Shown here one piece after another: positions 1-64,000 of a stretch of DNA of 64,000 bases (its first letter is position 1; every line of letters begins with the position of its first letter). The stretch is taken from the NCBI GenBank assembly GCA_036517375.1, contig DATDWM010000018.1, positions 9,004 to 73,003 of the forward strand, written 5' to 3'. Source of the DNA: Minisyncoccota bacterium. GTDB taxonomy: Bacteria; Patescibacteriota; Minisyncoccia; Phycocordibacterales; UBA9973. The notes below the pieces were generated by a model. The model had not been told where the DNA came from. It saw only the letters and a list, made by a program, of their open reading frames with translations, and ran no database searches. The position numbers and the translations under genes are program-made.

Positions 1-713
1 ATTTTCTTAACTTCAATACCAAACTTTTTAACATCAAGATTTTTATCTGCTTTATTGTACGCTATACCAAAACCTCCACCGAAATCCAAATACTTTAATT
101 CAGGGAAAAGAAGCGCTGTAGTGAGTAACTTTTTCATTGCCTTGGAAAGGATTAAGGCGTCTAAGACATTTGACCCGATGTGTTGATGTAGGCCGGTGAT
201 TTTCAAGTTGTATTTTTGAGCTATTTTTTTTAAATCTTTAATTTGGGATATGTCTATACCGAATTTACTATCCGGGCCACCAGTAATGACGTGGGAATGG
301 TGTCCAGCGCCGATGCCTTGGTTAAGCCGCACAGATATTTCCGTTCCTGGGAAATTTTTACCTACTACTAGAACTTGCTGTAAAGAATCTAAGTGAACTT
401 TTATTCCTTGTTTAATAACTGAGGTGAGTTCCTGTTCCGAGATATTACTGCAGGTGAAAATTATTTTAGATACTGGTACGTCAGCTTTCTTTGCTATTCT
501 GATTTCTCCAGGACTCACTGTTTCAATACCAAAGCCTTCTTTGTAGATAATCTTAATTATTTCAGGATTCGTATTTGCCTTACATGCGTAATATAAATTC
601 ATTCCTGGCAGGTTTTTCGAAAGCTCTCTACACTTGCTTTGGATAATTAGAGAATCGTATAAATAGATGGGTGTACCTGTTTCTTTGGTTATTTGAGCTA
701 GGCCCCTTTTCAT
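1..713 (-). CDS. lysA: Fold-type III PLP-dependent decarboxylase, diaminopimelate decarboxylase-like. 5' part of the gene only; the 3' end runs off the window start.
   Basis: My translation of the reverse strand from ATG (revcomp of 711-713): MKRGLAQITKETGTPIYLYDS...LYYACKANTNPEII...GLHQHIGS. The YxYD / YAxKAN / HxHxGS motifs are typical of LysA/ODC family N-terminal TIM-barrel domains. Not in the ORF track because it is partial. Confidence 0.6.
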   Translation of the reverse strand, partial: MKRGLAQITKETGTPIYLYDSLIIQSKCRELSKNLPGMNLYYACKANTNPEIIKIIYKEGFGIETVSPGEIRIAKKADVPVSKIIFTCSNISEQELTSVIKQGIKVHLDSLQQVLVVGKNFPGTEISVRLNQGIGAGHHSHVITGGPDSKFGIDISQIKDLKKIAQKYNLKITGLHQHIGSNVLDALILSKAMKKLLTTALLFPELKYLDFGGGFGIAYNKADKNLDVKKFGIEVKK

Positions 714-722
714 AACAACACT

Positions 723-2726
723 CTACAACAAATCCTCGGGATCTACAAATACGTCAAAGTTAGGTGGCAGAGACATTATTTTAGATAAAAGTTCTTGATC
801 AAGGCTGGAATTAAGAGAAAGTTCAGGCAGAGACCATTTTTGTGGATCGAGCTTGATTAGGGTATTGGTGACGTATTTACCCTTCCGTTTTACGTGGAAG
901 CCGCTGAAAATCTCAGGAGAGTATCCCTTGAAAATCTCCCTAAGTAGTTCCTTGGCTCTGTCTGTTTGTAACTTGTCGCCTAGGTGTACTATTTTTATAA
1001 AACGTTTCCATGGCGGATAGTCCATCTTCTTTCTATCAGCTAATTCCTCCCGTACAAAGGAGAGTAAGTTGCCACTTTTTATGGCTAGTATCGCCGGATC
1101 GTCCACATTTTTTGTTTGAATAATGAACATAGAGGCTGTCTGGTGAATTATTGAAATCACAAGCTCGGTCATCTTCTCGCTTATTCTAAAGTTCGGTATG
1201 CTCCAGAATGAGTCAAATGAAGCTACGATAGAAAGATGCACCTTTTCTTTCAAATAAAATAGAGCCATCTCAGTGCCGATAAGTATTGACCCGGGAGTAC
1301 TCTCGAACTCCTCTACTATTTTCTCCGCTTCCTTGGCGGAATGCACAGAGTCCCTGTCTAATTTAAATATCTTTGTTTTCTTTCCCCCGCCTGTTGGACG
1401 GGCAGGCTTTTGAAATATTTCCTTCACTTTCTCGTGCACGGTGTCCGTGCCGATGCCTAAAGGCATCAAGTTCCAGCTTTTGCAATTTACGCAGGCCGTA
1501 TCCGGAGCTATTTCGCGGTGGCATCTGTTGCAGGCAAACATTCTTTTCTTGCCATCTCGGGAGAGGTACAGGACTACCGGCGCGCCGCACTTTTCACACA
1601 GAACTGTATTGTTGCAGTCCTTGCACACTGTCATAGTGGCAAGGCCCTTCCTTAAAGAAAAGATAAAAACATTTCGGTCTTTGTCTACCGCTCTCTCTAT
1701 ATTTTTAATACTTTCATCAGTTAGAATTTTAAATTCTTTTCTTTCGATGCGTGAAGTGGGCTCTTTACCTATTATTTTTATCTCCCCATCAAAGTCTATT
1801 CGGAAAGAAAGTGGGCTCACGTTTGTAACCCCGTCGAGTTCACTCCGGGCACTGGTTTCAAAGCGTAGCAAGGTATCACCTAAAATAAATTTCACATTCA
1901 TTTTAGCGGCAAATATTTCTACGAAGACTCGCAGGTCCAGGTGTGGTCGAGATATTGATTTGTAGCCGTTCGAGCTTTCATGTTCTAGGATAATAACTCC
2001 AATGTCCGGGCGGGGGATAGATAGAAAGGGGGCGGTACCTATAATGAGCACCGGATGCTCTGTTTCTATCACGCGCTCTATGCGCTCCAGAGTTTTTTTA
2101 TTCCCGAGACCGCTGTGAATGTAGAAAGTGAACTTTTCTATCCCCTTGGATAGGGATTCATGGAAGTTTTTTATATCATGTTCGGTGGGGAGCACGATGA
2201 AAACCGACTTTTTCTGCGCAAAGGAGCTACGGATTAGAGTTTTATAAAAAGAAACGCGCTCCGGAAGGGGAGCTTGGAAAAGTAATTTTTCTGTTCGAAT
2301 ATTTTTCCCGCCCACCGTGGATTCACCCTGGACACTACTATTATTTAATTCTTTATTCTTCCACTTTGATATTTTGTCATACTCTTCTCGCAAGACTGCC
2401 GGCAGTAGGTGGGTGACTACGTCATTTTTCCTAGCGGCAAAATACTTGGCCGTATCAAAGGCCGACTCTATGTATTCTTTTTTAAAGATGGAATGTTCCT
2501 TAACCTCGATTATTTTCTTCAGGTTGAAATTCATCTCTTTAACTTCGGATTTCGCGCCGCTTAATTCTTCCGAGGATACTACTAAGCCTAGAGTTTTACT
2601 GTTACGTAAGGACACGTTCACGATACTACCATCTGGTATTTCCAGACTGCTGAAATAGGTTAAATCGCTTTTCCAGACACCTTTCTTTAAGGGAATTACT
2701 GTCACTATTTTCATACCAGTGCTCAT
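723..2726 (-). CDS. priA: Primosomal protein N' (PriA helicase)
   Basis: 667 aa. Helicase motifs (VLIIGTAPF..., ILEHESS) and the Cys-rich zinc-binding insert CKDCNNTVLCEKCGAPV...CNRCH typical of PriA. The stop lies 9 nt upstream of the lysA-like start, so the two are probably an operon. Confidence 0.85.
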   Translation of the reverse strand: MSTGMKIVTVIPLKKGVWKSDLTYFSSLEIPDGSIVNVSLRNSKTLGLVVSSEELSGAKSEVKEMNFNLKKIIEVKEHSIFKKEYIESAFDTAKYFAARKNDVVTHLLPAVLREEYDKISKWKNKELNNSSVQGESTVGGKNIRTEKLLFQAPLPERVSFYKTLIRSSFAQKKSVFIVLPTEHDIKNFHESLSKGIEKFTFYIHSGLGNKKTLERIERVIETEHPVLIIGTAPFLSIPRPDIGVIILEHESSNGYKSISRPHLDLRVFVEIFAAKMNVKFILGDTLLRFETSARSELDGVTNVSPLSFRIDFDGEIKIIGKEPTSRIERKEFKILTDESIKNIERAVDKDRNVFIFSLRKGLATMTVCKDCNNTVLCEKCGAPVVLYLSRDGKKRMFACNRCHREIAPDTACVNCKSWNLMPLGIGTDTVHEKVKEIFQKPARPTGGGKKTKIFKLDRDSVHSAKEAEKIVEEFESTPGSILIGTEMALFYLKEKVHLSIVASFDSFWSIPNFRISEKMTELVISIIHQTASMFIIQTKNVDDPAILAIKSGNLLSFVREELADRKKMDYPPWKRFIKIVHLGDKLQTDRAKELLREIFKGYSPEIFSGFHVKRKGKYVTNTLIKLDPQKWSLPELSLNSSLDQELLSKIMSLPPNFDVFVDPEDLL

Positions 2727-2743
2727 CCTAGGATTCTAACACA

Positions 2744-2809
2744 AATGTAATATACCCCCACACCTATTACTTACCTTGATTAAAAATAGGTGTGGGGGTA
2801 TATTACATT
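2744..2809. repeat. Perfect 25-bp inverted repeat (arms 2744-2768 and 2785-2809, 16-nt spacer) in the divergent priA/mreB intergenic region
   Basis: Left arm aatgtaatatacccccacacctatt. Right arm aataggtgtgggggtatattacatt is its exact reverse complement. Confidence 0.9.
2776..2804 (+). promoter_or_regulatory. Putative sigma70-type promoter for mreB: -35 TTGATT (2776-2781), 17-nt spacer, -10 TATATT (2799-2804). The predicted TSS is at or next to the mreB ATG, so the transcript may be leaderless.
   Basis: Hexamers and spacing read directly from the sequence. The -10 lies inside the right arm of the 25-bp palindrome. Confidence 0.4.
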
Positions 2810-2810
2810 A

Positions 2811-3824
2811 ATGGGAATTTTTTCCAAAAAATTAGGCATAGATTTGGGCACGGCCAATACTTTAGTGTTTCTACCCGGCAAAGGAATCGTGCTAAATGAG
2901 CCTTCAGTTGTGGCCGTTTCGGAACAAGATAATAAAATTTTAGCTATCGGGTTTGAAGCTAAAGACATGATTGGTAAAACTCCAGAAGCGATAATTACCT
3001 ACCTGCCGATGAAAGACGGAGTTATTGCGGACTACCGTGTGACGGAGGCAATGCTTAAATATTTTATCAACAAAGCCATGGGGCGGTTTAATCTTTTTAA
3101 GCCGGATGTGATGGTGTCCGTACCTGCGGGCGTTACTTCAACCGAAAGACGTGCGGTGGTAGAAGCCGCGGTACGAGCAGGAGCGAAGAATGCGTATGTA
3201 GTTAAGGAGCCGATCCTAGCGGCGATAGGCGCAGGGATACCCATACATGAGTCCAAGGGCTACATGGTGGTAGATATCGGAGGAGGCACGACGGATGTCG
3301 CGGTGATCTCGCTCGGCGGAATTGTGGCTTCCACTTCCGTGAAATGCGCGGGTAATAAAATTGATCAAGCTATTGCGGATTATATTAAAAGAACTTTCAA
3401 CTTAGCTATCGGAGACCGGACAGCGGAAGAAGTAAAAATAAAAATAGGCGCTGCGGTACCGCTTGAAGAAGAACTTAGGGTTACCATTAAGGGCCGGGAC
3501 TTTATTCAGGGGCTTCCTCGTTCCGCGCAGGTCGGAACCAATGAAATAGTTAAGGCGATAGATGGGGAATTGAAACACATCATCAAGGCGATCCGGGATG
3601 TCTTACAGGAAACTCCGCCCGAGCTTGCTTCCGACATTATGGACTTCGGCATCATTATGACTGGGGGATCATCCCAGTTGCGGAATTTAACAGATTTGGT
3701 TTATCGGAAGACTGGGGTTAAGGCAATACTCGCTCCGGACCCACTTTTCTGTGTCGTTAAGGGTACGGGTATAGCCCTCGAGCACTTGGATGTTTACAAG
3801 AAGACTGTTTTAAGTAAAAGATAA
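2811..3824 (+). CDS. mreB: Rod shape-determining protein MreB (actin-like ATPase)
   Basis: MGIFSKKLGIDLGTANTLVF... is a classic MreB N-terminus, with phosphate-1/2 and adenosine motifs (DIGGGTTD). I prefer ATG 2811 over the ORF-track GTG at 2790. Confidence 0.9.
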   Translation: MGIFSKKLGIDLGTANTLVFLPGKGIVLNEPSVVAVSEQDNKILAIGFEAKDMIGKTPEAIITYLPMKDGVIADYRVTEAMLKYFINKAMGRFNLFKPDVMVSVPAGVTSTERRAVVEAAVRAGAKNAYVVKEPILAAIGAGIPIHESKGYMVVDIGGGTTDVAVISLGGIVASTSVKCAGNKIDQAIADYIKRTFNLAIGDRTAEEVKIKIGAAVPLEEELRVTIKGRDFIQGLPRSAQVGTNEIVKAIDGELKHIIKAIRDVLQETPPELASDIMDFGIIMTGGSSQLRNLTDLVYRKTGVKAILAPDPLFCVVKGTGIALEHLDVYKKTVLSKR

Positions 3825-3827
3825 AAT

Positions 3828-4529
3828 ATGAGCTTGAAAGAGCATCTAAATAAAAAAAATCTTCACCATGCGTATTTGATTGAAGGGGTGCGGGAAGAAA
3901 TGGTTCCTGAAATTTTATCCTTACTTCCTGAGTTAGGTGTAGAGGTCATGGGTAATTCTGACTTTGCTCATGTTACCCTCGATACATTTAAGGTGGAAGA
4001 TGCTAGGAATTTAAAATCATACGCTCTCGAGCGCGCAAATTCTGGTGGTAAAAAGGTATTTATCGTTGCAACCAATAACTTTTTACTCGAAGCGCAGAAT
4101 ACCTTACTTAAAATGTTTGAAGAACCGATAGAGAATACGCATTTTTTCCTAATAGTGCCAGATGCAAGCGCGCTACTTAAAACTTTTATTTCAAGATTTT
4201 ATTTCATCTCCGCTAGGCAAGACCTAGCGGTAGAATTAAAAGAGGCCGAGAAGTTTATAGCCATGAACCCGAGCGCGCGGATTAATTTTATTAAAGAATT
4301 ACTTGCGGAAAATGAAGATGACGATGAAGCGCTTGCTCTCGACTCCAGTCGCGCAAAGGCACTAAGGTTCCTAAACGAACTAGAAAGTGCTCTCCATAAG
4401 AACCCTGTGTCAAGGATGCCCCTTGACACGTACCAGCAAATTTTCCAAGTTCGTAAATTCTTACGCATGCCGGGGAGTTCTACGAAAAGCCTGATGGAAT
4501 CTGTCGCATTGGTTATCCCTGTGATATAA
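3828..4529 (+). CDS. holB: DNA polymerase III delta' subunit-like clamp-loader protein (AAA+)
   Basis: N-terminal HHAYLIEG and NTLLKMFEEP (sensor/Arg-finger region) resemble the HolB/DnaX family. The AAA+ fold is short (233 aa). Confidence 0.65.
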   Translation: MSLKEHLNKKNLHHAYLIEGVREEMVPEILSLLPELGVEVMGNSDFAHVTLDTFKVEDARNLKSYALERANSGGKKVFIVATNNFLLEAQNTLLKMFEEPIENTHFFLIVPDASALLKTFISRFYFISARQDLAVELKEAEKFIAMNPSARINFIKELLAENEDDDEALALDSSRAKALRFLNELESALHKNPVSRMPLDTYQQIFQVRKFLRMPGSSTKSLMESVALVIPVI

Positions 4530-4536
4530 TGAGCGT

Positions 4537-5088
4537 ATGCAATACAACTTTTCCAATTTTAAAACTGAATTAAAGAGGGTAGAAGATTTTTTAGGTAGTA
4601 CTTACAGCCAGCTCAACATCGGCCGGGCATCACCTATGGTGCTAGATGGTGTTTCCGTAGAGTCCTACGGTTCCTATGTGCCGCTTAAGAACGTGGCTTC
4701 AGTGTCTATCGAAGACCCGAAAACTCTCCGCATTGCGCCTTGGGACAAAAGTCAGATCAAGGATATTGAACGCGCGATAGTGGGGTCGAATTTAGGATTA
4801 TCTGTGGCAACTGATGATGGAGGCATAAGAGTAATATTTCCTCAGCTGACTACCGAAACCAGGCAGACACTGGTCAAAGTTTTAAAAGAGAAGCTTGAAG
4901 AAGCCAGGATTACTGTGCGCCGCGAGCGGGAAGTTGTTTCAAGTGACATAGAGGCCAAGGAAAAAGAAGCCAAGCTTACCGAAGACGATAAATTCCGAGC
5001 CAAGGAAGAATTGCAGAAAATTATTAATGAAGTAAACGCTAACCTAGAAGGAATTTTTGAAAAGAAAGAGCGTGAAGTAATGGGGTAG
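4537..5088 (+). CDS. frr: Ribosome recycling factor
   Basis: 183 aa. RIAPWDKSQIKDIERAI...SNLGLS and a C-terminal charged helix are typical of RRF. Confidence 0.9.
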   Translation: MQYNFSNFKTELKRVEDFLGSTYSQLNIGRASPMVLDGVSVESYGSYVPLKNVASVSIEDPKTLRIAPWDKSQIKDIERAIVGSNLGLSVATDDGGIRVIFPQLTTETRQTLVKVLKEKLEEARITVRREREVVSSDIEAKEKEAKLTEDDKFRAKEELQKIINEVNANLEGIFEKKEREVMG

Positions 5089-5097
5089 AATAAAAAA

Positions 5098-6222
5098 ATG
5101 AGCGTAATAATATTCATCATAATCTTATTAGTGCTGGTTGTCGTCCATGAGTTTGGGCACTTTTTTGCCGCGAAGAGATTCGGCATTCGAGTGGATGAAT
5201 TCGGATTTGGTTTTCCGCCAAAGTTATTCGGCTGGAAGTACAAGGAGACGGAGTACACCTTTAACCTCTTTCCAGTGGGTGGCTTTGTAAAAATATTTGG
5301 TGAGACACCTAATGCAGAAAATATAAGTGGTCCGGACAGCGCGCGGAGCTTCGTCAATAAAGCTAAATGGAAGCAAGCCATAGTGCTCTTTGCTGGAGTC
5401 TTTATGAATTTTATTCTCGCCTGGATATTGTTTTCCTTCGGACTAATGTCCGGACTGCCAACGTCCGTCGGTAGTGCTCTGCCTGGGTATGAGCTCGAAG
5501 ATGTAAATTTGATTGTAGTGTCGGTGAATCCAGAATCTCCAGCCGCATTAGCAGGACTCAAGCCCGGGGATGCTATTGTCTCGGTGGCAAGCTTGCCAGT
5601 AAAAGCCGGAGAGGAGAGTGAAAACTTGCAAGAAATTAATCCTGATACTTTGAAATCCTTCGTCGTCTCTCGCCCTAATAAAGAAATCGAAATAGGCTAC
5701 ACTCGCGGTAAAAATGACGAAGATATAAAATTTGTAAGCCTGATACCAACCCCAAGTGTTGTCGACGGTAGGCCAGCCATAGGCATATCCATGGATCAAA
5801 TAGGTACGACCAAATTGCCCTTTTTCGTGGCCTTAAAGGAGGGAATGAGAGTAACTCTATATATCACCAAAGACACTGCTGTGGGGCTTTATACGCTTAT
5901 TGTAGAAGGTTTAAAGGGTCAAGGTAGCTTGGCTGGTGTTACTGGGCCAGTAGGAATGGTGGGTATTGTAGGGGACGCGTATGACTTCGGCTTTGCCTAC
6001 TTGCTGTCCTTCGCGGCACTGATTTCGATAAACTTGGCAATAATAAATTTACTTCCATTCCCGGCGCTCGACGGTGGCAGACTACTCTTTCTTTTAATTG
6101 AAAAAATTAAAGGTTCAGTCATGAGTCCGAAGATTGCAAACACTGCTAACCTTGTTGGCTTTGTGATTCTAATTCTTCTTATGGTCCTAGTTACCTATCA
6201 TGACATCACTAGGTTGTTCTAA
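5098..6222 (+). CDS. rseP: RIP metalloprotease RseP (site-2 protease, M50 family) with PDZ domain
   Basis: HEFGHFFAAKRFG (HExxH) in TM1 and NLLPFPALDGG (LDG motif) near the C-terminus. Internal PDZ-like region. Confidence 0.85.
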   Translation: MSVIIFIIILLVLVVVHEFGHFFAAKRFGIRVDEFGFGFPPKLFGWKYKETEYTFNLFPVGGFVKIFGETPNAENISGPDSARSFVNKAKWKQAIVLFAGVFMNFILAWILFSFGLMSGLPTSVGSALPGYELEDVNLIVVSVNPESPAALAGLKPGDAIVSVASLPVKAGEESENLQEINPDTLKSFVVSRPNKEIEIGYTRGKNDEDIKFVSLIPTPSVVDGRPAIGISMDQIGTTKLPFFVALKEGMRVTLYITKDTAVGLYTLIVEGLKGQGSLAGVTGPVGMVGIVGDAYDFGFAYLLSFAALISINLAIINLLPFPALDGGRLLFLLIEKIKGSVMSPKIANTANLVGFVILILLMVLVTYHDITRLF

Positions 6223-6257
6223 TGTTCTAACGAACGATAGAATGATATTTAAACATT

Positions 6258-7985
6258 TTGCAAAATATCAGAATGAAAGAAAGTGAAATAAGAAATTGTC
6301 AGAATTGCAAAACAGACTTCACGATAGAAACTGAAGATTTTAACTTCTACGAAAAAATAAAAGTTCCGCCCCCAACTTTTTGCCCAGAGTGTCGTTTGAT
6401 GCGACGTTTTATGCATACAAGCGAAACTGTTTTATATAAAAGGAAGTGTGATTTTTCTGGTAAAGAAATATTTAGCATGCATCCTGAGGGAGCAGAATTT
6501 CCTGTTTATGATACTGATATCTGGTATTCGGACGCCTGGGATCCTTATGCGTATGGAATGGATTACAACCCCAGTCGTCCATTCTTAGAACAATATTTTG
6601 AACTTCAAAGAAAGATACCTCGTATGTCTATCGTGAGACAAGGCATGGCTGTTAATAGTCCTTACGCACACCGAGTCACTGACCCTAAAAATGCGTATAT
6701 GGTCTTTCGTAGTTCTTATGCAGAAAATTCTTTTTATGTTTATAACGGTAAAAAACATGTCATGGATTGTTGTGACTGCTCCTGGATTTTTGAATGTGAG
6801 CTCTGTTATGAATGCGTGAATTGTGCCAATTGTTACAATGTAAAATTTGGGCAAGAAAGCAAAGATTCTCGAGACTGTTCTTTCATTTATGCATGCAGAA
6901 ACAGTTCTAATTGTGTAGGGTGTGTGAATTTAGTAAATGCGGAGTACTGTATCTGGAACAAAAAATATACAAAAGAAGAATACTTTAAAAAGATTAAGGA
7001 AATGGAATTAAACACTTTCTCCGGTATCGAAAAAATAAAAGTCGAATTTGAAAATTTCAGAAAGACATTTCCACAAAGATCAACTATGTCTATAAAATCC
7101 GATGATGTATCCGGTAACTGGTTTTTAAATAGTAAGAATGTTCACAAATCTTTTGACTGCGAGGGGGTAAAAGACGGGAAATATCTATTTATGGTGTTTG
7201 ATGCACAGGACTGCATGGACTATTTTGAATGGGGTAATAAAGCAGAGCAGATATACGAATCGCAAAATTGCGGACTTGATATTGCACGGCTTTATTTCTG
7301 TAATCAGTGTTGGGCGGGAGCACATGACCTTTATTATTGTGATCTTTGCCCTGGTGCACATGATTGTTTTGGTTGTGTTGGTCTTAAGAAAGGGGAATAT
7401 TCAATTTTAAATAAAAAATATCCAAAAAAAGAATATGAAGTTCTTAAAAAAGAAATCACAGAGCAGATGAAGAGAGTGCCCTATATAGACAAAAAAGGTT
7501 TAGAGTATCGATTTGGTGAAAATTTCCCTCCATCTTTTTCCGATCATGCTTATAATGAAACTATCGCTAATTATTATTATCCGCTTACTAAAGAGGAAAC
7601 AGAAAATACCGGGTATCGTTGGGCGGACAGAAAGAAAAGAAACTATGATGTTACACTGAAACCCGCAGACTTACCAGAAACAATAGGGGAAGTAAATGAT
7701 TTGATTTTAGGTGAAGTTATAGAATGTGCCGAAAAGGATAATCCGAATTCAGTGGGAGCGTATAGAATTGTAGAAAACGAACTATCTTTTTACCGAAGAA
7801 TGGATTTGCCTTTACCGAGAGTTTGTTTCGATATTAGACATATACGAAGAATGGATAAACGCCCGCCCTTAAAAATTATAAATCGCAACTGTTCAAAATG
7901 TAGTAAAGAGGTGGAAACAGTCTATACAGAGCACTATGCACCGATTTTATACTGTGAAAAGTGTTATCAGCAGGAGGTATATTAG
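6258..7985 (+). CDS. Cys-rich hypothetical protein with N- and C-terminal zinc-ribbon-like motifs and internal Cys repeats
   Basis: 575 aa. N-terminus CQNCKTDFTIETEDFNFYEKIKVPPPTFCPECRLMRRF. A related motif sits near the C-terminus (FYRRMDLPLPRVCFDIRHIRRMDKRPPL), followed by CSKCSK...YCEKCY. Two internal CxxC-rich blocks each end in NKKY[TP]KEEY. No recognisable enzymatic motif. Confidence 0.6.
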   Translation: MQNIRMKESEIRNCQNCKTDFTIETEDFNFYEKIKVPPPTFCPECRLMRRFMHTSETVLYKRKCDFSGKEIFSMHPEGAEFPVYDTDIWYSDAWDPYAYGMDYNPSRPFLEQYFELQRKIPRMSIVRQGMAVNSPYAHRVTDPKNAYMVFRSSYAENSFYVYNGKKHVMDCCDCSWIFECELCYECVNCANCYNVKFGQESKDSRDCSFIYACRNSSNCVGCVNLVNAEYCIWNKKYTKEEYFKKIKEMELNTFSGIEKIKVEFENFRKTFPQRSTMSIKSDDVSGNWFLNSKNVHKSFDCEGVKDGKYLFMVFDAQDCMDYFEWGNKAEQIYESQNCGLDIARLYFCNQCWAGAHDLYYCDLCPGAHDCFGCVGLKKGEYSILNKKYPKKEYEVLKKEITEQMKRVPYIDKKGLEYRFGENFPPSFSDHAYNETIANYYYPLTKEETENTGYRWADRKKRNYDVTLKPADLPETIGEVNDLILGEVIECAEKDNPNSVGAYRIVENELSFYRRMDLPLPRVCFDIRHIRRMDKRPPLKIINRNCSKCSKEVETVYTEHYAPILYCEKCYQQEVY

Positions 7986-8021
7986 GGAACGGATATCAGC
8001 ATACTAGTAGGCGAGTATTTT

Positions 8022-8747
8022 ATGACAAAAATTAAATTAATTCATGAAGTTCGGGCGGTGAAGAGCAGGAAAGAACTTGCGAATATTGTGCGTGCGCAGA
8101 GGATAAGCGAGCGGGTGCTACAATTTATTATAAAAAAGATAAAGTCTGGTATAAGTGAAATACAAGTTGCTAATTTAATTAAAAAAGCATATATCAGCCA
8201 TGGCGTATATGTGTTATCTTTTCCGCCGATCGTAGCATTTGGTAAAAATACGTCCAATATTCACCACGAACCAGGGAAAAGTAAATTAAAGCGGGGAGAT
8301 ATCATTATGTTCGATTTCGGCTGTACTGTAAATCATTATTGTTCCGACATGACTCGCACGTATTTCTGGGGTAAGCCTTCTGCTAAGCAGAAGAAAGTTT
8401 ATGAAGCAGTTCTTGAGGCACAGAACATTGCACTCCGGAAAATTATGAATGGCGAAAAGCGAGCAAAGGTTATAGATGCCTCGGCTCGAAAATTTTTGGC
8501 TAAAAAATTTAGGAACAATTTCAAGCACGGCCTTGGTCATGGAGTAGGCACAGTCATACATGAGTGGCCGAACTTTAAACCCAAGAGTGAAGATATTCTG
8601 CCCATAGGCTGTGTGATGACAGTCGAGCCTGGGATTTACTTGAAAGACTTTGGCGGGGTACGCATAGAAGATATGGTATTAATTAGCAAAAAAGGAGGCA
8701 AAAACCTTACAAAAATTGCTAAAAATCTAGAAAGTGTTACATTATAA
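8022..8747 (+). CDS. M24-family metallopeptidase (Xaa-Pro aminopeptidase / MetAP-like pita-bread fold), catalytic domain only
   Basis: The metal ligands appear in HGLGHGVG...HE and EPGIY...GGVRIED, which is M24-like. 241 aa. Confidence 0.7.
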   Translation: MTKIKLIHEVRAVKSRKELANIVRAQRISERVLQFIIKKIKSGISEIQVANLIKKAYISHGVYVLSFPPIVAFGKNTSNIHHEPGKSKLKRGDIIMFDFGCTVNHYCSDMTRTYFWGKPSAKQKKVYEAVLEAQNIALRKIMNGEKRAKVIDASARKFLAKKFRNNFKHGLGHGVGTVIHEWPNFKPKSEDILPIGCVMTVEPGIYLKDFGGVRIEDMVLISKKGGKNLTKIAKNLESVTL

Positions 8748-8750
8748 GGG

Positions 8751-11153
8751 ATGGAGGGAAATAAATTTTTGCAAAAAAATATGAAAGTAGCTGTATTGTG
8801 CGGTGGGCCTTCCTTAGAACGCGGAATATCTCTCAACTCTGCTCGCAGTATCCTTGACCATCTAGGTAGCCAAGGAGTTGAGATAATACCAATTTACTTC
8901 AACGAACAAAAAAGTCCGTATAAAATTTCTACGGCACAATTATATTCGAACACCCCGAGCGATTTTGACTTTAAACTCGACAATAAATCTAAACTCTCAC
9001 CCACCTCACTAATTCGTATTTTAAAAAGTGTAGACATTGTTTTTCCTTGTATACATGGAAGCTTCGGAGAGGATGGGGAGCTACAGAGCTTCCTCGAAAA
9101 GCACAAGATACCATTTATCGGTTCATCTTCAAGCTCATGTAAGAAGGCCTTCGATAAATACAAAGCGAATGAGTACATTCGCTCGCTTGGATTCTATGCG
9201 CCGAACTCTATTGTCATAAAGATTACCGATTCTTCAAGAGACATTAAGGAAAAAGTAAATAAATTTTGGAAAGATGAGGATATTACTCGCGCGATAGTTA
9301 AGCCCGCGAGCGGCGGATCGAGCATTGGGGTTTTCTCGGTAGAGAATATCTCTGACGCTCTCCTAAGCATAGAAAGCCTCTTTAGTAAACGCATGGATAC
9401 TCGGGTAGTAGTGGAGCCCTTTGCTAGGGGGATAGAATTCACAGTAATTGTTTTAGAAAACAGGCTGAATATGCCGGTGGCTATATTGCCGACAGAAATA
9501 GAGGTAGAATATACGGAAAATCAATTTTTTGACTTCCGTAAAAAATATTTACCTACTCGACATGTTACGTATCATTGCCCACCTAGATTTTCCAACGAAA
9601 TTATTGAAAAAATTCAAATTGAAGCGGAACAGTTGTTTTCTATTTTTGGAATGCAGGATTTTGCTCGCTTCGATGGATTTCTGATGCCGGACGGAAATAT
9701 TTGGTTTTCGGACTTCAATCCTATTTCAGGCATGGAGCAAAACAGCTTTCTTTTCCAGCAGGCTTCACGCATTGGCTTTTCACATCAGGACCTCTTCCGA
9801 TATATTGTAAATAACGCGTGTATGCGTAGAGGAATCTCGGGGGCGGTAGAAAATATTTTTATTGCCGAGGATCGCAAGCCACTAGCGGTTCTTTTCGGCG
9901 GGGAAACGGCGGAAAAGCAGGTTTCATTAATGAGTGGTACGAATGTCTGGCTTAAGTTGCGAGGCTCAGAGATTTATAAACCATTTCCGTACCTACTTGG
10001 CCCAAAGGGCGAGGTCTGGGAGCTACCGTATTCGTATATTCTAAATCATACGGTAGAGGAGATAATTGAAAATGCAAAGAGCGCGGAGCAGGATGTGGAC
10101 AGGCTTTCTTTCCTCATTGAGAAGGTCAAGATTAAATTGTCTTTAAATAGCGGGGACACTACCGAGAACTTCTTTATTCCTAGAAAGTATTCACTCGCTC
10201 AAATACTCCAGAAATTTCCTTTTGTTTTTATAGCTCTCCATGGTGGATTTGGCGAGGATGGCACACTGCAGAAGATTCTAAAAGGTGAAAAAATAAAATT
10301 TAACGGATCCGGAAGCGTTGTTTCAAAATTATGCATGGATAAATGGGAAACGAACGAAACAATAAAAAAAGCACAGATAAAAGGAGTAACCGTGGCTGAG
10401 CACGCCCTGTTCCAAATAAGGGATGTCCCTGAACACACCGACAACGACTTGAAAGAAGTGCATTGGAGGATGCTAGTAGAGCGGCTAAGCACAAAGACCA
10501 TCATCGGAAAGCCAAGAGGGGACGGATGTTCTGCTGGTGTGGTGATGCTTTCTAATGAAAAAGATTTGTCTACTTATATATCATTGATAAAAAATAAAGT
10601 AAAGATTGCCAAGCCACATACTTTCACTAATCAAACACATAGCATCGATATGCCAGAGGGTGATGTGCAGGATATTATTTTCGAATCATTTATCGAGACG
10701 GATAGACTGAAAGTGCACAAAGGGGAAATTACTCATATTCCTAAAAGTGGGTATGTGGAAATGACAGTGGGAGTTTTCGAAGAAAGGGGGAAGGTTAGAT
10801 CATTTTCCCCATCTATTACCATAGCCGAGGATACAATACTTTCTGTAGAAGAAAAATTCCAAGGTGGAACCGGGGTAAACATTACTCCTCCACCAAAAGA
10901 AATTATTTCTACTAAGAACTTGAATAAAGTAAAGAGTTTAGTTGAACAAGTTGCCAAAAAAATAGGGATTCGAGGATATTCAAGGATAGACATCTTCGTT
11001 CACATTAAAACTGGTACTATTATTGTGATTGAAATCAACACTTTACCCGGACTAACCCCATCTACGGTAATATACCATCAAGCTTTGGCGGAAAAGAAGC
11101 CGATGTTCCCGAAGGAATTCCTAGAGCTTTTGATCAAAAATAAGGGGTATTAA
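8751..11153 (+). CDS. ddl: Tandem fusion of two complete D-alanine--D-alanine ligase-like ATP-grasp modules (Ddl-Ddl)
   Basis: First half: MKVAVLCGGPSLERGISLNS...FPCIHGSFGEDGELQ...IVKPASGGSSIGV...ARFDGFL...SDFNPISG. Second half repeats the pattern: PLAVLFGGETAEKQVSLMS...FIALHGGFGEDGTLQ...IIGKPRGDGCSAGV...SRIDIFV...IEINTLPG. 800 aa. The true start may be the MKVAVL ATG at 8781. Confidence 0.8.
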   Translation: MEGNKFLQKNMKVAVLCGGPSLERGISLNSARSILDHLGSQGVEIIPIYFNEQKSPYKISTAQLYSNTPSDFDFKLDNKSKLSPTSLIRILKSVDIVFPCIHGSFGEDGELQSFLEKHKIPFIGSSSSSCKKAFDKYKANEYIRSLGFYAPNSIVIKITDSSRDIKEKVNKFWKDEDITRAIVKPASGGSSIGVFSVENISDALLSIESLFSKRMDTRVVVEPFARGIEFTVIVLENRLNMPVAILPTEIEVEYTENQFFDFRKKYLPTRHVTYHCPPRFSNEIIEKIQIEAEQLFSIFGMQDFARFDGFLMPDGNIWFSDFNPISGMEQNSFLFQQASRIGFSHQDLFRYIVNNACMRRGISGAVENIFIAEDRKPLAVLFGGETAEKQVSLMSGTNVWLKLRGSEIYKPFPYLLGPKGEVWELPYSYILNHTVEEIIENAKSAEQDVDRLSFLIEKVKIKLSLNSGDTTENFFIPRKYSLAQILQKFPFVFIALHGGFGEDGTLQKILKGEKIKFNGSGSVVSKLCMDKWETNETIKKAQIKGVTVAEHALFQIRDVPEHTDNDLKEVHWRMLVERLSTKTIIGKPRGDGCSAGVVMLSNEKDLSTYISLIKNKVKIAKPHTFTNQTHSIDMPEGDVQDIIFESFIETDRLKVHKGEITHIPKSGYVEMTVGVFEERGKVRSFSPSITIAEDTILSVEEKFQGGTGVNITPPPKEIISTKNLNKVKSLVEQVAKKIGIRGYSRIDIFVHIKTGTIIVIEINTLPGLTPSTVIYHQALAEKKPMFPKEFLELLIKNKGY

Positions 11154-11212
11154 GAGGCATGCCTAGGGGCTCAGAGGTTGCATTTTAAGCCTTTTTATAA
11201 TAGTATCTATTC

Positions 11213-11371
11213 ATGTCCCAAGATAGACTAATAAAACTCGCCTGCGGAACCTGTAAGCGTATCAACTACTGGTCCAGCAAGAACAAGAAACTCGTCACTA
11301 AAAAGATTGAGCTCCAAAAGTTTTGCAAGTGGTGCAAGAAGAAAACTAAGCACAAAGAATCTAAGAAATAA
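11213..11371 (+). CDS. rpmG: 50S ribosomal protein L33 (52 aa, absent from the ORF track because it is under 60 aa)
   Basis: My translation: MSQDRLIKLACGTCKRINYWSSKNKKLVTKKIELQKFCKWCKKKTKHKESKK. It matches Cys4-type bacterial L33 (compare B. subtilis [49 protein letters not shown]). Confidence 0.85.
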   Translation: MSQDRLIKLACGTCKRINYWSSKNKKLVTKKIELQKFCKWCKKKTKHKESKK

Positions 11372-11552
11372 GCTTTATTTTACTTTAGTTTTCCTTTGGT
11401 TTTCTTAATTCCTTCTGCTATACTTTAGCCACAACAAAGAGTTTTGTTGTATGTTCTTCTTAAGTAGGAAGCACGATATTTTTTATTTTGTGCTTCCAAA
11501 ACCCGTTTGTGCTTAAGCGGGCTTTTGCTCGTGTAAGGCGTAAACGGGATAA

Positions 11553-11623
11553 GGGCGATTAGTATAATGGTAGTACAAAGGCCTCCAAATCCTTTGGCGG
11601 GGGTTCGATTCCCTCATCGCCCG
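11553..11623 (+). tRNA. tRNA-Trp (anticodon CCA)
   Basis: Manual fold. Acceptor GGGCGAT/ATCGCCC. D-loop has GG. Anticodon loop CUCCAAA is identical to E. coli tRNA-Trp. T-arm GGGGGTTCGATTCCCTC. Discriminator G, no encoded CCA. The 31-39 position is a C-U mismatch. Confidence 0.8.
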
Positions 11624-11653
11624 CAGATTTTTTAGAGTTTCTGATTATATTTC

Positions 11654-11682
11654 TTGACCTAATGACCAAATCAAGGTATATT
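11654..11682 (+). promoter_or_regulatory. Putative promoter driving the island operon: -35 TTGACC (11654-11659), 17-nt spacer, -10 TATATT (11677-11682)
   Basis: Hexamers read directly. Located between tRNA-Trp and the epimerase gene. Confidence 0.4.
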
Positions 11683-11779
11683 ATATTAATATAATAAAAG
11701 AGAAATCGTTGTTATTCTTGATTTAGATAGTACCTTGGTTGATACAGATTTTATTTGAATTAATGTTATACATAATTTT

Positions 11780-12814
11780 ATGACTAAAATTCTTATTACT
11801 GGTGGTTGTGGTTTTATTGGCTCAAATGCGGTTAAGTACTATCTTCAAAAAAATTATAGTGTTCTCGTGCTAGATAATTTAAGCAGGTCTGGTTCTGAGC
11901 AAAATTTAAAATGGTTGCGAACACTTAAGGGTAAATTTTCTTTCAAGAAAATAGATATAACTAGCTACGTTTCTCTAGTAAGGATTTTTAAAGAATTTAA
12001 GCCTGATTTAATTTTACATTTAGCCGGACAAACTACTGTAGTTGGTTCCATATTAGATCCGAGAGAAGATTTTGAGGTTAATGCGCTTGGGACTTTCAAT
12101 TTACTAGAGACAATGAGGAACATAACACCAAAAGCTGCTTTGATTTACTCAAGTACTAATAAGGTAATGGGCAATTTGGAATATGTGCCTATTATAGAAA
12201 AACAGGAACGTTATATATATAAAAATATTAAAAATATTTCAGAAAAATATCAATTAAATTTCCATAGCCCGTATGGTTGTTCAAAGGGGTGTGGTGATCA
12301 GTACGTAACTGATTATGCTAAAGTTTTTAATTTAAATACAGTTGTGTTTAGACAATCTTGTATATATGGTCCTAATCAATTTGGTATGGAAGAACAAGGT
12401 TGGTTGGCGTGGTTTATTATTTCTTCGCTTTTTAATAAAGAAATTACAATCTTTGGTAATGGTAAGCAGGTGAGAGATGTTTTGTATGTGGACGATTTAA
12501 TTGATGCTTATGATCTAGCTTTTGTGAATATAAATAAGACAAAAGGGAAAATTTATAATATAGGTGGAGGGATTGAATTTAACTTATCTCTTTTAGAGTC
12601 TTTAAAAATTATTGGAAATATAGTCGGTAAAAACTTAAAATATAACTTAAGTTCATGGAGAACTGCTGACCAGAAGGTTTATATTTCTGATGTTGCTTTA
12701 GCAAAAAAAGATTTTGGTTGGTATCCAAAAGTTTCTCCTAAAGACGGTCTCAAAAAACTTTACAAATGGGTAGAAGAAAATAAAACTATTTTTAATAAAA
12801 TTTATACCAGATAA
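11780..12814 (+). CDS. NAD-dependent nucleotide-sugar epimerase/dehydratase (extended SDR, CDP-paratose-2-epimerase / UDP-Glc-4-epimerase-like)
   Basis: N-terminal Rossmann ILITGGCGFIGSN, SSTNKVMG, catalytic Y...K (YGCSKGCGDQY). 344 aa. Very AT-rich codon usage. Confidence 0.8.
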   Translation: MTKILITGGCGFIGSNAVKYYLQKNYSVLVLDNLSRSGSEQNLKWLRTLKGKFSFKKIDITSYVSLVRIFKEFKPDLILHLAGQTTVVGSILDPREDFEVNALGTFNLLETMRNITPKAALIYSSTNKVMGNLEYVPIIEKQERYIYKNIKNISEKYQLNFHSPYGCSKGCGDQYVTDYAKVFNLNTVVFRQSCIYGPNQFGMEEQGWLAWFIISSLFNKEITIFGNGKQVRDVLYVDDLIDAYDLAFVNINKTKGKIYNIGGGIEFNLSLLESLKIIGNIVGKNLKYNLSSWRTADQKVYISDVALAKKDFGWYPKVSPKDGLKKLYKWVEENKTIFNKIYTR

Positions 12815-12815
12815 T

Positions 12816-14027
12816 ATGATTTCTAATAAAAAAATGAAGATTTGTATATATGCCCATAGTTTTCCTCCTATCATTGGCGGTGCTCAAACTTATCAATATA
12901 ATCTAGCCGTTGGGTTAGGAAAGTTGGGGCACGAAGTCCTGGTCTTAACCGGTGATATTCCTGATTCTTTAAAACCGAAAATTAAAGACTATAAGTCATC
13001 ATATTTTAAAATAGTAAGAATACCGCTTTTTCGAGAATCAATAAAAATGAAAGCACCATTTAGAGATTTACTAATGGAATCATTCACATTCTTAAAAAAA
13101 TTTAATCCAGACATTATCTATTCCAATGGTTATGTTCCTTGTCTTTTAATTTCTTTAATTAAAGATGGTTTGAGGGCAAAGCACGTTTATAGTTATCACT
13201 CTACTCCAGAATTGGATGTAAATAAACTAGTAGGTATATGGCCAGGGAACTTAGATTTCGAACTTTCAGTGGCAAGATTTATTTTTAATAAAGGATCATT
13301 TGATGCTTATTTAGCTTGCAGTGACAATTATCTTAGCACTGTAAAGAAGAATATTAATTCCCAAATTAAGAATGCTCACCGGATTTATTACGGTGTAGAT
13401 ATATCCAAGTTTTCTTATAAAATTAAAGCTGACAGAGAGAAGTATGGATTTAGTGAAAATGATTTCGTTATTCTCTGCCCTGTGAGATTAATAGAAAGAA
13501 AGGGGATTTTAGATATCTTGCGAGCCATCAGTCAATTAAAGAAAATAATTCCTGGTGTAAAACTTTTAATTCCCACAAGCAAGCTTTCTACTAATGATAA
13601 GTTTAGCAAATTAGTACTCAACCTAATAAAATCTTTAAAAATCGAAAATAACGTAACAATAAGGGTTGATCAGTTTACCATTGATGATATGCCGATGGCA
13701 TACTCACTTTCAGACCTTGTGATATTGCCTTCATATTCAGAAGGGCTAGGTATCGTTTTATTAGAGGCCATGGCGATGAAAAAGCCAGTCGTAGCTACAG
13801 ATATTTCTGGCGTAAATGAAGTAGTTAAACACAATAAAACGGGCTTATTGGTTCCAGTTAAGAGTCCTAAAAAAATTGCTGAAGCAATTAAATTAATCTT
13901 TAGTGATAGCAAGTTAAGAAATAATTTAATCGATGGTGCTTATGCTATGATAGAGAAAGATTTTGAATTGAATAAACAAGTAAAGAAGGTTGAGGGGCTT
14001 TTCAAAAAAGTACATGGAAAAAATTAA
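12816..14027 (+). CDS. GT4-family glycosyltransferase (GT-B fold)
   Basis: C-terminal E-X7-E motif region EGLGIVLLEAMAMKKPVVATDISGVNEVV..TGLLV. N-terminal FPPIIGGAQ. 403 aa. Confidence 0.85.
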   Translation: MISNKKMKICIYAHSFPPIIGGAQTYQYNLAVGLGKLGHEVLVLTGDIPDSLKPKIKDYKSSYFKIVRIPLFRESIKMKAPFRDLLMESFTFLKKFNPDIIYSNGYVPCLLISLIKDGLRAKHVYSYHSTPELDVNKLVGIWPGNLDFELSVARFIFNKGSFDAYLACSDNYLSTVKKNINSQIKNAHRIYYGVDISKFSYKIKADREKYGFSENDFVILCPVRLIERKGILDILRAISQLKKIIPGVKLLIPTSKLSTNDKFSKLVLNLIKSLKIENNVTIRVDQFTIDDMPMAYSLSDLVILPSYSEGLGIVLLEAMAMKKPVVATDISGVNEVVKHNKTGLLVPVKSPKKIAEAIKLIFSDSKLRNNLIDGAYAMIEKDFELNKQVKKVEGLFKKVHGKN

Positions 14028-14634
14028 CTATAAACTAGCTAATAAGATCAAAAAACATATAAAAAATAGCGATCGTCCGCTCATTATTGTGATTTCTGGT
14101 GTTAATGGGGCTGGGAAAACTACTTTGGCTTTTCACTTATCAAATATATTAGATATAAGACAGCGTGTTAGTTTGGGGTCGATAGTAAAAACTTTGATTG
14201 TGATGAATCCTAAAAATAAAGTTATCTCTAAGATGAATAATTATTTCTTTCCTCTTAATAAGGTAGATATACACAAGCAGGCATTAATCATAAGTAAGGC
14301 AACTAACTCAATGATTAAGAAGTATTACATTGGGGGAGTTTCCTGTATTATAGAAGGGGTACAGCTTCTGACTCGTTATCTTGATAAGAACTGTATTCAA
14401 TTCCACATAAAGATAACTAATAAAAAAAAATATAATAAACAACTAAGAAACAGCGACACAAGAAATCCTCGTAATCTTTCTGAGAAAGTATTCGGAAATC
14501 TGTTGGCGGTGAATGATATTTTAAATAATGAGATGGATATGCCAAATGTGAATTGTTTAGAAAACTCCCGGTCCTTAAATGAAAATATAAATATCGTATT
14601 GAAAACTTTAATTATCAATCTTAATATTAAATAA
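14014..14634 (+). CDS. P-loop NTPase, putative small-molecule or nucleotide kinase
   Basis: Walker A IVISGVNGAGKTTLA near the N-terminus. ATG at 14014 is preferred over the ORF-track TTG at 13990. The start overlaps the GT4 stop by 14 nt. The C-terminal half has no recognisable motif. Confidence 0.55.
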   Translation: MEKINYKLANKIKKHIKNSDRPLIIVISGVNGAGKTTLAFHLSNILDIRQRVSLGSIVKTLIVMNPKNKVISKMNNYFFPLNKVDIHKQALIISKATNSMIKKYYIGGVSCIIEGVQLLTRYLDKNCIQFHIKITNKKKYNKQLRNSDTRNPRNLSEKVFGNLLAVNDILNNEMDMPNVNCLENSRSLNENINIVLKTLIINLNIK

Positions 14635-14638
14635 ATTT

Positions 14639-15622
14639 ATGCCCATCGATTTTACTGAAATTAAACAATTATCAAAGGAAGCAAAAGAAATTTCTAATGC
14701 TCTAAGAAAAGAACTTGGAGAGATGCCTCACAAAATTGAGGGAAACTTTATTGCTTTCTTTGGCCGTCAGTACAATCCTGATCATAAATGGAACTGTGCT
14801 CTGAAGCCCTTATGGTCTGGTTTCTATATTAAGTATAACGAATTAGAAATGATGGTTGATCCTGGAATCAATATTCTGGAGCGAGCAGAAAAGATTGGTG
14901 TAAATTTGGCTCGTACTAACACATTATTTATTTCCCACTCACATATCGACCACAAAAACGACTCTAATGTAATTGCTGAGATGGTCTCTTATAGAGAGAA
15001 CCCTGAATTAAATGTGCTATTTTCGAAACACTCTTTAAATGATAACGCAATGAGTCACTACCACTCTTCATCTAGGGAGAATAAGATAATTTTGCTTGAT
15101 GAGAATGAAGAGGTAGAATTATATAACGGTGTTAAACTTAAGCCCGTAGAAGTTGTACATTCAATTAATGGTGCATATGGTTTTGTATTAGACTTGAATG
15201 GAGTAAAAATTGGATACACAGGGGACACAGGCTTTAATACAACTTATAAAAGTGCTGACGGTAGAGAACTATCTGTTTCAGAAAAAGTACTCGACAAAAA
15301 AGATATAGAAGAACCTGGAGCTTTCAATGAGGACCTGAAAACTTTTTTTAGTGAAGTTGATTTATTAGTTTTCAACTTGCATGACGTGGAATTTAGAAAA
15401 CACACTAAACATAATTTATACCACTCTACAGTTTCTGATGCGGTGAAAGTTTTAAGAGATTCAAAAGTAAAACATTGTTTCTTTGAACATTTTAACCCAT
15501 ACGGTGGAGGGTTGGGTTTAGAATATCCTCAAAAAGTAAACCAATATATACGAGAATCTACTGGCAAGGAAACTACCCTTACCCCATTAAACGGAAGTGT
15601 TTATAGCTTAAATAATATTTAA
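14639..15622 (+). CDS. Metallo-beta-lactamase-fold hydrolase
   Basis: HxHxDH motif (FISHSHIDHKND) and downstream GYTGDTG/H residues. 327 aa. Confidence 0.7.
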   Translation: MPIDFTEIKQLSKEAKEISNALRKELGEMPHKIEGNFIAFFGRQYNPDHKWNCALKPLWSGFYIKYNELEMMVDPGINILERAEKIGVNLARTNTLFISHSHIDHKNDSNVIAEMVSYRENPELNVLFSKHSLNDNAMSHYHSSSRENKIILLDENEEVELYNGVKLKPVEVVHSINGAYGFVLDLNGVKIGYTGDTGFNTTYKSADGRELSVSEKVLDKKDIEEPGAFNEDLKTFFSEVDLLVFNLHDVEFRKHTKHNLYHSTVSDAVKVLRDSKVKHCFFEHFNPYGGGLGLEYPQKVNQYIRESTGKETTLTPLNGSVYSLNNI

Positions 15623-15624
15623 TT

Positions 15625-16677
15625 ATGCCAAGTGAAGCACCAAAATTTTTCGTAGATAAAGTTAGAGAGCAAAAGGAGGAAGATCCTAAACCGTATGATG
15701 CTGTTATTTCATTAGAACCTGGTAAAGAAAAAGTGGGCTTCGTTAGAGATAATTTCGTTTGTGAGGTTGTGGACGAAAAGGGAAATGAGTCTACAATTAG
15801 AATTCCAACCTCTATTACATATTCTAGAAAAGATGCGAATGAACCATGGAGTAAGAAGTTGTATGGCTACAGAGAGGGCGTAGGAGAGGCTTTAGATTCA
15901 GAAGAAATGAGTTACTACGTAGTCTACGATCCATCATCTGAATTAAGCTTCCTAGCTATGCCGCTTGAGGATAATACTAGAATTGCACGTAATAAGGACA
16001 ATTTAGACTTGTTTTTAAAAAACGGTCGAGAAGAAGACACTGAATCATTAAAAAAATTGATGGGCGAATTTAAAGACGTGGATTTCGGATTATTCGGTTC
16101 ACGTAGTGTTCTAGGCTCACCAGCAGCAAAAACAGTAGACATAGATTTGATTATTTATGGGCCTGAAGATTTACAAAGAGTAGTTTCTGCGATAGAAGGA
16201 AATAGTGATTTGCGCAAAAAAATAGGTCTAACAGATAGGTCTTCTGAAACAATAGAAAAATATGTAGCTCACTACATGCGAAAATTTAACATTACAGAAA
16301 GTGAGGCCAGGATTATAACCTTAAGAAGAAGGAGGTATATATTAAAACCTAACATTAAGTTATCGTTCAACTGCGCCCTGCCTGATAAAGAGAGAAAAAC
16401 TCCTATTGTTATAGGTTCTAAGAAAATTCATGATATTACAATTGAAGCCACAGCTTTGGATACCTCAATGTCTTCAGCTTTGCCTAGATTATTTTCAGTC
16501 GAAACTGAAGGGGAAAAAATAGATGTTGTGACTGGTAATTGGTCATTAAAAGATTTCATTAGACCAGGAGATAAAGTTAAAGTTATAGGCGCGTTAAGAG
16601 AGTCTAATGGTGTTACTTTTATCTCTTTAGAGAAACCAGGAGATATCATTCTCCCAACTAATAATGATAAGAAATAA
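15625..16677 (+). CDS. Pol-beta-superfamily nucleotidyltransferase with an uncharacterised N-terminal domain of about 140 aa
   Basis: Minimal NTase signature GLFGSRSVLGSPAAKTVDIDLIIYG (GS...DxD) around residue 150-175. I recognise no motif in the flanking domains. 350 aa. Confidence 0.55.
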   Translation: MPSEAPKFFVDKVREQKEEDPKPYDAVISLEPGKEKVGFVRDNFVCEVVDEKGNESTIRIPTSITYSRKDANEPWSKKLYGYREGVGEALDSEEMSYYVVYDPSSELSFLAMPLEDNTRIARNKDNLDLFLKNGREEDTESLKKLMGEFKDVDFGLFGSRSVLGSPAAKTVDIDLIIYGPEDLQRVVSAIEGNSDLRKKIGLTDRSSETIEKYVAHYMRKFNITESEARIITLRRRRYILKPNIKLSFNCALPDKERKTPIVIGSKKIHDITIEATALDTSMSSALPRLFSVETEGEKIDVVTGNWSLKDFIRPGDKVKVIGALRESNGVTFISLEKPGDIILPTNNDKK

Positions 16678-17578
16678 TGACAATACAGAGAAGATCTTAG
16701 TCAATAGTAAATTCGTTAAGAATTTAAATGTTACTGGCGATAAACTTCACTGTGAGGCTGGCCTGTATGTTTCACTTGGCCGTAAGTACGTGATCAAAAA
16801 AATAGGAAGACAATATAAATTAAATTCCACAGAACTTATACTCCTTGAAAAATCTGTATCGAGATACTACGATCATTTAAAAAAAATCATACCTAATAAT
16901 GTTCCTAAAATTTTTCTTACTAAGATAGATAAGGAGAAAAATTGCATTTTATTAGTTACGGAATATTTACCTTTAGGTAAAGTTACAGCTATTAAAGATA
17001 TTTCAATGAAAATTAAATATTTTAATGAAATTATTAAGTTAATACTCAAGATTTCAAACAAGAAAGGCAATACCTCTGGAAATAAACTCAAATGTTCTAT
17101 TGATCCCAATCCAGATAATTTCTTTTTGGATTCAGAAAATAAGATAGTATATAACGATTTCACACCACCGTTGTACAGAGAAAATGGTAAGTGGGTAGAA
17201 TTTAGAAGAAGAGACGAGGCTCATGCAAAAAAATCTGAAAAGGAAACTCGTTATTTTTCCGAAATAAATTTATTGCTGGCATTTATTAATAAAACAAGAT
17301 TGTATCTAACTTTAGATGAATACCTTAAGTTTTCCAGGTCACACTTTTCAACTAATAATAAGGTAAAGCAGTTTGTAAAAATCTTTGATGAAGTTAGATC
17401 TGAGAGGGTAGCAAGTTTCGATAAACTTGAGAAGCATGTCGTGCGAAGAGATTTATTAAGATTTGCCTTGTCCTTTCGCAAGGGTTTAACAAGTACTCAG
17501 GTCGGAGAACTTTACAAGAAATCTAAAAAACCTAACGGTGTTGTATTTCTTGAGAAAAAATATATAAGTTTAATTTAA
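16664..17578 (+). CDS. Hypothetical protein, possibly protein-kinase-like fold (APH / Kdo-kinase-like)
   Basis: CSIDPNPDNFFLD...KIVYNDFTPP resembles the kinase catalytic loop (D-x4-N) plus a DF-type metal-binding motif. The assignment is weak. The start overlaps the previous gene by 14 nt. Confidence 0.4.
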   Translation: MIRNNDNTEKILVNSKFVKNLNVTGDKLHCEAGLYVSLGRKYVIKKIGRQYKLNSTELILLEKSVSRYYDHLKKIIPNNVPKIFLTKIDKEKNCILLVTEYLPLGKVTAIKDISMKIKYFNEIIKLILKISNKKGNTSGNKLKCSIDPNPDNFFLDSENKIVYNDFTPPLYRENGKWVEFRRRDEAHAKKSEKETRYFSEINLLLAFINKTRLYLTLDEYLKFSRSHFSTNNKVKQFVKIFDEVRSERVASFDKLEKHVVRRDLLRFALSFRKGLTSTQVGELYKKSKKPNGVVFLEKKYISLI

Positions 17579-17582
17579 TATT

Positions 17583-18221
17583 ATGAATGAAGTAAATAAA
17601 GATGGTTTTTGTACAATTTACATAGCTAGACATGGAAAAACTGAGTGGAATTTGGAAAAAATAAACCAAGGTCAGTCGGAGTCAAATATTTCTGAGCTCG
17701 GACTTAAGCAAGCACAAGAAGCAAGTCACAAATTAAAAGATGTGAATTTTAGTGCTATATATTCTTCAGATTTATCTATGGCGCATAGAACAGCTGAGAT
17801 TATTAAGGGTAATCGAGATATAGATATTCAAAAATCTAAATCATTAAGAGGTCGTTCATATGGAACTTTTGAGGGTAAAAAGATTGAGGTATATAAGAAC
17901 TTTTTTAAGGATAAGTTAGCTGAAAGAGAAATTTTACCTGAAAAAGAATATATTTCATTTAGACTAGCCCCCGACATTGAAACTGATGAAGATATTACAA
18001 TTAGGTTTATGGGCAAGCTGATGGAAATATCCATTAATCATCCAAATGAGAGTGTGCTTGTGGTTACTCACGGCGGAGATATAAAAAACTTTCTAGTAAA
18101 GGTAGGTTACATCGAAAGGAAATCCTTTAAAGAGGGATCCTTTATTCATGGAGGGTATATGAAAGTAATTTCAGATGGTAATAATTTCTCAGTAGAATTA
18201 ATAGACGGAATAGAAGAATAA
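17583..18221 (+). CDS. Histidine phosphatase superfamily protein (phosphoglycerate-mutase-like)
   Basis: N-terminal IYIARHGKTEWN (RHG catalytic His motif) and downstream conserved His (VVTHGG). 212 aa. Confidence 0.75.
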   Translation: MNEVNKDGFCTIYIARHGKTEWNLEKINQGQSESNISELGLKQAQEASHKLKDVNFSAIYSSDLSMAHRTAEIIKGNRDIDIQKSKSLRGRSYGTFEGKKIEVYKNFFKDKLAEREILPEKEYISFRLAPDIETDEDITIRFMGKLMEISINHPNESVLVVTHGGDIKNFLVKVGYIERKSFKEGSFIHGGYMKVISDGNNFSVELIDGIEE

Positions 18222-18227
18222 TTTTTT

Positions 18228-18998
18228 CTATTTCTTTCTTATTTCAAAAATAACATACATAGGAATTTTTGAATATATTTTGTAGAATTCAGGTTTTACT
18301 TTGAGAACAGATTTCAATGGTTTTGGTTCAATAAAATCTGAAACTATAAACCCGCTTTTTAATATGTCACTTATCATTGCAGAAATAGGTCGATGATAAT
18401 AAGTCACTTTAAAATCATCAGACAGAACATCACTTACTTTTCTTGTAGCTAAGTAATCCCCAAAAATCTTACCTTCTTTAGATCCATTATTTTGATACCC
18501 CATTAGAAAAGATTTTTTACCTACTGCTTTATTTATTTCCGCCCCCCACTTAACTGGGTGGTGTGTTGAAAAAAGAAATGTTCCATTTTTCTTTAGTATT
18601 CTTGAAACTTTAGTAAGTATTTTTGTCCAATCTTTTGAATAGTGTAATGCTAAGCTGGAGTAGATGAAATCAAAAGAATTATCAGGGAAATTTAACTTTT
18701 CCATATCCATAGTATGAAATTCTAAATTAGGGATAGTTTTCTTTAAAAAATTAATACGTTCATTTGATATGTCTATACCAACAACTCTTTTTGCCCCAAG
18801 AGACTTTATATGCTGACATTCTTCACCTGTACCACAACCTATACATAATACCGTTTTTCCTTTTAAGTTTGGAATTTTTTTATACATAGCTGGTTTCTCT
18901 AGATATGTATGCTTTATGTTTTTTCCGCTCCGCATTTTTTCAGCACATTTTATGGTGTATTTATTATAGGATTCGATTGTGGTTTTGTCTGTGGGCAT
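18228..18998 (-). CDS. Class I SAM-dependent methyltransferase
   Basis: Motif I VLCIGCGTGEE and motif post-I VVGIDIS. 256 aa. The only minus-strand gene in the AT-rich island. Confidence 0.75.
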   Translation of the reverse strand: MPTDKTTIESYNKYTIKCAEKMRSGKNIKHTYLEKPAMYKKIPNLKGKTVLCIGCGTGEECQHIKSLGAKRVVGIDISNERINFLKKTIPNLEFHTMDMEKLNFPDNSFDFIYSSLALHYSKDWTKILTKVSRILKKNGTFLFSTHHPVKWGAEINKAVGKKSFLMGYQNNGSKEGKIFGDYLATRKVSDVLSDDFKVTYYHRPISAMISDILKSGFIVSDFIEPKPLKSVLKVKPEFYKIYSKIPMYVIFEIRKK

Positions 18999-19303
18999 GT
19001 TTAAAATTCATTATTATTATAGATTCTGGTAAATTTGAGTTTTATGTATAATTATATGCTTTATTGTATACAAGTTATCTGTACAATACAAATTATACTC
19101 ATACAGCTTATTATAAGTACCCTTTAAAGGGGTACGGGGGTCGTTTTCCGGGGTCCGGATACCCCCTGATGATACTTATGATGTTTTAGTAAAACATGCT
19201 ATATTTTGAAGGGCATTAAGACTTGTTTTAATCAAAGAGTGGTCTTTTATTAATTCTGAAATCCACTCTGAAAGCCCGCACATAATGTAAGAGAATTCCC
19301 AAA

Positions 19304-19924
19304 ATGCCTAACTTTAAATACAAAGCAATAATTTTTGATTATGACGATACTTTAGTCGAAAGCAGAAAGCAAAAGTGGGACCAGCATAAACACGTTGCCA
19401 AGAAATTTTACAACATAGATATTACTGATGGTGACCTAGGAGAGCATTGGGGTAAGCCGCTACATCTACTTGTGGAAGGTTTATATAAACTTTCAGACAC
19501 GGTAGAAAATATCTATACCAACTTAGCATTAACTCGAGACGATTTCAGAAAAGTTGTGTATGAAGGATCGGTCGATTTAGTGAAAAGACTCCTAAAAGAT
19601 AACATAAAAATCGGGGTAGTGTCAGCAACTGCTCGTCGCTTTTTAATTGATGACTTGAAAGATCATGGATTTCCCCTAGAAGATTTTATAATAGTTCAGG
19701 GTGCGGATGATACCCTAGTACACAAGCCGGACCCAGCTGTCTTCACGCCTGTTTTAGAAAAGCTAAGTAAGGAAGGAATTAAAAAAGAAGAAATAACTTA
19801 TGTGGGGGACTCTATCACCGACCTGGAAGCTGCGCATAAGGCAGGAATTAGTTTCGTTGCTATAACCACTGGCCTCTATTCGGAAGAAGATTTTAAAAAA
19901 TTGGGCGCAAAGACTATAATATAA
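19304..19924 (+). CDS. HAD-superfamily hydrolase (phosphatase-like)
   Basis: Motif I FDYDDTLV (DxDxT), motif III K, motif IV VGDSITDLEAAHKAG. 206 aa. Confidence 0.75.
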   Translation: MPNFKYKAIIFDYDDTLVESRKQKWDQHKHVAKKFYNIDITDGDLGEHWGKPLHLLVEGLYKLSDTVENIYTNLALTRDDFRKVVYEGSVDLVKRLLKDNIKIGVVSATARRFLIDDLKDHGFPLEDFIIVQGADDTLVHKPDPAVFTPVLEKLSKEGIKKEEITYVGDSITDLEAAHKAGISFVAITTGLYSEEDFKKLGAKTII

Positions 19925-19962
19925 AAATATAAGAGAATTATTCAAAGTATTAAATAAATAAT

Positions 19963-20556
19963 ATGCTAGACTTTTTCGACATCCCATACCTTCTTATTAC
20001 CTTTGGCTACACGGGCATCTTTGTAATCATTTTCCTAGAATCTGGGATATTTTTTCCTCTACCAGGGGATAGCCTGCTTTTTACTGGAGGGCTCTTTGCG
20101 GCCACTATCGGCCTAAATATATACTTTCTACTAGTCGTTGTTTTCGTGGCTACATTTTTAGGCGGATTGGCTGGATACCAGGTTGGCGTTTACTTATACA
20201 AGCTTCACGACTATTCATTTTTCAGAATATTCCTCAAGAAGGAACACATTGACCGCGCGCACATATTTTTTGAAAAGCATGGACAGTTTGCCATTATGTT
20301 CTGCCGGTTTATTCCCATTATTCGCACCTTTACACCCATCGTAGCGGGAGTGGCCAAGATGAACTATCGAGAATTCGTAAAGTATAATACTTACGGTTCA
20401 CTAATCTGGACTTTACTCATTACCTTGCTTGGATTTTTCTTGGGTCACGTTTTCCCGGAAATTCAAAACCACCTATCTTGGATTATTGTTCTAATTGTTT
20501 TAATATCTTTTCTACCATTTTTGTTGAAGCTACGTCCGAAGCGTCGAGCCAAGTGA
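19963..20556 (+). CDS. dedA: DedA-family (VTT domain) membrane protein
   Basis: ESGIFFPLPGDSLLFTGG and RFIPIIRTFTPIVAGVAKM are typical of the DedA/SNARE-associated family. Multiple TM helices. Confidence 0.8.
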   Translation: MLDFFDIPYLLITFGYTGIFVIIFLESGIFFPLPGDSLLFTGGLFAATIGLNIYFLLVVVFVATFLGGLAGYQVGVYLYKLHDYSFFRIFLKKEHIDRAHIFFEKHGQFAIMFCRFIPIIRTFTPIVAGVAKMNYREFVKYNTYGSLIWTLLITLLGFFLGHVFPEIQNHLSWIIVLIVLISFLPFLLKLRPKRRAK

Positions 20557-21343
20557 TTTTCTTGTCGCGCTTGAACCAAGTCATCTGGCGCTTGGCGTAG
20601 TCGAGCGTAGCCTTCACAACACTCCCTACTGTCGGGTTATAGTATTCGAAGCCTAATTCTTGCAATCTTTTTTCTGGAATACCTAACTTTTTAAGTTTTT
20701 TAATTTCTCGTAATAGTCCTGATTTAAACATAACCCCAACTCTTTTTTCTACTTTCTTTTTTAATTTCTCGGGCGGTAAATACAAACCAATCTTTATGAA
20801 TTTATACGGAGGAGTTTCCTCCGTAACTGGCGGGACTTTACCTAAAGCCTTTGCGATTTCTATGGCTCTGATAATCCTTACTCGGTTTTGCGGATCAATT
20901 TCCCGAGATCTTCTCTTATCTAATTTTTTTAACTCAGTAACTAACTCAGGAGTTAATTTTTTATCTAATTCTTTTCTTAATTTTTTATTCGGCGGAACTG
21001 AAGGTAGGATTGTGCCTTTAGTCACGGCATCAATGTAGAATCCCGTGCCACCACAAATAATAGGCACATGCCCACGGGCTAGGATTTCTTTTATTTTTTC
21101 TTCAGCTAAAGTTTTATACAGAGAGACACTGAATTGCTTTTTGGGATTTGCCACGTCGAGCAGGTGGTGCGGTACGCCATGCATTTCCTCTTGCGTAATT
21201 TTCCCGGTGCCGATATCTAGATTTTTATATATTTGTCTTGAATCAGCGGAAATAATTTCACCGTTCCACTTCTCGGCAATCTTTACTGCTAAACTACTTT
21301 TACCGGTAGCTGTTTGTCCTAGAATTACAAGAACTTTTTTCAT
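20483..21343 (-). CDS. miaA: tRNA dimethylallyltransferase
   Basis: P-loop LVILGQTATGKSSLA, then ISADSRQIYK..DIGTGK. 286 aa. Convergent 74-bp overlap with dedA as called. Confidence 0.85.
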   Translation of the reverse strand: MKKVLVILGQTATGKSSLAVKIAEKWNGEIISADSRQIYKNLDIGTGKITQEEMHGVPHHLLDVANPKKQFSVSLYKTLAEEKIKEILARGHVPIICGGTGFYIDAVTKGTILPSVPPNKKLRKELDKKLTPELVTELKKLDKRRSREIDPQNRVRIIRAIEIAKALGKVPPVTEETPPYKFIKIGLYLPPEKLKKKVEKRVGVMFKSGLLREIKKLKKLGIPEKRLQELGFEYYNPTVGSVVKATLDYAKRQMTWFKRDKKITWLDASDVASTKMVEKILKQLEQ

Positions 21344-21350
21344 ATTCCAA

Positions 21351-22673
21351 TTATTCTAAAATTTTTATGTCAGCGCCGATAGAATTGAGGCGCTTGACTA
21401 TGTCTTCATAACCCCTGTTGATCATGTAAACATTTCTTAATATTGAAGTTCCGGGCGCGGAGAGCATCGCAAGCATTATAACCATAGAGGGACGTAGTGC
21501 GGGTGGGCAGACTATTTCAGCAGGATTTAGCTTGTAGCCACCTTGAATATATAGACGGTGTGGGTCGGCTAGTTTTAAATTTGCCCCCATCTTACTTAGT
21601 TCAGTCAGATAGATGGCGCGGTTTTCGTAAGTCCAGTCGTGTAGCAGTGTTTCTCCTGTTGCTTTCATTGCAGGGATTACAAAGTAAGGCAGGTTGTCCA
21701 TGTTGATGCCGGGGAAAGGGTTGGCGTGGATCTTGTCATCAAGCGCAATAAATTCTGATGGATGAATTACTATGTCTACTAAATTAGTATGGCCATTGTC
21801 TGAAATGTACTTTTTTAAAATCTCATATTTGAGCCCCATTTTAAAAAGTTTATATAGTTCTAATTCTAGAAAATCTATCGGCGCATGTGTAATGGTGAGC
21901 TTCGAGTCGGTGGCTATGGCAGCAGCTATCAGAGTCATGGACTCAATAGGGTCTTCGCTATTGTGGTATTCTATCTTTTTATTTATGGATTCCACTCCAT
22001 GAATTACTAAAGTCGAGGTTCCTATTCCTTCTATTTTTACTCCACATTTTTCTAAAAAGAAGCACAGTTCCTGCACCATATAATTTGAACTAGTAAACTT
22101 TACCGTAGTTTGACCAGGGATTAAAGCTGCTGCCATTAATATATTTTCGGTTGGAGTGTCGCCTGCTTCATACATTACGATTTCTCCAGCGGAAAGTCCG
22201 CTGTGGGTTACCACATATTCATCATGGGTAACTTTAATTTTTACTCCTAATTCTTCTAAGGCATAGCTATGAGCTGCTATTGTGCGCTTACCAAGGTTAC
22301 ATCCTTCGGCGTGTGGAATGTTGAAAGATTTTAGAAAATGAATAAGCGGGCCGATGACCATTAGTATCGAACGAGTTTTTATAGCTGAATCTTTATTTAT
22401 ATTTGAAAGGTCGAAACTCTCTGGAGGATTTATTTCTAAAGAATGTTCTCCTGTCCAAGAAACTTTAACCCCAATGCTTTCTAGGATTTCAATTACTCTA
22501 TTTACTTCTTCAATTCTAGCGATGCCTTGTAGAGTAGTGGTGTCACGGTTGAGCAAGGAAGCACACAGAAGTCCCACGGAGCCATTCTTAGAATAGCCGG
22601 TACGGATACTCCCAGAGAGCTTTTTACCGCCTTCGATTTGAAAATCTGTGGAATTTTTTAACAATGTGTTCAT
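21351..22673 (-). CDS. murA: UDP-N-acetylglucosamine 1-carboxyvinyltransferase
   Basis: EPT-fold N-terminus KLSGSIRTGYSKNGSVGLLCASLL, which is MurA-type rather than AroA. 440 aa. Confidence 0.85.
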   Translation of the reverse strand: MNTLLKNSTDFQIEGGKKLSGSIRTGYSKNGSVGLLCASLLNRDTTTLQGIARIEEVNRVIEILESIGVKVSWTGEHSLEINPPESFDLSNINKDSAIKTRSILMVIGPLIHFLKSFNIPHAEGCNLGKRTIAAHSYALEELGVKIKVTHDEYVVTHSGLSAGEIVMYEAGDTPTENILMAAALIPGQTTVKFTSSNYMVQELCFFLEKCGVKIEGIGTSTLVIHGVESINKKIEYHNSEDPIESMTLIAAAIATDSKLTITHAPIDFLELELYKLFKMGLKYEILKKYISDNGHTNLVDIVIHPSEFIALDDKIHANPFPGINMDNLPYFVIPAMKATGETLLHDWTYENRAIYLTELSKMGANLKLADPHRLYIQGGYKLNPAEIVCPPALRPSMVIMLAMLSAPGTSILRNVYMINRGYEDIVKRLNSIGADIKILE

Positions 22674-22683
22674 TTTTTATTTG

Positions 22684-22765
22684 TGCCGGAGGAGAGAATC
22701 GAACTCTCACCCCTTACGAGACACGATTTTGAGTCGTGCGCGTCTACCAATTCCGCCACTCCGGC
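22684..22765 (-). tRNA. tRNA-Leu (anticodon CAA), class II with long variable arm
   Basis: Reverse complement reads GCCGGAGTGGCGGAATTGGTAGACGCG CACGA-CUCAAAA-UCGUG ...GAGTTCGATTCTC CTCCGGC A. Acceptor and anticodon stems are perfectly paired. 82 nt. Confidence 0.8.
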
Positions 22766-22857
22766 AACGAGTGCAATCCCCACATTTTACACAAAAAACA
22801 CTTTAAAATCAATTAAAATAAATTTTGTAAAATTATTTAATATGATAGAATAGACCC

Positions 22858-23859
22858 ATGTCCAACTTATATTCCAATTCAATCTTCTGGGTTGATACAG
22901 ATAAAATAAAACCAAACCCTTACCAGCCACGTAGGGATTTTGACGAAGCTCGCTTGCAAGACCTGGCTCTGTCCATCAAGCAATACGGGGTGCTTCAGCC
23001 ACTGACTGTTTCCCGAGTAGAAGTTGAAAAGGATGAAGGCGGGCTAGTAACGGAATATGAACTCATTGCTGGCGAGCGCCGCTTGCGGGCATCAAAGCTC
23101 GCTGGAGTGTCTCAGGTACCGGTCATCATCCGTGTAGGAGACACATCTATGATGAAGCTCGAGCTTGCAATCATAGAGAATTTACAGCGGGAAGACTTGA
23201 ATGTGGTTGACCGCGCACGGGCTTTTTTCCGTTTAGTTTCAGAATTTAAATTTACTCATAACGAAGTGGCTAAGAAGATGGGTCGCAGTCGAGAGTATGT
23301 TTCAAATACGCTACGAATACTTACTTTGCCGGAAGAAATTTTAAACGGACTATCGGAAGGAAAAATTACGGAAGGACACACCCGGCCGATACTTATGCTT
23401 GCAGATCACCCTGAGGAGCAGATGGTATTGTTTAAGGAGATTGTTTATAAAAAAATCACGGTGCGGGAAGCAGAAAGGTTGGCACGGAAAATTGCCTATG
23501 ACCGTGTACGAAAGAAAGAGTTTATGCCGGATCCGGAGATAGTTGAGCTCGAACGTGAATTCCAGGAAAAATTAGGTACTCGGGTAAACATTGAAAGAAA
23601 GGAGACCGGTGGACAGATAAAAATAGATTTCTTCTCGACCGAAGACCTCCGAACTATTTTAGATTTAATTAAACAAGAAATAAATGAAAAGCGGGGAGAC
23701 GAAATGATGGAGAATCACATTGCGAATCTGGAACCCGAAGGCAGAGCGGAGGAAGTAACGCCAGTAGCTCAAGCAGGGGTAGCGCTCGACGACCGAAGTA
23801 AAGACGAAGTAGAGTCAGATGATGACAAACTTTACAATATTTCGAACTTCAGCCTCTAA
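22858..23859 (+). CDS. parB: ParB/Spo0J-family partition protein, with no adjacent parA
   Basis: ParB box LIAGERRLRASKLAGVSQVPVIIR and an HTH region. The C-terminal tail of about 80 aa is acidic. 333 aa. Confidence 0.8.
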   Translation: MSNLYSNSIFWVDTDKIKPNPYQPRRDFDEARLQDLALSIKQYGVLQPLTVSRVEVEKDEGGLVTEYELIAGERRLRASKLAGVSQVPVIIRVGDTSMMKLELAIIENLQREDLNVVDRARAFFRLVSEFKFTHNEVAKKMGRSREYVSNTLRILTLPEEILNGLSEGKITEGHTRPILMLADHPEEQMVLFKEIVYKKITVREAERLARKIAYDRVRKKEFMPDPEIVELEREFQEKLGTRVNIERKETGGQIKIDFFSTEDLRTILDLIKQEINEKRGDEMMENHIANLEPEGRAEEVTPVAQAGVALDDRSKDEVESDDDKLYNISNFSL

Positions 23860-25358
23860 CTTTTACCGAAGGATTTAAGCTTTGAAAGTAAGGTGTGTTT
23901 TTCGAGGTAGGACTTGATGTGTTTCTTAGCTATTGTAGTCTTGGCATATTCTAACCACTTGCCGGAGGGATTAGAGTCTTTCTTAGTAATTACTTCGACG
24001 ATGTCGCCGTTTTTTAATTTAGTAAATATCTGAGACATCTTACTGTTTATTTTCACTCCGAAAACGTGGTTGCCAATGTCGGAATGTATTGAATAGGCGA
24101 AGTCTATCGGACTTGAATCTTCGGGAAGGTCCACCACGTCACCCTTGGGGGTAAAAATAAATATGCGGTCATTAAAGAAATCCATTCTTAAATGCTCCAT
24201 ATAGGTAGTGGGTTTGTCTGGAGAATAGTTGAGTTCCTTTAAGTCTTCAATCCATTTAAATTTCGATTTATCATTTAGGCCTTTTTTGTTATTTTCTTTG
24301 TAGGCAAAATGTGCCGCGATACCATACGCGGCTTCGGCGTGCATTTCCTTGGTTCTGATTTGGAGTTCAGCTACACCTGAGATGCCGGTAAATATTGTGG
24401 TGTGAATGGAGCGGTAGCCGTTAGGTTTAGGTATGGCTATGTAATCCTTGATGCGCCCTGGTAGTGGATTCCAGATAGAATGTATGATGCCCAACACTCG
24501 ATAACAATCCTCTACATTTTCTACTACTACTCGGAGCGCCACGATATCATAGATTTTATCAATATCCATTTCATACTTCAGTAATTTTTTATACAAGCTG
24601 TATTTGTGCTTCATGCGATAACTTATTTCGGACACGTTTATTTTACTTTTACTCAACTCCTTTTGTAAAGTGTCCCGCACTTCGAGTAGGCACTTTTCAT
24701 AAGAATCTTTTTTATCTTTTATTATATCTTCTGTCTCTCCATACTCCTTAGGATAGGCAAAAGGGAAGGCAGCATCCTCGAGCTCACCTTTAAGCTTTCC
24801 CATTCCGAGGCGGTTGGCGAGCGGCGCGTAGACGTCGATGGATTCCTTAGCTATTCTTTCCCGTTTGTCTTCCCGGACGTGTTGTAAGGTTCGGAGATTG
24901 TGCAGGCGATCGGCGAATTTTATTATCACCACTCGCAAGTCGTTGGCCATCGCCACGAAGAACTTACGCAAGCTCTCTACGTGGCGCTCATGGCCGTGAT
25001 ATTTAAGAGTGCCGAGCTTTGTTACGCCTTTTATTAAAAATAAAATGTCGGGGCCAAATTCTTTTTCAATTTCTTCTTCTGAAGTCTCTGTGTCCTCGAG
25101 GACATCATGTAGTAGCCCCGCGGCGATGGTCTGAGTATCCATTCCGAATTCCGCTAAATTCTTGGCTGTTTGAAAGGAGTGTGTAAAATAAGGTTCACCA
25201 CTCATCCTCTTCTGGTTTCCGTGGGATTTTTCAGCAAATGCATAAGCTTTTTGGATAAGCTCTTCTTCCTGCTTGCTTATCTTTCCACCCATAAGAGTAA
25301 TGATTTCCTTAACATTTGGCATAGGTGTTATTATACTACTTGATTTCAAGTTTGACAA
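23856..25358 (-). CDS. rel: Compact bifunctional (p)ppGpp synthetase/hydrolase (HD + synthetase + TGS, no ACT)
   Basis: HD motif HDVLEDT, synthetase motif GYRSIHTT, and a C-terminal TGS-like segment (IFIFTPKGDVVDLP...). 500 aa. Confidence 0.85.
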   Translation of the reverse strand: MSNLKSSSIITPMPNVKEIITLMGGKISKQEEELIQKAYAFAEKSHGNQKRMSGEPYFTHSFQTAKNLAEFGMDTQTIAAGLLHDVLEDTETSEEEIEKEFGPDILFLIKGVTKLGTLKYHGHERHVESLRKFFVAMANDLRVVIIKFADRLHNLRTLQHVREDKRERIAKESIDVYAPLANRLGMGKLKGELEDAAFPFAYPKEYGETEDIIKDKKDSYEKCLLEVRDTLQKELSKSKINVSEISYRMKHKYSLYKKLLKYEMDIDKIYDIVALRVVVENVEDCYRVLGIIHSIWNPLPGRIKDYIAIPKPNGYRSIHTTIFTGISGVAELQIRTKEMHAEAAYGIAAHFAYKENNKKGLNDKSKFKWIEDLKELNYSPDKPTTYMEHLRMDFFNDRIFIFTPKGDVVDLPEDSSPIDFAYSIHSDIGNHVFGVKINSKMSQIFTKLKNGDIVEVITKKDSNPSGKWLEYAKTTIAKKHIKSYLEKHTLLSKLKSFGKS

Positions 25359-25377
25359 ATTTGTTAAAGATTGTAGA

Positions 25378-27609
25378 TTACCCTTTTATTTTGTGTGGAT
25401 TATGCATTTTGCAACCCTTGTTACTACACCTTTCGGGGATGGTTTTTGTACCTTCCATTATAAGCGAGCTGCACTCTTTACAAATTTTCCCCGTGGGTTT
25501 AGCTTTAATTGCAAATTTACAGTCAGGGTAGTCGGAGCAAGAATAAAATATTCCAAATCTCCCTCGGCGTTCCATAATTTTACCCTTGTTACAGGTGGGG
25601 CAGGTGACGTCAGTCATTTTTCTTTTTAGTTCTTCCTCGTCTTGCTTAATAAATTTACACTTTGGGTAGCGAGAGCAGGCGATGAAAGTGCCACCGCCGT
25701 CCCGTCTTTCCTTAATAACGAGTTTCCCTCCGCCAGATTTACCCCTCTTCTCGCCACAAAGCGGACACATTTCACCAGTTTCCACTGGGCCTTTCAGTTC
25801 CGTACCGTCAAGCATAAGCGCGCCGTCGCAGTCGGGGTATTTAGAACAGGAGTAGAATTTCCCAGCGCGGGAGAGTTTAATTATCATAGCGCTGGCACAT
25901 TTCGGACATTTAATATTATCTGGCGCAACGCCTAAGTTTGTAGCTTTCTCTAGCGCTTCTTTTGATTTTACTTCTTTTAGGAATGGCCCGTAGAAATCTT
26001 TCAGAGTTTTTTCATATTCGCGTTCACCGCGGGAGATCTCGTCCAGCTCATCCTCCATAGTGGCCGTAAAGGTATCAGAAATATACTCCGCGAAATGTTT
26101 TTCTAAAAAGTCCGATACCACCTCACCCACATCTGTAGGGAACAAAGTCTTACCCTCTTTCCGTACATAGCCCCGGTCTTCAATGGTGCGCATGATGGAG
26201 GCATAGGTCGAAGGGCGGCCGATGCCACGGCTCTCGAGCTCCTTCACAAGTCCGGCTTCACTGTAACGGGAGGGTGGCTCAGTAAACTTTTCCTCGCTAG
26301 TCAAATCCAGTAGTTTTAATTTTTCTCCGGCTTTACATATTGGAAGTTCCACATCTTCACTTCGAGCCCCACTATCTACCTTGAGCCAGCCGGGAAAGAG
26401 GAGGCGCGAGCCGACAGCGCCGAAAGGAGGTAGGTCTTCGTGACCCTCTATAACTGCAATCACTTTTGTTTTTAACAGTTTAGCATCCGTCATCTGGGAG
26501 GACACTGCGCGCTCCCAGATTAAACGGTAGAGCCTGTCCTGGTCGTCATTACCAGTGTGGAGCTTTTCTACATGCGTTGGGCGGATAGCTTCGTGAGCTT
26601 CTTGAGCATTTTTGGATTTAGTTTTGTAAGTATGCGCTTCGGCGTATTCGGCTCCGTGTTCCTTTTTTATAAATGATAAAATCTGAGTCTGAGCGACAGC
26701 AGATAAATTTGTACTATCCGTACGCATATAAGTAATGTGCCCTTGTTCATAGAGCTTCTGTGCGATCTGCATAGTGCGAGAAGGGGAATATCCAAGTCGG
26801 GAGCTTGCAGTCTGCTGTAGGGTGGAGGTAGTAAATGGCGCGCGCGGAGAACGCTTTTGTTCAGATTCTTTTACGTCTTTAACCACCCAGGTACCATTTT
26901 TACCAACTTCCAAAATTTTATTTACTAGTTTTTCATCACGTGGTTCCTCACTACACTCTAAAGTAATTTTATCTTTACGGATGGTTTCAAAAATTCCAAG
27001 TAGCTTCCAATACTTTTCTGGAATAAATGCGCGGATCTCGCGCTCGCGTTCCATAATTATCCGCAAAGCTGGGGATTGAACACGGCCAGCCGAGAGCCCG
27101 TAACGAACTTTTTTCCAGATCAGTCCTGAGAGGTCATAGCCCACCAGTCGGTCGAGTACACGCCTAGCTTCCTGGGCCTTACGCAGGGATGTGTCAATCT
27201 TGCGCGGATGCTTTAGCGCTTCTTCTACAGCTTCTTTGGTAATTTCATGGAAAGTTACTCGCTCTATCGGAGCCTTAACCTTTTTATCTTGCTTAAGGAG
27301 GGTTTCGATATGCCAAGCGATAGCTTCACCCTCACGGTCGGGGTCGGTAGCTAATACTATAGAATTCGCTTTCTCTGCTAATTCCTGTAAATCATGCACC
27401 ACTTTTTCTTTACCCTTGGAAATTTCATAGAATGGAATAAAGCCACCCTCGATGTCGATGGCCTTCTTGTTGGACTTAGGTAAGTCCCGCACATGTCCTA
27501 CCGACGCGCGTACGGTAAAGCGGTCTGCCTTTGAAACAGATCCGTCGTCGAGATATTTTTCTATCGTCTTCGCTTTTGACGGAGACTCAACAATTAATAA
27601 TTTCATCAA
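25378..27609 (-). CDS. topA: DNA topoisomerase I with C-terminal zinc ribbons
   Basis: Toprim N-terminus LLIVESPSKAKTIEKYL, an active-site Tyr region, and three C4 zinc-ribbon repeats at the C-terminus. 743 aa. Confidence 0.9.
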   Translation of the reverse strand: MMKLLIVESPSKAKTIEKYLDDGSVSKADRFTVRASVGHVRDLPKSNKKAIDIEGGFIPFYEISKGKEKVVHDLQELAEKANSIVLATDPDREGEAIAWHIETLLKQDKKVKAPIERVTFHEITKEAVEEALKHPRKIDTSLRKAQEARRVLDRLVGYDLSGLIWKKVRYGLSAGRVQSPALRIIMEREREIRAFIPEKYWKLLGIFETIRKDKITLECSEEPRDEKLVNKILEVGKNGTWVVKDVKESEQKRSPRAPFTTSTLQQTASSRLGYSPSRTMQIAQKLYEQGHITYMRTDSTNLSAVAQTQILSFIKKEHGAEYAEAHTYKTKSKNAQEAHEAIRPTHVEKLHTGNDDQDRLYRLIWERAVSSQMTDAKLLKTKVIAVIEGHEDLPPFGAVGSRLLFPGWLKVDSGARSEDVELPICKAGEKLKLLDLTSEEKFTEPPSRYSEAGLVKELESRGIGRPSTYASIMRTIEDRGYVRKEGKTLFPTDVGEVVSDFLEKHFAEYISDTFTATMEDELDEISRGEREYEKTLKDFYGPFLKEVKSKEALEKATNLGVAPDNIKCPKCASAMIIKLSRAGKFYSCSKYPDCDGALMLDGTELKGPVETGEMCPLCGEKRGKSGGGKLVIKERRDGGGTFIACSRYPKCKFIKQDEEELKRKMTDVTCPTCNKGKIMERRGRFGIFYSCSDYPDCKFAIKAKPTGKICKECSSLIMEGTKTIPERCSNKGCKMHNPHKIKG

Positions 27610-27645
27610 GGCTAAGTATTACACGAAATAGTTTTTAAACGCAAA

Positions 27646-28533
27646 TTAAGCCAACCTGATTTCACCCAATTCTTCTTTTATTATTTCTTTTATTTCCATT
27701 ATTGAAAGGAGCGCATTGGCGTCCGGAGTGCTCATCTTCATCTTTTTAATTAACTCGTTTCTTTCCACTGGTTCCCGCAATAATTCCACCACCCTTTTTT
27801 CTTCTAGTGACAAATCCGCAAAGAGTTTGGCTTGCTTCTCTTCCGGCTTGTCTAATGTAAATCCTAATGCTTCTAGAACCTCTTCCGCTGAGGTTACCGG
27901 CGTAGCACCCTGGCGTAACAGCCTATTTGTACCTTGAGAATTAGGAGAGAAGATTGAGCCAGGTACTACTAAGAGATCCCTATTATATTCGGTTGTAAGC
28001 CGTGCGGTAATTATTGTTCCTGATTTTTCTGCTGCCTCAATTATTAGCGTTGCTTTGGAAAGTCCCGCCATTAATCTATTCCTTTTTCCAAAGCTCCAGA
28101 GAGTTGCCTTGAAGTCCGGTGGAAATTCTGAAATTAAACATCCACCACTCTCCACCACATCCGCTGCGAGTTTTACGTTGGTCTTGGGGTACATTGCCTC
28201 TGGAGAGAGTCCGGAACCAGGGAATACTAAAATTTTAAGTCCCACGTCAAGTGCTTTCTTGTGCGCAATAGCATCTATGCCCATAGCGAGTCCGGAAACT
28301 ATTACAATAGGATATCCCCGAAGTCCTGCAATTATTTTTTCACAGGCATCGCGTCCATAGGAAGTAAACTTCCGGGAGCCCACAACGCACAAATAAATAT
28401 AATTAGCGGGAGGCATCTCGCCCATAACCCATAGATCTTTGGGCGGTTGCGGGATTTCCAGAAGGGCTTTAGGAAATTCTTCTTTTGGAAGTTTTTCAAT
28501 AGGGTTCTTCATGCTGGTTTTGTAATTATACAA
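27646..28533 (-). CDS. dprA: DNA processing protein DprA (Smf)
   Basis: Rossmann-like VVGSRKFTSYG...IVSGLAMGIDAIAHKKAL, typical of DprA. 295 aa. Confidence 0.85.
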   Translation of the reverse strand: MYNYKTSMKNPIEKLPKEEFPKALLEIPQPPKDLWVMGEMPPANYIYLCVVGSRKFTSYGRDACEKIIAGLRGYPIVIVSGLAMGIDAIAHKKALDVGLKILVFPGSGLSPEAMYPKTNVKLAADVVESGGCLISEFPPDFKATLWSFGKRNRLMAGLSKATLIIEAAEKSGTIITARLTTEYNRDLLVVPGSIFSPNSQGTNRLLRQGATPVTSAEEVLEALGFTLDKPEEKQAKLFADLSLEEKRVVELLREPVERNELIKKMKMSTPDANALLSIMEIKEIIKEELGEIRLA

Positions 28534-28555
28534 GTATTACTATATAATACAAAAC

Positions 28556-29821
28556 ATGTTAGACATCAAGTTTATTCGTGAAAACAAGGAGATAGTGCAA
28601 GCCGGAGCCAAGAAGAAGCTGGTGGATATTGATATTGAAAAGCTACTAGCTCTCGACGACGAGCGTCTAAGTGAGCTCAAAGCTATTGAAGATTTACGCG
28701 CAGAAGTAAACCGCGTGTCGAATGACATCAGCCGCGACCAGGAATCCGCGCTCAAAGTTCAGCTGATTGAAGAAATGCGTTCAGTAAAAGAAGACATCAA
28801 GAGTAAGGAGGAAAAACTGAAGGGGATTATGGAAGAATGGCAGAAGATCATGCTCCAGGTTCCAAATGTTCCTGACATGTCAGTACCGGAAGGGGGTGGT
28901 GAAGAAGATAATAAAGAAATAAAATCTTGGGGCGAGAAACCTGTGTTTGATTTTGAACCGAAAAATCACATTGAGCTCATGGTGGCTTTGGATATGGCTG
29001 ATTTTGAACGAGGAACCAAGGTCCATGGCTTCCGAGGATACTTTTTAAAAAATGATGGGGCTCTACTTTCTTGGGCAATTTGGAATTATGCGCAGGAATT
29101 CTTTTTAAGTAAAAATTTTAATCCGTTTATTGCGCCTGCTATCGTGAATAAAGAATATTTTTTTGGTACAGGACATTTACCTGGTAGCGCTGAAGATATT
29201 TTCCAAACTCAAGATGGGCAATATTTAGCGGGCACAGCGGAAGTGCCGATGATGGCATACCACGCAAACGAAATATTTGCGCAAAATGAATTGCCAAAAC
29301 GATACCTTGCGTTTTCACCTTGTTACAGACGCGAAGCGGGAGCTCATTCAAAAGACGTGAAAGGACTCATACGCGTGCATGAATTTTACAAACTTGAACA
29401 GCTTATTTTATGTGAAGCAAACCACGAAGAATCTGTAAAATTCCATGAGGAGTTAAATAGAAACACAGAAGAATTCGTAGAATCTTTAAGGATTCCGTAC
29501 AGGCAAGTTGTCATATGCACTGGTGATTTAAAGACAGCGCACGTGAAGTCATATGATACTGAGCTTTGGGTCCCGAAAGAGGGCACTTATCGTGAAATAG
29601 GAAGCGCGTCATATTATCATGATTTCCAAACAAGAAGATTTAATACAAGATATCGAGACGAAACAGGAAAAATAAAATACATGCACTCGCTAAATGCTAC
29701 AGCCATACCAACTCCAAGGATATTAGTTTCCTTAGTTGAGAATTTCCAGCAGGCAGACGGTTCCGTGATGATTCCAGAAGTTTTGCGTAAATATATGGGT
29801 GGCAGAGAATTTATTAAGTAG
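28556..29821 (+). CDS. serS: Seryl-tRNA synthetase
   Basis: N-terminal coiled-coil arm MLDIKFIREN... and class II aaRS motifs (FRGYFLKNDGA..., GSASYYHDFQTRRF). 421 aa. Confidence 0.9.
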   Translation: MLDIKFIRENKEIVQAGAKKKLVDIDIEKLLALDDERLSELKAIEDLRAEVNRVSNDISRDQESALKVQLIEEMRSVKEDIKSKEEKLKGIMEEWQKIMLQVPNVPDMSVPEGGGEEDNKEIKSWGEKPVFDFEPKNHIELMVALDMADFERGTKVHGFRGYFLKNDGALLSWAIWNYAQEFFLSKNFNPFIAPAIVNKEYFFGTGHLPGSAEDIFQTQDGQYLAGTAEVPMMAYHANEIFAQNELPKRYLAFSPCYRREAGAHSKDVKGLIRVHEFYKLEQLILCEANHEESVKFHEELNRNTEEFVESLRIPYRQVVICTGDLKTAHVKSYDTELWVPKEGTYREIGSASYYHDFQTRRFNTRYRDETGKIKYMHSLNATAIPTPRILVSLVENFQQADGSVMIPEVLRKYMGGREFIK

Positions 29822-29831
29822 CTAAAATCGT

Positions 29832-30674
29832 ATGTTAAAGAGAAACGCATTAAACTCTCCACGTCTTTTGGAATTAAAACGAAAGAGGCAAAATGCCTTC
29901 CGTAATAAAATATTATTTTTTGTTTTCCTGCTCATCTTGCTTATCATAGGGAGCGTGTATCTTTCTAGAATATCCGGACTCAACATTAAGGGGGTAGAAA
30001 TCTCAGGTAATAATGTAGTTGATACTGAAAATATTAAAGAAGTGGTGAACGAAAAGTTAACTGGGAAATATTTGTGGTTTTTCCCCAGGACTAATGTTTT
30101 GTTCTATCCTAGTGATAAAATCAAAACTGATTTATACGAAAAATTCCAAGGATTACAAGATATTAATCTCCGCATAAATAGTAAAGGGGTTCTGGAAATT
30201 TCAGTTTCAGAAAGAAGCGCCATCTATACTTGGTGTGGTAAAGTACCACTGGATGCGGGTGGGGTTACCCAGAAATGTAATTTTATGGATAAAGATGGTT
30301 ACGTCTTTGACGAAGCGCCGTATTTTTCTGGAGAAGTTTATTTCAAGTTTTATGGCGGAGCCTTAGAGAAACCAAGTCCTATTTTCAGCCAGCTTGTTTT
30401 ATTTAAAGAAAATCTAGAAAAAAACGGACTAAAAATTAGCTCTATTTATGTGGCTGATGATGGCGACGGCAAGGTGTTTCTTTCTTCCGCGGGTAAATCC
30501 GCGACAGAAGGACAAATACTTTTTAAAACAGATGCGGACTTAGAAATAGTAGTAGTGAATTTAGTCACAGCGCTAGCAGCCGAGCCACTTAAAAGTGAGT
30601 TTAAAAACAAGTATTCCTTACTTTCGTATATTGATCTAAGGTTTGGGAATAAAGTTTACTATAAGTTCAAATGA
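29832..30674 (+). CDS. ftsQ: Cell division protein FtsQ/DivIB-like (single N-terminal TM + POTRA)
   Basis: A basic N-terminus, a TM helix ILFFVFLLILLIIGSVYL, then a POTRA-like ISGLNIKGVEISGNNVV...VLEISVSERSAIYTW. 280 aa. Confidence 0.55.
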   Translation: MLKRNALNSPRLLELKRKRQNAFRNKILFFVFLLILLIIGSVYLSRISGLNIKGVEISGNNVVDTENIKEVVNEKLTGKYLWFFPRTNVLFYPSDKIKTDLYEKFQGLQDINLRINSKGVLEISVSERSAIYTWCGKVPLDAGGVTQKCNFMDKDGYVFDEAPYFSGEVYFKFYGGALEKPSPIFSQLVLFKENLEKNGLKISSIYVADDGDGKVFLSSAGKSATEGQILFKTDADLEIVVVNLVTALAAEPLKSEFKNKYSLLSYIDLRFGNKVYYKFK

Positions 30675-30747
30675 GACAAAAAATGAAAATTTATTTACAC
30701 TTTAGTCGAATGCAGAATTTATATTGTACCCAGTTATATAAGTTCAA

Positions 30748-31782
30748 ATGAGGATGAAAAACTTTTGGAAAGAGTTAAAGAAACCTATTTTCGTATTGGC
30801 GCCAATGGCAGATGTTACCGACTATGCTTACCGGCAAGTTATTAGGAAGTATGGGAAACCCGATGTTTTCTGGACTGAGTTCGTCTCCGCGGATGGACTG
30901 GCGCACCCGGTGGCGCGTGAGAAGCTCTTAATTGATTTGAAATATTCTCAAAACGAGCATCCGATAGTCGCGCAGATCTTCGGCGGGAAACCAGAAAATA
31001 TTAAAGTAGCTTCGGCGCTATGCCTTGAGCTAGGCTTTGACGGTGTTGATATTAACATGGGCTGTCCAGATAAGTCAGTAGAGAAGCAGTGTGCTGGCGC
31101 AGCCATGATGCGGGATGTGGAACTTGCTAAGAAAATAATTAGAGCCGCTAAAGTAGGGGCAGAGTCCGCGGGTCAGGGGATACCTGTGTCGGTAAAGACT
31201 CGCATTGGATATAATAAAAATGAAATAGAAACTTGGATACCAGCACTCCTAGAAGAAGATTTAGCAGTGCTTACAGTGCATCTGCGAACTCGCAAAGAAA
31301 TGTCTAATGTTCCGGCTCACTGGGATGTGATGAAAAGAATCATTGAAATCCGAGATGAAATGAAAGTAGAAACTTTAATTTTAGGAAATGGGGATGCGGT
31401 AGACTTGAAAGATGCACAGCAAAAGGTGAAAGACTTTGGCTGTGATGGAGCCATGCTCGGCCGAGCAATATTTGGCAATCCGTGGTTGTTTGGTAAAATC
31501 CATACTGGTTTTTTGTCGCTACGTACGGCCGAGCCGAATTCCTCTCTCCAAAAAATAAGTAAGGATTTTATTGAAAACAAGTTAAAGGTGATGACAGAAC
31601 ATACGAAACTTTTTGAAGAAATGCTCGGCCAATATAAAAACTTTGCAATAATGAAAAAGCACTATAAAGCGTACGTAAACGGCTTTGAGGGGGCAAAAGA
31701 ATTACGAATGAAGCTCATGGAGGCAGAAAATGCAGATCAGGTTGGTAATATTGTTAATGATTTTTTATTAAATTTGGGGTAG
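30748..31782 (+). CDS. dus: tRNA-dihydrouridine synthase
   Basis: FVLAPMADVTDYAYRQV and an FMN-binding TIM barrel with catalytic Cys (NMGCPDKSV). 344 aa. Confidence 0.85.
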   Translation: MRMKNFWKELKKPIFVLAPMADVTDYAYRQVIRKYGKPDVFWTEFVSADGLAHPVAREKLLIDLKYSQNEHPIVAQIFGGKPENIKVASALCLELGFDGVDINMGCPDKSVEKQCAGAAMMRDVELAKKIIRAAKVGAESAGQGIPVSVKTRIGYNKNEIETWIPALLEEDLAVLTVHLRTRKEMSNVPAHWDVMKRIIEIRDEMKVETLILGNGDAVDLKDAQQKVKDFGCDGAMLGRAIFGNPWLFGKIHTGFLSLRTAEPNSSLQKISKDFIENKLKVMTEHTKLFEEMLGQYKNFAIMKKHYKAYVNGFEGAKELRMKLMEAENADQVGNIVNDFLLNLG

Positions 31783-31791
31783 AATGGTTCC

Positions 31792-32859
31792 ATGCACGAC
31801 TTGGCATTATATCGTAAATATCGACCGAAAACCTGGAAAGATGTCTTGGGTCAAGACCACATAGTAGATATACTAGAGAGCTCTGTTATAAATAATAAAG
31901 TTTCTCACGCATATCTGTTTGTAGGCACACGTGGTACAGGTAAGACTTCAGTGGCTAGAATCTTTGCTACCGCCATTGGCGTATCGGTAAATGATTTGTA
32001 CGAAATAGATGCGGCTTCAAACAGGGGAATTGAGGACATCAAGATGCTTCGCGACGGAGTGCGGGTACTGCCTTTCGATTCCAAGTATAAGGTTTACATA
32101 ATAGATGAGGTGCATATGCTCTCCAAGGATGCCTGGGGAGCTCTTTTGAAAACTCTGGAAGAGCCACCGAAGCATGTGATTTTTATTTTAGCTACTACTG
32201 AGTTTCATAAAGTACCGGACACTATAATATCCCGTTGTCAGGTTTTTACTTTCAGAAAAGCTTCTGACGCGGTGCTTAAGAAGATGTTGCTTGATGTGGC
32301 AGAGTCTGAGGACTATGAATTAGATGCAAGTGGAGCGGAACTCTTGGCTATCCTGGGGGACGGTTCCTTCCGAAATGCCCTAGGTGAGCTTCAGAAAGTT
32401 TTAAACTTCCACAACAAGGAAGGCAAGGATACTAAAAGTAAAAAAAGTACAAAGATTTCAAAGGAAGATGTGGAAAAGATTACTGGCGCGCCGAAGACTA
32501 TTCTAGTAAATGATTTTATCTCTGCAATTGCTACAAAGAATATTGAGTTAGGTATGCGAGCCGTCAGGACTGCCTCCCAAGAAAATTTAGATATGAAGCT
32601 TTACTTCAAGCTTATCGTGGAGAAGTTCCGCTTGGCCATAATTCTACGCTATGCGCCGAATCTTGAGGAAGAAATGGCAGTAGATATGGGGGAGACGGAT
32701 TTAGAATTTTTAAAGGCCTTAGTTAAGGAAGACAAAGGGGGAATGCTCCGTTCCGCAGCACTCACTATGCTCCTCGAGGAGTACCAGAATATGGACAATG
32801 CCTTTATCGCAGAGCTACCGCTTGAGCTTGCCTTAGTGCGAATCTTGGGTTCCGATTAA
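31792..32859 (+). CDS. dnaX: DNA polymerase III subunit gamma/tau (short form)
   Basis: HAYLFVGTRGTGKTSVARIFA Walker A, DEVHML Walker B, SRCQ sensor. 355 aa. Confidence 0.85.
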   Translation: MHDLALYRKYRPKTWKDVLGQDHIVDILESSVINNKVSHAYLFVGTRGTGKTSVARIFATAIGVSVNDLYEIDAASNRGIEDIKMLRDGVRVLPFDSKYKVYIIDEVHMLSKDAWGALLKTLEEPPKHVIFILATTEFHKVPDTIISRCQVFTFRKASDAVLKKMLLDVAESEDYELDASGAELLAILGDGSFRNALGELQKVLNFHNKEGKDTKSKKSTKISKEDVEKITGAPKTILVNDFISAIATKNIELGMRAVRTASQENLDMKLYFKLIVEKFRLAIILRYAPNLEEEMAVDMGETDLEFLKALVKEDKGGMLRSAALTMLLEEYQNMDNAFIAELPLELALVRILGSD

Positions 32860-32868
32860 CTTTTTGAA

Positions 32869-33228
32869 TCAGTATTTATTTCCCAGATCCTTGTATACCA
32901 TGGTAGCGGAAAGCATATTTGCGAGCACTGCTCTGAAATAATTCCTTGAATGATTGTTTGACTTTCTTACGCTTACTTCGTACTTTCTAAAATCATCCAT
33001 GGAGATAGTGTCGGGTGTATGTTTTATCTTATACCACATGTCAGCATCTTCCTCGGTGAGCTCTGCAGGAATGACTTCATTTAGTTCTAAGGCACCCACA
33101 GGCCTGTTTTTCTTGTCGTTTTTCGAGGAGCGTATGAGTTCTGAAATTTGCATACGCCAGTTAGCCATGTTTATGGCTTCTGCGCCACCTAGCTTTGGAA
33201 CTTTATTTGGTTCTGGTATTTTATCCAT
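32869..33228 (-). CDS. Hypothetical protein
   Basis: 119-aa ORF. No recognisable motifs. Location and coding-like composition only. Confidence 0.35.
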   Translation of the reverse strand: MDKIPEPNKVPKLGGAEAINMANWRMQISELIRSSKNDKKNRPVGALELNEVIPAELTEEDADMWYKIKHTPDTISMDDFRKYEVSVRKSNNHSRNYFRAVLANMLSATMVYKDLGNKY

Positions 33229-33282
33229 ATATCTTTATATTATTCCACATTTATGATACCCTTGTAAATACAATATCAACAT

Positions 33283-33353
33283 TGGGAGATCGTCTAATGG
33301 TAGGACAGCGGCCTTTGAAGCCGTGAATCATGGTTCGAGTCCATGTCTCCCAG
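33283..33353 (+). tRNA. tRNA-Gln (anticodon TTG)
   Basis: Manual fold. Acceptor UGGGAGA/UCUCCCA with U1-A72, as in bacterial tRNA-Gln. Anticodon stem GCGGC/GCCGU, loop CUUUGAA. T-arm CATGGTTCGAGTCCATG. Discriminator G. Confidence 0.8.
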
Positions 33354-33381
33354 CAATCCTTCACCAAGGTTTCGTAGTTGT

Positions 33382-33819
33382 TTATGCAGCTTCAATGTGT
33401 TCCTTTTTACCTGTCTCTTTCTGCTCTTCTCCCATAGAGATACGTGGGTAAGCTTGTCTCATTTTATCGAGCGACTCAGCATCTCCCAACATTCGCAATG
33501 ATTCTGCAAATAAACGCTGGTCACTCATCTCATCGTGGTAGCGGTCAACTCCTTCAGGTCTAACATCACCGCGTAATATTACATATAATTTAATTTTTGG
33601 ATCAGTAATACCTTCTGCCTTGTTTAATTCAATTTTTGAAAATCTCGCAATTCCTTCTGCTTGTGCTATTAGTGTTTTATCAAATGTGGTTACACTCTCA
33701 GCTCTGGCAAGAGCACTTCTATAATCTTCCTCATTGATAATACCACCTAGCTTCTGATATCGATGATAGGACTCATCTTCTTTTTTATTAGGATACATTT
33801 CAAAAAAATTAGAATTCAT
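33382..33819 (-). CDS. Hypothetical protein
   Basis: 145-aa ORF. No recognisable motifs. Confidence 0.35.
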   Translation of the reverse strand: MNSNFFEMYPNKKEDESYHRYQKLGGIINEEDYRSALARAESVTTFDKTLIAQAEGIARFSKIELNKAEGITDPKIKLYVILRGDVRPEGVDRYHDEMSDQRLFAESLRMLGDAESLDKMRQAYPRISMGEEQKETGKKEHIEAA

Positions 33820-33942
33820 ATTAAAATGATATCATATCCAGTAAGAGTTAACAATAACCATCAACTCTGTAATTTGAGATATTATTACTAATTAAGGTTA
33901 CAATTTTGCACCAGACATCCAGCTCGTATTTTTAACATTATT

Positions 33943-33951
33943 TGGTATAAT
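33943..33951 (+). promoter_or_regulatory. Putative extended -10 promoter element (TGgTATAAT) upstream of the cupin gene
   Basis: TG at 33943-33944 and TATAAT at 33946-33951, about 48 nt upstream of the ATG at 34000. Confidence 0.3.
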
Positions 33952-33999
33952 TATTTAGTCGAACTAAAAGCTTAAGGACTAGATTAAGAAAACAATATT

Positions 34000-34398
34000 A
34001 TGAAAGGATACATTGCAAACATAGAAAAAATAACGGAGGAAAATCAGAACTTTAGACAAGTACTGTATACTGCCAAGTACAGCCAGCTTGTCGTTATGAG
34101 CTTAAAATCTAACGAAGATATCGGGGAGGAAACTCACCAGCTTGATCAGTTTATAAGATGTGAGAGTGGGCAAGGGAAAGCCGTCTTAGATGGTGTTGAA
34201 CACGAAATCAGTGATGGATTTAGTGTTGTGGTGCCAGCCGGAACAAAGCATAACATTATAAATACTTCATCAGATAAACCTTTAAAACTTTACTCTTTGT
34301 ATTCTCCGCCAAACCACTTAGACGGCACGATTCATAAAACTAAAGCCGATGCACTGGCAGACGAAGGAGAACATTTTAATGGCGTAACAACAGAATAA
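34000..34398 (+). CDS. Cupin-domain protein
   Basis: GVEHEISDGFSVVVPAGTKHNIINTS fits the cupin motifs G(X)5HXH...PxG...H...N. 132 aa. Confidence 0.6.
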   Translation: MKGYIANIEKITEENQNFRQVLYTAKYSQLVVMSLKSNEDIGEETHQLDQFIRCESGQGKAVLDGVEHEISDGFSVVVPAGTKHNIINTSSDKPLKLYSLYSPPNHLDGTIHKTKADALADEGEHFNGVTTE

Positions 34399-34431
34399 AA
34401 TTTCCCTTCGGCCATCGCTATTAGTAATTTC

Positions 34432-35202
34432 ATGAAAGAATTTTTAGTTTTTGGAATTAAACAAGCCCACGCGGCTATCTTCGCAGGATCTTTCTTTGTT
34501 CTGCTTTTTCTTTCAAATCATATTCCGCTTTTTGGACTTCCTAGGTACGACTTTTTATTCTTAGCTGCAGTGCTAATACAGGCAATACTTTATTTCACTA
34601 AAATGGAAACCAAGGACGAAGTAAAAGTTATCTTCTTATTTCACATAATTGGTTTAGTTTTAGAACTTTATAAAACACATCCCTCTGTCGGATCGTGGAG
34701 TTACCCTGAAGAGGCATTTTTAAAAATCGCCACAGTTCCTCTCTACAGCGGATTTATGTATGCAGCGATAGGAAGTTACATAAGTCAGTCCTGGAAAATA
34801 ATGAAGCTAGAGCTTACCAACTACTCACACTACGGACTAAGTGTTTTACTTTGCGGCCTAATTTACCTTAACTTTTTTACTAATCATTACATATATGACT
34901 TTAGAATATTTCTAATAATTGCTGTTTTTGCTTTCTTTTGGAAAACCAGAGTGTATTTCACGGTGACTAATATTCGCCGCTTCATGCCGATGAATTTAGC
35001 CTTTCTTTTGATAGCATTTTTTATTTGGATTGCGGAAAACATTTCCACTTATTTCGGCGCCTGGCAATATCCCAACCAAGTCCATGCGTGGAATGTAGTT
35101 TCTACAAGTAAAATAACTTCTTGGTTCTTAATGGTCATTATTAGCTTTATTTTAGTTGCGTACCTAAAACATTTCAAGAAAGATGTTTTAAAGAAATCCT
35201 AG
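34432..35202 (+). CDS. Integral membrane protein of unknown function (about 7 predicted TM helices)
   Basis: 256 aa. Strongly hydrophobic segments throughout. No catalytic motif recognised. Confidence 0.5.
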   Translation: MKEFLVFGIKQAHAAIFAGSFFVLLFLSNHIPLFGLPRYDFLFLAAVLIQAILYFTKMETKDEVKVIFLFHIIGLVLELYKTHPSVGSWSYPEEAFLKIATVPLYSGFMYAAIGSYISQSWKIMKLELTNYSHYGLSVLLCGLIYLNFFTNHYIYDFRIFLIIAVFAFFWKTRVYFTVTNIRRFMPMNLAFLLIAFFIWIAENISTYFGAWQYPNQVHAWNVVSTSKITSWFLMVIISFILVAYLKHFKKDVLKKS

Positions 35203-35238
35203 TTTATGAAAGTTGAGGAAATTTGATATACTAAATTA

Positions 35239-35529
35239 GTGAAAATTAATGTTGAAAATTTAAAAGGCACCCCGTTCCAGAAAAAAGTCTGGCAGGAGCT
35301 TTTGAGGATTCCGAAAGGTAAGACAATTACTTACCAGAACTTAGCTCATAAAGTAGGCATGCCTAAGGCGGTCCGGGCAGTGGCCAACGCTGTGGGGGCA
35401 AATCCTTTAATAATAAAAATTCCATGCCACCGAGTTGTGAGGAGTGATGGAACCCTAGGTGGCTATTCAGGTAAGGGTGGTATTAATACCAAAAGAGCGC
35501 TTTTAATTAAAGAAGGTGTAGAAATTTAA
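35239..35529 (+). CDS. ogt: Methylated-DNA--protein-cysteine methyltransferase, C-terminal DNA-binding/active-site domain only
   Basis: KVWQELLRIPKGKTITYQNLA...IPCHRVV has the PCHRV active-site Cys motif of MGMT/Ogt. Only 96 aa, so the N-terminal domain is missing. Confidence 0.7.
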   Translation: MKINVENLKGTPFQKKVWQELLRIPKGKTITYQNLAHKVGMPKAVRAVANAVGANPLIIKIPCHRVVRSDGTLGGYSGKGGINTKRALLIKEGVEI

Positions 35530-35531
35530 AC

Positions 35532-36200
35532 ATGGACATAGAGATAAAGACAACTACAGAACCTAAAGTTGCTGCAGAATTTCTGGCTAGCCGGATTTTA
35601 GAAAAGTTAGGACTCAATAAAAAAGTTCTGTGGTTTGTACCTGGTGGTTCTTCAATAAAGGTTGCCGCAGAAGCGGCAAAAATAATTTCAAAAAATCCGC
35701 ATCAGAACCTCGCTGTGATGCTTACAGACGAGCGCTATGGACCCGTCGGATTTCCGGATTCGAATTGGCAGCAACTCCTCGACACCGGGTTTTCTTTAGT
35801 GGAAGCGAAGCTAATGCCCGTTTTAAACGGTAGTGCCAGAGAAGAGACAACAGAGAATTTCAACATAAATCTAAAGTTAGAATTAGAGAGAGCGGATTAT
35901 AAAATTGGTTTATTCGGAATAGGGACCGATAGTCATACAGCTGGGATTTTACCGGAAAGCCCCGCGATTGAGAGTAAAGAATTTGCCTTTAGGTACAATA
36001 CGGAGAAATTTGAACGCATTACCATAACACCCAAAACCATAGTAGAATTAGACGAAGCTGTTGTTTTCGTGCAAGGGGAGGGGAAATGGGGAGTGCTCGA
36101 GAATTTTAAAAATAAAAATGTAGATCTCCGGACAGCGCCAGTGCAGATTTTAAAAGTAGTGCCCAAAGTTACAATTTTTAGTGATTATCCAAATAAGTAA
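35532..36200 (+). CDS. pgl: 6-phosphogluconolactonase-like (NagB/RpiA/CoA-transferase-like fold)
   Basis: The LTDERYG motif region and position immediately upstream of gnd and zwf support Pgl over glucosamine-6-P deaminase. 222 aa. Confidence 0.65.
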   Translation: MDIEIKTTTEPKVAAEFLASRILEKLGLNKKVLWFVPGGSSIKVAAEAAKIISKNPHQNLAVMLTDERYGPVGFPDSNWQQLLDTGFSLVEAKLMPVLNGSAREETTENFNINLKLELERADYKIGLFGIGTDSHTAGILPESPAIESKEFAFRYNTEKFERITITPKTIVELDEAVVFVQGEGKWGVLENFKNKNVDLRTAPVQILKVVPKVTIFSDYPNK

Positions 36201-36207
36201 AAATAGT

Positions 36208-37074
36208 ATGAAAAAAATTGCAGTTGCAGGATTGGGTAAAATGGGAAGTCAGATAGCAAAAAAACTTGAAGAGGGTGGTTTTATTGTAATTCCGCATCAT
36301 ACAGAGGATGACAAGAGTAAGACATTAAATGCTTTCAGTGAAGATCAGGTAGTGATTTGGTTAATGATTCCTTCAGGGGTAGTAGACGCGCAACTAGACC
36401 TATGGCTTAAATTAATTCCGAAGGGAAGTATTTTAATAGACGGCGGAAATTCTGATTTCAGGCTCACAAAAGTGCGAGCGGAAAAAGTGGCGGGCTTAGG
36501 TTCTGTCCTGCTTGACATCGGTACCAGCGGTGGAGTCTGGGGGTATCAAAACGGCTTTGCTATGATGTGTGGTGGAGAAAAAAATTCATTTGAAATAATT
36601 GAACCAGTTTTAAAAACCTTGGCATTGCCCCTAGGCGCGTATCATCATTTCGGAGAGAGTGGTTCAGGGCACTTTGTAAAAATGACCCACAACGCCATTG
36701 AGTACGGCATGATGGAGTCCTTAGCGGAAGGCTATCGACTACTTAAGGAAGGACCGTATAAAAATATTGACCTCGTCGCGGCAGGTGAAGTATGGCAACG
36801 TCACAGTGTTATCACTTCTTGGCTGAATGAACTCACTCGGGATGCTTTGAAAGAAAATCCGGAGCTCGGAGGCATTGAGGGTGTAGTAGCAGAATCCGGT
36901 GAGGCACGCTGGGCACTTGAGGTAGCTCAAAATTTAAAAATAGAAACGCCTTCAATTCAGGCTGCATTTGATGTACGTCTCCAGTCTCAGAAAGGAAAAA
37001 TTAATTTTACCACCAAGTTGCTCGCAGCTATGCGGAATGCCTTCGGCGGGCACAATATTCATGGAAAACAATAG
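36208..37074 (+). CDS. gnd: 6-phosphogluconate dehydrogenase (decarboxylating), short about 300-aa form
   Basis: Rossmann IAVAGLGKMGSQIAKKL and HFVKMTHNAIEYGMMESLAEGY. ATG 36208 is preferred over the ORF-track GTG at 36181, which overlaps the pgl stop. Confidence 0.75.
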   Translation: MKKIAVAGLGKMGSQIAKKLEEGGFIVIPHHTEDDKSKTLNAFSEDQVVIWLMIPSGVVDAQLDLWLKLIPKGSILIDGGNSDFRLTKVRAEKVAGLGSVLLDIGTSGGVWGYQNGFAMMCGGEKNSFEIIEPVLKTLALPLGAYHHFGESGSGHFVKMTHNAIEYGMMESLAEGYRLLKEGPYKNIDLVAAGEVWQRHSVITSWLNELTRDALKENPELGGIEGVVAESGEARWALEVAQNLKIETPSIQAAFDVRLQSQKGKINFTTKLLAAMRNAFGGHNIHGKQ

Positions 37075-38089
37075 TACAGCTTACATTATTTTCGGGGCTT
37101 CTGGAGACTTAGCTAAGAGGTATTTATTGCCTGCGCTCGCGAATATGAATTACGAGGGTATCATTGTTCCTATTTCACGCAAGGATTATGGGAATTTAAA
37201 AAAATTAATTCCGAGCGACGGGAATAAGATATTTCACCTAGCAATTCCTCCCAAGGGTGTGACAGAAGCTGTTCGATTAATCAGCGAGAACTTTGGTAAA
37301 GCAAATAATATTAAAATAATGCTAGAAAAACCTTTCGGTCAGGATTTAAAGTCCGCGCAAGATCTAGTAGAGCACGTAGACCAATATTTTAATGAAGATC
37401 AGATTTATCGCATTGATCACTACTTGGCTAAAAAATCTGTACAGGAAATTACTCGAACGGATTGGAATAAAAGTAATGTCCAAAGTATTGAAATTATAGC
37501 TAGTGAAAAAATAGGTATTGAAGGCCGGGTAAATTTTTATGAGCAGACTGGGGCACTGCGGGACTTTGTACAGAGCCACCTGCTCGAGCTCGTGGCAATT
37601 ATTTTAATGAAGGAGGGGGAAGAATCAGTGGCAGAGCGACGCCATACGGCTCTTCAGAATTTAGAAGTTGTCTGTGACATAACTTTACACGAATGTGTAA
37701 AAAGAGGACAATATGAGGGATACAGAGAGGAGGTTGGTAATCCCAAAAGCCTAACAGAGACCTTTGTATCCATAAATATGATTTCCAATGACCCTCTATG
37801 GCGTGGAATACCGATAACCATGGCTACCGGAAAGGCGCTACAAGAAAAATTTACACACATAAAGATAAAATATAAAAATGGAGGCATTAAAATTTTTAAT
37901 ATCGAACATGAACCAGATGCGTATGAGCATGTAATCGAGGCAGCCCTCGAGGATAAGCACAATTTATTTATCTCGAGCGGAGAAGTATTAGAGAGCTGGA
38001 GAATTCTGGATGCTGTGCAGGAGAGCTGGAAGCATTCTAAGGATGATTTGATAATCTATAAAAAAAATAGTAGTATAAACGATATCTAA
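37061..38089 (+). CDS. zwf: Glucose-6-phosphate 1-dehydrogenase, unusually short (343 aa)
   Basis: IIFGASGDLAKRYLLPAL, EKPFGQDL and RIDHYLAKK signature motifs in canonical order. The start at ATG 37061 overlaps the gnd stop by 14 nt. The ORF-track N-terminal extension is the gnd 3' end read in another frame. Confidence 0.8.
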   Translation: MENNSTAYIIFGASGDLAKRYLLPALANMNYEGIIVPISRKDYGNLKKLIPSDGNKIFHLAIPPKGVTEAVRLISENFGKANNIKIMLEKPFGQDLKSAQDLVEHVDQYFNEDQIYRIDHYLAKKSVQEITRTDWNKSNVQSIEIIASEKIGIEGRVNFYEQTGALRDFVQSHLLELVAIILMKEGEESVAERRHTALQNLEVVCDITLHECVKRGQYEGYREEVGNPKSLTETFVSINMISNDPLWRGIPITMATGKALQEKFTHIKIKYKNGGIKIFNIEHEPDAYEHVIEAALEDKHNLFISSGEVLESWRILDAVQESWKHSKDDLIIYKKNSSINDI

Positions 38090-38091
38090 TT

Positions 38092-39585
38092 ATGACGCCC
38101 AAAAAGGTTAAAAAATTAAGTCCGAAAATGTTAGGGCAAGGTCTTACTTTTGATGACGTTCTTCTCGTGCCTGGGTATAGTGAAGTATTACCAAAGGACG
38201 TCAGTACTAAGACTCGCCTTACAAAAAATATTACTCTCCACATTCCACTCATGTCTGCCGCCATGGATACAGTTACGGAAAGCGTTATGGCCATTGCCAT
38301 GGCTCAGCAAGGTGGCATCGGCATTATTCATAAAAATTTAGGAATAACTGACCAAGCCCGCGAAGTAGAACGCGTCAAGCGCTACGAATCCGGACGCATT
38401 GTAAATCCTATTACCTTACCTTTTAATGCAACAGTTGGGGATGCTCTTCGTGTTCAAAAAACTCATAACATCGGCGGGATTCCAATAGTGGATCAAGCAG
38501 GCGTACTTTTGGGCATTGTGACCAACAGAGATCTGCGCTTTGAAAGCTTAGATAAAAGTGAGAATATTCCGATTAAAGATATTATGACCACTAAACTCAT
38601 TACCGGTAGTCCAGACACTACTCTCCTAGAAGCAAATGATTTATTTAGGAAACACAGCATTGAGAAGCTCCCACTGATAGACAAAAACAAAAAGTTGGTT
38701 GGACTCATTACTTATCGAGACATGAGGAAAAGTAAAGCTTATCCAAATGCGACTAAAGATAAAGACGGTCGGCTCGCAGTCGGAGCAGCGGTGGGTACAG
38801 GCAAGGATGCGCTTCTGTGCGTACAAACTTTAGTGGAGGCTGGAGTGGATGTGGTATGTGTTGATACCGCGCACGGGCACTCTAGGGGTGTTCTAGAAGT
38901 TGTAAAAAATATAAGGAAAGAATTTCCTAAACTTGAAATAATTGCTGGTAATGTAGCGACAGGGGAAGCGGCTCTGGCACTTATCAAAGCAGGAGCAAAT
39001 GTAATTAAAGTTGGCATTGGTCCAGGTTCTATTTGTACGACCCGCATCGTCTCCGGTGTTGGGGTACCTCAACTCTCGGCAGTGGCGGATGTGTATAAAG
39101 TTTGTGGCCCGCTCGGAGTATCTGTTATCGCAGACGGTGGAGTGAAACACAGTGGAGACATTGTGAAGGCGCTTGTTTTCGGAGCAGATGTGGTGATGGC
39201 GGGTGGAGTATTTGCCGGTACTGATGAGTCACCAGGGGACACTATCGTCGTCAATGATCAAAAATATAAAAAGTACCGAGGCATGGGTTCCTTGGGCGCA
39301 ATGCAGAGAGGCTCGAAAGATAGATACTTCCAAGACGACCAATATGATCCAATCAAACTTGTACCCGAAGGCGTCTCCGGCCACGTGGCCTATAAGGGCG
39401 CAGTGGGAGAAGTAATACATCAATACATTGGCGGATTGCGAGCTGGCATGGGTTACTTAGGTGCTAAGGAAATAAATTCCCTGCGCGGTGCTTCTTTTTA
39501 TACAATTACTTCCGCAGGACTAAATGAAAGTCACGTACACGATATTTTTATGGTCGCCCCCACTCCTAATTATAAAAAACAATGA
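38092..39585 (+). CDS. guaB: IMP dehydrogenase with CBS pair
   Basis: [22 protein letters not shown] region, catalytic-loop [19 protein letters not shown]. 497 aa. Confidence 0.9.
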
Positions 39586-40967
39586 AAATAAAAAGCATGA
39601 TCATGCCTATTATCGGACTCCAGTGGGGAGACGAGGGTAAGGGCAAGGGAGTTGCGCGCATTGCCTCAAATTTAAAAAAGGAAGATCTGATTGTAAGGTT
39701 CCAGGGTGGTAACAACGCCGGGCATACTATCTGGCATAAAAGTATTTGTTATGTTTTTCACCTTATACCTTCTGGAGTCTTCGGCCAAGCGCAAATACAT
39801 CTAGGAGCCGGGATGGTCATTGATCCATCTGCACTCCAGAAAGAAACACTGACGATCCCCCCTGGTGTATCTTTTATGAATCGCATGTCAGTCTCACCGC
39901 ACGCCATACTCACTATGCCGACACACTTGATTCTAGACTCTATCTCTGAGCGAACCCGCGGTAAGAAAAAGATCGGCTCTACCGGTAAAGGTATTTCACC
40001 CTCTTATACTGACCTCACTCTTAGGCGAGCGCTGAGGGTTGGAGATATTTTTAATAATGACTTTCAAAAAAAATACACGGAACTTCGCAACGAACACAAA
40101 AGAACACTACTCAAAGACTTTGGACACGAAGTAGGTGCAAAAGAATTAAAAGAGAAGGAAGCTAATTTTTTCAAAGGAATTAAATTTCTGAAGTCGCTTG
40201 CGGTCACAGACTCAGCAGAGATAGTCTCAAGAGCATTGTCTCGGGGCAGGAAGGTAATAGCCGAAGGCGCGCAGGGAGCACTACTTGATGTCCGCTTTGG
40301 ACACTATCCGTATGTTACTTCTTCCCACACGATTGCGAGCGGAGTGGGTACTGGGCTCGGTATTCCGCCTTCATACATTGGAGGTGCGATTGGAATTTTT
40401 AAAGCCTACACCACCAAGGTGGGTGAAGGCCCTTTCCCGACAGAACTCGGAGGTCTCACGTCTGCAGTCTGGTGTCGCGACAAAAAGATGGTGGATGAAA
40501 AAGCAAAGTTTCCACTGCCCGACCCAGACAGCAAGAGTGAATTTGAGCAAGGTGTGGCTCTCCGAAGAATGGGAAATGAAATCGGCGCAACCACAGGTAG
40601 ACTTCGCCGCACAGGCTGGGTGGATATTCCGCTTCTTCAGTACGCGATAGAAATGAACAACGTTACAGAATTAGTTTTGACCAAGCTTGATGTATTAAGT
40701 GGTTTTAAAAATATAAAAGTTTGTACTTCTTATAAAATAAATAACAAAGAGACAGAAAAAATTCCTTTTGATCTCTCTCGGGTAAATGTAAAACCAGTCT
40801 ATAAAACATTCCCCATCTGGGAGGGAAAACTCTCGGATTATGGAAATAAATTGCCTAAGGAAGCTCTTACGTATGTTAAATTTTTGGAAAAAACTCTAGG
40901 CGCAAAAATAATCTACGTCGGCACGGGGCCAGAGGAACACCATGTAGTAGAGCGGAATTGGAAATAA
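39582..40967 (+). CDS. purA: Adenylosuccinate synthetase
   Basis: QWGDEGKGK P-loop, GNNAGHT, and TTGRLRRTGW near the C-terminus. 461 aa. Confidence 0.9.
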   Translation: MKIKSMIMPIIGLQWGDEGKGKGVARIASNLKKEDLIVRFQGGNNAGHTIWHKSICYVFHLIPSGVFGQAQIHLGAGMVIDPSALQKETLTIPPGVSFMNRMSVSPHAILTMPTHLILDSISERTRGKKKIGSTGKGISPSYTDLTLRRALRVGDIFNNDFQKKYTELRNEHKRTLLKDFGHEVGAKELKEKEANFFKGIKFLKSLAVTDSAEIVSRALSRGRKVIAEGAQGALLDVRFGHYPYVTSSHTIASGVGTGLGIPPSYIGGAIGIFKAYTTKVGEGPFPTELGGLTSAVWCRDKKMVDEKAKFPLPDPDSKSEFEQGVALRRMGNEIGATTGRLRRTGWVDIPLLQYAIEMNNVTELVLTKLDVLSGFKNIKVCTSYKINNKETEKIPFDLSRVNVKPVYKTFPIWEGKLSDYGNKLPKEALTYVKFLEKTLGAKIIYVGTGPEEHHVVERNWK

Positions 40968-41013
40968 AAACCATGAATTTGTCTTTAGTATATATATACG
41001 ATAATATAACTGT

Positions 41014-43956
41014 ATGATTTCCCGGATATATGTAGCGCCTAGAAGTTCTGATATTCGAGGGGGGCAAATTGACTCTTATCTTCTGGAACACGAGCTTACT
41101 CCGGAAATGCTCATTTTAGTTGGCCGCGCGCTTGCAAATCCTATCACGGAAAACTTCTCAATAAACAAACTACCTAAAGTAAAACCATTTAGTTATGCTA
41201 TAGAAATTGGTTTCAAGCCCGGGGTCACCGACAATGTCGGACATACAACTCGGGAGACCATTATTGATTTACTACACCTAGAGAACGGGGAGAATTTGAG
41301 TGTTTATTCTTCCAAAATTTTTTTAATTTCTAAATCTATCAAAATGGAAGCAGTAAAGAAACTCGCACTGTCTCTCTATAATCCATTGATAGAAACAGCA
41401 TATATCACCACCCTTGAAGCCATAAGAAAGGAGAACAACTTTCCTTTAAAAATTCCCCAAGTTATTCTAGAAAAAAGGACTTCTATTGTTAATGTTCCTT
41501 TAGCTGTCTCTGACGAAGAGCTTATCAAGATTGGCAGAGAAGGAATAGTAGACGACAACGGAAGCCGCCGAGGACCCTTAGCGCTTGACCTTGACTCAAT
41601 GAACGCCATTGCCGAATATTTCGTAAAATTACGTAGAGATCCGACTGATATAGAACTCGAGTCCTTAGCCCAGACCTGGAGCGAGCATTGTAAACATACA
41701 ATTTTTGCCAATCCGATAGACAACATTAAGGATGGTTTATACAAGACGTATATTAAGGGCGCCACAAATTTAATCAGGAAGAAACTAGGTAGGAAAGATT
41801 TCTGCGTATCTGTTTTTAAAGACAACTCCGGGGCTATCGGTTTCGATGAAGAATTTTTAATCACCCATAAAGTAGAAACTCACAACAGTCCTTCGGCGCT
41901 TGACCCCTACGGCGGAGCCATTACTGGTATTGTTGGGGTAAATCGTGACTGTCTCGGATTTGGCTTAGGTGCTAAGCCCGTAGCCAACACGTATGGATTT
42001 TGTTTTGGCGAACCAGAAGACACTAGGCCACTATTTCGGGATAAAAATATGACTCAAAAGATGTTCCCGCCGAAACGTATTATGGAAGGCGTGATCAAAG
42101 GCATCAATACGGGCGGGAATTGTTCCGGCATTCCTACAATTTCCGGATTTGTGCGTTATGACGATAGATATCGGGGCAAACCGCTAGTTTTCGCAGGGAC
42201 GGTGGGACTCATTCCAAGAACAATAAATAATTTACCTTCTCACGAAAAGAGCGCCAAAGCTGGAGACTATATTGTGGTGGTAGGTGGCAGGGTCGGCGCT
42301 GATGGTATCCATGGCGCTACTTTTTCATCCGTTGTCATGGACTCATCTTCTCCGGCAACAGCGGTGCAAATTGGCGACCCGATAACTCAAAAGAAATTTA
42401 GTGATGCGATAGTCAAGGAAGCGCGCGGAATGAATTTGTACAACAGCATCACGGATAACGGCGCCGGAGGAATTTCCTGCTCGGTGGCAGAAATGGCAAA
42501 GGAGTGCGACGGAGCTACAGTTAATTTGGAAAAAGTGCCACTAAAATATCCAGGTCTGCGACCTTGGGAAATTTGGATTTCCGAATCCCAAGAACGTATG
42601 ACTCTAGCCGTGCCACCGAAAAAGTGGCCAGTATTTAGCGCCCTAATGCAGAGCCGGGGAGTAGAAGCCACTGTGATAGGTGAGTTCAATAATTCCGGAA
42701 AATGTGTGGTGAAATGGGAAAGCAAAGTTATTATGGATTTAGAACTTGAATTTTTACACAACGGCTTACCTCAAAAACAGCTAACCACAACCCCGCATCA
42801 AAATAAATTCTCTGAGCCTAAACTCCCGTCTGGATTCTCTCGTACCAAAGTCTTTGAAGAATTACTCGGAAATAATAATATCTCAAGCTTCTCTTTTATT
42901 TCAGAGCAATACGACCACGAGGTTCAGGCATCTTCGGTTTTAAAACCACTCTCGGGTAGAGGAATGATAAACACTGAGGCACAAGTTTTCAAGCCAGTAC
43001 TTTCTTCCAACAAAGGAGTAGTGCTCGCTTCTGGCCTGTGTCCTTCCTACTCTGACATTAGTACGTATAGTATGGCAGCAGCGGCCCTCGATACTGCTGT
43101 GCGTAATACTGTTGCCGCCGGGGGCACACTCGGGGAACTCGCTATTTTAGACAATTTCTGTTGGTGCTCATCCTATGATAAAACTAGGCTTGCGGAGCTT
43201 GTGGACGCACTCAAGGCCTGCTACGACGGGGCTCTGGCCTATAGCACGCCTTTCATCTCCGGCAAGGATAGTATGTTTAATGACTTCCAAGGATATGATG
43301 AAAAAGGGAAACCTGTAAAGATTTCTATCCCACCTACACTACTTATCTCTGCGATAAGCGTAATGCCGGATATTTATAAAACAGTTTCGCCGGAATTTAA
43401 AAACGCTGGAGATGTAATTTATTTATTAGGAGAGACGAATGATGAGTTAGGAGCTTCTGAGTATTACAAGCTACTTGCTAAGCATGAGAAAAATAATGCT
43501 ATTGGAAATAAAGTACCGCAGGTAAATTTCAAGAAAAATCTGAAAACTTATTTAGCCTTAGAGGAAGTTATCGAAAAAGAACTCCTGGTTTCCTCTCTGT
43601 CAGTTTCTTCCGGAGGGTTAAGTGTTGCTTTAGCTAAATCATCTGTAGGTGGAATGCTTGGATGTAATATTAGTCTCGAGAATTTATCAGGAACCCTCTA
43701 CGGAGGAGACTCCTCCGTAGACTCCGTAGTAGATGCCAAGCTCTTTTCTGAAAGCCAAGGCCGGATCCTGGTTTCCGTCTCACCTAAGAATATTTTAAGG
43801 TTCAAGAAAACAATGAGAGGAATTCCATACACCGAGCTTGGGAAAGTTTCTAAAGATGGAAAAGTTGTAGTAATGGACGGCAAAAACAAGGTAGTCGAAA
43901 GTGCAGTCAAAAAATTACGAGATATTTATCATGCAATGTCTCAAAGAATGAAATGA
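41014..43956 (+). CDS. purL: Phosphoribosylformylglycinamidine synthase subunit PurL with an N-terminal PurS-like extension (PurS-PurL fusion)
   Basis: 980 aa. Residues about 50-130 (FSYAIEIGFKPGVTDNVGHTTRETIIDLL...) resemble PurS. They are followed by the PurL AIR-synthase-related domains (SEHCKHTIF, DNGAGG, etc.). Confidence 0.85.
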   Translation: MISRIYVAPRSSDIRGGQIDSYLLEHELTPEMLILVGRALANPITENFSINKLPKVKPFSYAIEIGFKPGVTDNVGHTTRETIIDLLHLENGENLSVYSSKIFLISKSIKMEAVKKLALSLYNPLIETAYITTLEAIRKENNFPLKIPQVILEKRTSIVNVPLAVSDEELIKIGREGIVDDNGSRRGPLALDLDSMNAIAEYFVKLRRDPTDIELESLAQTWSEHCKHTIFANPIDNIKDGLYKTYIKGATNLIRKKLGRKDFCVSVFKDNSGAIGFDEEFLITHKVETHNSPSALDPYGGAITGIVGVNRDCLGFGLGAKPVANTYGFCFGEPEDTRPLFRDKNMTQKMFPPKRIMEGVIKGINTGGNCSGIPTISGFVRYDDRYRGKPLVFAGTVGLIPRTINNLPSHEKSAKAGDYIVVVGGRVGADGIHGATFSSVVMDSSSPATAVQIGDPITQKKFSDAIVKEARGMNLYNSITDNGAGGISCSVAEMAKECDGATVNLEKVPLKYPGLRPWEIWISESQERMTLAVPPKKWPVFSALMQSRGVEATVIGEFNNSGKCVVKWESKVIMDLELEFLHNGLPQKQLTTTPHQNKFSEPKLPSGFSRTKVFEELLGNNNISSFSFISEQYDHEVQASSVLKPLSGRGMINTEAQVFKPVLSSNKGVVLASGLCPSYSDISTYSMAAAALDTAVRNTVAAGGTLGELAILDNFCWCSSYDKTRLAELVDALKACYDGALAYSTPFISGKDSMFNDFQGYDEKGKPVKISIPPTLLISAISVMPDIYKTVSPEFKNAGDVIYLLGETNDELGASEYYKLLAKHEKNNAIGNKVPQVNFKKNLKTYLALEEVIEKELLVSSLSVSSGGLSVALAKSSVGGMLGCNISLENLSGTLYGGDSSVDSVVDAKLFSESQGRILVSVSPKNILRFKKTMRGIPYTELGKVSKDGKVVVMDGKNKVVESAVKKLRDIYHAMSQRMK

Positions 43957-44720
43957 GTAAGAAAAATAAAAAACCAAAAGTAATCATTTTGTCTGGGTAC
44001 GGACTCAATTGTGAAGAGGAAACGAAGTTTGCCTTTGAACAAGCAGGGGGTGTGGCTGACATTGTACACATTAATGACCTAATCGCAGGACCTAAAATAC
44101 TCGCGGAGTATAGCATCATGGCTTTTCCGGGAGGATTTTCCTACGGAGATGACACTGGTAGTGGAAAAGCTTATGCTAATAAATTTAAAAATCATCTAGC
44201 TCAAGAATTAGAAGAATTCCTTTCCCGCGACACCCTCGTTATTGGTATTTGTAATGGTTTTCAAATTATTACAAATTTAGGAATTTTACCTGGAGCTTTA
44301 ACCTACAACAGTGGTGGAAAATATTTAGATAGGTGGGTGGACCTCGAAGTTACTGGCAGGAGTCCCTGGCTTACAGGTATAAAAAAGATCTCTGTGCCAA
44401 TAGCGCACGGGGAAGGAAGATACATGCTAAGTGAAAAGGAATACAAAGCTCTGAGTAGAAAAAAGCAGATAGTGCTGAAGTATACAAAACGCACAATTTG
44501 TGAATTTCAAAACTTAGAAGCCAACCCAAATGGTTCTACACATGACATCGCGGGCGTATGTGCGTATAATGGGAGAGTGCTCGGGCTCATGCCACACCCA
44601 GAGAGAGCGATGTTCGCGCATCAGAGTCCAATGTGGCAGAAAAATAAGAAGCGGACGGAAAAGTGGGGAGACGGATTAATTATTTTTAAAAACGCGATTA
44701 AATATTTTAAAACCCGGTAG
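43953..44720 (+). CDS. purQ: Phosphoribosylformylglycinamidine synthase glutaminase subunit PurQ
   Basis: Class I GATase: GICNGFQ catalytic Cys, and His/Glu near the C-terminus (MPHPER). Overlaps the purL stop by 4 nt. Confidence 0.85.
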   Translation: MSKKNKKPKVIILSGYGLNCEEETKFAFEQAGGVADIVHINDLIAGPKILAEYSIMAFPGGFSYGDDTGSGKAYANKFKNHLAQELEEFLSRDTLVIGICNGFQIITNLGILPGALTYNSGGKYLDRWVDLEVTGRSPWLTGIKKISVPIAHGEGRYMLSEKEYKALSRKKQIVLKYTKRTICEFQNLEANPNGSTHDIAGVCAYNGRVLGLMPHPERAMFAHQSPMWQKNKKRTEKWGDGLIIFKNAIKYFKTR

Positions 44721-44746
44721 GTAATTCTACTGAGTAAATAATAAAT

Positions 44747-46147
44747 ATGGAAGATAAAGGAGAAAAATGCGGTATCGTAGGCATATACGGCAAGAAATTA
44801 GAAGTTTCTCGCTTGGCATTTTTCGGACTGTTTGCGCTTCAACACCGAGGCCAAGAAGCCTCAGGCATTACTACTAACAATGGGAGCAAGCTACTTACTC
44901 ACAAGGGCGTGGGTTTGGTGGCCCAAGTTTATACGGAAGAAGCTATTAAATTCCTAAAAGGCAACATTGCTGTGGGTCACAATAGATATTCAACCTCAGG
45001 CGGAGGCGCCCTGGAACACGCTCAGCCAGTTGTAAATAAGGAAGAATTGTTTGCCCTAGCGCACAATGGCAATCTTCCTTCCGTGAAAGCGCTACAGGAT
45101 TTCCTCTCTTCCAAAGGAGTTTTAGAACAAAATCGTTCCGACTCAGAACTCATCACGGACGCAATAGATTTTTATTTAAAAGAGAATGTTGCTCTGCCAG
45201 AAGCCATTAGAAAAGTATTTCCACTTATTACCGGTGCCTTTGCATTAGTTATGATGGATCAGAATACCTTAGTAGCAGTACGAGACACTTATGGTATGCG
45301 TCCGCTCTCAATAGGCACTCTAAAAGATGGAACTTATATTATTGCTTCTGAAACTTGCGCGCTCGAAACCCTTGGCGCAAAATTTGAAAGGGATGTGTTG
45401 CCGGGAGAAATGATAGTGATAAATAAAAGCGGGCTTGCGAGTGTCACGCTCGCCAAAGCCAATCCCAAACACGATATTTTCGAATATGTTTACTTTGCTA
45501 GGCCGGATAGTGTCATGAACGGAAAATTAGTTTATGAAGTGCGTCGGAACTTTGGGGTTACCTTGGCAGAGGAAATATCTTTAGATGTAGACATAGTGGT
45601 ACCAGTGCCAGACACAGCGGTGCCAGTAGCCATAGGTTATAGTGAAGGGACCAAAATCCCCATTGAAATGGCTCTGGTTAAAAATAGATACGTGCATCGA
45701 ACATTTATTGAACCAGACAGAAAATCTCGCCAGAAAAGCGTGGCGCTCAAGCTTATTCCTCTCCGGGAGATGTTGAAAGGGAAAAGAATTGCCTTAGTGG
45801 ACGACTCTATTGTACGCGGAACTACTAGTCAAAAGTTAATCAAAACAATATTTGACGCTGGAGCTAAAGAGGTACATTTTATTATTTCTTCACCGCCAGT
45901 TCGTTTCCCGAACTTTTATGGCATCGACACTCCGAAACAAAAAGATTTAATTGCTTCCACAAAAACAGTAGAGGAAATTCGTAAATTCCTCGGTGCCACC
46001 TCACTCCATTTTTTATCTTTAGATGGACTTATTAAATCAGTCGGCTTACCTCGGGAGCATTTATGTACTTCATTTTTTAATGGAGAGTACCCGATAGATT
46101 TACTAGAGCGAATAAGTGAAGTAAGTTATGACGTCCCAAAAGAGTAA
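44747..46147 (+). CDS. purF: Amidophosphoribosyltransferase
   Basis: N-terminal nucleophile CGIVGIYG and a PRTase motif VDDSIVRGTT. 466 aa. Confidence 0.9.
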   Translation: MEDKGEKCGIVGIYGKKLEVSRLAFFGLFALQHRGQEASGITTNNGSKLLTHKGVGLVAQVYTEEAIKFLKGNIAVGHNRYSTSGGGALEHAQPVVNKEELFALAHNGNLPSVKALQDFLSSKGVLEQNRSDSELITDAIDFYLKENVALPEAIRKVFPLITGAFALVMMDQNTLVAVRDTYGMRPLSIGTLKDGTYIIASETCALETLGAKFERDVLPGEMIVINKSGLASVTLAKANPKHDIFEYVYFARPDSVMNGKLVYEVRRNFGVTLAEEISLDVDIVVPVPDTAVPVAIGYSEGTKIPIEMALVKNRYVHRTFIEPDRKSRQKSVALKLIPLREMLKGKRIALVDDSIVRGTTSQKLIKTIFDAGAKEVHFIISSPPVRFPNFYGIDTPKQKDLIASTKTVEEIRKFLGATSLHFLSLDGLIKSVGLPREHLCTSFFNGEYPIDLLERISEVSYDVPKE

Positions 46148-46688
46148 AAAAAAGTTAGCACTTTTGGTTCACGAGGGGAGTACTCAAACCAACCGGAAAG
46201 CAATTGAACACGCGATCAATGAAGAAAGAATAGATGCTCTGATTTCTGTGGTAGTTTCCGATATAGAAGACCCTGTACCAGTACTTGAGAGAGTCTCGCC
46301 TGACTATATATGCCTCGCTGGTTGGAAGAAAATTATACCTCTAGAAACAGTAAAGAAATATGAAGATCGAATCTTAAACATTCATCCGGGCTTAATTCCA
46401 GACACAAAAGATGGAAATGTCCTAAACCCTGACAACACGATAGCTTTATGGAACAAAGGAATGTATGGCGATAAGGCGATTCAGAACTTTCTGGATCAAA
46501 GGTCAACTTATGCTGGCTCCTCCATCCACTTTTTAACTCTTGATTTTGATTTTGGGCCGGTACTTGATAGAACATTTGAGGAAATAAAGGAAGGGGATAC
46601 AGTGGAATCTTTGTATGCTAGACTAAAGAAAAAAGAAAATGAATTATATGTAGAAGTTTTAGAAAGATTATGTCGAGATGCAAAATAA
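46128..46688 (+). CDS. purN: Phosphoribosylglycinamide formyltransferase-like (formyl-transferase fold)
   Basis: LAGWKKIIP...ILNIHPGLIP is the formyltransferase catalytic region. The N-terminal folate-binding loop is diverged. 186 aa. Confidence 0.6.
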   Translation: MTSQKSKKKLALLVHEGSTQTNRKAIEHAINEERIDALISVVVSDIEDPVPVLERVSPDYICLAGWKKIIPLETVKKYEDRILNIHPGLIPDTKDGNVLNPDNTIALWNKGMYGDKAIQNFLDQRSTYAGSSIHFLTLDFDFGPVLDRTFEEIKEGDTVESLYARLKKKENELYVEVLERLCRDAK

Positions 46689-47970
46689 ATTAAAAATTTT
46701 AATAATTGGAGGAGGCGGTAGGGAACACGCTATTGGCTGGAAAGTAGCAAAGTCTCCTAGGGCCGGTGAAATTTTCTTCGCGCCGGGAAATGCTGGAACA
46801 GCTCAAATTGGTAAAAACATAGAGATAGTTGCTACTGATATTGCTAAACTTATAGAATTTGCTAAAAGGGAACAAATAGACCTAACTTTAGCCTTACCAG
46901 ATGACCCACTGGCTATGGGTATTGTTGACGAGTTCCAAAAGGTAGGATTACGCATCTGGGGGCCTACTAAAGCCGCCGCAGAGCTAGAATGGTCTAAGGC
47001 TTTTTCTAAAAATTTCATGGAAAAGCACAACTTGCCAACAGCTAAATTTAAAACTTTTACCCAATACGAGGAAGCTAAACAATATTTAAGTGAACAAAGT
47101 ATGCCAATAGTCATTAAGGCGAGTGGCCTGGCCCTAGGTAAGGGAGTAGTGATTTGCCAGAGCCCAGAGGAGGCACAAGCGGCTCTCGAAGACATGATGC
47201 TTAAAAAATCCTTCGGCAACGCCGGTATGGAAGTCGTGATTGAAGAATTCTTAGACGGTACTGAAATTTCAGTCCATGCATTTTCGGATGGTAAAACATT
47301 TAAAATGTTTCCGCCTTCTCAAGACCATAAAAAGATAGGTGAAGAAGATACGGGTCCTAACACTGGGGGTATCGGCACGATAAGCCCGCTACCGTTTGTG
47401 CATAGTGTTTTATTAAAAGAAATTGAAGATAAGATTGTGGCGCCTACAATTGCCGCCATGATGAAGGAAAGCAAACCATTCCAGGGAGTTATTTATCCGG
47501 GGCTAATGCTATCTCACGGTCATCTGAAAATTCTAGAGTACAATGCGCGCCTTGGAGATCCAGAAACTCAGACATATATGCGCTTACTCGAAACAGATAT
47601 TTTAGATATCTTTGACGCTTGCATAGATCAAAAATTATCAGAACTTGAAATAAAATGGAGTCACTTATCCGCATGTACCATCATTCTTACTTCGGCAGGT
47701 TATCCGGGTAACTATGAAAAGGGGGAAGTTATTACGGGCATAGAAACTGCGGAAAAGAATTCCAATGTAGTCGTATTCCATGCTGGAACGAAGTTGAATG
47801 AGAGTGGAAGTTTGGTTACAAATGGTGGGCGAGTGCTCGGGGTAAGTGCTACCGGCTCCACTCTCAAGATAGCTCTAGCCACAGCCTATGAGGCAATTTC
47901 TAAAATACATTTCGAAGGAATTTACTACCGGAGAGATATCGGTAAAAAATCCCTAACACAAAGAAAATAA
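46678..47970 (+). CDS. purD: Phosphoribosylamine--glycine ligase
   Basis: MKILIIGGGGREHAIGWKVAKSP N-terminus and an ATP-grasp core. 430 aa. Confidence 0.9.
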   Translation: MQNKLKILIIGGGGREHAIGWKVAKSPRAGEIFFAPGNAGTAQIGKNIEIVATDIAKLIEFAKREQIDLTLALPDDPLAMGIVDEFQKVGLRIWGPTKAAAELEWSKAFSKNFMEKHNLPTAKFKTFTQYEEAKQYLSEQSMPIVIKASGLALGKGVVICQSPEEAQAALEDMMLKKSFGNAGMEVVIEEFLDGTEISVHAFSDGKTFKMFPPSQDHKKIGEEDTGPNTGGIGTISPLPFVHSVLLKEIEDKIVAPTIAAMMKESKPFQGVIYPGLMLSHGHLKILEYNARLGDPETQTYMRLLETDILDIFDACIDQKLSELEIKWSHLSACTIILTSAGYPGNYEKGEVITGIETAEKNSNVVVFHAGTKLNESGSLVTNGGRVLGVSATGSTLKIALATAYEAISKIHFEGIYYRRDIGKKSLTQRK

Positions 47971-48009
47971 ATACTTTCCTTTATTTTTCAAAAATGATAA
48001 TATAATTTC

Positions 48010-48528
48010 ATGAAAAAGAACGTCAAGGTGGGCATCATTATGGGCTCCGATTCCGACTTAGAAGTAATGTCTGGTGCCGCCAAGGTTCTGGAGGAGTTTG
48101 GGGTAATCTATGACATGACTGTGGCTTCAGCTCATAGAGCTCCTAACTTAGTTCACGAATACGCCATGAGTGCTTCCGAGAGAGGTATGAAAATAATAAT
48201 TGCTGGTGCAGGAGGATCATTCCACCTAGGAGGAGTTCTGGCCGCGCTGAGCCCTCTACCAGTTATCGGAGTTCCAGTTAAGGCCAAGGCTCTAGAAGGA
48301 CTGGATTCACTTCTTTCGACTGTAAATATGCCTCCTGGGGTTCCAGTGGCCACGGTAGGGATAGACGCGTCTAAAAATGCAGGACTTCTAGCAGTACAAA
48401 TGCTCGCCATCGCGGACAAGTCCCTCGAAGAGAAGATGATCGCTTACAAAGCGAAGATGGAAGCAGAAAATAAAGCCAAGGGTGAGAAGCTGGAAGAAAT
48501 CGGATATAAAAAATATTTGGAGAAATAA
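48010..48528 (+). CDS. purE: N5-carboxyaminoimidazole ribonucleotide mutase / AIR carboxylase catalytic subunit
   Basis: VGIIMGSDSDLEVM and AGGSFHLGGVLAA. 172 aa. Confidence 0.85.
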   Translation: MKKNVKVGIIMGSDSDLEVMSGAAKVLEEFGVIYDMTVASAHRAPNLVHEYAMSASERGMKIIIAGAGGSFHLGGVLAALSPLPVIGVPVKAKALEGLDSLLSTVNMPPGVPVATVGIDASKNAGLLAVQMLAIADKSLEEKMIAYKAKMEAENKAKGEKLEEIGYKKYLEK

Positions 48529-48530
48529 TC

Positions 48531-49562
48531 ATGGCTGACCTTTATACAAAATCAGGAGTAAATATAAAAAAAGGAAACGAAGTTGTAAAAAGGATAAAAA
48601 GTCATGTCGCTTCCACTCACAATAGTTCCGTACTTAAAAACATTGGTAGCTTTGGTGGCTTGTATGACCTTGGAAGTATTTTAAGAAAGTATAAAAATCC
48701 TGTTTTGGTGCAGAGTATTGATGGGGTGGGTACGAAACTCTCCGTTGCAAAAATGATGAATAAGTATGAGTCGGTGGGTGAAGACATTGTGGGTCATAGC
48801 TGTGGAGATATTGTAGCTATGGGGGCACGTCCCATAACCTTTCTAGACTATGTGGCTAATGAAAAATTAGAGCCTGAAATTATGGAGCAGATGGTGCGTG
48901 GCATGTCCAAGGCTTGTCGTTTAGCAGGAGTAGCCTTGATTGGCGGAGAAACAGCTGAAATGCCTGGTACCTATATAAAAGGTGAACACGACATTGCCGG
49001 AGCAATTACTGGTATCGTAGAGAAAAATAAAATAATAACGGGAGAGAAAATAAAAGAAGGGGACATTCTTTTGGGTTTACCGTCTTCGGGATTACATACG
49101 AACGGCTTTTCATTAGCGCGTAAATTACTTTTTAAAACTGCTAAACATACTGTAAAAACAAAAATAAAAGAACTAAGCGAGACAGCAGGGGAAGCACTCC
49201 TGAAAGTACATATAAATTATACAAATCCAGTGCTAAAAGTTATCGACGCGGGAGTAGATGTACGAGGAATCGCACATATTACAGGGGGAGGATTTATTGA
49301 AAATATTCCCAGAATTCTACCGACAGGGCTCGATGCGGAAATAGAGAGAGGTTCGTGGCCCATTCTTCCAATTTTCACTTATCTACAAAAGATTGGTAAA
49401 ATTGGAGAGCGAGAAATGTACACAGTTTTCAATATGGGTATTGGGATGATTATGGTCGTACCGAGAAAAGAAAAGGTAAATCTTGAAGTGTTATTAAAAG
49501 ACCAGAATATTTTCTGGATTGGAAAAATTATTCAAGGATCAGGTAAAGTAATTTTAAATTAG
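48531..49562 (+). CDS. purM: Phosphoribosylformylglycinamidine cyclo-ligase (AIR synthetase)
   Basis: PurM fold: GLYDLG..., DGVGTK, and C-terminal GGGFIEN. 343 aa. Confidence 0.9.
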   Translation: MADLYTKSGVNIKKGNEVVKRIKSHVASTHNSSVLKNIGSFGGLYDLGSILRKYKNPVLVQSIDGVGTKLSVAKMMNKYESVGEDIVGHSCGDIVAMGARPITFLDYVANEKLEPEIMEQMVRGMSKACRLAGVALIGGETAEMPGTYIKGEHDIAGAITGIVEKNKIITGEKIKEGDILLGLPSSGLHTNGFSLARKLLFKTAKHTVKTKIKELSETAGEALLKVHINYTNPVLKVIDAGVDVRGIAHITGGGFIENIPRILPTGLDAEIERGSWPILPIFTYLQKIGKIGEREMYTVFNMGIGMIMVVPRKEKVNLEVLLKDQNIFWIGKIIQGSGKVILN

Positions 49563-49565
49563 TAT

Positions 49566-50525
49566 ATGAATATAGAAAAAATAAAAGAACATATCGATGA
49601 TGTTTTAGTAGAAACAAATTTTACAAACTTGGGTGAAAAGAAGGTGGGTAAGGTGCGGGATGTGTATGTAGCAAGCGACCATATTACCCTAATTTCTACT
49701 GACAGACACTCATCTTTTGACAGGAATATCGCATCCATTCCTTTTAAGGGAGAAATACTGACCCAAATTAGTCTGTTTTGGTTCGAGCAAACTAAAGACA
49801 TAATTCAAAACCACATAATATCCAATCCGGATCCAGCAGCTGTAGTGGTTAAGAAGTGCAAAGTTATACCAATTGAGATGGTAGTCAGGGGATACATTAC
49901 TGGCTCCACTAACACCTCGCTTTGGACACTTTACAAAAATGGCGAACGAAATTTCGGCAATTTTACTTTACCGGATGGCATAAAGAAGAATCAGAAGTTG
50001 ACAGAACCAGTTCTAACTCCCACAACAAAGTCAGATGAGCATGACAGACCCATCACACCAAAAGAAATTGTAGACGAAGGAATAGTTCCTGAAAATATCT
50101 GGAACGAAATGGCACAAAAAGCGAAAGACGTGTTTAAGCGAGGGCAGGAGATAGCTCTATCTCATGGACTCATACTCGTAGATACAAAGTACGAATTCGG
50201 ACTCGATGAAAATGGCAAACTTACCTTAATCGACGAAGTTCATACGCCAGACTCTTCTCGCTACTGGAAAAGTAACACTTATGATGAGAGATTCGGTCAG
50301 GGCCTCGATCCAGAGTTCTTCGACAAAGAATTCTTAAGACTCTGGTTTAAAGACAATTGTGATCCATACAATGACAAAGTGTTACCAAAAGCGCCACCAG
50401 AGCTCGTAGCTGAGCTTTCAAGGCGATATATTGAAATTTACGAAACCATAACTGGCAGAACATTTAAACATGATTTTTCCAAACCAATTCTCGAGAGGAT
50501 TACCCATAACCTAAGTAAAATATAA
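49566..50525 (+). CDS. purC: SAICAR synthetase (long form)
   Basis: GKVRDVY N-terminal motif and a SAICAR-synthetase ATP-grasp-like core. 319 aa. Confidence 0.85.
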   Translation: MNIEKIKEHIDDVLVETNFTNLGEKKVGKVRDVYVASDHITLISTDRHSSFDRNIASIPFKGEILTQISLFWFEQTKDIIQNHIISNPDPAAVVVKKCKVIPIEMVVRGYITGSTNTSLWTLYKNGERNFGNFTLPDGIKKNQKLTEPVLTPTTKSDEHDRPITPKEIVDEGIVPENIWNEMAQKAKDVFKRGQEIALSHGLILVDTKYEFGLDENGKLTLIDEVHTPDSSRYWKSNTYDERFGQGLDPEFFDKEFLRLWFKDNCDPYNDKVLPKAPPELVAELSRRYIEIYETITGRTFKHDFSKPILERITHNLSKI

Positions 50526-51886
50526 TGGAAGGCGCCATCAATCCCCTAGACGGAAGATACTTCGAGAAAACTCGAGCTCTTTCACCTTACTTTTCTGAAA
50601 AAGCATTAATGAAGTACCGAGTGCAAGTAGAGTGTGAATATTTAATTAGCTTGTCTAACTTGGGTAAAACAGGACTGCGTAAATTTACATCGAGTGATGT
50701 GAAAATTGTAAGAAATATTTATGAAAAATTCGACACGAAATCTTATAAGGAGATAAAAACGCTGGAAGCAACGACCAATCACGATGTAAAAGCAGTAGAA
50801 TATTTCATTAAAGAAAATTTAAAAAAAACATCACTTAAAGACAGCATTGAATGGGTTCATTTTGCTTTAACTTCCGAAGATACCAATAACATTGCGTATG
50901 CACTTTTACTTTCAGATGCGCTAGAACAGGCAATGGTGCCAGAAATTAAAAAAATAACTACGGAGCTTACGAGTCTGGCTAAAAAATATAAGGACTTGCC
51001 AATGCTCGCGCGTACTCATGGCCAGAGCGCAAGTCCTACAACTTTTGGTAAAGAAATGAAGGTTTTCGCGATAAGAATCGATAAAAAAATCAAGGGATTA
51101 GAAAATATGAAAATCCAAGCCAAACTAAACGGCGCAACTGGTAACTATAATGCACACATTGCAGCATACCCTCGGGTGGACTGGCTCGCTTTCAGCACTA
51201 ATTTTATTGAAAGTTTTAATAAAAAAAGATCTCAGAAACTGGAAGTTAATTTATTCACCACTCAAATAGAGTGCCACGATAGTTATGTAACGGTATTCGA
51301 CATTGTGAGACGAATAAATAACGTGCTCCTCGATTTCAACCAAGACATCTGGCGATATATTTCCGATGGTTGGGTTACACAGAAGCCTAAAGCGGGAGAA
51401 ACAGGTTCTTCGACTATGCCTCATAAAGTAAACCCGATTGATTTCGAAAATAGCGAAGGAAACCTGGGAGTGGCCAATGCGCTCTTTGAATTTTTTGCTC
51501 GCAAGTTGCCGATTTCTAGATTACAGCGAGATCTGTCGGATTCCACTGTGGAGCGCGCCTTCGGTACAGCTTTTGGTCATTCATACTTGGCCTACACTTC
51601 ACTTCTTAAAGGATTAAGTAAGGTGGGAGTCAATGAAATAAAAATTAAAGAAGATTTATTAGCCCATCCGGAAGTAATCGCGGAAGCAATCCAGACAGTT
51701 TTACGACGAGAAAATTACCCTGTGCCTTATGAAGCTCTAAAAGAGCTTACTCGCGGGAAAGAGGTGACCCTAGAAGACTTTGCTAATTTTATTGATAAAC
51801 TCAAAGTAGCACCACATATCAAACTAGAACTAAAGAAATTTACACCACTTACTTACATCGGCCTTGCATCCAAGCTCGCGTCTTAG
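50525..51886 (+). CDS. purB: Adenylosuccinate lyase
   Basis: Fumarase/aspartase family signature SSTMPHKVNP. 453 aa. The start overlaps the purC stop. Confidence 0.85.
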   Translation: MEGAINPLDGRYFEKTRALSPYFSEKALMKYRVQVECEYLISLSNLGKTGLRKFTSSDVKIVRNIYEKFDTKSYKEIKTLEATTNHDVKAVEYFIKENLKKTSLKDSIEWVHFALTSEDTNNIAYALLLSDALEQAMVPEIKKITTELTSLAKKYKDLPMLARTHGQSASPTTFGKEMKVFAIRIDKKIKGLENMKIQAKLNGATGNYNAHIAAYPRVDWLAFSTNFIESFNKKRSQKLEVNLFTTQIECHDSYVTVFDIVRRINNVLLDFNQDIWRYISDGWVTQKPKAGETGSSTMPHKVNPIDFENSEGNLGVANALFEFFARKLPISRLQRDLSDSTVERAFGTAFGHSYLAYTSLLKGLSKVGVNEIKIKEDLLAHPEVIAEAIQTVLRRENYPVPYEALKELTRGKEVTLEDFANFIDKLKVAPHIKLELKKFTPLTYIGLASKLAS

Positions 51887-51910
51887 TTCTCTTTAAGGTA
51901 ATATAGGTAA

Positions 51911-52174
51911 ATGGTATTACGTATTTCCGCTTCAATTTTACTTATAATGAGTGTGCTTTTTATGCCGTTTTGGCTGTCTGTACTTTTGGTGCCGATATTT
52001 ATGTTTTACTTTTCAATTTTCTGGGAAGCGGTCTTGATATTCCTGCTATCAGATCTACTATACGGGACGCCCCTGGTGGGACTTTGGGGTATAACCTACA
52101 TTTCTTTCTTGAGCTCTGCTCTACTGCTTTTAGTGATAGAACTTCTAAAGAAGAAGCTGAAATTTTATAACTGA
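51911..52174 (+). CDS. Small hydrophobic membrane protein (about 3 TM helices), possibly MreD-like given its position upstream of the class B PBP
   Basis: 87 aa, almost entirely hydrophobic (LLIMSVLFMPFWLSVLLVPIFMFYF...). Preferred over the alternative-frame ORF 51970..52170. Confidence 0.4.
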   Translation: MVLRISASILLIMSVLFMPFWLSVLLVPIFMFYFSIFWEAVLIFLLSDLLYGTPLVGLWGITYISFLSSALLLLVIELLKKKLKFYN

Positions 52175-52190
52175 TGAATATAATAAAGAT

Positions 52191-53930
52191 ATGATAGCTA
52201 GAATTTTTACAAAAAGAAAAGTACGGAGAGGAAGTTCGCTGGTGGAACCAGACGAGATTTTCCTTGATTCAACAAATTTAGAAAATTTTAACCGCCAGCA
52301 ATTCGAAGGAAGGATCGAGAAACCAATTTCCAAACGTACTATTTTATTTTTCGGATTTTTCTTTTTTGTATTTGTCCTAGTCTTCTTTGTCCAGCTGGGA
52401 TACTTACAAATAAAGGAGGGTAGTACTTACTATGCAAGAAGCGAAGACAATACTTTAGGGCAGTCTATTATCTTTGCAGATAGGGGAATAATTTATGACC
52501 GCAATAAAATCGAATTAGCTTGGAACAAGAAGGCGGAAGAAGTGCCCACTACTCTCGCGCCTGAAGAAAGACAAATTGCCATTAACGCTTTCGAAATAAG
52601 ATCCTACAAACCAGCTGGCTTTTCCCACCTCTTGGGCTATGTTAGCTATCCCGCTAAAGATAAGCTCGGAAACTACTGGCAGAATGAATTTATAGGTAAG
52701 GATGGTCTAGAGAAACAATACAATGAAATAATCAAAGGAGAGAATGGTTCTAAAATAACGGAAACAGATGCTCGGGGTAAAGTGCAATCAGAAAATATTG
52801 TGAACCCGCCAAAGAGAGGCAATGATCTAGTCACGACAGTAGACGCGCGTATTCAAGAAGAATTATTTGTTCTAATTAAAAACGCGGCGGAAAACTTTTT
52901 ATTCTCGGGTGGTTCAGGAATAATTATGGACATAACAAATGGAGAAGTTCTAACCTCTACCAGCTTCCCGGAGTACAATTCTGAAATTTTATCTTTAGGA
53001 AAAGATAGCGCAACAATTTCAAACTATTTAGAAGACAAAAGGAAGGTCTTTCTAGATCGAAACATTTCCGGCCTCTATACTCCGGGCTCAATCGTAAAAC
53101 CATTTTTAGCATTGGGTGCCTTAGCAGAGGGTATCATTGATCCATATAAGCAAATTTTATCGACTGGATCTATTTCGATACCTAATCCATATTTCCCTGA
53201 TCAAAAAACTATATTTAAAGACTGGCAAGTCAACGGCTGGACAGACATGCGAGAGGCCATAGCTGTATCGAGCGATATTTATTTCTATAGCATTGGAGGA
53301 GGATTTGAAGACCAGAAGGGTCTGGGAATTAAAAATATAGAAAAATATTCCAAGCTTTTTGGAATCGGGGAGTCCACTGGTGTAGATTTACCGGACGAAA
53401 AAGGTGGTGTAATCCCGAGCCCAGAATGGAAATTAGAGAATTTTAATGGCGACATCTGGCGTATTGGAGATACCTACCACACTGCGATCGGACAGTATGG
53501 ATTCCAGGTTACACCCATTGAGATGGCACGTGCTGGTGCCGCTATCGCAAATTCTGGCACTCTAGTGAGGCCGCATTTCGTCCTTGGAGACAAAGAAAAA
53601 GAAGAAGATACTTCGAGAGTAGATTTGCCGGTAGAGTATTTCAAAATAGTACAGGAAGGCATGCGGCAGACGGTGACCCTGGGCACCGCTTTGTCTTTAA
53701 ATGTTCCGTATGTGGAAGTGGCAGCCAAGACCGGTACGGCCCAGCTGGGACTCAGTAAAAATAGGGTGAATTCTTGGGTCATGGGCTTTTTCCCGTATGA
53801 AAATCCTCGCTATGCATTTACAATACTCATGGAGTCCGGACCTACAACGAACAGCGTTAACGCATCTTCCGTAATGCGACAACTTTTAGACTGGATGTCT
53901 TTAAATACTCCTGAATATTTTGCACAGTAG
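52191..53930 (+). CDS. Class B penicillin-binding protein (PBP2/FtsI-type peptidoglycan D,D-transpeptidase)
   Basis: N-terminal TM, dimerisation domain, transpeptidase motifs SIVKPF (SxxK), SSD (SxN-like) and KTGTA. 579 aa. Confidence 0.8.
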   Translation: MIARIFTKRKVRRGSSLVEPDEIFLDSTNLENFNRQQFEGRIEKPISKRTILFFGFFFFVFVLVFFVQLGYLQIKEGSTYYARSEDNTLGQSIIFADRGIIYDRNKIELAWNKKAEEVPTTLAPEERQIAINAFEIRSYKPAGFSHLLGYVSYPAKDKLGNYWQNEFIGKDGLEKQYNEIIKGENGSKITETDARGKVQSENIVNPPKRGNDLVTTVDARIQEELFVLIKNAAENFLFSGGSGIIMDITNGEVLTSTSFPEYNSEILSLGKDSATISNYLEDKRKVFLDRNISGLYTPGSIVKPFLALGALAEGIIDPYKQILSTGSISIPNPYFPDQKTIFKDWQVNGWTDMREAIAVSSDIYFYSIGGGFEDQKGLGIKNIEKYSKLFGIGESTGVDLPDEKGGVIPSPEWKLENFNGDIWRIGDTYHTAIGQYGFQVTPIEMARAGAAIANSGTLVRPHFVLGDKEKEEDTSRVDLPVEYFKIVQEGMRQTVTLGTALSLNVPYVEVAAKTGTAQLGLSKNRVNSWVMGFFPYENPRYAFTILMESGPTTNSVNASSVMRQLLDWMSLNTPEYFAQ

Positions 53931-53934
53931 GGAA

Positions 53935-56421
53935 TTACTTTTGGGTTAAAAATTTAGCGATTGCTTTTTTATCTCTCTTGAGCCACAAAACATTTCCTTC
54001 CAACCTCTCTAGAACTTGCTCGATAGCTCGCTTGGCGCCAGGAGCATCATGCATTTGAAAAAAACGTTTAAATAAAGAAAGGTGTTTCATTTCGGAGCTA
54101 TTAGAAATTGCCTTGATGGCGCGCGCTAAGGTGTGTCCGCCATCACCGTACCTCGTAACGAGAGTCTTCCAGTTCTCCGTCACGAATTTCCACCAAATAT
54201 CTCGGCCAGCCGGATTTAGACCAACTGAAGAAATCATACTTACAGTGTCCTGAGTTCTGACGTCCTTACTCATAGCAAATTTACATACTTCTTTCAAAAT
54301 TTTAGGCTGAGAGAAGTATCCTAGAGCGTGACCAAGCCGATTCTTTTCTTCGTGTAATCTCTCCTTTTTATATTTTGCAGTAAGAATTTTATACTCTTTC
54401 ATCTCGCCATAGCAAGCGATGATCTGATAAGTAGCCGAGCGCACATCTGGTGAAATGTGTCCGCCCTTACTCATGGTAGCGAACTTTTTTCTGGCTTCTT
54501 CTATAATTTTTTTATTTCCTGCGAGTCCTGCACGGGCGATAGCGAGTGAGCGAAGTAGAGCATTAGTATGTAGTTCACCCTCTTTTTTATTCCAGCTGAG
54601 CCGCTTTACAAGCGGAGAGAATAACTCAATTACTAAATTCTGTAAATCATTCTTAGTAGGTGTTTTTGCTAGAATTTGCTCCAGACGGCTGAGCCCTGTG
54701 GCTATTTCTACCCACACTATGTAGCTATCTTCGTTTTTATAAGCGGACAGAAATTCCAGGGCGTCAGTAGTGGAAATGGTACCTGATTCTGCTAGGGCAA
54801 AAAGATCCCTAATTATTCCCAAGCGGTCCGGAGCAGAAAGTGTTTTATCTTGGACCGGAGAATAAAGTTTTTCCAATAATTCTTTTGAGTACTCTGTTCT
54901 AAAAAATCCGCTTTCTCCATAATTTACTTTATTTTTTTTGAAAGTAATAGGAATTACCCACTTGGTCTTATCCTTCGCTTTCTTTTTTGAAATTGGATTT
55001 GCAAAGAATCTACTTTGCGAAAAAGTAACCTTTCCTTTTATCATCTCTGCGCGAACGAGCGGATAGCCTGGCTTAGACGTCCAGTTGCGCATCATTTTTT
55101 CTACTGGCTTACGAGAGACTTTTTCAAAGGACTGCCAAAGATGCAGGGTTTCAGTGTTTTTATAACTATGTTTCTTTAAATAATGCCTTAAGCCGTCTCG
55201 GAAGTCCGCCTCTCCCAGATAGTCCGCCAACATTCGGACAACGGAAGCTCCTTTAGAATATGAAACTTCATCGAATATTTCACCTATTTCGTCCGGATGG
55301 TGTACTTCTACTTCTATGGGATGCGTATTCTTAAGTGCATCAAGCCGGAGTGCAATGCCCTGGGTGTCGGTGGTAAAGCGCTCCCAAATATTCCATTTCG
55401 GAAATAATTTACTAATAACCAAGTAGGGAATATAAGAAGCAAAGCCTTCATTCAACCACAAGTGTGTCCACCATTCCATAGTTACCAAATTACCGAACCA
55501 TTGATGTGCCAATTCATGCGCGATAACTTCAGCGATCAACTCCTTGGAGCCAGTGGATGTATTCTGCTCATCAACTAGAAGCCCCACCTCGCGGAAAGTA
55601 ATAGCGCCCCAATTTTCCATGGCGAGAGATTGAAAGTCCGGGATAGCGATCATATCTAAAGTATCAAGAGGGTATGGAATATCGAAATATTTTTCATAAA
55701 ATTCAAGTGTACGCACAGTAACACCGAGTGCAAATTTGGCTTGATGAACCTTACCTGGAATCGTGTAGACGCGGACAATGACGCCTCGATTCGACTTACG
55801 TTCAATGTATTCAAAGTCTCCCACAATGAAAGCCAGCAGATAAGTCGACATTTTAGGAGTAGGGTGGAATTTTATAATTTGGAACCCGGATTCATGTTCC
55901 GCCACCGAAGCAGGTAGCGTATTCGATATAGCTGTTTTACCGTGAGGTACAATAAGAGAAACGTGGAATACGGCTTTTTGAGCTGGCTCATCAAAACATG
56001 GAAAGGCCCTGCGTGCGTCGGTGGCTTCGAACTGGGTGGTAGCTATGTGGTGCACTGTTTCTCCAATTTTGTATTGGCTTTTATAAAAGCCACGCATTTT
56101 ATCATTCAGTATTCCCTTGAAAACAAGCGTTAGCTCCAATTTTCCCTTCGGTATTAATTTCGGAAATAAGAAAGTTGCTGTTTCCTTCTTTTCATTGTAA
56201 GAAATTTTTGCGAACACCTTTTCCTTAGCAATCAAAATACTGGCTGTTTCTATTTCTAATTCTTTCGAGTGAAGAGTGAGGTAGGAAGAGCTTTTTAAAA
56301 GTGAAAGGGATATAGTTTCAATTCCCTCAAAAGTGAAATTTTCTAGGTCTGGCTTTAGCTCGATCTTGTATTCTACTGGAACGACACTGCTAGGCAGGCG
56401 AACGTCATTTTTCTTTTGCAT
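53935..56421 (-). CDS. pepN: Aminopeptidase N (M1 family)
   Basis: GAMEN (AMENWG) and HELAHQWFGNLVTMEWWTHLWLNEGFA (HExxH-X18-E). 828 aa. Confidence 0.85.
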   Translation of the reverse strand: MQKKNDVRLPSSVVPVEYKIELKPDLENFTFEGIETISLSLLKSSSYLTLHSKELEIETASILIAKEKVFAKISYNEKKETATFLFPKLIPKGKLELTLVFKGILNDKMRGFYKSQYKIGETVHHIATTQFEATDARRAFPCFDEPAQKAVFHVSLIVPHGKTAISNTLPASVAEHESGFQIIKFHPTPKMSTYLLAFIVGDFEYIERKSNRGVIVRVYTIPGKVHQAKFALGVTVRTLEFYEKYFDIPYPLDTLDMIAIPDFQSLAMENWGAITFREVGLLVDEQNTSTGSKELIAEVIAHELAHQWFGNLVTMEWWTHLWLNEGFASYIPYLVISKLFPKWNIWERFTTDTQGIALRLDALKNTHPIEVEVHHPDEIGEIFDEVSYSKGASVVRMLADYLGEADFRDGLRHYLKKHSYKNTETLHLWQSFEKVSRKPVEKMMRNWTSKPGYPLVRAEMIKGKVTFSQSRFFANPISKKKAKDKTKWVIPITFKKNKVNYGESGFFRTEYSKELLEKLYSPVQDKTLSAPDRLGIIRDLFALAESGTISTTDALEFLSAYKNEDSYIVWVEIATGLSRLEQILAKTPTKNDLQNLVIELFSPLVKRLSWNKKEGELHTNALLRSLAIARAGLAGNKKIIEEARKKFATMSKGGHISPDVRSATYQIIACYGEMKEYKILTAKYKKERLHEEKNRLGHALGYFSQPKILKEVCKFAMSKDVRTQDTVSMISSVGLNPAGRDIWWKFVTENWKTLVTRYGDGGHTLARAIKAISNSSEMKHLSLFKRFFQMHDAPGAKRAIEQVLERLEGNVLWLKRDKKAIAKFLTQK

Positions 56422-56443
56422 AAAGAAATGTTAGCATATAACC

Positions 56444-57172
56444 GTGGCAGGAGAAAACTATACAATAAAAACACCTGTATTTGAAGGGCCGTTTGGCGTC
56501 CTGTTAGACCTTATAGAGAAACGGAAGCTTTTTATTAATGACCTGTCGCTTGCCCAGGTTACAGAAGATTATTTAAAATACGTAAGTGAAATTCATGCTA
56601 GAAGTAATAATGAAATTTCAAACTTTATTGTAGTAACAGCAACGCTGATTTTAATCAAGTCAAAGTCCTTACTACCAGACTTAAATCTTACCACTGAGGA
56701 AGAAGGGGACATTAATAGCCTAGAAGAGCGCCTCCGTCTGTATGAAATTTTCACCAAACTTGCCGGAAATATCAAAAGTAATTTCAGTAAAAGAATAATT
56801 TTCGCGCCAATGGAGAGGAAGAATGATGTGTTGGTTTTTTTGCCCGACAGTCAGATAACCCGTGAGTCTATGATGGCTTTTGCCACTGAAGTATTGGGCA
56901 GAATTCCTAAGAAAACACCTCTCACTGAAGTAGAAGTAAAGAAAGTGATAAGCATTGAGGAGATGATAAACCAATTAACCGAGCGCATCCAGAATTCTCT
57001 CAAAATGAATTTCCATGACTTAAGTGGTATAGACGGGAAGCCTAAGACTAGAGAAGAAAAAGTTCTTGTGATAGTATCTTTCCTAGCAATGCTTGAGCTA
57101 GTACGTCAAGGAATGATGAACGCTATTCAAGAAAATAACGGGGAAGATATTTTTATAGAAAAAACAAGATAA
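56444..57172 (+). CDS. scpA: Segregation and condensation protein A
   Basis: 242 aa. The N-terminal FEGPFGVLLDLIEKRKLFINDLSLAQVTEDYLKY is characteristic of ScpA. Confidence 0.8.
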   Translation: MAGENYTIKTPVFEGPFGVLLDLIEKRKLFINDLSLAQVTEDYLKYVSEIHARSNNEISNFIVVTATLILIKSKSLLPDLNLTTEEEGDINSLEERLRLYEIFTKLAGNIKSNFSKRIIFAPMERKNDVLVFLPDSQITRESMMAFATEVLGRIPKKTPLTEVEVKKVISIEEMINQLTERIQNSLKMNFHDLSGIDGKPKTREEKVLVIVSFLAMLELVRQGMMNAIQENNGEDIFIEKTR

Positions 57173-57195
57173 AGTAACTGAAAATTTATAAATTT

Positions 57196-57756
57196 ATGGA
57201 ATTAGAAAAAAAGATAGAAGCAGTATTGTTCTGGAAGGGGGAGCCTATGTCACGCAAAAAGCTGGGTGAGATTTTAAATGTGGGAATAACAGAAATAAAT
57301 GATAGTATCGAGAAACTAAAAAATAATTTGCAAGGTAGGGGAATAGCCTTACTTGAAAAGGATAATGAAATTACCTTTGGTACCGTACCAGAGCTTTCAA
57401 GCCTTATTGAAAATTTACAAAAAGAAGAATTAAATAAAGACCTCTCTCGCGCAGCATTGGAAACTTTATCGATAGTGCTTTATAAAAATGGAGCGAGTCG
57501 CTCTGAGGTCGACTACATCCGAGGAGTGAATTCCAGCTTCACCCTACGCGCCCTATCTGTGAGGGGGCTAGTGGAGAAGATTACTGACCCAGCGGACAGC
57601 CGCAGATATATTTATCGTCCGAGCTTTGAACTCCTGTCCTTTATGGGAATAAAGTCCGTGGAAGAGCTTCCAGCGTATAACGATATAAATAACTCGATTA
57701 AAATTTCTGCAGAAAACTTAGCTACGGAACTTTCCAATGACGCCGAACGAAACTAA
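57196..57756 (+). CDS. scpB: Segregation and condensation protein B
   Basis: 186 aa. IEAVLFWKGEPMSRKKLGEIL winged-helix repeats, immediately downstream of scpA. Confidence 0.8.
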   Translation: MELEKKIEAVLFWKGEPMSRKKLGEILNVGITEINDSIEKLKNNLQGRGIALLEKDNEITFGTVPELSSLIENLQKEELNKDLSRAALETLSIVLYKNGASRSEVDYIRGVNSSFTLRALSVRGLVEKITDPADSRRYIYRPSFELLSFMGIKSVEELPAYNDINNSIKISAENLATELSNDAERN

Positions 57757-58618
57757 AAACGGATTACTTATAGCCTTATTTTTTATCGTGGCAGTGGTCG
57801 CCTTTTTTTCCTTATCTCACAATATTAAATTAAATAAACTCTATCAAATGGAAATAGAGAGTGAAGAGAGAATAAAACATACCTTAGACAGCACGCCAGT
57901 CGTAGCCCGAGCTGTCTCCGTGTACAACATAACCGAAAATAAAAAAGTCTACGGAAAGAATGATGATGTGTCTATACCAATAGCCTCTCTGGTAAAAATA
58001 ATAAACGTGGTTGTGGCATTAAATAATCATTCAAAAAATGAAATTGTGTATTTAAGTCCGGACTCCATAAAGCAAGCAGGGGATTATGGTCTTTTTGCAG
58101 ACGAGAAGTGGAAGATTGAAGACCTTGCGCGGTTAACCCTAATAAGTTCTGCCAACGACGGCGCATTTATGCTTGGAAGTAGTGAAAACTTTTTAGAAAA
58201 AATAAATACGAAGACGCAAAAATTAGGCGCCGAGGCTTCATCTTTCTTTAATACAACTGGACTCGATATAGATATCTCGCATCCAGGAGCATTTGCTACA
58301 GCTCTTGATGTGAACATTATGGCCATGTATGCCTTACGCGCATATCCAGAAATTTTTAATGTGACAACACAACCAGAAATAACCTTAACCTCCGAGTCGG
58401 GCTTTACACACACTTTCAAAAATACAAATATAATTTTAGACAAAATTCCAAACCTAATACTTTCAAAAACTGGCTACACTGACGCTGGGGGAGGAAGTCT
58501 GGCAGTAATATTTAAAGACCAAAAGGGAGATGATATTGCTGTGACAGTATTAGGATCTACATTTGAAGGACGTTTTACTGATATGGAAACACTGGTAAAT
58601 GTGTTGTATAATTTGTAA
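57737..58618 (+). CDS. Serine-type D-Ala-D-Ala carboxypeptidase (S11/PBP5-like), N-terminal TM anchor
   Basis: SLVKII (SxxK), SSAND (SxN) and KTGYT (KTG) in canonical order. 293 aa. Confidence 0.7.
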   Translation: MTPNETKNGLLIALFFIVAVVAFFSLSHNIKLNKLYQMEIESEERIKHTLDSTPVVARAVSVYNITENKKVYGKNDDVSIPIASLVKIINVVVALNNHSKNEIVYLSPDSIKQAGDYGLFADEKWKIEDLARLTLISSANDGAFMLGSSENFLEKINTKTQKLGAEASSFFNTTGLDIDISHPGAFATALDVNIMAMYALRAYPEIFNVTTQPEITLTSESGFTHTFKNTNIILDKIPNLILSKTGYTDAGGGSLAVIFKDQKGDDIAVTVLGSTFEGRFTDMETLVNVLYNL

Positions 58619-58680
58619 TTATGAAATCTGACGGGAATAACGGGATGAACGGCTCAACGGGCTGTTGAGCCGTTAAAATG

Positions 58681-58689
58681 TGCTATAAT
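58681..58689 (+). promoter_or_regulatory. Extended -10 promoter element TGcTATAAT ending 7 nt before the mraY ATG, so the transcript is probably leaderless
   Basis: TG at 58681-58682 and TATAAT at 58684-58689. mraY ATG is at 58697. Preceded by a perfect 11-bp hairpin at 58648-58674. Confidence 0.35.
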
Positions 58690-58696
58690 TACGGCC

Positions 58697-59752
58697 ATGC
58701 TAGTAAATTTAGTTAAAATCTCCATACCCACCGCTCTAGCCTTTTTTTTAGGCCTCGCCATTACCCCCCTTGCTACCCACTTTTTCTACAAATACAAAAT
58801 GTGGAAGAGGCACGGCCGGAATGGTAACGGGGTAGGGGACGAGTTCCAAAAAATTCACAACGAACATGCAGAATTAAATACTCCTCGAGTGGGTGGAATC
58901 ATAATCTGGGCTTCCGTGCTTCTAACCACTATACTTTTTTATTTAATATCCATCCTGCTTCCTACGGAAAATAATGAGAAAATGAATTTCCTAAGTAGGA
59001 ATCAGACCCTCATCCCATTTTTTACCCTACTTGTAGGCGCATTCATCGGACTCTGGGATGACTTAATCCAAATTTACGGAAAAGGTAAGTTTGCAAAAGA
59101 CAATAAATCCTGGAGACTCTGGAAGGCATCCCTCATTGCGGGTGTGGCGCTACTGATCGGAAGCTGGTTTTTCTACAAGCTTGGAATTGTCTCCATTCAT
59201 ATTCCATTCGGGGGAGAAATATTTTTAGGAATTTTCATTATCCCACTTTTCATACTAGTGGCGCTCGCAATATTCTCGGGTGGAGTTATTGACGGTATCG
59301 ACGGGCTCTCGGGTGGAGTACTTGCTTCCATCTTTGCCGCATATGCAGTTATTGCCTATTCTTTTAATCAAATAGACTTAGCTACCTTCTCTGGTGTTAT
59401 TGCCGGAGCGATATTTGCCTTTCTTTGGTTTAATATTCCGCCGGCTAGATTCTATATGGGGGAGACGGGCATAATGGGACTCACTTTAACCCTGGCAACT
59501 TTAGCATTCCTCACAGACACAGTGCTTATCCTGCCAGTGATCGCTATGCCTTTAGTCCTTACTTCAAGCTCGGTTATTTTACAAATGCTTTCTAAGAAGT
59601 ATCGTGGGGGTAAAAAAGTATTCAAGTTAGCGCCACTCCATCATCACTTTGAAGCTATCGGCTGGCCGTCCTATAAAGTAACCATGCGTTTCTGGATTCT
59701 GTCCATCATGTTTGCGATCATTGGAATAATTTTAGCGATAATGAGTAGGTAG
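58697..59752 (+). CDS. mraY: Phospho-N-acetylmuramoyl-pentapeptide transferase
   Basis: 10-TM protein with the PARFYMGETG motif (PAxxFMGDxGS family) and a DD/DDxxD region. 351 aa. Confidence 0.9.
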   Translation: MLVNLVKISIPTALAFFLGLAITPLATHFFYKYKMWKRHGRNGNGVGDEFQKIHNEHAELNTPRVGGIIIWASVLLTTILFYLISILLPTENNEKMNFLSRNQTLIPFFTLLVGAFIGLWDDLIQIYGKGKFAKDNKSWRLWKASLIAGVALLIGSWFFYKLGIVSIHIPFGGEIFLGIFIIPLFILVALAIFSGGVIDGIDGLSGGVLASIFAAYAVIAYSFNQIDLATFSGVIAGAIFAFLWFNIPPARFYMGETGIMGLTLTLATLAFLTDTVLILPVIAMPLVLTSSSVILQMLSKKYRGGKKVFKLAPLHHHFEAIGWPSYKVTMRFWILSIMFAIIGIILAIMSR

Positions 59753-59803
59753 GGAACTAGGCTTTAGGCGCTAGGCCTTAGTAGAGTACAAAATACAAAG
59801 AAA

Positions 59804-60907
59804 ATGGGAAACAAAAAGGTCGACAAATTTTTTCTGATAGTTGTTATTCTCTTGATTGGTATCGGAGTAGCTATCTTTGTCTCGGCTTCCTTGGGAATAT
59901 TGTCCAAAAATGCAACGACTTTCCGCTCCGTACTTTTTAATCAGCTAGTACTGGGTCTAGGCTTGGGCCTCATCGGTATGTATCTAGCTTCTAAGATTGA
60001 TTATAAATTCTGGCGACGCTACTCTCTTTTTATTTTCTTGGGCGCAATTTTACTCACCGCTAGTGTCTTTATCCCGTCCTTGGGCTGGAGCCACGGTGGA
60101 GCGCAGAGGTGGATTACTATTGGTCCAGTATCAATGCAACCAGTAGAATTCTTGAAATTCGGTTTCGTAATTTACTTTGCGGCTTGGCTTTCCTGGGCTA
60201 AAACCAGAGTAAAGGATTTCAAATTTGGAATCTTACCGCTTGCGATAATGCTATCGGTCATCGCTTTTATCTTGCTCAAACAACCAGACACAAAGAGCTT
60301 TATCCTCATTTCCGTTACTGGGTTTTCAATGCTTTTTATCTCCGGCGTTCCGATAAAATATGTTTTATACTTAGGGGCTGGATCAGCCCTTCTGCTAGGA
60401 TCGCTAGTCTTCTTTACCCCATACCTCCAAGAGCGAGTAAAAACCTTCCTAGACCCCTCCATAGACCCCAGGGGGGCTTCCTATCAAGTTCAGCAGTCGG
60501 CCATTGCCCTGGGCTCGGGAGGCATCTTTGGTAGGGGGTTTGGGCAGAGTATTCAGAAATTTAGCTATCTACCGGAACCACAAGGGGACTCCATCTTTGC
60601 TGTTTTAGGTGAGGAATTTGGTTTTATCGGAGTGTCGATGGTTATATTTCTTTACTCACTTTTTGCTTTGCGTGGTATGCGGATAGCGAACCGGAGCCCG
60701 GATTACTTTAGTGGACTTTTAGTGTCAGGAATTGTTATACTTATTGTAGTGCAATCTTTCATGCACATTGCTTCCGTCTCTGGAGTTTTCCCTTTGACTG
60801 GAGTACCACTTGTCTTTATGAGCCATGGAGGCACGTCCCTTATGATTTACCTTATCGCTACCGGCATGGTGCTACATATATCAAAATTTCAGAAAAAACA
60901 CTTATGA
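59804..60907 (+). CDS. ftsW: SEDS-family peptidoglycan glycosyltransferase (FtsW/RodA). The position between mraY and murG favours FtsW.
   Basis: Polytopic membrane protein. IANRSPDYFSGLL and SHGGTS motifs are conserved in SEDS. 367 aa. Confidence 0.85.
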   Translation: MGNKKVDKFFLIVVILLIGIGVAIFVSASLGILSKNATTFRSVLFNQLVLGLGLGLIGMYLASKIDYKFWRRYSLFIFLGAILLTASVFIPSLGWSHGGAQRWITIGPVSMQPVEFLKFGFVIYFAAWLSWAKTRVKDFKFGILPLAIMLSVIAFILLKQPDTKSFILISVTGFSMLFISGVPIKYVLYLGAGSALLLGSLVFFTPYLQERVKTFLDPSIDPRGASYQVQQSAIALGSGGIFGRGFGQSIQKFSYLPEPQGDSIFAVLGEEFGFIGVSMVIFLYSLFALRGMRIANRSPDYFSGLLVSGIVILIVVQSFMHIASVSGVFPLTGVPLVFMSHGGTSLMIYLIATGMVLHISKFQKKHL

Positions 60908-62034
60908 AAATAGTTTTTACGGGAGGCGGAACTGGCGGGCATTTCTATCCAATTATCGCCGTTGCCCAAAAAGTAAACCAAATAATAGACCGCGAGAATA
61001 TTGTGGGTGCCAAGCTCTACTTTATTTCTTCGGACTCTTATGACAAGGAAATGCTGTACGAGAATGGTCTCCACTATGAAGAAATAAGCGCTGGTAAAAT
61101 GCGTACCTATTTTTCTTTCCGAAATTTTATTGATATTTTTAAAATATTTGGGGGCACTGTGAATGCTATCTTTAAATTATTTTCTATTTACCCGGATGTA
61201 GTTTTTGGCAAGGGTGGGTACGCATCTTTTCCTACTATTTTCGCCGCCTGGTTTCTGCGTATTCCGGTGATAATTCACGAATCAGACTCCGCGCCCGGCA
61301 GAGTAAATAAATGGGCGGGGCGCTTTGCTAAGAGAGTTGCAGTGTCTTTCAGGGAAGCTGGAGAATATTTTCCTAGAAATAAAGTGGCTTGGACCGGACA
61401 ACCGATCCGAACAGAAATAGAAAACGTAGCACCTAAAGAAGAAGCCCTTAAATATTTCAAATTTGAATCTAACCTTCCGACTATTCTAATCTTGGGTGGT
61501 TCTCAGGGTGCAGAATTAATAAATAACACAGTGATAGATGCGCTACCACTTCTCTTGGAAAAATATCAAGTTATCCATCAAACCGGAGTTAGAAATTTTA
61601 AAGCCGTGATCGACCAGGCAGATGTTGTACTGCAAACCAATAAAAATAAAGAAAGATATTTTCCCATTTCTTTTTTAAATCCACTTGGTATGAAGATGGC
61701 TTCCGGCGCAGCTACTCTTGTCATCTCCCGAGCCGGCTCTACGATTTTTGAAATAGCAACTTGGGGCATTCCTTCGATCTTGATTCCTTTCACGGAGTCG
61801 AATGCTGACCATGCTAGGAAAAATGCTTTCAATTACGCCCATGCCGGAGCCTGTAATGTGATAGAAGAAGCCAACATGACTGCTAATATTTTAAATTCGG
61901 AAATTGATCAAATAATCAATGATAAAACTAAGTATGCAAAAATGGCAGAGAGTGCTAAGATATTTGCTAAAGGAGACGGGGCTACTGTTATCGCTCGAGC
62001 CCTAGTGGACACCGCTTTGAGTCATGAGGGATAG
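60904..62034 (+). CDS. murG: UDP-N-acetylglucosamine--N-acetylmuramyl-(pentapeptide) pyrophosphoryl-undecaprenol GlcNAc transferase
   Basis: MKIVFTGGGTGGHFYPIIAVAQ G-loop and a GT28 C-terminal domain (ILGGSQGA...). 4-nt overlap with ftsW. 376 aa. Confidence 0.85.
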   Translation: MKIVFTGGGTGGHFYPIIAVAQKVNQIIDRENIVGAKLYFISSDSYDKEMLYENGLHYEEISAGKMRTYFSFRNFIDIFKIFGGTVNAIFKLFSIYPDVVFGKGGYASFPTIFAAWFLRIPVIIHESDSAPGRVNKWAGRFAKRVAVSFREAGEYFPRNKVAWTGQPIRTEIENVAPKEEALKYFKFESNLPTILILGGSQGAELINNTVIDALPLLLEKYQVIHQTGVRNFKAVIDQADVVLQTNKNKERYFPISFLNPLGMKMASGAATLVISRAGSTIFEIATWGIPSILIPFTESNADHARKNAFNYAHAGACNVIEEANMTANILNSEIDQIINDKTKYAKMAESAKIFAKGDGATVIARALVDTALSHEG

Positions 62035-62050
62035 ATGCTAAAATAGCATT

Positions 62051-63373
62051 ATGCCCGAAAATAATGAGAAAAAAGTGGTAACTAGATTCGCCCCAAGCCC
62101 TACGGGCTTACTTCATTTAGGTACATATAGAACCGCTATATTTGCATATCTTTTTGCTAGAAAAAATAAAGGCCAGTTCATCCTGCGTATTGAAGATACC
62201 GACAAATTACGTGACAAAAAAGAATATGAAGAAAATATAATACAGAGCCTCGAGTGGCTTGGCCTTGAGTATGACGCCTTTTACCGTCAGTCGGAAAATA
62301 TAGCGAAGCACACTTTCTATTTAGAAAAAATGATCGCAGACGGAAATGCTTATATTTCCAAAGAAGAAGCAAAAGATGGTTCTGGAGCAATGAAAGACCT
62401 TGTGCGCTTTAAAAATCCAAATATTGATGTTACTTTTCACGACGAAATTAAAGGCGACGTAACCACCAACACTACAGACCTAGGAAATTTTATTATTGCA
62501 AGAAATTTACAAGAACCGTTGCACCACCTCACAGTAGTAGTAGACGATTTCGAAGAAGGTGTAACCCATGTAATTCGCGGAGAAGACCTTACTTCTAACA
62601 CTCCGCGCCAAATATTGATTCAAAGAGCAATAGGTGCGCCGACTCCGGTTTACGCCCATTTACCACTTGTCCTAGGTGGAGATAAATTAAAACTCTCAAA
62701 GCGTCGGGGAGCCCTACCAGCAATGGAGTATAAGAAATCTGGATATTTACCGGAAGCTGTCTTAAACGGAGTGGCTTTCGTAGGATGGAACCCTGGCACA
62801 GACCAGGAAATCTTTACCCATTTAGAATTAGTTGAATCTTTCGACCTATCTCGGGTACAAAAAAGTCCTGCTATTTTTAGTGAAGAAAAACTTGAATGGT
62901 TCAACAAAGAACACATGAAGCTTCTTTCAAAAGAAGAAGTGGAGAAAAATATTCTAGAAAATTTACCAACTGAATACAGAAATGAAAAACTTATTCCTGT
63001 AATTTTTGAACGCATTTCTAAATGGAGCGACGTGGAAGAAATGGTAAGGATGGGGGAGCTTGATGTATTCTTTAAGGCACCCGAGATGCTAGACAAACAA
63101 AAGCTAATTTTTAAAACTACTCCACCCGAGAAAATTAAAAATAATTTAGAAGTAGCAATCAAGGCGCTCAGCGAAATAATGGAAGAGAATTTTACTACCG
63201 AGAATGTCAAAACAGCCCTTATGCTAATTGCTGAAATGCTTGAAAGCAGGGGAGAGCTACTCCATCCTGTCCGATACGCCCTCTCTGGACGAGACAAGTC
63301 CCCCGATCCATTTATTATTGCCTCGATAATAGGAAAAAATGAAACAATTTCCCGACTACAAAAAGCCTTATAA
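62051..63373 (+). CDS. gltX: Glutamyl-tRNA synthetase (class I; may be non-discriminating)
   Basis: HIGH region (PSPTGLLHLGTYRTAIF) and KMSKS-like KLSKR. 440 aa. Confidence 0.85.
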   Translation: MPENNEKKVVTRFAPSPTGLLHLGTYRTAIFAYLFARKNKGQFILRIEDTDKLRDKKEYEENIIQSLEWLGLEYDAFYRQSENIAKHTFYLEKMIADGNAYISKEEAKDGSGAMKDLVRFKNPNIDVTFHDEIKGDVTTNTTDLGNFIIARNLQEPLHHLTVVVDDFEEGVTHVIRGEDLTSNTPRQILIQRAIGAPTPVYAHLPLVLGGDKLKLSKRRGALPAMEYKKSGYLPEAVLNGVAFVGWNPGTDQEIFTHLELVESFDLSRVQKSPAIFSEEKLEWFNKEHMKLLSKEEVEKNILENLPTEYRNEKLIPVIFERISKWSDVEEMVRMGELDVFFKAPEMLDKQKLIFKTTPPEKIKNNLEVAIKALSEIMEENFTTENVKTALMLIAEMLESRGELLHPVRYALSGRDKSPDPFIIASIIGKNETISRLQKAL

Positions 63374-64000
63374 TTCTCTCTGGAGTTTTACTTTAGTTTC
63401 CATTTTTCTGAGCATTTTTTTAATTGTGCCGGCTATTTATTCCTATGCCCAAACAGCCAGTGAACTAGAAGATAAAATTGACCAGAAAAGCCGTGACATC
63501 GAAAAACTAGAAAAAGAAATCAAGCAGTACCAAGTACAGCTCGATACCCTAGGTAAGCAGAAAAGCTCTTTGAGTGGCTCCATCCAGGAACTCGACATCA
63601 CTAAGAAAAAACTGAACGCTGACATATCAGTCACTGAGGATAAGATAGACAAGACTAATTTAAAAATTCAAGGCTTAAGTTCACAGATTGTTAACAAGGA
63701 AGACTCCATTGGCAGCGCAACCCTCGCCATCGAACTTGATATTAAAAAAACAAACGAACTCGAGCAGGCGAGCTTCGTGGCTACTATTTTGTCGGAAAAT
63801 GACTTTACCCTCATCTGGAATGACATCGACAATATGGCCACCGTCCGAGACAGTATTAGAGATAATGTAAAGAAACTCCGGGTCGTAAAGGGTGAGCTCG
63901 AAGACACTAGGCAGAGTACAATAGATGCCAAAGCAGAACTCACATTCCTGCGGTCAAAGCTAGCCGACCAGAAAAAAATAGTAGAACAAAATACTAAAGA
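63339..64000 (+). CDS. Partial CDS (3' end beyond window): signal-anchored coiled-coil protein, possibly the N-terminal part of an EnvC/M23-type cell-wall hydrolase activator
   Basis: Manual translation from ATG 63339: MKQFPDYKKPYNSLWSFTLVSIFLSIFLIVPAIYSYAQTASELEDKIDQKSRDIEKLEKEIKQYQVQLDTLGKQ..., heptad-rich through the window end. Overlaps the gltX 3' end by 35 nt. Missing from the ORF track because it is partial. Confidence 0.45.
   Translation, partial: MKQFPDYKKPYNSLWSFTLVSIFLSIFLIVPAIYSYAQTASELEDKIDQKSRDIEKLEKEIKQYQVQLDTLGKQKSSLSGSIQELDITKKKLNADISVTEDKIDKTNLKIQGLSSQIVNKEDSIGSATLAIELDIKKTNELEQASFVATILSENDFTLIWNDIDNMATVRDSIRDNVKKLRVVKGELEDTRQSTIDAKAELTFLRSKLADQKKIVEQNTK

Follow-up and report, generated by a model that had tools for sequence, protein, structure and literature searches.

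A low-GC island of Candidatus Paceibacterota carrying a conserved gene cluster for a putative phosphorylated glycosyl-cyclitol

A tightly packed run of genes coding for an epimerase, a glycosyltransferase, a nucleotidyltransferase, kinase-like proteins and hydrolases raises the question of whether their products cooperate in one pathway and, if so, what this pathway makes. The cluster lies in a 64,000-nucleotide stretch of Minisyncoccota bacterium DNA (the window). An initial annotation had read it as a complete but non-canonical toolkit for sugar or nucleotide activation and transfer, which is supported in part: all eight open reading frames (ORFs) are present and, with refinements, their family assignments hold on ORF checking and profile searches. 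No published account of the operon was found in the searchable literature. We tentatively suggest that it is a horizontally mobile operon, occurring mainly in Paceibacterota/Nomurabacteria, that builds a soluble, phosphorylated small molecule of the hexosyl-inositol type (a glycosyl-cyclitol). The features of the locus are as follows:

11553..11624, + strand: tRNA-Trp (cca), predicted with ARAGORN and matched by the Rfam tRNA model (64 bits)
11654..11682, + strand: promoter-like site, TTGACC-17-TATATT, from a consensus scan
11780-12814, + strand: ORF, SDR
12816-14027, + strand: ORF, GT4 glycosyltransferase
13990/14014-14634, + strand: ORF with two start options, P-loop protein
14639-15622, + strand: ORF, metallo-beta-lactamase-fold (MBL) hydrolase
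15625-16677, + strand: ORF, Pol-beta nucleotidyltransferase (NTase)
16664-17578, + strand: ORF, kinase-fold (protein-kinase-like, PKL) protein
17583-18221, + strand: ORF, His-phosphatase
18228-18998, - strand: ORF, SAM methyltransferase

Layout of the island

Along the + strand, the seven genes either overlap by 14 nt or leave gaps of just 1-4 nt, as in an operon. The alignment of P-loop orthologues begins at MEKIN, which sets the start of this gene at the ATG at 14014, with a 14-nt overlap with the GT4 stop. The cluster, with a GC content of 0.320 compared with 0.409 for the flanks, lies on a low-GC island in a Candidatus Paceibacterota genome, bordered on both sides by housekeeping genes. 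The tRNA-Trp gene forms the left edge of the island, 156 nt upstream of the cluster start, and is a possible integration landmark, while a search for direct repeats flanking the island found none. Different tRNA genes are found immediately upstream of the cluster in three related loci (L005, L008 and L027). The promoter-like site falls between tRNA-Trp and the SDR gene and gives weak evidence only of a promoter; promoter-consensus sites in the region are no more numerous than in the shuffled expectation. Apart from the upstream tRNA-Trp, no RNA element was seen in the region by Rfam search.

None of the cluster proteins contains a membrane segment, and all are thus soluble. A flippase, polymerase or priming transferase is likewise absent from the cluster, which weakens the proposal that it serves cell-surface glycan decoration.

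Predicted functions of the encoded enzymes

The SDR matches Epimerase/GDP_Man_Dehyd in Pfam and aligns over its full length with solved CDP-tyvelose 2-epimerases (PDB 9rl0, E 7.6e-101; 1orr, E 9.3e-93), which clearly places it in this NAD-dependent (TyvE) family by sequence. It retains the Thr-Asn and YxxxK catalytic residues and Arg299, and is probably a C-2 epimerase of an NDP-hexose of the glucose/mannose type. In TaTyvE, Tyr203-Asp204 cap the cytosine (PMC13098431); these positions are Glu-Glu in the window SDR and x-Glu-(Glu/Gly/Asp) in eleven aligned TyvE-like cluster orthologues.

The second protein matches Glycos_transf_1 (3.5e-36) and Glyco_transf_4 (2e-17) in Pfam, and its best PDB matches, extending along the full length, are to BshA structures (2jjm/3mbo/5d00; E about 2e-21). 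Its matches to the NCBIfam BshA and MshA equivalogs fall far under their cut-offs. It is thus predicted to be a soluble, retaining-type GT-B enzyme with BshA-type small-molecule glycosyltransferases as nearest kin. The P-loop protein contains a Walker A motif, and its orthologues match the NCBIfam models PRK04220 (2-phosphoglycerate kinase; 9/9, best 3e-15) and PRK12339 (5/9), while several relatives carry the JGI name '2-phosphoglycerate kinase'. These matches point to a small kinase remotely related to the 2-phosphoglycerate kinase and mevalonate-3-phosphate 5-kinase group, enzymes which convert monophosphates into bisphosphates. The MBL protein matches Lactamase_B_2 (47 bits; cut-off 27), harbors the motif SHSHIDH and shows weak matches to RNase Z, GntH, PNGM-1 and Apyc1. 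Its sequence suggests a hydrolase of the RNase Z / PNGM-1 / Apyc1 type, probably a phosphodiesterase.

The window NTase has no match in Pfam, NCBIfam, PDB sequences, PHROG or PADLOC, and only 32 close homologues were found among 5.8 billion proteins, with 87 family representatives among 1.84 billion. Its FGLFGS...DIDL motifs are invariant, as are hG[GS] and DxD in the wide family. Relatives connected to it at E 1e-43 score above the PF01909 cut-off, and a profile search recovers MNT, Trf4 and TUTase weakly. The predicted layout comprises an N-terminal domain (1-120), whose fold is not resolved in the structure model, a Pol-beta core (~120-250) and a C-terminal OB fold (~260-345). For the latter, similarity to the anticodon-binding domain of LysRS and to RPA reaches E about 5e-5, in a low-confidence model (pLDDT 58). 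The NTase is therefore predicted to be an orphan enzyme combining a Pol-beta nucleotidyltransferase core with an OB fold.

These likenesses could point instead to a module for RNA or tRNA end-modification or repair, in which the NTase with its OB fold would work alongside a nuclease of the RNase Z kind, a kinase of the polynucleotide type, a phosphatase and a methyltransferase resembling Hen1. The tRNA-binding character of the LysRS domain, the MNT, Trf4 and TUTase relationships of the core, the RNase Z match and weak matches of the P-loop protein to TsaE are all in keeping with this. Each of these matches is, however, weak or generic, the region has no ligase, Hen1-specific domain or RNA element, the methyltransferase and phosphatase are optional, and every informative context of the NTase family contains sugar enzymes (SDR, GT4, inositol-phosphate synthase, carbamoyltransferase, PIG-L or GT9). 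We consider such a module decidedly improbable.

More doubtful still is a role in anti-phage defence or conflict between genomes, through synthesis or destruction of a nucleotide signal. The variable location of the island beside tRNA genes, the weak contact of the MBL protein with Apyc1 and the presence of one distant NTase relative on a phage-like contig would fit, and the GT4 passes the cut-off of the Pfam 'GT4-conflict' model (44.7 bits; cut-off 26). The last match, however, covers no more than the donor-binding half, which is generic, and scores far below the matches to general GT4 models. Moreover, PADLOC matches of the core proteins are limited to generic P-loop and methyltransferase models, no effector, sensor or toxin domain is present, no member of the NTase family occurs in PHROGs, IMG/VR, the phage records or the plasmid records, and the linkage to inositol-phosphate synthase described below would be left unexplained.

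The kinase-fold protein appears to be an orphan protein-kinase-like enzyme with the full set of catalytic residues, probably a small-molecule kinase. Its description as APH/Kdo-kinase-like stands at the superfamily level and no closer, the Pfam APH family model being unmatched. The His-phosphatase (His_Phos_1, E 4e-35; PDB 1ebb/1h2e, 4e-18) carries RHG and THGG motifs and is assigned to branch 1, PhoE-like. The methyltransferase, which had been called divergent, is by its Methyltransf_11 match (E 4e-24) an ordinary class I SAM type, encoded on the opposite strand and convergent with the operon. Four of the operon enzymes belong to no characterised family. The view that each step is taken by an unusual family applies to the orphan NTase and PKL proteins, but not to the standard epimerase, GT4, phosphatase and methyltransferase.

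Conservation of the core and linkage to inositol

The first six genes, from SDR to PKL, occur in the same order in all fourteen related Paceibacterota/Nomurabacteria loci, while the genes flanking them differ in nearly every locus. All six are also present, rearranged, in the outgroup L018 (GC 0.50), whose NTase is 39% identical and which also carries a NodU-like O-carbamoyltransferase (TobZ/NodU-type). Around more distant relatives, parts of the set reappear, drawn from GT4, P-loop, NTase and a phosphodiesterase. One such cluster (L013) encodes a GT4, an MBL, an NTase relative, a P-loop protein, a methyltransferase and a GT9 of the heptosyltransferase family. Another (L017) encodes two GT4s, a PIG-L deacetylase, a P-loop homologue, an NTase relative and, in place of the MBL, an EEP (Exo_endo_phos) phosphodiesterase. 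Co-occurrence of these families elsewhere is thus borne out, and the genes form a functional module, as had been proposed. Since the close relatives come from a single class, descent alone predicts some synteny. A chance or ancestral juxtaposition of unrelated housekeeping genes is nonetheless contradicted by the conservation data and retains next to no credibility: a shared core order among unrelated flanks, and its recurrence after rearrangement in an outgroup of different GC, are more than chance, the genes abut or overlap, and no core protein reaches the cut-off of an NCBIfam housekeeping equivalog model.

An inositol-3-phosphate synthase gene adjoins the core in 11/14 loci (TIGR03450, 430 bits, full length). 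No such gene is found within the whole 64-kb window, and the toolkit encoded here is as such not complete. Loci L009 and L021 likewise have no synthase gene nearby, and these absences suggest that inositol may not be obligatory. An independent inositol link for the P-loop family comes from a gene run in Ca. Bipolaricaulis: a P-loop homologue of 30% identity is followed 1.8 kb downstream by an inositol-phosphate synthase gene, with two MscS channel genes in between, and the run also includes an ATP-grasp protein gene. The MscS linkage was seen in this one genome only.

Pairing a GT4 with a cyclitol, in some cases along with a PIG-L deacetylase, is the logic both of MshA/MshB and of NeoD/BtrM and BtrD, the enzymes of aminoglycoside pseudodisaccharide formation, and APH (kinase-fold) and ANT (Pol-beta-fold) enzymes modify glycosyl-cyclitol hydroxyls; these precedents favour a glycosyl-cyclitol product. 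Aminoglycoside clusters hold counterparts of a GT4 with a cyclitol synthase, of the APH-like and ANT-like folds, of the TobZ/NodU-type carbamoyltransferase of L018 and of the PIG-L deacetylase of L017. The operon could make an aminoglycoside- or nucleoside-like toxin by the same chemistry, with the PKL protein and NTase, along with the phosphatase and phosphodiesterase, in self-protection; the island location and patchy distribution agree with an antagonistic role. Aminoglycoside clusters, however, require aminotransferases and dehydrogenases, and no aminotransferase, inosose dehydrogenase, amidinotransferase, exporter or regulator was found in any locus examined. The kinase-fold protein fails the APH model, and to our knowledge this group, with its very small genomes, is not known for antibiotic production. 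While a glycosyl-cyclitol with a kinase and an NTase fits, we regard a toxin as improbable.

A possible route and its product

In the glycosyl-inositol route that we tentatively favour, the scaffold would be inositol-3-phosphate, supplied by the cluster-adjacent synthase in most relatives and, for this genome, necessarily from some other source. The TyvE-like SDR would invert C-2 of an NDP-hexose, and the BshA/MshA-like GT4 would attach the hexose so formed to the acceptor. Phosphates may be added by two enzymes, the P-loop protein resembling 2-phosphoglycerate kinase and the kinase-fold protein. The NTase may add a nucleotide to a scaffold hydroxyl, in an ANT-like manner as with aminoglycosides, or to a scaffold phosphate. 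The putative MBL phosphodiesterase and the His-phosphatase would trim phosphate or nucleotide groups, and the methyltransferase would tailor the product, which would be a phosphorylated cytoplasmic compound whose pathway is encoded on a mobile island. What is observed is the gene set, the families and folds, intact catalytic motifs, conserved linkage, including that to inositol-phosphate synthase, and solubility; each substrate, the order of the steps and the role of the product, as an osmolyte-like solute, cofactor or toxin, are inferred. Against this reading, adding and then removing phosphates and nucleotides would be costly in a very small genome, and the modelled OB fold resembles nucleic-acid-binding domains.

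A non-canonical activation of an NDP-sugar or NDP-cyclitol, analogous to the ADP-heptose pathway and in line with the initial annotation, is possible but unlikely. Here, a kinase would form a bisphosphate, the phosphatase would take off one phosphate, the NTase would form the NDP-sugar, and epimerisation by the SDR and transfer by the GT4 would follow. The SDR and GT4 need an NDP-hexose, yet the cluster encodes no canonical sugar-1-phosphate nucleotidyltransferase (Pfam, NCBIfam), and known relatives of the P-loop protein produce bisphosphates. Distant NTase relatives adjoin nucleoside-diphosphate kinase twice and NUDIX with His-phosphatase once, which suits NDP-X synthesis or breakdown, and NUDIX genes directly precede the cluster in L003, L005 and L007. 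The altered cytosine-capping residues, found in all TyvE-like orthologues aligned and hinting that the nucleotide may be unusual, and the GT9 of L013 are also compatible. However, no ADP-heptose pathway enzyme was matched at the family level in the cluster (the best approach, to the heptose epimerase model, reaches 66 bits where 275 are required), and no enzyme of the Pol-beta fold is known to us to create the pyrophosphate bond of a sugar nucleotide. The GT4 donor could be a housekeeping UDP-sugar, the MBL/EEP phosphodiesterase, second kinase and OB fold would be left without a role, and the His-phosphatase is missing from half of the loci. The more general proposal of carbohydrate and phosphate chemistry stands, given the TyvE-like epimerase and BshA-like GT4 and the synthase, carbamoyltransferase, PIG-L or GT9 added in relatives.

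The His-phosphatase is an accessory member of the cluster, its gene directly following the core in 6/14 loci, lying 2 kb upstream in L003 and being absent from 7/14. L007, L009, L020, L021 and L027 each have a methyltransferase ortholog (79-82% identity) at the corresponding position, and the phosphatase and methyltransferase genes, both optional across the loci, move as a pair. In one homologue (P0058), the kinase-fold protein and the His-phosphatase are fused.

Gene order and genomic setting

The predicted cluster consists of eight genes, seven of which run head to tail on the + strand (11780-18221) with gaps of 1-4 nt or overlaps of 14 nt at their junctions, while the eighth is convergent (18228-18998). 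The start of the P-loop gene was placed at the ATG at position 14014 by orthologue alignment.

11780-12814, + strand, SDR, predicted C-2 epimerase
12816-14027, + strand, GT4 glycosyltransferase
14014-14634, + strand, P-loop protein
14639-15622, + strand, MBL protein
15625-16677, + strand, NTase-OB protein (predicted Pol-beta nucleotidyltransferase core and C-terminal OB fold)
16664-17578, + strand, kinase-fold protein
17583-18221, + strand, PhoE-like histidine phosphatase
18228-18998, - strand, methyltransferase, ordinary class I

The window derives from a Candidatus Paceibacterota genome, and the products of two of its ORFs are identical to the NCBI entries VJC14_02355 and VJC14_02360. The G+C content of the cluster block is 32.0%, as opposed to 40.9% in the rest of the window, and resembles that of the low-GC genomes of its relatives, unlike its own flanks. 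The block starts 156 nt past a tRNA-Trp gene, and the flanking regions harbor the following genes.

Upstream housekeeping genes: M50 protease, methionine aminopeptidase, tandem D-Ala-D-Ala ligase, L33, tRNA-Trp
Downstream housekeeping genes: HAD hydrolase, DedA, MiaA, EPSP-synthase-fold enzyme (probably MurA), tRNA-Leu
Positions of the first two downstream genes:
19304-19924, HAD phosphatase
19963-20556, DedA/UptA-like membrane protein

Since the HAD and DedA/UptA-like genes share the G+C content of the flanks (0.38-0.41) and are absent from related loci, they were placed outside the cluster. The upstream ligase gene (8751-11153, + strand) encodes an 800 amino acid protein in which two full D-Ala-D-Ala ligase modules follow one another, with two matches each to Dala_Dala_lig_N and Dala_Dala_lig_C.

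In the window and in three other loci the cluster is immediately preceded by a tRNA gene, a different one in each case.

Window, 11553-11624, tRNA-Trp (cca)
L005, 4976-5047, tRNA-Gln (ctg)
L008, 4585-4656, tRNA-Gln (ttg)
L027, 4749-4823, tRNA-Ile (tat)

In the related locus L003 an IS (rve) element takes the place of the tRNA. A search for flanking repeats at the island ends gave short chance repeats only, the number of promoters and terminators in the region was not above background, and members of the NTase family were not found in the IMG/VR, phage or plasmid collections. Lateral acquisition among related bacteria, while not proven, represents the simplest reading of the island. As an Rfam scan of the region for riboswitches found tRNA only, no clue to a ligand is available from RNA.

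Conservation of the cluster in related genomes

Fourteen distinct close-family loci were collected and their genes mapped by tblastn. The six core genes, coding for the SDR, GT4, P-loop, MBL, NTase and kinase-fold proteins, are colinear wherever the contig is long enough, while their neighbours vary from locus to locus, and all six are also found, together with a NodU-like carbamoyltransferase gene, in the nearest outgroup, L018 (39% identity; 50% GC). The co-occurrence of these families across genomes, which the initial annotation had named as a check on a joint pathway, is thereby confirmed, and chance adjacency, to which we give next to no credence, is excluded by the same conservation data.

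An inositol-3-phosphate synthase gene of actinobacterial type (TIGR03450; Bitscore: 430; full length) adjoins the core in 11/14 loci. No such gene was found by tblastn in the entire 64-kb window, and L009 and L021 are likewise without one. The set of enzymes encoded in the window, which had been described as an apparently complete toolkit, is therefore not complete. A tail of phosphatase and convergent methyltransferase genes, as in the window, is present in 6/14 loci. A protein of ~300 amino acids with weak similarity to the transglutaminase core is encoded within the cluster in seven of the fourteen loci, mostly between the SDR and GT4 genes, with the following examples.

L001, 1985-2896, transglutaminase-like gene
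L003, 5184-6143, transglutaminase-like gene
L005, 6281-7189, transglutaminase-like gene
L008, 5262-6125, transglutaminase-like gene

None of these seven loci has the phosphatase/methyltransferase tail, while L003 harbors a histidine phosphatase homologue about 2 kb upstream. L003 (761-1691), L005 (4392-4883) and L007 (4609-5082) furthermore carry NUDIX hydrolase genes on the upstream side of the cluster, no more than a few kb away; none was found in the window.

More distant clusters differ further in composition. Locus L013 combines a non-TyvE SDR with GT4, MBL, P-loop, GT9 and methyltransferase genes and an NTase relative, while L017 encodes two GT4s, a PIG-L deacetylase, a P-loop homologue, an NTase relative and an Exo_endo_phos phosphodiesterase (EEP) which replaces the MBL protein. 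The NTase is consistently accompanied by a GT4, an enzyme resembling 2-phosphoglycerate kinase, and a phosphodiesterase of either the MBL or the EEP type. An NDP-hexose epimerase and inositol-phosphate synthase are its usual partners, and sugar-tailoring enzymes occur occasionally.

Sequence and structural features of the encoded enzymes

The SDR matches both solved CDP-tyvelose 2-epimerases (TyvE) over their full length (9rl0; e-value: 7.6e-101; residues 3-332, and 1orr; e-value: 9.3e-93), whereas the next-best PDB matches, dTDP-glucose dehydratases and GalE, have e-values at or above 1e-38 (near 1e-38). TyvE interconverts CDP-glucose and CDP-mannose; in Thermodesulfatator, the enzyme produces CDP-mannose from CDP-glucose (PMC13098431, PMC7851689). 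Roles have been assigned to individual TyvE residues, including a Tyr203-Asp204 loop which caps the CDP cytosine (PMC13098431). Thr124/Tyr164/Lys168, Asn125 and Arg299 are kept in the window SDR and the cluster orthologues (motifs STNK, YGCSK and WR..DQK), with Arg299 replaced by Ser in L008 alone. The cytosine-closing pair, in contrast, is not kept: it is Glu-Glu in the window (QFGMEEQGW) and x-Glu-(Glu/Gly/Asp) in the other ten TyvE-like cluster orthologues aligned. The replacement of this pair suggests that the nucleotide, and perhaps also the sugar, may differ. As judged from its sequence, the SDR belongs to the TyvE family, though its nucleotide loop is changed, and is not a generic epimerase, and is predicted to act as a C-2 epimerase. 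It shares full-length similarity and catalytic residues with the Salmonella (1ORR) and Thermodesulfatator (9RL0) enzymes, but the 3,6-dideoxyhexose (tyvelose) pathway is absent around the cluster gene.

Both GT4 domains of the GT-B fold are recognizable in the glycosyltransferase (Glyco_transf_4; e-value: 2e-17, and Glycos_transf_1; e-value: 3.5e-36). Its nearest solved structures are BshA enzymes, which align over the full length (e-value: about 2e-21), but it scores far below the equivalog cut-offs for both BshA (92.9 vs. 273.7 bits) and MshA (76.1 vs. 462.5 bits).

The P-loop protein contains the Walker A motif GVNGAGKTT, and its residues 13-200 align to positions 83-289 of PRK04220, the 2-phosphoglycerate kinase model. 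This model is matched by 9/9 orthologues over most of their own length, and the mevalonate-3-phosphate 5-kinase model by 5/9. While the same models are thus matched as in this group of kinases (COG2074), the score is about a tenth of the cut-off (39 vs. 343 bits), the N-terminal ATP-cone of canonical members (proteins P0203-P0205) is absent, and the genomic partners in the cluster are different. The MBL protein carries the motif SHSHIDH (HxHxDH) and exceeds the Lactamase_B_2 cut-off (47.4 vs. 27 bits), but falls below the RNase Z equivalog (TIGR02651; 39.6 vs. 293 bits). It resembles RNase Z, PNGM-1, GntH and Apyc1 weakly, and its sequence points to membership of the phosphodiesterase branch.

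The window NTase has no match in Pfam, NCBIfam, PDB sequences, PADLOC or PHROG. Its hG[GS] and DxD motifs (G155, G158, S159, D172 and D174) show no variation among 25 sequences with identities as low as 20%. With the PF01909 model (cut-off: 21 bits) the window protein gives no match and a close homologue reaches 18.5 bits, whereas five relatives (profile e-values: 8e-43 to 1e-13) reach 21.9-23.7 bits. The NTase profile finds only weak matches to MNT, Trf4 and TUTase in the PDB. AlphaFold gave a model of low overall confidence (pLDDT: 58), in which the N-terminal 120 residues yield no usable Foldseek match. Usable matches derive from the OB domain only, which in this weak model resembles the LysRS anticodon-binding domain and RPA (e-value: about 5e-5). 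The family is rare: only 32 close homologues were retrieved from a set of 5.8 billion proteins, and an exhaustive profile search of 1.84 billion proteins gave 87 representatives of the wider family. Of 185,579 species representatives, four have a close member, and each of these belongs to the Nomurabacteria or Paceibacterota. Distant NTase relatives adjoin a nucleoside-diphosphate kinase (NDK) gene on two unrelated contigs, L019 (165-1808) and L015 (2252-4911), where the run also includes histidine phosphatase and NUDIX genes. The L015 contig additionally bears RecA, PD-(D/E)XK and M23 peptidase genes and a gene for a protein of at least 1945 amino acids, and looks phage-like. In another distant NTase-OB relative (P0115; 440 amino acids) a weak PqqD-like (peptide-recognition) C-terminal domain was detected (e-value: 4e-4), which hints that some members may act on peptides. 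An RNA-directed function of the module, which would draw on the OB fold and on weak RNase Z and TsaE matches only, is contradicted by the sugar-enzyme contexts and we consider it highly improbable.

A confident protein-kinase-like model was obtained for the kinase-fold protein (pLDDT: 87), and the catalytic Lys, the Glu, the D..N loop and the metal-binding Asp are all conserved. The protein is no closer to any one of protein kinases, APH, Rio/Bud32, LicA and WaaP than to the others, and neither its sequence nor a closer structural match places it specifically among the APH, Kdo kinase or choline kinase families. The window protein lacks eight residues (consensus VEWLSNEI) near residue 228 which are present in 22/22 aligned homologues, while the gene is otherwise intact. 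In P0058, a 503 amino acid homologue encoded on a Logan contig of 5124 nt, the kinase fold is joined to a histidine phosphatase in one polypeptide, which could be either a genuine fusion or two genes merged in gene calling. A role of the cluster in defence is very improbable: PADLOC matches are generic and confined to the P-loop protein and methyltransferase, with none for the GT4, MBL, NTase, kinase-fold protein or phosphatase, and an effector is absent.

Comparison with known pathways and the proposed product

With the exception of the TyvE family, to which the SDR belongs, each of the known systems compared, namely the ADP-heptose, mycothiol/bacillithiol and aminoglycoside pathways, fails in at least one defining feature. 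The initial annotation had drawn a parallel to ADP-heptose synthesis (GmhA, HldE/HddA, GmhB, HldC, HldD and GT9). The list of reaction types is indeed shared, comprising a kinase, phosphatase, nucleotidyltransferase, SDR epimerase and glycosyltransferase, but no cluster protein belongs to the corresponding families (GmhA, HldE/HddA, GmhB HAD, HldC/HldE, HldD and GT9). The heptose epimerase model is matched below its cut-off (65.6 vs. 274.6 bits), and a GT9 is encoded only in the distant cluster L013. The cluster phosphatase is optional, and the extra phosphodiesterase and second kinase have no place in the ADP-heptose scheme.

A functionally parallel route, in which kinase, phosphatase, NTase, epimerase and glycosyltransferase would produce and transfer an activated sugar, may still be considered. 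The cluster needs an NDP-hexose, yet none of its proteins matches a canonical sugar-1-phosphate nucleotidyltransferase (RmlA/GalU/GlmU type; NTP_transferase) in Pfam or NCBIfam. Known relatives of the P-loop protein yield bisphosphates, the NDK, NUDIX and phosphatase neighbours of the distant NTase relatives would suit such a route, and the epimerase loop that contacts the nucleotide is altered. To our knowledge, however, no Pol-beta enzyme forms a sugar-nucleotide pyrophosphate bond, and the route would leave the phosphodiesterase, second kinase and OB fold without a role and rely on a phosphatase that is optional, such that we regard it as unlikely. It is equally doubtful that NTase-OB represents a new class of nucleotidyltransferase which turns a phosphorylated sugar or cyclitol into an NDP-linked donor, and which, together with the 2-phosphoglycerate-kinase-like and kinase-fold enzymes, would provide reduced-genome bacteria with a complete route, non-homologous to the canonical ones, to an unusual NDP-hexose or NDP-cyclitol, subsequently epimerised by the nucleotide-altered TyvE-like enzyme and transferred by the GT4. 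Were the NTase to make such a donor, a central step of glycobiology would be accomplished in a new way.

The mycothiol/bacillithiol pathways (Ino1, MshA or BshA, MshA2 phosphatase, MshB/BshB PIG-L) show likeness in that the relatives of the cluster pair an actinobacterial-type synthase with a soluble BshA-like GT4, a phosphatase follows the core in 6/14 loci and a PIG-L is encoded in the distant L017. The cluster lacks, however, a cysteine ligase and acetyltransferase, the window has neither synthase nor deacetylase, and the two kinases, NTase and MBL protein have no counterpart in these pathways. A true mycothiol/bacillithiol pathway was discarded, as the later enzymes are missing. Two further candidates were likewise rejected, namely di-myo-inositol-phosphate synthesis, for which an IPCT/DIPPS-type enzyme is absent, and transfer of inositol from NDP-inositol by the GT4, which is chemically implausible for a glycosyltransferase.

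The folds in the aminoglycoside pathway (GT4 NeoD/BtrM, PIG-L BtrD, APH, ANT and TobZ) match those of the cluster in the GT4, kinase-like and Pol-beta NTase proteins, and those of its relatives in the PIG-L and carbamoyltransferase; the implied glycosyl-cyclitol scaffold is of the same type. The cluster is, however, without aminotransferases, dehydrogenases or exporters, its kinase-fold and NTase proteins are not APH or ANT members by sequence, and the NTase has, in addition, a predicted OB fold and a further domain at its N-terminus. As such, production of a toxin with self-protection, which the folds would fit, is improbable, given that the aminotransferases and exporters required by such clusters are missing.

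Soluble GT4 enzymes acting with a cyclitol follow the logic of MshA in mycothiol synthesis and of the aminoglycoside pseudodisaccharide enzymes, while enzymes of the kinase-fold and Pol-beta-fold classes phosphorylate or nucleotidylate hydroxyls of glycosyl-cyclitols. On account of these precedents and the partner set of the NTase, we favour, tentatively and with somewhat less than even confidence, the synthesis in the cytoplasm of a phosphorylated metabolite of the hexosyl-inositol type, by a pathway of which all substrates and the step order are inferred. The epimerase would fix the hexose configuration and the GT4 would form the glycoside. Phosphate and nucleotide groups would be attached by the two kinases and the NTase and removed or resolved by the MBL protein and histidine phosphatase, and the methyltransferase would tailor the product. 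No membrane segments were found in any of the eight cluster proteins. The decoration of a cell-surface glycan, as initially envisaged, is therefore disfavoured and was abandoned, given the absence of membrane proteins and export genes.

The best-rated description of the cluster is that of a sugar-nucleotide-dependent small-molecule pathway with two orphan enzyme families. Targeted full-text literature searches retrieved no description of the cluster, the NTase-OB family or inositol synthesis in this bacterial group. Genomes of the Candidate Phyla Radiation, to which the source genome of the window belongs, are very small and the group is thought to have almost no biosynthetic capacity; a conserved operon of 8-10 genes therefore represents a large investment which probably matters for lifestyle, and its conservation is striking for a minimal genome. 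If the hexosyl-inositol reading is right, the cluster would point to an undescribed inositol-based glycoside in the Candidate Phyla Radiation and would provide the first functional contexts for the Pol-beta NTase with an OB fold and for the new kinase-fold family. A TyvE-type 2-epimerase outside the dideoxyhexose O-antigen setting, with changed nucleotide-contact residues, is furthermore relevant in practice to sugar-nucleotide enzymology. The enzymes lend themselves to in vitro assays, while the biology may prove lineage-specific.

A related gene arrangement can be observed in Ca. Bipolaricaulis sibiricus (L031, 9195-13602; CP034928.1), where an ATP-grasp protein with a weak Ins134_P3_kin match, a P-loop homologue (30% identity), two MscS proteins and an inositol-phosphate synthase are encoded in one run. 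Such a run suggests that another phylum possesses an osmolyte module based on inositol phosphate, and the MscS context in this one genome hints at an osmolyte-like role.

Follow-up and report, generated by a model that had tools for sequence, protein, structure and literature searches.

A predicted three-domain nucleotidyltransferase family of the Pol-beta superfamily in a possible glycoside operon of Paceibacterota

The nucleotidyltransferases (NTases) of the sugar-activation systems AmgK-MurU, NahK with GlmU-type enzymes and HldE have the RmlA/GalU fold or the HIGH-motif cytidylyltransferase fold, not the Pol-beta fold. NTases with the Pol-beta fold normally use hydroxyl nucleophiles. On proteins, CitX and MdcG load a serine with a phosphoribosyl prosthetic group, taken from a triphosphate donor, and MntA and GlnE represent protein adenylylation. 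In TiaS, the archaeal tRNA-Ile2 agmatidine synthetase, a catalytic domain is combined with an OB fold. Genomes of CPR bacteria and DPANN archaea are very small, and many of the genes conserved in them lack an assigned function. Here we describe an NTase gene, termed NT-OB, in a 64-kb window (the whole stretch of DNA analysed, 64,000 nucleotides). The operon that contains it looks like a sugar/inositol-glycoside pathway, unlike an anti-phage system.

The NT-OB gene, its domains and its family

The NT-OB gene lies at 15625-16677 on the + strand, exactly where a first-pass annotation of this DNA had placed an open reading frame; it starts with ATG and encodes 350 aa. All homologues with 63-100% identity (n = 32) are about 350 aa long. 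Comparison with orthologues gave pN values of 0.10-0.24 with saturated synonymous sites, and dN/dS was ~0.04-0.08 where it could be computed. NT-OB is a genuine gene, and purifying selection on it is strong. The peptide quoted in the annotation, GLFGSRSVLGSPAAKTVDIDLIIYG, corresponds to residues 155-179 (nt 16087-16161). The Pol-beta signature, defined as an h-G-[GS] turn followed 9-20 residues on by a [DE]-h-[DE]-h strand, is found in NT-OB as the G158-S159 turn and D172-I-D174-L on the next strand. Across 86 NT-OB homologues, with identities down to ~17%, S159, D172 and D174 were invariant and G155 and G158 nearly so; this G-S...D-x-D motif is more than a chance match.

The AlphaFold (AF2) model of NT-OB (pLDDT 92.2, pTM 0.90) predicts a three-part protein consisting of an N-terminal beta domain, a Pol-beta NTase core and a C-terminal OB fold. 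A usable model needed an 86-sequence alignment, 21 close homologues having given a pLDDT of 57. In the N-terminal beta-rich domain (15625-15990, + strand, aa 1-122), modelled as strands within residues 8-121 at a pLDDT of 83-97, D25, Y66, K77 and P113 are kept family-wide. No relatives of this domain were detected in Pfam, NCBIfam or PDB, and its interpretation as a second OB copy produced by internal duplication was rejected (hhalign probability 0.1%). The NTase core (15991-16389, + strand, aa 123-255) was delimited from AF2 secondary structure and the invariant G/S/D/D residues. It is modelled, in order, as helices 123-148, the G155-x-x-G158-S159 strand and turn, the D172-x-D174 strand, a helical insert (180-234), the conserved R234-R237 basic cluster adjoining the core strands, and strands 237-251. 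E256 is the sole candidate for a third catalytic carboxylate and is not clearly placed: it is kept by 46 of 65 distant members and belongs to the loop after strand 244-251, where the mid-strand position is S247.

The C-terminal OB-fold barrel (16420-16656, + strand, aa 266-344) carries the family-invariant P287 as well as R288, D279, W306 and G322. It most closely resembles nucleic-acid-binding OB folds, and both the whole protein (pI 5.5) and the OB domain (pI 5.8) are acidic. Since P287 is invariant, the conservation pattern suggests that the OB domain belongs to the catalytic pocket rather than forming a free nucleic-acid-binding arm. The first-pass annotation had described a minimal NTase in which the motif sits mid-protein, after an unrecognised domain of about 140 aa. 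The motif does follow an N-terminal domain that is indeed unrecognised; that segment is really a beta domain of ~122 aa plus two helices of the NTase core, and the C-terminal OB fold had been missed. The label "minimal" is wrong because the protein has three domains.

When the window copy alone was compared with Pfam NTP_transf_2, the match was below the 21-bit cut-off (15.1 bits, E 0.03). At the level of the family, NTP_transf_2 was matched by 34 of 50 diverse members (best E 1.8e-6), Polbeta by 19 and MTPAP-like by 13. A search of PDB with the family profile retrieved the poly(A) polymerase Trf4 (E 7.5e-4) and MntA (E 2.3e-3), with Trf4 and TUT7 aligning solely around the core residues. The invariant motif and these family-level matches bear out the assignment to the Pol-beta type made in the first-pass annotation.

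Full-length homology was sought to aminoglycoside (ANT) or lincosamide (Lnu) nucleotidyltransferases and to CCA-adding or poly(A) polymerases, which that annotation had named as grounds for abandoning its proposal; none was found, and the matches were confined to the core. Kanamycin NTase aligned over the core at E 0.2, and a cryptic ANT(3'')/(9) model reached 2.1e-3 in 1 of 86 members. Membership of the CCA-adding, poly(A) or TUTase groups was rejected on the core-only alignment and the lack of any PAP_assoc or PolyA_pol match in Pfam. Kinship with CitX/MdcG was likewise rejected (hhalign probability 0.1% for the family profile against E. coli CitX; Pfam CitX/MdcG in 0 of 50 members), as was an RmlA/RfbF/GalU-type enzyme, as NT-OB has neither the G-x-G-T-R-L motif nor a GT-A-like fold. 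A minimal NTase of the MntA-HepT kind was rejected given the length of 350 aa and the lack of HEPN in neighbouring ORFs (Pfam); NCBIfam MntA matches were weak (7 of 86 members, best E 8.3e-4). A CD-NTase/SMODS assignment found no Pfam or PADLOC match and no effector-type family in the operon (Pfam). A lead towards TiaS was unsupported by homology and structure searches.

The NT-OB family is rare but widely scattered, with 85 clusters in 1.84 billion proteins, distributed over CPR bacteria and DPANN/TACK archaea. The window protein has no fitting Pfam or NCBIfam model, and searches for a solved structure analogous over the full length found none. No description of the family or the operon was found in literature searches on CitG/methanopterin, 2-phosphoglycerate kinase with an NTase and OB fold, MIPS in Patescibacteria, COG1665 and TiaS. 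We conclude that NT-OB represents a hitherto undescribed three-domain family within the Pol-beta superfamily.

The seven-gene operon and its sister loci

A tRNA-Trp gene (CCA; 11553-11624, + strand; ARAGORN, and Rfam tRNA at 64.2 bits) marks the left edge of a low-GC island. GC content drops from ~0.40 to ~0.31 directly downstream of it, stays at 27-36% compared with 39-44% in the flanks, and is back to ~0.39 after ~19.3 kb, in agreement with the accessory island proposed in the first-pass annotation. A search of the island's far side for an att-like direct repeat of the tRNA end was negative. We regard the operon as horizontally acquired, in an ultra-small CPR bacterium (Candidatus Paceibacterota). 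It consists of seven co-directional genes spanning ~7.5 kb, separated by spacers of at most 5 nt or joined by 14-nt overlaps, with NT-OB in fifth place. No terminator-like site was predicted within it on the + strand, no riboswitch or other Rfam element was found upstream, and a promoter scan gave no excess over shuffled expectation.

The first gene (11780-12814, + strand) encodes an extended SDR resembling CDP-tyvelose 2-epimerase (Pfam Epimerase, E 7.9e-51). Full-length PDB matches were 9rl0 (E 7.6e-101) and 1orr (E 9.3e-93), followed by a dTDP-glucose dehydratase (1.4e-38), and by this likeness the enzyme is probably an epimerase of CDP/NDP-hexoses. The second (12816-14027, + strand) encodes a retaining GT4 glycosyltransferase (Pfam Glycos_transf_1, E 3.5e-36). 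Its NCBIfam matches to BshA (1.9e-26) and MshA (2.4e-21) were both under cut-off, and its best solved relatives were BshA structures, matched over the full length (2jjm and 3mbo at ~2e-21, 5d00 at 4e-20); it appears nearest to BshA/MshA-type enzymes, which glycosylate small acceptors.

The third gene (14014-14634, + strand) encodes a P-loop kinase of the 2-phosphoglycerate kinase / mevalonate-3-phosphate 5-kinase family, with the motifs GVNGAGKTT (Walker A) and EGVQL. Its ORF opens with TTG at 13990 and its homologues begin at the ATG at 14014, which gives a 14-nt overlap with the end of the GT4 gene. The 2-phosphoglycerate kinase model NF003259 (NCBIfam) was matched by 11 of 11 orthologues and analogues (best 7.4e-21) and the mevalonate-3-phosphate 5-kinase model by 5 of 11 (5.7e-19); the window copy itself scored under the NCBIfam cut-off. 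Among the neighbours of the NT-OB family, this kinase is the one that recurs in the largest number of lineages (CPR and DPANN loci L006, L007, L013-15 and L017).

The fourth gene (14639-15622, + strand), which stops 2 nt ahead of the NT-OB start, encodes a metallo-beta-lactamase-fold (MBL) hydrolase with a complete set of metal ligands (H100-x-H102-x-D104-H105, H174, D196 and H262). It is probably a phosphodiesterase. Weak matches were to RNase Z (3e-10, sub-threshold in NCBIfam) and to Apyc1/cyclic-nucleotide phosphodiesterases (E 0.007 for the window copy, stronger in L002 and L004). The sixth gene (16664-17578, + strand), which overlaps the 3' end of NT-OB by 14 nt, encodes a kinase of the protein-kinase-like (PKL) fold (Pfam ABC1, E 5.3e-4, below cut-off). 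All of 8 orthologues retain D147-x4-N152 of its catalytic loop and the metal-binding D165, and in profile comparisons with Aurora/BTK the hinge, catalytic loop and DFG align at E ~1; PDB profile searches with this kinase and with the MBL protein gave generic or marginal matches only. The PKL kinase family is co-distributed with the NTase clade (38 proteins), the distant locus L017 has a homologue after its NTase (E 2.2e-25), and the substrate is probably a small molecule.

The seventh gene (17583-18221, + strand) encodes a PhoE-like histidine phosphatase of branch 1 (Pfam His_Phos_1, E 4.1e-35; PDB PhoE 1ebb/1h2e, ~4e-18), which occurs in the window, L001, L009 and L004/5. The MBL, kinase-like and phosphatase neighbours, and the coupling of NT-OB to the first two, are thus as the first-pass annotation had described, according to ORF positions and Pfam. 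A convergent class-I SAM methyltransferase gene (18228-18998, - strand; Pfam Methyltransf_11, E 4.2e-24) forms the right end of the island. Its position is conserved only in L001 and L009, where the copies are ~80% identical, and its membership of the pathway is uncertain.

The six-gene core (SDR-GT4-PLK-MBL-NT-KINL) was present in 9/9 close loci, located on 7 distinct contigs, with NTases 63-81% identical and differing surroundings; the SDR was found in all of them. Eight of the 9 close loci (6 of 7 distinct contigs) carry a myo-inositol-1-phosphate synthase (MIPS) gene within the operon or next to it; the gene is absent from the window and from L009. In a clade with 27-33% identity (L006, L017), the SDR, glycosyltransferase, MBL, NTase and P-loop kinase recur. 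A phmmer search with E. coli RfbA retrieved no RmlA/RfbF-type NTase, either from the window or from the flanks of 19 loci. With no canonical sugar-1-phosphate NTase nearby, NT-OB is the sole candidate NTase in cis; the genome could carry a gene for a canonical NDP-sugar enzyme at another site.

More distant contexts, sampled from individual family members, were mixed and included radical-SAM clusters, a polyprenyl synthase and a methanofuran/H4MPT cluster. A Caldarchaeales member lies beside a Kdo/WaaP-like kinase, in Vulcanisaeta a genuine CitG homologue overlaps the NT-OB homologue, and elsewhere a His-phosphatase, NDK and NUDIX are neighbours. The member P0078 has a C-terminal PqqD-like peptide-recognition domain and lies between two radical-SAM genes, and a MiaB-like radical-SAM methylthiotransferase comes after the kinase-NTase pair of L007. 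The recurrent associates of the family across lineages are kinases and enzymes of phospho-metabolites. Given these mixed contexts, the substrate of NT-OB may differ between clades.

Defence genes were looked for in the same contexts. PADLOC returned nothing for the NTase, the MBL protein or the kinase-like protein, its hits being restricted to generic P-loop and methyltransferase matches. PHROGs contained no NT-OB match, and searches of IMG/VR, GenBank phages and GenBank plasmids for NT-OB relatives were negative. Generic toxin-antitoxin pairs were located a few kb away in two distant loci only (ParE/PhD in L006, MazE/PIN in L019), and no defence system was conserved with NT-OB in the contexts examined.

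Possible roles of NT-OB

A sugar pathway, which the first-pass annotation had offered as an alternative, is the reading favoured by gene context, namely by the CDP-tyvelose-2-epimerase-like SDR, the BshA-like GT4 and MIPS in sister loci. We estimate at about 50% the probability that NT-OB catalyses nucleotidyl transfer within a pathway to a small-molecule glycoside, with a CDP-sugar as its possible product. In this proposal NT-OB would act as a Mg2+-dependent NTase of the Pol-beta superfamily, and the seven-gene operon would build or remodel a small phosphorylated glycoside. An operon kinase would first produce a phosphorylated sugar or cyclitol, which NT-OB would nucleotidylate with an NTP, probably CTP because the operon encodes a CDP-sugar epimerase. 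The product could be an NDP(CDP)-sugar, for which there is no canonical sugar-1-phosphate NTase in cis, or an NMP/phosphodiester placed on a hydroxyl. The epimerase would then invert C2 of the activated sugar, and the GT4 would move it onto a small acceptor, either inositol phosphate made by MIPS (most sister loci) or a hydroxy-acid, from which the histidine phosphatase would finally strip the phosphate. The PKL kinase family member P0181, a fusion to His_Phos_1, was counted in favour of a phospho-glycoside pathway. We know of no Pol-beta-fold enzyme that forms NDP-sugars from sugar-1-phosphates, which counts against the glycoside reading. The nucleic-acid-like character of the OB fold and the missing MIPS gene in the window and L009 weigh in the same direction.

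A bolder and considerably less probable version holds that NT-OB founds a class of Pol-beta-fold sugar- or cyclitol-phosphate cytidylyltransferases. Such enzymes would be non-homologous replacements of the RfbF/IPCT type, pairing with 2-phosphoglycerate-kinase-like or protein-kinase-like kinases to yield CDP-sugars or CDP-inositol. The tyvelose-epimerase-like enzyme could epimerise CDP-inositol at the carbon adjacent to its phosphate. The kinase-NTase module, common to CPR bacteria and DPANN/TACK archaea, might then serve glycoside, lipid-head-group or cofactor assembly.

It is unlikely that NT-OB acts instead on nucleic acids, tailing or repairing RNA or tRNA 3' ends while its OB fold grips single-stranded RNA. 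Polynucleotide 5'-kinase activity would in that case belong to the P-loop kinase, RNase Z/J-like nuclease activity to the MBL protein and 2',3'-cyclic or 3'-phosphatase activity to the histidine phosphatase. The best profile match of the core is indeed the RNA-specific Trf4, but NT-OB has no PAP/CCA accessory domains and, in this clade, is acidic both as a whole and in its OB domain. The RNase Z matches of the MBL protein have to be set against a P-loop kinase of the small-molecule 2PGK/mevalonate-3-P kinase family, not of the Clp1/Pnkp type. The MiaB-like gene in L007 was also counted in favour of an RNA substrate. No RNA ligase or Hen1-type partner occurred among the contexts examined, and the gapless operon includes genes for proteins without a role in RNA repair: the CDP-sugar epimerase, the BshA-like GT4 and, in many loci, MIPS.

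A protein- or peptide-modifying transferase, CitX/MdcG-like or MntA/GlnE-like, that modifies a carrier or another target protein by adding a phospho-glycosyl or a nucleotidyl group appears slightly more doubtful still. The CitG homologue overlapping the Vulcanisaeta member would make a CitX-type triphosphate donor, and P0078 combines its PqqD-like domain with radical-SAM neighbours, but both links come from single, very distant members (~20% identity). The weak MntA matches of seven family members point the same way, against the lack of CitX kinship noted above. In addition, the Paceibacterota operon contains no gene for a carrier protein, HEPN or a precursor peptide.

Least probable by far is the toxin-antitoxin or nucleotide-signalling anti-phage module suggested in the first-pass annotation, with NT-OB making a signal, the MBL protein erasing the messenger as Apyc1 does and the kinase and phosphatase modulating it: the low-GC accessory island beside a tRNA gene and the weak Apyc1 matches agree with it, but NT-OB is not a minimal NTase, PADLOC is silent on its key proteins, the operon genes include no TIR, nuclease or HEPN and NT-OB has no CD-NTase/SMODS match (Pfam), the family is absent from phage, plasmid and viral collections, and the conserved partners are sugar-pathway enzymes.

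The analysis defines a rare NTase family with a confident predicted structure, a clear motif and an unprecedented combination of domains, and around it a complete, portable operon. If NT-OB supplies an activated sugar to the epimerase and the GT4, it would represent a structurally new way of activating sugars or cyclitols. The episymbiont would then make a small inositol- or hydroxy-acid-glycoside, for example a compatible solute, a precursor of a thiol-type cofactor or a surface molecule, and the widespread homologues of 2-phosphoglycerate kinase in non-methanogens would gain a function. Should the substrate be RNA or protein instead, the domain architecture of NT-OB would remain new among NTases. 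Being compact, the operon is directly testable by heterologous expression.

Comparison with described systems

Trf4 (3nyb), MntA (5yep) and kanamycin NTase (6p01) share with NT-OB the G-G/S turn and the D-x-D strand of the Pol-beta superfamily, in a match that spans a core of 50-90 residues and agrees with the AF2 topology. They have no counterpart to the N-terminal beta domain, the helical insert or the OB barrel. TiaS resembles NT-OB in being a multi-domain protein with a C-terminal nucleic-acid-type OB fold and in its archaeal occurrence. As for CitG-CitX and MdcB-MdcG, a CitG homologue overlaps a distant archaeal member, and here as there an enzyme of NTase fold could use a non-canonical 5'-triphosphate donor; NT-OB has no CitX homology, and the window operon encodes neither CitG nor an acyl-carrier protein.

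The MshA and BshA routes, which yield glycosyl-inositol and glycosyl-malate in the first steps of mycothiol and bacillithiol synthesis, are approached by the GT4, which lies near BshA, and by MIPS, which would feed inositol phosphate in most sister loci. A phosphatase is needed after MshA, and the operon has a histidine phosphatase. Those routes operate without a Pol-beta NTase, P-loop kinase, PKL kinase or MBL protein, all present in the NT-OB operon, and they use UDP-GlcNAc, unlike the CDP-type sugar proposed here; no MshB/C or BshB/C deacetylase or ligase genes were seen in the operon.

AmgK-MurU, NahK with GlmU-type enzymes and HldE follow the same logic of kinase(s), phosphatase, NTase, SDR epimerase and glycosyltransferase. 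The PKL kinase is translationally coupled to NT-OB, and the NDP-sugar epimerase and glycosyltransferase of the operon imply that an activated sugar is needed. HldE is the kinase/adenylyltransferase of ADP-heptose synthesis. The sugar-phosphate activity of NT-OB is putative. The likeness of NT-OB to RmlA/RfbF/GalU-type enzymes lies in its possible action only, not in family membership.

A conserved family with a Pol-beta nucleotidyltransferase core

The ORF reported by the first-pass annotation at 15625-16677 on the + strand was recovered with the same ATG start and 350-aa product. A protein identical to this product, which we refer to as NT-OB, is already on record ('hypothetical protein VJC14_02355', Candidatus Paceibacterota MAG), and 31 more homologues, with 63-81% identity and nearly all 350-352 aa long, were identified in Nomurabacteria/Paceibacterota metagenomes. 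Non-synonymous divergence from orthologues was 0.10-0.24, synonymous sites were saturated and dN/dS, where computable, was ~0.04-0.08, indicating that the gene for NT-OB is genuine and subject to strong purifying selection.

Searched alone, the window NT-OB gave a below-threshold match to the Pfam model NTP_transf_2 (E 0.03), no NCBIfam match and no meaningful PDB match. When 1.84 billion representative proteins were searched exhaustively with a profile, only 85 related clusters were returned, and the resulting family alignment contained 86 sequences, down to ~17% identity. In this alignment S159, D172, D174 and P287 are invariant and G155, G158, G179 and G322 nearly so; residues 155-179 form the peptide GLFGSRSVLGSPAAKTVDIDLIIYG. 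Across 50 diverse members, NTP_transf_2 was matched by 34 (best 1.8e-6), Polbeta by 19 and MTPAP-like by 13, and the family profile matched Trf4 poly(A) polymerase (7.5e-4) and MntA (2.3e-3) in the PDB. Motif and family-level HMM tests of Pol-beta superfamily membership were both positive. On the strength of the invariant motif and these family-level HMM and PDB matches, the proposed assignment to the Pol-beta nucleotidyltransferases (NTases) can be considered sound. The sole candidate for a third catalytic carboxylate is E256, kept in 46/65 distant members, a placement that is not confident.

An AlphaFold model built from 21 close homologues was poor (pLDDT 57); the model built from the 86-sequence alignment reached pLDDT 92.2 and pTM 0.90. 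It has three parts, so that the description of the protein as a 'minimal' NTase was wrong. The beta-rich N-terminal domain (aa 1-122), conserved at D25, Y66, K77 and P113 across the family, has no detectable relatives, bearing out an earlier remark that this region was unrecognised; the idea that it is a second OB copy was rejected. The NTase core (aa 123-255) consists of two helices, the G-S strand and turn, the D-x-D strand, a long helical insert and two further strands, which a basic R234-R237 cluster precedes. A C-terminal beta barrel follows (the OB domain, aa 266-344). Because the invariant P287 lies in this barrel, we infer that the OB domain helps to form the active site.

Tests of membership in the minimal NTase/MntA, CD-NTase, ANT/Lnu, CCA/PAP, CitX (hhalign probability 0.1%) and canonical sugar-1-P NTase families were all negative. 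Full-length homology to ANT/Lnu or CCA/PAP enzymes, which the first-pass annotation had named as evidence against its own reading, was looked for and not found. No curated Pfam or NCBIfam model matched the window NT-OB above threshold, other family members matching the generic core domain only; none of the solved structures represents the family, and no published description of it was found in the literature. NT-OB combines a known catalytic fold with a three-domain architecture and a conserved operon that are both new.

A seven-gene operon in a low-GC block

NT-OB is encoded by the fifth of seven co-directional + strand genes, joined by spacers of at most 5 nt or by 14-nt overlaps. The first (11780-12814) encodes an SDR enzyme resembling CDP-tyvelose 2-epimerase, with full-length PDB matches to 9rl0 (E 7.6e-101) and 1orr (E 9.3e-93), the next best being 1.4e-38. 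The second (12816-14027) encodes a GT4 glycosyltransferase whose best solved relatives are BshA enzymes. The third (probable start 14014, to 14634) encodes a P-loop kinase; a 2-phosphoglycerate kinase model matched this protein and every one of its counterparts from ten other loci (11/11), and a mevalonate-3-phosphate 5-kinase model also matched 5/11. The neighbours of NT-OB are as first described: an MBL hydrolase with all metal ligands conserved (14639-15622) ends 2 nt before it, a protein-kinase-like gene with invariant D-x4-N and D motifs (16664-17578) overlaps its end by 14 nt, and a PhoE-like histidine phosphatase (17583-18221) comes next. Neither a + strand terminator-like site inside the operon nor a riboswitch upstream of it was found.

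A convergent SAM methyltransferase gene (18228-18998, - strand) closes the block. GC content is 27-36% here (11600-19300) versus 39-44% in the flanks, falling straight after tRNA-Trp (11553-11624) and recovering past the methyltransferase. Acquired islands typically show such a pattern; a search found no att-like direct repeat here. Just upstream of the tRNA, the product of a small + strand ORF (11214-11371) is lysine-rich, ~52 aa long and has two C-x-x-C pairs; by eye it resembles ribosomal protein L33. Further upstream on the same strand, an 800-aa product (8751-11153) matched Dala_Dala_lig_N and Dala_Dala_lig_C in two stretches each, with further ATP-grasp matches at 584-764, and looks like a double Ddl-type ATP-grasp protein (tandem or fused); a 575-aa product (6258-7985) had no Pfam match at E<=1e-5.

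Gene context in close and distant relatives

The order SDR, GT4, P-loop kinase, MBL, NT-OB, kinase-like was kept in 9/9 close-clade loci (7 distinct contigs) with differing genomic surroundings. Myo-inositol-1-phosphate synthase (MIPS) lies inside or beside the operon in 8/9 (6/7 distinct contigs), and is absent from the remaining locus, L009, and from the 64-kb window. An extra gene between SDR and GT4 was found in 7/9 sister loci (5 distinct contigs; for example L002 1985-2896, L004 5184-6143 and L010 6269-7189) and is not present in the window; its ~305-aa product resembles the transglutaminase core only weakly (E 6.6e-4 to 0.07). The kinase-like family shares the narrow distribution of the NTase clade. 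In one metagenomic protein, P0181 (503 aa), the kinase-like protein is naturally fused to a His_Phos_1 phosphatase, which supports functional coupling of genes six and seven.

The next clade (27-33% identity) retains SDR, a glycosyltransferase (GT4 and/or GT9), MBL, NT-OB and the P-loop kinase, and one of its loci, L017, the kinase-like gene also. At one more distant CPR locus the P-loop kinase is the only partner still adjacent, followed by a MiaB-like radical-SAM gene. Two Pacearchaeota loci (L013 5588-9486 and L015 4422-8338) share a run of transaldolase/FSA, 2PGK-like P-loop kinase, NT-OB, polyprenyl synthase and a reverse-strand HAD hydrolase. Matches of some P-loop kinase alignment members to the mevalonate-3-phosphate 5-kinase model hint at an isoprenoid-metabolism link in DPANN archaea. 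In Caldarchaeales (L016 5937-9661), two tandem 342-aa NT-OB paralogues adjoin a 539-aa Kdo/WaaP-family kinase encoded on the other strand.

In Vulcanisaeta (L008 6986-12043, BAAIFK010000001.1), the distant homologue P0088 lies within a methanofuran/tetrahydromethanopterin cluster (FTR, Fwd subunits, MCH, ATP-grasp genes, 4HFCP synthase and Fae). Overlapping its gene is that of a genuine CitG homologue (25% identity to E. coli CitG over ~300 aa); this CitG and NTase pair, which lacks CitX homology, possibly performs a missing cofactor-assembly step. The archaeal P0078 (L019 4820-8541; 440 aa) ends in a PqqD-like peptide-recognition domain. Its gene lies between a radical-SAM gene and one for a B12-binding radical-SAM protein, beyond which come a HAD hydrolase and a class Ib aaRS-like gene, in what looks like a RiPP-like or tailoring cluster. 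Another homologue, P0050 (L018 2252-4911), sits in the run His_Phos_1, NT-OB, NDK, NUDIX. Its contig, rich in small ORFs, also has PD-(D/E)XK, RecA and M23 peptidase genes and one for a 1945-aa protein; the region may be a mobile element or phage-like, and no match was found in IMG/VR. Collectively, what these lineages have in common is the company of kinases and phospho-metabolite enzymes rather than defence genes.

A proposed pathway for a small phosphorylated glycoside

We estimate at about one in two the probability that the operon is a pathway for a small phosphorylated glycoside, the sugar-pathway option that the first-pass annotation had rated level with defence. For a CDP-hexose 2-epimerase and a BshA/MshA-like transferase to work, an activated sugar and a small acceptor are required; MIPS gives inositol phosphate in most versions of the operon, and a phosphatase is present too. 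The resemblance of the OB domain to nucleic-acid binders is a counterpoint to this small-molecule reading and would suit an NTase acting on RNA ends, which we consider unlikely; NT-OB and its OB domain are acidic (pI 5.5 and 5.8), which is weak evidence against RNA binding. That NT-OB modifies proteins or peptides, or transfers a prosthetic group, seems less probable again. The toxin-antitoxin or nucleotide-signalling defence role favoured by the first-pass annotation is very improbable: PADLOC and PHROGs gave no match for the NTase, Pfam scans of the operon genes revealed no HEPN or effector-type family, no relatives were found in viral, phage or plasmid collections, and no clustering of homologues with defence genes was seen in the contexts examined. 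Part of the probability goes to none of these four readings.

Within the glycoside pathway, NT-OB is the only NTase available in cis, since no RmlA/RfbF-type sugar-1-phosphate NTase was found in the window or the flanks of 19 loci. As it is also translationally coupled to a PKL-fold kinase, we propose from context that NT-OB would perform the nucleotidyl-transfer step, forming a CDP/NDP-sugar or CDP-cyclitol or else nucleotidylating a hydroxyl of an intermediate. Enzymes of the Pol-beta fold are not known to produce NDP-sugars. A more tentative suggestion is that CPR and DPANN/TACK lineages share a class of sugar/cyclitol-phosphate cytidylyltransferases with this fold; the family and its operon are well defined and testable. 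The pairing of NT-OB with a kinase follows the logic of AmgK-MurU, NahK and HldE, in which sugars are activated by a kinase and an NTase.
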